In this document: piece after piece, positions 1-10,432 of the stretch
How the letters are laid out: every line of letters begins with the position of its first letter
Position numbering within the stretch: position 1 is the stretch's first letter
Source of the DNA: Candidatus Sumerlaeales bacterium
GTDB taxonomy: Bacteria > Sumerlaeota > Sumerlaeia > Sumerlaeales > Sumerlaeaceae
Length of the DNA stretch: 10,432 nt
Reading direction: 5' to 3'
Assembly: GCA_038243585.1 (NCBI GenBank)
Contig: JBBSQY010000075.1
Location: 1-10,432 of the forward strand
Notes under the pieces: generated by a model
The model's input: the letters and a program-made list of their open reading frames with translations, nothing else
Database searches by the model: none
What the model was told of the DNA's origin: nothing
Program-made: the position numbers and the translations under genes

Positions 1-840
1 GCAGCTGGATACACGAAAATCGATGTTTTTGCCGCCGGCAGTAACCTTAAAACGACCATCCTGCGGCAACCGTCGCTCAGCAATATCCAGTTCACTCATA
101 ATCTTGAGGCGTGATGTGATAGCATTTTGAAATTTCTTAGGGGGATTCTTGCCCTCCTGCAAAACGCCGTCCACACGATAACGCAGCCGAAAAACCTTTT
201 CATAGGGTTCCAGGTGGATATCACTCGCCCGCATCTTAATGGCTTCCTGGATAATCATATTAACCAATTGGATAACAGGCGCATCAGTCGGATCAGGCGC
301 CAGATCGTCCACCATGTCGCCCGCTTCATCAACCGCGGCCTCCATGTTAAACGATTCCATCTCGTCATCAGAGACTTCCTTCAGCATCTCGTTGACGTCG
401 TCGTCTACCTTGTAGTAATTGCGGATCGCTTCCTGAATGTCGCTTTCAAACGAAATGACAGGAACAATTTTGGTGTTGGTCAGCAGTCGAAGTTCATCGA
501 TCAACACAATGTTTGATGGATCGGCCAAGGCAACAGTAAGTGTATCGCCCGTCCTGTCTACCGGAATGATCTGGTATTTGCGGACGATGTCCGCAGGGAT
601 CGAGTCAAGAATTTCTGGATCAATTTCGTAATGAGACAACGTGATAAACGGAACTTCGAGCTGTCGCCCCAGCGCCGCCGCTAGTTCATATTCGCTGGCA
701 TATCCGCTCTCAATAATTATGCGGCCAAGGCTTCCGCCACGCTCTGTCTGTTGGTCAAGAGCAACCTCAAGTTGTGTATCCGAGATAATGTCGTCCCGGA
801 CCAGCATCTCGCCTAATTTCCGTTCCAATACACTGGCCAT
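1..840 (-). CDS. pilB: Type IV pilus assembly ATPase PilB (GspE/PulE family), N-terminal 280 aa; continues beyond the left edge
   Basis: Manual minus-strand translation from ATG at 840-838 is open to base 1: MASVLERKLGEMLV...GSLGRIII (MshEN-like N-terminus)...DAPVIQLVNMIIQEAIKMRASDIHLEPYEK...RYRVDGVL...SRLKIMSELDIAERRLPQDGRF...IDFRVS. SD-like GAAGGT upstream. pilB is preferred over gspE because pilT is nearby. Confidence 0.9.
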   Translation of the reverse strand, partial: MASVLERKLGEMLVRDDIISDTQLEVALDQQTERGGSLGRIIIESGYASEYELAAALGRQLEVPFITLSHYEIDPEILDSIPADIVRKYQIIPVDRTGDTLTVALADPSNIVLIDELRLLTNTKIVPVISFESDIQEAIRNYYKVDDDVNEMLKEVSDDEMESFNMEAAVDEAGDMVDDLAPDPTDAPVIQLVNMIIQEAIKMRASDIHLEPYEKVFRLRYRVDGVLQEGKNPPKKFQNAITSRLKIMSELDIAERRLPQDGRFKVTAGGKNIDFRVSSC

Positions 841-985
841 AGAGCGCTTCTACCTTCAAAAATAACTTTTTTCTGCACGTTTTCCAGAATTCTGAATCTG
901 TATGTCGGATTTATTGAACCGTAATATGTAAAACTAAAGAGAAATTTTCAGTGGATATGGCTATTTAGGTCTGAAACCTTCAATT
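841..985. promoter_or_regulatory. AT-rich divergent promoter region between pilB and rnd
   Basis: 145-bp AT-rich spacer between two divergent start codons; contains the palindrome CAGAATTCTG (885-894). No specific -35/-10 assigned. Confidence 0.45.
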
Positions 986-2185
986 ATGATTGATATAGAA
1001 TCTGTTCTTCACATTACAAAAACTGAGCAGCTTGCTCCACTTCTGCCTAAATTAGAAGCGGCGCGTCGAATTGCCATCGATACCGAGGCCGACAGCCTCC
1101 ACCATTATTTTGAAAAAGTCTGTCTACTCCAGGTTTCCGTTCCCGGCGTAAATGTAATTATTGATCCCTTGGCAGATATTGATCTTACTTCGCTTTTAGA
1201 AGTGCTTGCCCGCAAACCCCTGATCATTCAAGGGGCGGATTACGACCTGCGCATGATGAAACGCGATTACGACTTTAACGCCTGCGAAATTTTTGATACA
1301 ATGCTTGCCGCCCAGATTCTCGGCTACGAGCGCTTCAGTTATGCGGCCCTGGTGGAAAAGCACACGGATGTGATTCTCAGCAAACACGGGCAAAAGGCTG
1401 ACTGGAGTCAGCGTCCGCTGCCGGAAAAGCTGCTCACCTATGCTGCTGCCGATACCCATTATCTCCTGACGGTGGCTGACAGGCTGGAAGAAGAGTTGCA
1501 GATCGCCGGCCGTAGTTCCTGGCTGGACGAATGTTGCGTCCGGTTGCTGGATTATGTATCGAACGGTATGCGCCTGCCCGATCCTGAGAAGCAATGGCGT
1601 GTGAAGGGCTGGCATACCCTTAGACCGGGCAAAGGCTGGGCATTTCTCCGCGAAATGTGGAGATGGCGCGACTCTGAAGCCAAAAAGGTAGATTATCCCC
1701 CGTTCAAAGTGATGCGTAACGAGTCCCTTGTAGAAATCGCAAAATGGGCGCAAGAGGGATTTTCGCCAAAAGACATACCGAAAATACCGAAAAACATCAA
1801 TGGCCGCCGCCGCCGCGAAATGGATACGGCACTGGCAACCGCCAAAGAAATGCCATCCTCGGAATGGCCAAAGCCTCTTGAATCCACGAGGCGCAGCCTG
1901 CCGCCCCTGGATGACGTTCTTCTCAATGAGATTAAGTTTATACGTGACCTAACAGCCACAGACCTCAAACTAGACTCAGGCTTTCTACTGTCGACCTCAA
2001 GCATTGCGTCAATAACAGCCGCCCAACCAAAAGACCTCGACAAACTTAAAGAAGTCGCCTGCCTGTACCAGTGGCAGATCGACCTGATGGGAACCGAAAT
2101 AGTTGACGCTGTAAAAGGAAAACGGCTGCCAAAGCCGTCCAAACCACCAGCCGCAGATTTAGCGGCGGTAGCTCCCGAAGCGTGA
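986..2185 (+). CDS. rnd: Ribonuclease D (DEDDy 3'-5' exonuclease with HRDC domain)
   Basis: Motifs IAIDTEADSLHHYFEKVCLLQ, GADYDL, FDTMLAAQILG, DWSQRPL, YAAADTHYL; HRDC-like WRWRDSEAKKVDYPPFKVMRNESLVEIA. Confidence 0.92.
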   Translation: MIDIESVLHITKTEQLAPLLPKLEAARRIAIDTEADSLHHYFEKVCLLQVSVPGVNVIIDPLADIDLTSLLEVLARKPLIIQGADYDLRMMKRDYDFNACEIFDTMLAAQILGYERFSYAALVEKHTDVILSKHGQKADWSQRPLPEKLLTYAAADTHYLLTVADRLEEELQIAGRSSWLDECCVRLLDYVSNGMRLPDPEKQWRVKGWHTLRPGKGWAFLREMWRWRDSEAKKVDYPPFKVMRNESLVEIAKWAQEGFSPKDIPKIPKNINGRRRREMDTALATAKEMPSSEWPKPLESTRRSLPPLDDVLLNEIKFIRDLTATDLKLDSGFLLSTSSIASITAAQPKDLDKLKEVACLYQWQIDLMGTEIVDAVKGKRLPKPSKPPAADLAAVAPEA

Positions 2186-2192
2186 CTCGTCG

Positions 2193-2244
2193 TTTTGCTT
2201 TCCTTGATTTTGCTTTCCCTTCGTGCCTCTGTGCCTGTGTGTCG
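2193..2244 (+). repeat. Pyrimidine-rich short direct repeats between rnd and pilT
   Basis: TTTTGCTTTCC at 2193-2203 and 2208-2218, then 8-bp periodic TCGTGCCT-CTGTGCCT-GTGTGTCG (2221-2244). Confidence 0.55.
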
Positions 2245-2273
2245 AAATTTCTCAACTTAAATTTTCGTAATCC

Positions 2274-3323
2274 ATGATAACCATCCACCACCTGCTCGTC
2301 GAAGCCGTGGAACGGGGCGCCAGCGATCTGCACCTCACCCAGAACGCGCCGCCCATCTTGCGCATCGATGGCGATCTGGAAGTACTCGACCTCCCTCCCC
2401 TGACCGCAGCCGAGAGTCGCCGTATGATTTACTCCACTCTCAACGACAGCCAAAAGGCATCGTTTGAAGAGCGCTGGGAGCTGGACCTCAGCATCGAGAT
2501 TGAAGACATTGGCCGGTTCCGAGTTAATGTCCACAAGCAGCGCGGCGCGGTAGAAGCCGCCTTTCGCGTGGTTAATGATCAAATAAAGTCTCTCAAGCAA
2601 CTTGGCCTGCCCACTATTTGTGAAGAAATCGCCCGCAAAACCAGCGGCCTTATCCTCGTAACCGGCCCCACCGGCAGCGGAAAAACCTCCACCCTCGCCG
2701 CCATGATCAACCAGATTAACGACGAGCAGCACCGCATGATCATCACCGTCGAAGATCCTATCGAATACATCCACCGAAATAAGAAATCTGTCATAAAGCA
2801 GCGCGAGGTAACCTCCGACACCCGGTCGTTCACCGAGGCCTTGCGCCACGTGCTGCGCCAGGATCCCGATGTCGTCGTCATAGGCGAAATGCGAGACCTC
2901 GAAACCATCTCAACAGCCCTTACAGCCGCGGAAACAGGCCACCTCGTAATGGCAACCATTCATACCCCCGACGCCGTCCAGACCGTCGACCGCATCATCG
3001 ACGTCTTCCCCCCGAACCAGCAGATGCAGGTGCGAATCCAGCTAGCCAACACCCTCCAGGCAATCATCGCTCAACAATTGCTCCCAGTACCCGGCGGACG
3101 CGGGCGCGTCCCTGCTACCGAAATCCTCATCGCTACTGTCGGCGGACGCAACATCATCCGCAACGCCAAAACGGAACAGCTCAACAGCCTGCTGCAAACC
3201 AACTACGACATCGGAATGATGACCATGGACAAGAGCCTGAAAAACCTCTACCAGCAGGGTCTCATCAGTTACGAAGACGCCATCAGCAGATCAAAATTCC
3301 CTGAGAGCTTCGATACCATTTGA
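2274..3323 (+). CDS. pilT: Type IV pilus retraction ATPase, PilT/PilU family
   Basis: ASDLHL, GRFRVN, Walker A GPTGSGKT, Asp box TVEDPIE, LRQDPDVVVIGEMRD (Walker B), His box TGHLVMATIHT; 349 aa fits PilT. Confidence 0.92.
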   Translation: MITIHHLLVEAVERGASDLHLTQNAPPILRIDGDLEVLDLPPLTAAESRRMIYSTLNDSQKASFEERWELDLSIEIEDIGRFRVNVHKQRGAVEAAFRVVNDQIKSLKQLGLPTICEEIARKTSGLILVTGPTGSGKTSTLAAMINQINDEQHRMIITVEDPIEYIHRNKKSVIKQREVTSDTRSFTEALRHVLRQDPDVVVIGEMRDLETISTALTAAETGHLVMATIHTPDAVQTVDRIIDVFPPNQQMQVRIQLANTLQAIIAQQLLPVPGGRGRVPATEILIATVGGRNIIRNAKTEQLNSLLQTNYDIGMMTMDKSLKNLYQQGLISYEDAISRSKFPESFDTI

Positions 3324-3901
3324 CGACGCGTGAGTATCAACTAAAATCCAATCTCACGTTCTATTACCGCCTGGTCGTGTTCCTGGCCGCGCCCGCCTTG
3401 TTCCTCTATACGTCGCCTGCGTCCCTGACCATAATCGCAAGCGCGTTACTTGCGGCTGCATTTGGAGTGGATTTTTTCACCGGACGAACTACATGGTTGG
3501 CTGTTCGCCCGATACCCATACTTACAGGCCTGCTATTTACCAGCTTGTTGGGAATCTACCTTTTTACCGATAATCAGGTAAGTCTGGCAACGCTGCTATG
3601 CCCGGTTCTTCTACTCCTTGCTCTAAGCAGCGATATGATAGCCGACTCGTCAAGGTGGAAAATCATAGTGCCGGTAAGTTTGTTCGCATGCCTGATGGTG
3701 GACCTACTCCTATATGAGATACCAAACAAGAATGTCGCTTGGGCATTTCCAGCCACAGGATTCCTGGCCGCTCTCGTTCGCTTGTCGTTCCCCCGCACAA
3801 AACATCTCATCCACACCAGCCTGGATTACCGCTTCGCCCGCATCGAACTCCTTTCTTTCGGGATGAAAAAACTCGTCGCAATCGGCGTAAAAAAAATCTA
3901 G
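3320..3901 (+). CDS. Hypothetical multi-pass membrane protein (about 5-6 hydrophobic segments)
   Basis: 193-aa ORF whose TTG start overlaps the pilT stop (TTGA); repeated hydrophobic stretches and a basic C-terminal tail; no family motif recognised. Confidence 0.6.
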   Translation: MTTREYQLKSNLTFYYRLVVFLAAPALFLYTSPASLTIIASALLAAAFGVDFFTGRTTWLAVRPIPILTGLLFTSLLGIYLFTDNQVSLATLLCPVLLLLALSSDMIADSSRWKIIVPVSLFACLMVDLLLYEIPNKNVAWAFPATGFLAALVRLSFPRTKHLIHTSLDYRFARIELLSFGMKKLVAIGVKKI

Positions 3902-3920
3902 AATCACCAGCCCAACCCTC

Positions 3921-3947
3921 TGGAGTGTCGGTGGCTTGCCACCGCTC
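3921..3947. repeat. GC-rich hairpin, REP-like palindrome or possible terminator
   Basis: CGGTGG (3929-3934), loop CTTG, CCACCG (3939-3944); extendable by GAG/CTC; ~20 bp after the membrane protein stop; no good U-tract. Confidence 0.55.
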
Positions 3948-4392
3948 TCACCCCGCGCGGAGCGCGCATCTGTAGAACCATTTCTCGCTCCCCCATAATC
4001 ATGTCACGTGTGATCGTCTAGTAAGTTCCCATACGGGAATTCCAACTCCATTCCCGAAGCACCAAAGTCTCCCGAAATACAACTTAATCAAAAAAAGACG
4101 TTCTGTACAATAAGCAAAAACGCCGCTACCGCCGAACTCAAAATCGAACCAGAAACCATCCCATAAAAAAAATGGTAATTTATCGCACTAAACACCCCGC
4201 AAAGCCACGGCCCACAAGCCTGACCTCCACAAAAACCTCACAAATCGCTAAACTCCTCGCTCAGGCCGTCCCCACATAGCAATCCGCCATAAAAACTATA
4301 ACCAGTAAACTACGCGCTCAGAGTCGTCATCGATCATCATGGCACAGCCACACCATAAGTCGTAATGGTAATTATCTCAAGGAAACGAATGA

Positions 4393-4839
<447 letters not shown>

Positions 4840-4840
4840 G

Positions 4841-4864
4841 ATTACGAATTACGAATTATAAATT
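4841..4864 (+). repeat. 7-bp tandem repeat (ATTACGA-like) after the P-II gene
   Basis: ATTACGA-ATTACGA-ATTATAA-ATT read directly; followed by a weak hairpin CCGCC (4871-4875) / GGCGG (4888-4892). Confidence 0.5.
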
Positions 4865-4912
4865 GTTGTCCCGCCTGCTCCATCTGCGGCGGTGAAATTA
4901 CGGAGAATACAA

Positions 4913-7156
4913 TTGATCGTTGAAATAACACCGGAAATTATCGCGGAGCATGGCGTAACCCCTGAAGAGTACCAAACCATACTGGACATCCTAGGGCGCG
5001 AGCCGAACATCACGGAACTGGGTATTTTTTCCGTCATGTGGAGCGAACACTGCTCATACAAGAACTCAAAACCGCTGCTCATCACCTTCCCAACAGAAGG
5101 CCCCCAGGTATTGCAGGGACCGGGCGAAAACGCCGGTGTTGTGGATTTTGATGAAAAATACGCCATAGTTTTTAAAATGGAATCTCATAATCACCCTAGC
5201 GCCCTCGAACCCTACCAGGGAGCGGCCACCGGCGTGGGCGGCATCCTGCGCGACATCTTCACCATGGGCGCGCGGCCCATCGCATTGCTCGATCCCCTTC
5301 GTTTCGGCGACCCCTCTGACGCTCGCACTCGTCACATCATTAAGGGCGTGGTCGAGGGGATAGCTGATTACGGTAACGCTGTCGGCGTGCCCACCATCGG
5401 CGGCGAATGCTGCTTCTCCCCTGCCTATAACGGCAACCCGCTGGTTAATGTCATGTGTCTGGGCATTATTGAGAAAGACAAAATCACCCGCGCCGTCGCG
5501 TCCGGCGTCGATAATCTTGTCGTTTACTACGGCAACAGCACTGGCCGCGACGGCATCCACGGGGCCACTTTTGCCAGCACAGAACTGACGGAAGAAAGCG
5601 AAGACCGCCGCAGCGCTGTGCAGGTAGGCGATCCATTTACCGAAAAGAAGATTCTCGAAGCAACCCTGGAGCTTATCTCTGCAAACGCCTGTGTCGCCAT
5701 ACAGGATATGGGCGCCGCTGGGCTCACCTGTTCCTGCGCGGAGATGGCCGGGCGCGGCGGCATGGGTATTGAAATTGAACTGAACAAGGTGCCCCAGCGC
5801 GCCGACAACCTGAGCGCCTATGAAATGATGCTGAGCGAAAGCCAGGAACGCATGCTGGCCATCGTCGAGCCCGGCAAGCTGGAACTGGCCAACGACATCC
5901 TGAAAAAATGGGACCTCGAAGCGCACGTGCTGGGCAAACTGGACGACAGCGGCATGATGAAGGTCTTTCATGACGGCAAGCTTCAGGCAGAACTTCCTGC
6001 CGACAAAGTTTCAGACAACTCCCCCGTCTATCATCGCGAGTCCAAACGGCCCGCTTATATGGACACACTGCCGGACGCTCGCCAATTCGACACCGCCACC
6101 CTCGGCGACGTTCACGCGCTTCTTCTCGAATTTCTCGCGTCACCAAACATCTGCTCGAAACGTTGGATTTTCCAGCAGTACGACCACATGGTTCAGACGC
6201 AGACCGTTACGCCGCCCGGCGATAATGCGTCTGTATTAAAAGTACATGGAACCAAGCATTACGTATCCGCCGCCACCGACGGCAACGGCCTTTATTGTTA
6301 TGTTGACCCTTACGAAGGCGGCAAGCTCGCCGTGGCGGAAAGCGCCCGCAACGTCGCATGCACCGGCGCCCGCCCCCTGGCCATCACCAACTGCCTCAAC
6401 TTTGGCAGCCCTCTAAAGCCGGAAGTTTTCTTCCAGCTGGCCGAGGCCGTACGCGGCATCGGAGAAGCCTGCTCAGCACTGGACACTCCCGTCACCGGAG
6501 GCAATGTCAGCCTATACAATGAAAACCCTGAAGGCGCCATCTGGCCGACACCTGTCATCGGTATGGTCGGAAAAATCGCCCATCCGGCCAAACCAGTCAC
6601 CGCTGGATTCAAAGCTGCTGGCGACAGCATCTTTCTACTCGGTCTCGCAGCAGAACACCTCGGCGCATCAGAGATCCTTCGCTGGAAAACCGGCAAGGAA
6701 CACGCCCCCTGCCCCACCTGCGATCTGACCGCCGAAAGAAACGTAATTGATCTTTTGGTCGAAGCCAACGCCGCTGAACTGCTTCAGTCCGCCCACGACT
6801 GCGGCACCGGTGGCCTGGCTGTTACTCTGGCCGAATCTTTGCTAAAAGGTGCTTCCGGTCTTGGAGCCACAGTAGACATTACCGCCCTCAACCCCAATAC
6901 AATTACGGAACTTTTCGCAGAGACGGCCCCGCGTGTTCTGGTATCTGTGTCCACCGATAATGAAGCAACCTTTCAGGCTTTATGCGAAACTCACCACGTG
7001 CCTAGCGACAAGCTCGGCAAGGTCAGCAATGACGGTCAGTTTGTCCTAACGACAACTGAGGGTCCTGTTACCTGGGCCTTCGCGGCTTTTGAAGCAGCTT
7101 ATGAATCGACCGAGTCCATCTTTCCTCGTACGGAAGTCGAGGTACCTCTCCATTGA
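4913..7156 (+). CDS. purL: Phosphoribosylformylglycinamidine synthase subunit PurL (small type, ~747 aa)
   Basis: Motifs [84 protein letters not shown] start at 4913 preferred over GTG 4892 because GGAG (4902-4905) lies 7 nt upstream. Confidence 0.97.
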
Positions 7157-8229
7157 GCAACTGGCCGCCACCACCGACGCCATATAACCAGGCCCCCCAG
7201 CCGCCACCCCCGTCGTCCCGCGCAGGATGCGGACGTGCCCTGCTTATCACCGCGCTTCTTACTGGACTCAGCCTGGCGCTCGTCGCGTTTTTATCAAAGG
7301 CAGACCGTGGCTTTATGCCTGTTCTGCAAGAATCCGTCGGCGTAATTCGCATCGAAGGCCCGATCACTGACAGCCGCGACACCGTCGCAGTCATCAGGAA
7401 GTTTCGCGAAAACAAAATGATATCTGCCATCGTTTTGCGCCTTGAAACCCCCGGCGGCGGGGTTGGTGCCAGTGAAGAGATTTACCGTGAAGTTCTAAAA
7501 GCCCGAGTCGAAGATAAAAAGCCGGTTATCGTAAGCATGGGAAGCGTCGCAGCCTCCGGTGGCTATTATATCGCCGCAGCGAGCCAGCACATTTTCGCCA
7601 CGTCCAGCACCATAACGGGCAGCATAGGTGTCATTTCTCCAACGTTTAATGTTCAGGAAACCCTGTCGAAACTGGGTATCAAGCAGAGCTCTCTAACCAC
7701 CGGTGAGCACAAGGATACTGGGAGCCCATTTGACGAACAAACCACCGGAGAACGGGCGCTGTTGCAAGGCGTTATCAATGACATGTACCGCCAGTTTTTC
7801 CAGGTGGTGCTTCAGGCGCGCCATGAGGCCATTGGCAAAGCCGAAACCGCTGGTAAGATTGACCCGGTCATCAATGCCGCACAAACGAAAATCGCAGGCC
7901 AGGCTGTCGAATGGAGCACTTTCACCACCGGCACCATAGCCACAGCCCTGGGCGTTCCCGTACAGGCGGAGACAGCCCTTCGGAAACTGGCCGACGGCCG
8001 CGTCTACACCGGCGAACAGGCTCTTCAAGTTGGCTTGGTCGACACCATTGGAACTCTTCAGGATGCCATAGATTTCGCCGGCCGCAAAGTCGACCTGGGC
8101 GATGATCCAGCAACGATAGACCGGACCCCCGGCTCCGATGCATCATCATGGTTCGGAGCCAAGGTAAGAAACTTTATCCAGGAAGCCACCGCCCCGACAC
8201 AATCCATCCAACTCCGAAGCCGATTTTGA
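7153..8229 (+). CDS. sppA: Signal peptide peptidase SppA, single-domain (36K-type), peptidase S49
   Basis: N-terminal Pro-rich tail and one TM helix; [22 protein letters not shown] (catalytic Ser), TGSIGV, GEHKD (catalytic Lys), [21 protein letters not shown] start overlaps the purL stop (TTGA). Confidence 0.93.
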
Positions 8230-8353
8230 TGCCGGGAAGCAAAGACTTCACGCCATTTCTATGAGAGAACAAAAGACCGAGACAGCAGATCAACTGCATG
8301 GACTGCAAGAACCAGACGCCGCCTATCCCCAGTCGCCGCGTTTCCCTGGGAGC

Positions 8354-8371
8354 GCGCGTGCCCCCACGCGC
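8354..8371. repeat. GC-rich hairpin (REP-like)
   Basis: GCGCGTG (8354-8360), loop CCCC, CACGCGC (8365-8371), preceded by CTGGGA. Confidence 0.55.
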
Positions 8372-8502
8372 ACATTTCCATAGAAACGAAACTCTAAGGT
8401 GGCAACCGCGGCCGGCTTTTCATCGAAATTATGAGTGGCGGCTGCAAGCTGCTTGATGCAAGAAAAGCTTCATCATCATCTCAATTTTAAGTCAAACCCC
8501 AT

Positions 8503-8585
8503 GCCGGCTTTAGCCGGCCAGTCTTTGCCCCCAAATTCATGCGGGGGGTATAGTAGTTAAAAAGACAGCCGGGCTTTATCCGGAC
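8503..8585. repeat. Cluster of three short palindromes (REP/BIME-like)
   Basis: GCCGGCT-TT-AGCCGGC (8503-8518); CCCCC-AAATTCATGC-GGGGG (8528-8547); degenerate copy of the first, CCGG-GCTTTAT-CCGG (8569-8583). Confidence 0.55.
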
Positions 8586-8622
8586 TTATCGCTCGCTTCA
8601 GAAAAAGAAAACAGGATAATAA

Positions 8623-9489
8623 ATGCCCCACCACCTGCTGTTAAAAGGTTCCACACTCTGGGCACTGATCAACCACTTTGACCCACCCGTGACCGGCCTG
8701 CCAAGCCTTACCAAAGCCGGCGCATCCACCATAGAAGTCAGCGACCTCCTCCTAACGCCAGCCATGCTCGAACAGATCGCCCAAAACCGCCTCGGCCTTA
8801 TCATCCAGACTCATCCCCTAACCCCCGATGACATTAACGCCACCCTCGCCCTCGCGAAACAAAGCCGCGCCGTCGCCATAAATACCCACATCCGCACCCC
8901 ACACATAGACCACGACGATGCCGTGCAATTAGTAAAGGGCCTGATCAGCCGCGCCACCGACGCCAGCATCCCTCTCTATTGCGAAACCCATCGCGGCTGC
9001 CTAACCCAAGACCTCTACCGCACCGCCAAACTAGCCGAAGTCATACCCGAAATGCGCTTCACCCTAGACGTATCCCATTATGTTCTCTCCGAAGAACAAC
9101 CCGGTCCGACAGAAAAGCTCGCAGCACTCTTAGACATCATCCTCGACCGTACAGAAATGATCCACGGACGCATCTCTAACGGCCAGCAAATCCAGCAGCA
9201 CACCGTTGACCCAACTAGCGACCTTGCCCAGTCCTACAAAGCCTTCTGGACAGAAGCCATGCGCCGCTGGCGCATGCGGAAACCAGCCGGCAGCACCCTC
9301 ATCTTTACCCCAGAACTCGGCCCGCCCCCCTACGCCATACTAGACAAGGAGGGAAATGAACTCTCCAACCGCCTGGAACAAACAGAAACAATATGGGAAA
9401 TAGCCCAGGCCGCCTGGAAACAAAGCGCCAGCGCTGGAAGCAATCGCTTCTGGCCGTGCACCACAAACACCGCCCCACCTCAGAAATAA
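8623..9489 (+). CDS. Sugar phosphate isomerase/epimerase-like TIM-barrel protein (xylose isomerase-like superfamily)
   Basis: Metal-binding-type motifs CETHRG, TLDVSHY, IHGRISNGQQIQ, FTPELGPPPYAI; SD-like AGGA upstream of the ATG. Substrate cannot be inferred. Confidence 0.75.
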   Translation: MPHHLLLKGSTLWALINHFDPPVTGLPSLTKAGASTIEVSDLLLTPAMLEQIAQNRLGLIIQTHPLTPDDINATLALAKQSRAVAINTHIRTPHIDHDDAVQLVKGLISRATDASIPLYCETHRGCLTQDLYRTAKLAEVIPEMRFTLDVSHYVLSEEQPGPTEKLAALLDIILDRTEMIHGRISNGQQIQQHTVDPTSDLAQSYKAFWTEAMRRWRMRKPAGSTLIFTPELGPPPYAILDKEGNELSNRLEQTETIWEIAQAAWKQSASAGSNRFWPCTTNTAPPQK

Positions 9490-9515
9490 CTTTTCTCCCC
9501 CTGGCAGTGCTTATC

Positions 9516-9545
9516 AGGTTTGCTTCGTGGAATTCCCGCAAACCT
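9516..9545. terminator. Stem-loop between the convergent TIM-barrel gene and tRNA 3' end; probable terminator
   Basis: AGGTTTGC (9516-9523) and GCAAACCT (9538-9545) are a perfect 8-bp inverted repeat, 10 nt downstream of the tRNA CCA on the minus strand; U-tracts are poor. Confidence 0.55.
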
Positions 9546-9555
9546 ATATAGGGAG

Positions 9556-9584
9556 TGGTGCACCCGGTTGGATTCGAACCAACG
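9556..9584 (-). mobile_element. Isolated tRNA 3' fragment, probable att site of an integrated element (likely tRNA-Arg target)
   Basis: Minus strand reads C-GTTGG-TTCGAAT-CCAAC-CGGGTGC-A-CCA: complete T-arm, 3' acceptor strand, discriminator and CCA. Upstream sequence gives no anticodon arm, D arm or 5' acceptor strand. An integrase ends 200 bp away. Confidence 0.88.
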
Positions 9585-9630
9585 GAGTATTTGCTGATTC
9601 TATTGGACTTACAGAGTGTTTTCAGGATAC

Positions 9631-9650
9631 ACTCCCGGTCGACTCCCGGT
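9631..9650 (+). repeat. Perfect 9-bp direct repeat, candidate integrase arm-type sites
   Basis: ACTCCCGGT at 9631-9639 and 9642-9650 (11-bp period). Confidence 0.6.
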
Positions 9651-9697
9651 TGAGAATCACAGAGGATCAGTCTTGATTCTAAATGCTTATAGAAAAC

Positions 9698-9746
9698 GAC
9701 CTACATAACCTACATGACCTATTTGACCTACACAACCTACATAACC
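9698..9746 (+). repeat. 9-bp tandem repeat array (consensus RACCTACAT), 5 units plus a partial
   Basis: GACCTACAT, AACCTACAT, GACCTATTT, GACCTACAC, AACCTACAT, AACC, contiguous from 9698. Confidence 0.85.
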
Positions 9747-9757
9747 AGAAATCAGGG

Positions 9758-9775
9758 TTGTCAGAAATCTGACAA
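9758..9775. promoter_or_regulatory. Perfect palindrome, candidate protein-binding site just downstream of the integrase stop
   Basis: TTGTCAGA-AA-TCTGACAA. Confidence 0.55.
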
Positions 9776-9783
9776 AGCCGAAT

Positions 9784-10431
9784 CTACGCGCTCTTAATAT
9801 CCACTACATTGCCGGTAACAGCAGCGGCCAGGTGTTCAGCCAGCGGTGTCAGGACCTCTTGCCGCAGATATGCGGCTTCACCGTAATCAGCATAGACTCT
9901 GCCGGTCATGCTTTGTGGCCGATGCCCGATGTAAGCGCCTAGTGCCTCTTCGCGCACCCGTGCGGCGCGGCAGAGGTTAGCAAATGACTTCCGCATGTCT
10001 TTAGGCGCTACAGCTAAAAAAGCCGGTCTCTGTGCCTTATCTGTGCAATTCTTGCCGGCTTTGTCCAGGACGTGACGAACCGCCTTGCCCAACGATAGGT
10101 CGGTTGCCAGTGATCCGTTGACTTTGGTAATCGGTTTGAAGGTCTTTGCCCACTCAGCGACGAACGGCAATAGCGGTATTGTCCGCTCACGAAATCGGTT
10201 TTTACTACGCTTGATTGATACCGTGCCGGCCTTATGGTCGAAGTCTTCAGGACGGAGACGCAGGATTTCCAGAATGTTCATACCGGCATAGCCGCCAAGC
10301 ATAACAGCAGGCATTAGACCTGGGTTCTTGCTCTCCTGTGCATATTGCAGCAGGATCGATAGTTGCACGGCATCAAGGTAGGCTTTAGCCGGTTTGGACT
10401 CTTCCACCAGGTGCCGGCTTTGGATATTAAG
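9784..10431 (-). CDS. Tyrosine recombinase/integrase, C-terminal catalytic domain (5' end beyond the right edge), atypical active site
   Basis: Frame stays open past the tracked GTG (10407) to the window edge (LNIQSRHL...). Box I-like YAGMNILEILRLRPED, SKN...RTIPL, Box II-like PKDMRKSFA...IGH...TGRVY, and an NVVDI tail typical of phage-like integrases. Confidence 0.85.
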   Translation of the reverse strand, partial: LNIQSRHLVEESKPAKAYLDAVQLSILLQYAQESKNPGLMPAVMLGGYAGMNILEILRLRPEDFDHKAGTVSIKRSKNRFRERTIPLLPFVAEWAKTFKPITKVNGSLATDLSLGKAVRHVLDKAGKNCTDKAQRPAFLAVAPKDMRKSFANLCRAARVREEALGAYIGHRPQSMTGRVYADYGEAAYLRQEVLTPLAEHLAAAVTGNVVDIKSA

Positions 10432-10432
10432 C

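Follow-up and report, generated by a model that had tools for sequence, protein, structure and literature searches.

A tyrosine integrase with asparagine at Box I and a candidate substitute arginine in its beta2-beta3 hairpin

Can a tyrosine integrase be active when Box I, the site of the first catalytic arginine (Arg I), holds an asparagine, and if so, which residue would take over the part of that arginine? The question is raised by an ORF of 215 codons and a stop lying at one end of the stretch of DNA analysed here (10,432 bp, hereafter the window), which amounts to an entire contig (G000:C75) of a metagenome-assembled genome of 99 contigs (89.7% complete, 3.6% contamination). The ORF has an open 5' end and no internal stops, with the N-terminus of the integrase being absent because the assembly stops at the contig end. 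The original prediction had read asparagine at Box I and lysine in the place of the histidine of the HxxR motif, and had offered two interpretations of this active site, namely an undescribed active subfamily in which a basic residue of the string KNRFRER stands in for the arginine, or an impaired integrase kept as a DNA-binding protein.

The remainder of the window was found to be largely ordinary chromosome. Positions 1-8229 encode a PilB-like T2SSE ATPase (cut at the contig start), an RNase D-like exonuclease with an HRDC domain, a PilT-like ATPase, a P-II protein, a PurL-like AIR-synthase-domain protein and an S49 peptidase (SppA-like), while the ORFs at 3320-3901 and 8623-9489 gave no Pfam match. 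Within the intergenic region 8230-8622, at approximately 8500-8550, a GC-rich repeat with the capacity to form hairpins extends over about 48 nt. Nine further matches to it occur in the same genome, and several at 83-85% identity in a genome of the same genus (G002), and this dispersed element is REP- or MITE-like.

The ORF product was matched by the Pfam model PF00589 (Phage_integrase) with an E value of 5.7e-8 and 33.2 bits against a cut-off of 27.1, and the motifs AGMNILE, SKNRFRERTIPL, PKDMRKSF, IGH and RVY, together with SKN, were identified in it (Table 1). The earlier reading of Asn52 (AAC, 10278-10276) inside AGMNILE and of Lys144 (AAA, 10002-10000) inside PKDMR proved correct in both coordinates and motifs, as did the retention of the SKN lysine, the arginine, the IGH histidine and the RVY tyrosine in a frame without a stop. 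Alignment with the archaeal XerA (4a8e) using HMMER placed N52 opposite the Box I arginine, K144 and R147 opposite HxxR, and H170 and Y180 opposite the GH...Y residues. Of the tyrosine recombinase set, the tyrosine, Arg II, His II and the hairpin lysine are present in this alignment, with Arg I of Box I and His I of HxxR absent. An AlphaFold2 (AF2) model built from 105 aligned relatives had a mean pLDDT of 94.1 and a pTM of 0.88, and its best structural matches were XerA, Brujita Int, Tn1549 Int, lambda Int, P2 Int, XerD and Cre. Foldseek returned 18 PDB chains at E<=1e-3, and all matches listed down to E 6e-3 were tyrosine recombinases.

Table 1. Features of the window that bear on the integrase and its putative attachment region.
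Feature	Position	Strand	Basis
C-terminal part of a tyrosine integrase, with the last part of the core-binding domain and the complete catalytic domain	9784..10431	-	ORF, Pfam, AF2, fold matches
Asn52 codon (AAC) at the Arg I position of Box I	10276..10278	-	Codon reading, XerA alignment, family alignment
Lys77 codon, catalytic lysine of the beta2-beta3 hairpin	10201..10203	-	K in 147/152 aligned rows
Arg81 codon (CGT), proposed relocated Arg I, Lys+4 in the hairpin loop	10189..10191	-	Covariation, trees, AF2
K144-D-M-R147, KxxR for HxxR; R147 invariant	9991..10002	-	Codon reading, alignments
H170 (His II) through Y180 (tyrosine nucleophile)	9892..9924	-	XerA and family alignments
tRNA-Arg-like 3' end (29 nt: T-arm, acceptor strand, ACCA; no 5' half)	9556..9584	-	28/29 against the tRNA-Arg(TCT) of contig C5
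9-bp unit ACCTACATA (+ strand), 5.3 tandem copies, just downstream of the integrase stop	9699..9746	.	

The asparagine at Box I was found to be shared by the closest relatives of the window protein. An intact paralog of 389 aa is encoded on another contig (C2) of the same genome; it is 39% identical across the catalytic half and carries the motifs GCNIKE, SKNKYRARSIP, PKDVRK, IGH and KHY, being likewise of the type with asparagine at Box I and arginine at position 81 (Asn/Arg type). When 1.84 billion representatives were searched with HMMER, 180 matches reached E<=1e-3, of which the best has 54% identity. Asn52 is conserved without exception among the window protein, its C2 paralog and the six nearest representatives (36-51% identity), contrary to the refuting case named with the original prediction, in which close homologues would all have arginine. 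The residues invariant in these same eight sequences are N52, E55, K77, R81, R83, R147, H170 and Y180, and such invariance at this level of identity points to purifying selection. This close Asn clade is rare: a search of 5.8 billion proteins with the C2 paralog as query yielded only two further proteins at E<=1e-10, and searches of 74 other genomes of the phylum recovered no member of the Asn/Arg clade. With the window fragment as query, no match at E<=1e-3 was obtained among proteins of 118-377 aa. One of the representatives, P0009, is an apparent fusion or miscalled gene in which an N-terminal part resembling a major intrinsic protein is joined to an Asn/Arg-type catalytic domain; the single PF00230 match among 105 members of the family is probably this protein.

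For comparison across the family, an alignment of 152 rows to a catalytic-domain profile was made, comprising the best 150 of the 180 representatives (E<=1e-3) in addition to the window protein and the C2 paralog. Y180 and R147 are invariant in these rows, with K77 and H170 conserved in 147 and 132 of them, respectively. Box I lacks its arginine in 42 of the 149 rows that have a residue there, the replacements being N (22 rows), D (5), G (3), Q (3), A (2) and Y (2), with K, S, L, H and T found once each. The loss was found to be coupled to another position. Arginine occupies position 81 in 39 of these 42 rows, and lysine in none of them, whereas among the 106 rows with both the Box I arginine and a residue at position 81 the latter is serine in 91, arginine in 5, glycine in 4, lysine in 3, alanine in 2 and histidine in 1. 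Mutual information between the state of Box I and position 81 amounted to 0.695 of a possible 0.858 bits, with the next column reaching 0.318. Of the other arginines in the hairpin, R83 is near-invariant in both Box I types and R79 and R75 are variable. The same rule is obeyed by all 14 readable catalytic domains at 12 loci of the phylum (12 R/S, 1 Q/R and 1 N/R, given as Box I/81), the locus of the C2 paralog being one of the 12. The family therefore exists in two states that can replace one another, one being Arg/Ser and the other having arginine at position 81 together with Asn, Asp, Gly, Gln or another residue at Box I.

Three of the 42 rows without the Box I arginine also lack arginine at position 81, having the combinations H/Y, T/L and N/H; these combinations reflect either misalignment or members with neither arginine. 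The rows concerned are P0073, P0091 and P0132, which may be inactive or misaligned. Arginine at both positions was observed in rows P0083, P0087, P0097, P0109 and P0129, and these five members are possible evolutionary intermediates as judged by their residues.

The lysine of KxxR shows no such coupling. Three positions ahead of Arg II, K is found in 60, R in 44 and H in 19 of the 152 rows. As this residue varies in both Box I states it is unlinked to the swap; the lysine is an ordinary variant within the family, and the proposal that KxxR forms part of a rewired active site was not upheld. Lysine also stands at the His I place (KxxR) in type IB topoisomerases, in which respect the window protein is alike, whereas its fold matches are recombinases.

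As kinship alone could yield such a table of paired residues, trees were built without columns 52 and 81, using the 105 of 152 rows in which at least 80% of columns were filled (47 sparser rows were dropped). On a quick tree Box I was found to change 12 times, at least seven of these changes being forced by well-supported branches, and position 81 to change 11 times; in seven independent pairs, position 81 changed the same way in 6.8 and the opposite way in 0 (p ~0.016). On a more careful tree the changes numbered 13 and 12, and six independent pairs gave 5.9 the same way and 0 opposite (p ~0.031), both sign tests resting on only six to seven independent pairs. Sister pairs in opposite states include P0086 (Q/R) with P0140 (R/S), and P0033 (R/S) with P0042/P0081 (N/R). 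On these trees the swap is recurrent and not inherited once.

The position of Arg81 within the fold is compatible with a catalytic role. In the AF2 model the strands 70-73 and 83-86 enclose a loop that holds both K77 and R81. Structures of Cre, lambda Int and the Xer recombinases have this beta2-beta3 hairpin bringing the catalytic lysine to the scissile phosphate, and because the hairpin carries the lysine there, it is plausible for R81 to reach the Arg I site. We infer that R81 reaches the scissile phosphate. In the HMMER alignment with the XerA hairpin (GKGGK), K77 lies opposite the first lysine and R81 opposite the second, with the equivalent of R81 being glycine in Tn1549 Int (KTQSG). Lambda Int, Tn1549 Int, XerA and XerD otherwise share the fold, domain order, lysine, Arg II, His II and tyrosine of the window protein. 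The family is nonetheless distant from the Xer proteins as modelled by NCBIfam: the C2 paralog scored at best 21.7 bits against the XerC, XerD and XerA models (cut-offs 220-371), the window fragment gave no NCBIfam Xer match, and no NCBIfam model came near its cut-off for the family.

A relocated first arginine is itself not new. In the integrases of Bacteroidota conjugative transposons (IntDOT/IntCTnDOT), the Box I arginine is missing in some members and an arginine of the hairpin region substitutes for it, as proposed for the window, with the substitute in IntDOT reportedly being R285. In Smyshlyaev et al. 2021 (PMC8138268), the first arginine is described as weakly conserved in the IntCTnDOT subgroup, with CTnDOT-type integrases holding the catalytic arginine in either of two alternative places; citing Kim et al. 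2010, it also states that Arg I of the CTnDOT integrase is functionally replaced by a downstream arginine. In the Figure 1A alignment of that paper, Bacteroidales rows have S or A at Box I together with the hairpin RQKT, and a neighbouring row with the Box I arginine has the hairpin QKKT. The substitute arginine in such CTnDOT-type rows is at Lys-2 (RQKT, read by eye from that alignment), whereas that of the window is at Lys+4 (KNRFR); the Lys-2 residue of the window is R75, although the residues found there differ within its clade (R, L, V, E and others). The two groups also differ in their N-terminal domains, the Arm-DNA-bind_5 domain of IntCTnDOT (PF17293) being found in none of 105 family members and Phage_int_SAM_5 (PF13102) in eight of 105, both at E<=1e-3; the C2 paralog, P0002 and P0004 match PF00589 only, and the clade of the window has neither of the CTnDOT N-terminal domains.

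Two other recombinases bear comparison. The small IntDes subgroup of Desulfovibrio, reported from a single genus, is described in PMC8138268 as having a shifted first arginine and a replaced His I, the His I place being taken by tyrosine in IntDes and by lysine in the window. GinC is without the first arginine according to PMC5385486. When six Asn-type hairpin strings were sought in the Figure 1A alignment of PMC8138268, a narrow test, none was found in the hairpin context, and one of the strings had two matches elsewhere in the proteins. In the open literature on IntDOT and its catalytic arginine Smyshlyaev et al. 2021 alone was relevant, two other IntDOT papers making no mention of the arginine, and an arginine at Lys+4 was not described in the titles and abstracts listed on the first arginine or the catalytic pentad of tyrosine recombinases (subscription journals being outside the scope of this search). 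The principle of relocation is therefore already known, and what the present case adds is confined to another position and another family. The original prediction of an active subfamily with a basic residue of KNRFRER in the place of the arginine holds in so far as the middle arginine of this string, R81, is the one that covaries, and does so nearly perfectly, with the missing Box I arginine, while the subfamily cannot be called undescribed in principle (PMC8138268).

The surroundings of the integrase were examined for signs of an integrated element. In the window, the 29-nt tRNA-Arg-like 3' end is followed by the 9-bp repeats and then by the integrase stop at 9784, and this is the same order as at an island on contig C2 that carries the paralog. 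ARAGORN found no tRNA within the window. The 29-nt tRNA-Arg-like end would represent a copy of the att core at the point where island and chromosome meet, and the 9-bp repeats are candidate arm-type integrase binding sites. Across the whole bin the window has the sole run of more than two such 9-bp motifs, with one other close pair in contig C32. Canonical arm-binding integrases and Xer recombinases are alike in tRNA 3'-end integration and arm-type repeats, and differ in having the Box I arginine.

The island on C2 is complete, measuring 10.5 kb (1055-11605 of locus L017, G000:C2:99000-112500), with the paralogous integrase at one end. It is flanked by a 24-nt exact direct repeat (27/28) corresponding to the 3' end of a tRNA-Met, with the complete tRNA-Met at the far end. 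Tandem 9-bp repeats (TTTACCCTN) adjoin the integrase stop and recur inverted at the other end (20 nt, 95% complementarity); the 9-bp unit of the window is a different one. A copy of the tRNA 3' end is thus seen at both ends of the C2 element, 10.5 kb apart, and at the one junction that is visible in the window. The cargo consists of a DUF3987 protein of 837 aa, an HK97-type capsid protein and several ORFs to which no Pfam model matched, and the island looks like a phage satellite or minimal prophage by its size and gene set. With regard to the earlier suggestion that a second integrase might account for integration, none of either the tyrosine or the serine type was found in this complete sister element: only one of the six PF00589 matches of the genome falls within it, and no serine (resolvase-type) recombinase was found in the whole bin. 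An intact island with att repeats and no other recombinase lends indirect support to a working Asn/Arg enzyme. Logan contigs of three runs contained neither an excised form of the C2 island nor a clean empty-site joint; one joint, from 927 to 11583 with a 22-letter side, lies off the direct repeats and is evidence neither way.

The element of the window could be followed less far. The far end was not found in the bin by tblastn or by a search for the 9-bp motif. The N-terminal half of the integrase was not found elsewhere in the bin by tblastn with the N-terminal parts of six homologues, which matched only the C2 paralog and an integrase on contig C6, and the contig tail has no k-mers in common with any other contig of the bin. 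No confirmed relatives were found among the genome, viral and metagenome contigs searched for related loci. The window copy could therefore be a remnant, given that the bin contains neither the N-terminal half of this integrase nor the remainder of the element.

Two other loci were considered in relation to this element. The tRNA-Arg(TCT) of contig C5, as a candidate for the other end of the element (attL), matches 28 of 29 nt, but it was rejected because it has no 9-bp motifs close by and forms part of a paralogous gene-tRNA pair. Within that locus (L004, G000:C5:80000-96000), positions 7320-7949 hold a paralog of the window gene 8623-9489, after which comes the intact tRNA-Arg(TCT), encoded on the other strand, an arrangement that matches window 8623-9584; the stretch 7320-7781 has 56% protein identity to the G002 ortholog of the window gene, and the adjoining segment is inverted relative to G002. 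In the orthologous region of G002, taken as a possible empty site, the tRNA-Arg(TCT) lies about 1.9 kb off in the other orientation and no clean site could be defined. The same tRNA-Met as that of the C2 island occurs in G002 (L028, G002:C101:16000-23000), at 1459-1488 and 5150-5440, where 30 nt of its 3' end are repeated at a distance of 3.9 kb and a short C-terminal integrase remnant adjoins the tRNA-Met; no intact integrase of the family was observed there. This tRNA-Met hot spot thus appears to hold a decayed element in G002.

Taken with the covariation, these observations suggest that the ORF encodes the catalytic half of a tyrosine integrase that is active and binds arm sites, and that belongs to a small element integrated in a tRNA-Arg gene, at the 3' end. 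The active site of the enzyme would keep K77, R147 as Arg II, H170 as His II and Y180 as the nucleophile. Box I, holding Asn52, would not supply the first catalytic arginine; Arg81, four residues after the lysine in the beta2-beta3 hairpin loop, which adjoins the scissile phosphate in known recombinases, would supply it instead, relatives with the Box I arginine having serine at position 81. The enzyme would be expected to cleave and rejoin DNA. It is thus considered probable that this is an active integrase with Arg I moved to the beta2-beta3 loop, which would make it the second version of a relocation first known from the CTnDOT type, one that arose independently and recurrently.

Other explanations were weighed against this one. 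That the asparagine reflects a sequencing or assembly error, or pseudogene decay specific to the strain, might be thought of for a gene cut at a contig end in an incomplete and slightly contaminated metagenome-assembled genome, but the same asparagine and R81 occur in the intact paralog and in all six closest representatives, which speaks against strain decay, and the 215 codons are free of stops; this explanation is hardly credible. The protein may instead be a catalytically dead or crippled homologue kept for a DNA-binding, architectural or regulatory function, with the island moving otherwise or no longer. The canonical Arg I is essential in studied enzymes, as reported for R173 of Cre (PMC2965224), and the lack of an excised form among the Logan contigs and the incompleteness of the window copy also fit such a protein. 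However, K77, R147, H170 and Y180, which are needed for catalysis only, are invariant in the Asn clade, and this pattern of conservation argues against the impaired DNA-binding protein that the original prediction had held out as its second option. The loss of the Box I arginine is moreover paired with the gain of Arg81, repeatedly on the tree, and a dead enzyme would need no compensating arginine, so that the coupled swap counts against a loss of activity, as do the intact att repeats of the C2 island and its lack of another recombinase. A dead enzyme is accordingly regarded as decidedly unlikely.

There is also a small chance that the enzyme is active with a reduced site that has no equivalent of Arg I, with R81 covarying for reasons of structure (cavity filling) or DNA binding. 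Covariation indicates coupling and not chemistry, and a swap of large and small polar residues between two sites would also fit packing; the three rows with arginine at neither site can be read in the same way. Set against this, the residue gained by rows without the Box I arginine is arginine in 39 cases and never lysine, and in the CTnDOT integrase a relocated arginine is reported as a functional substitute (PMC8138268). A more far-reaching version of relocation, that the first catalytic arginine is a mobile residue having jumped at least 6-13 times from the Box I helix to the beta2-beta3 loop or back and thereby giving control through loop docking, is regarded as speculative and unlikely. 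The jumps would probably pass through intermediates with both arginines, as carried by the five of 106 rows noted above. If this were true, assembly of the active site would depend on docking of the arginine-bearing loop onto DNA, and docking would constitute a different on/off control of cleavage within the synapse.

Relocation of Arg I to the beta2-beta3 loop, the preferred reading, has consequences for how such proteins are recognised. Active-site checks or annotation pipelines that demand the set R-K-H-R-H-Y would label these integrases defective, while the residue patterns argue that they would be functional, with the catalytic set being met from a second position. The many close natural pairs in the two states provide a ready-made experiment on the migration of a catalytic residue within a fold. 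The finding would extend one documented case, that of the CTnDOT type, to a second hairpin position and a second lineage, which suggests that relocation of the arginine is a general escape route and not a curiosity.
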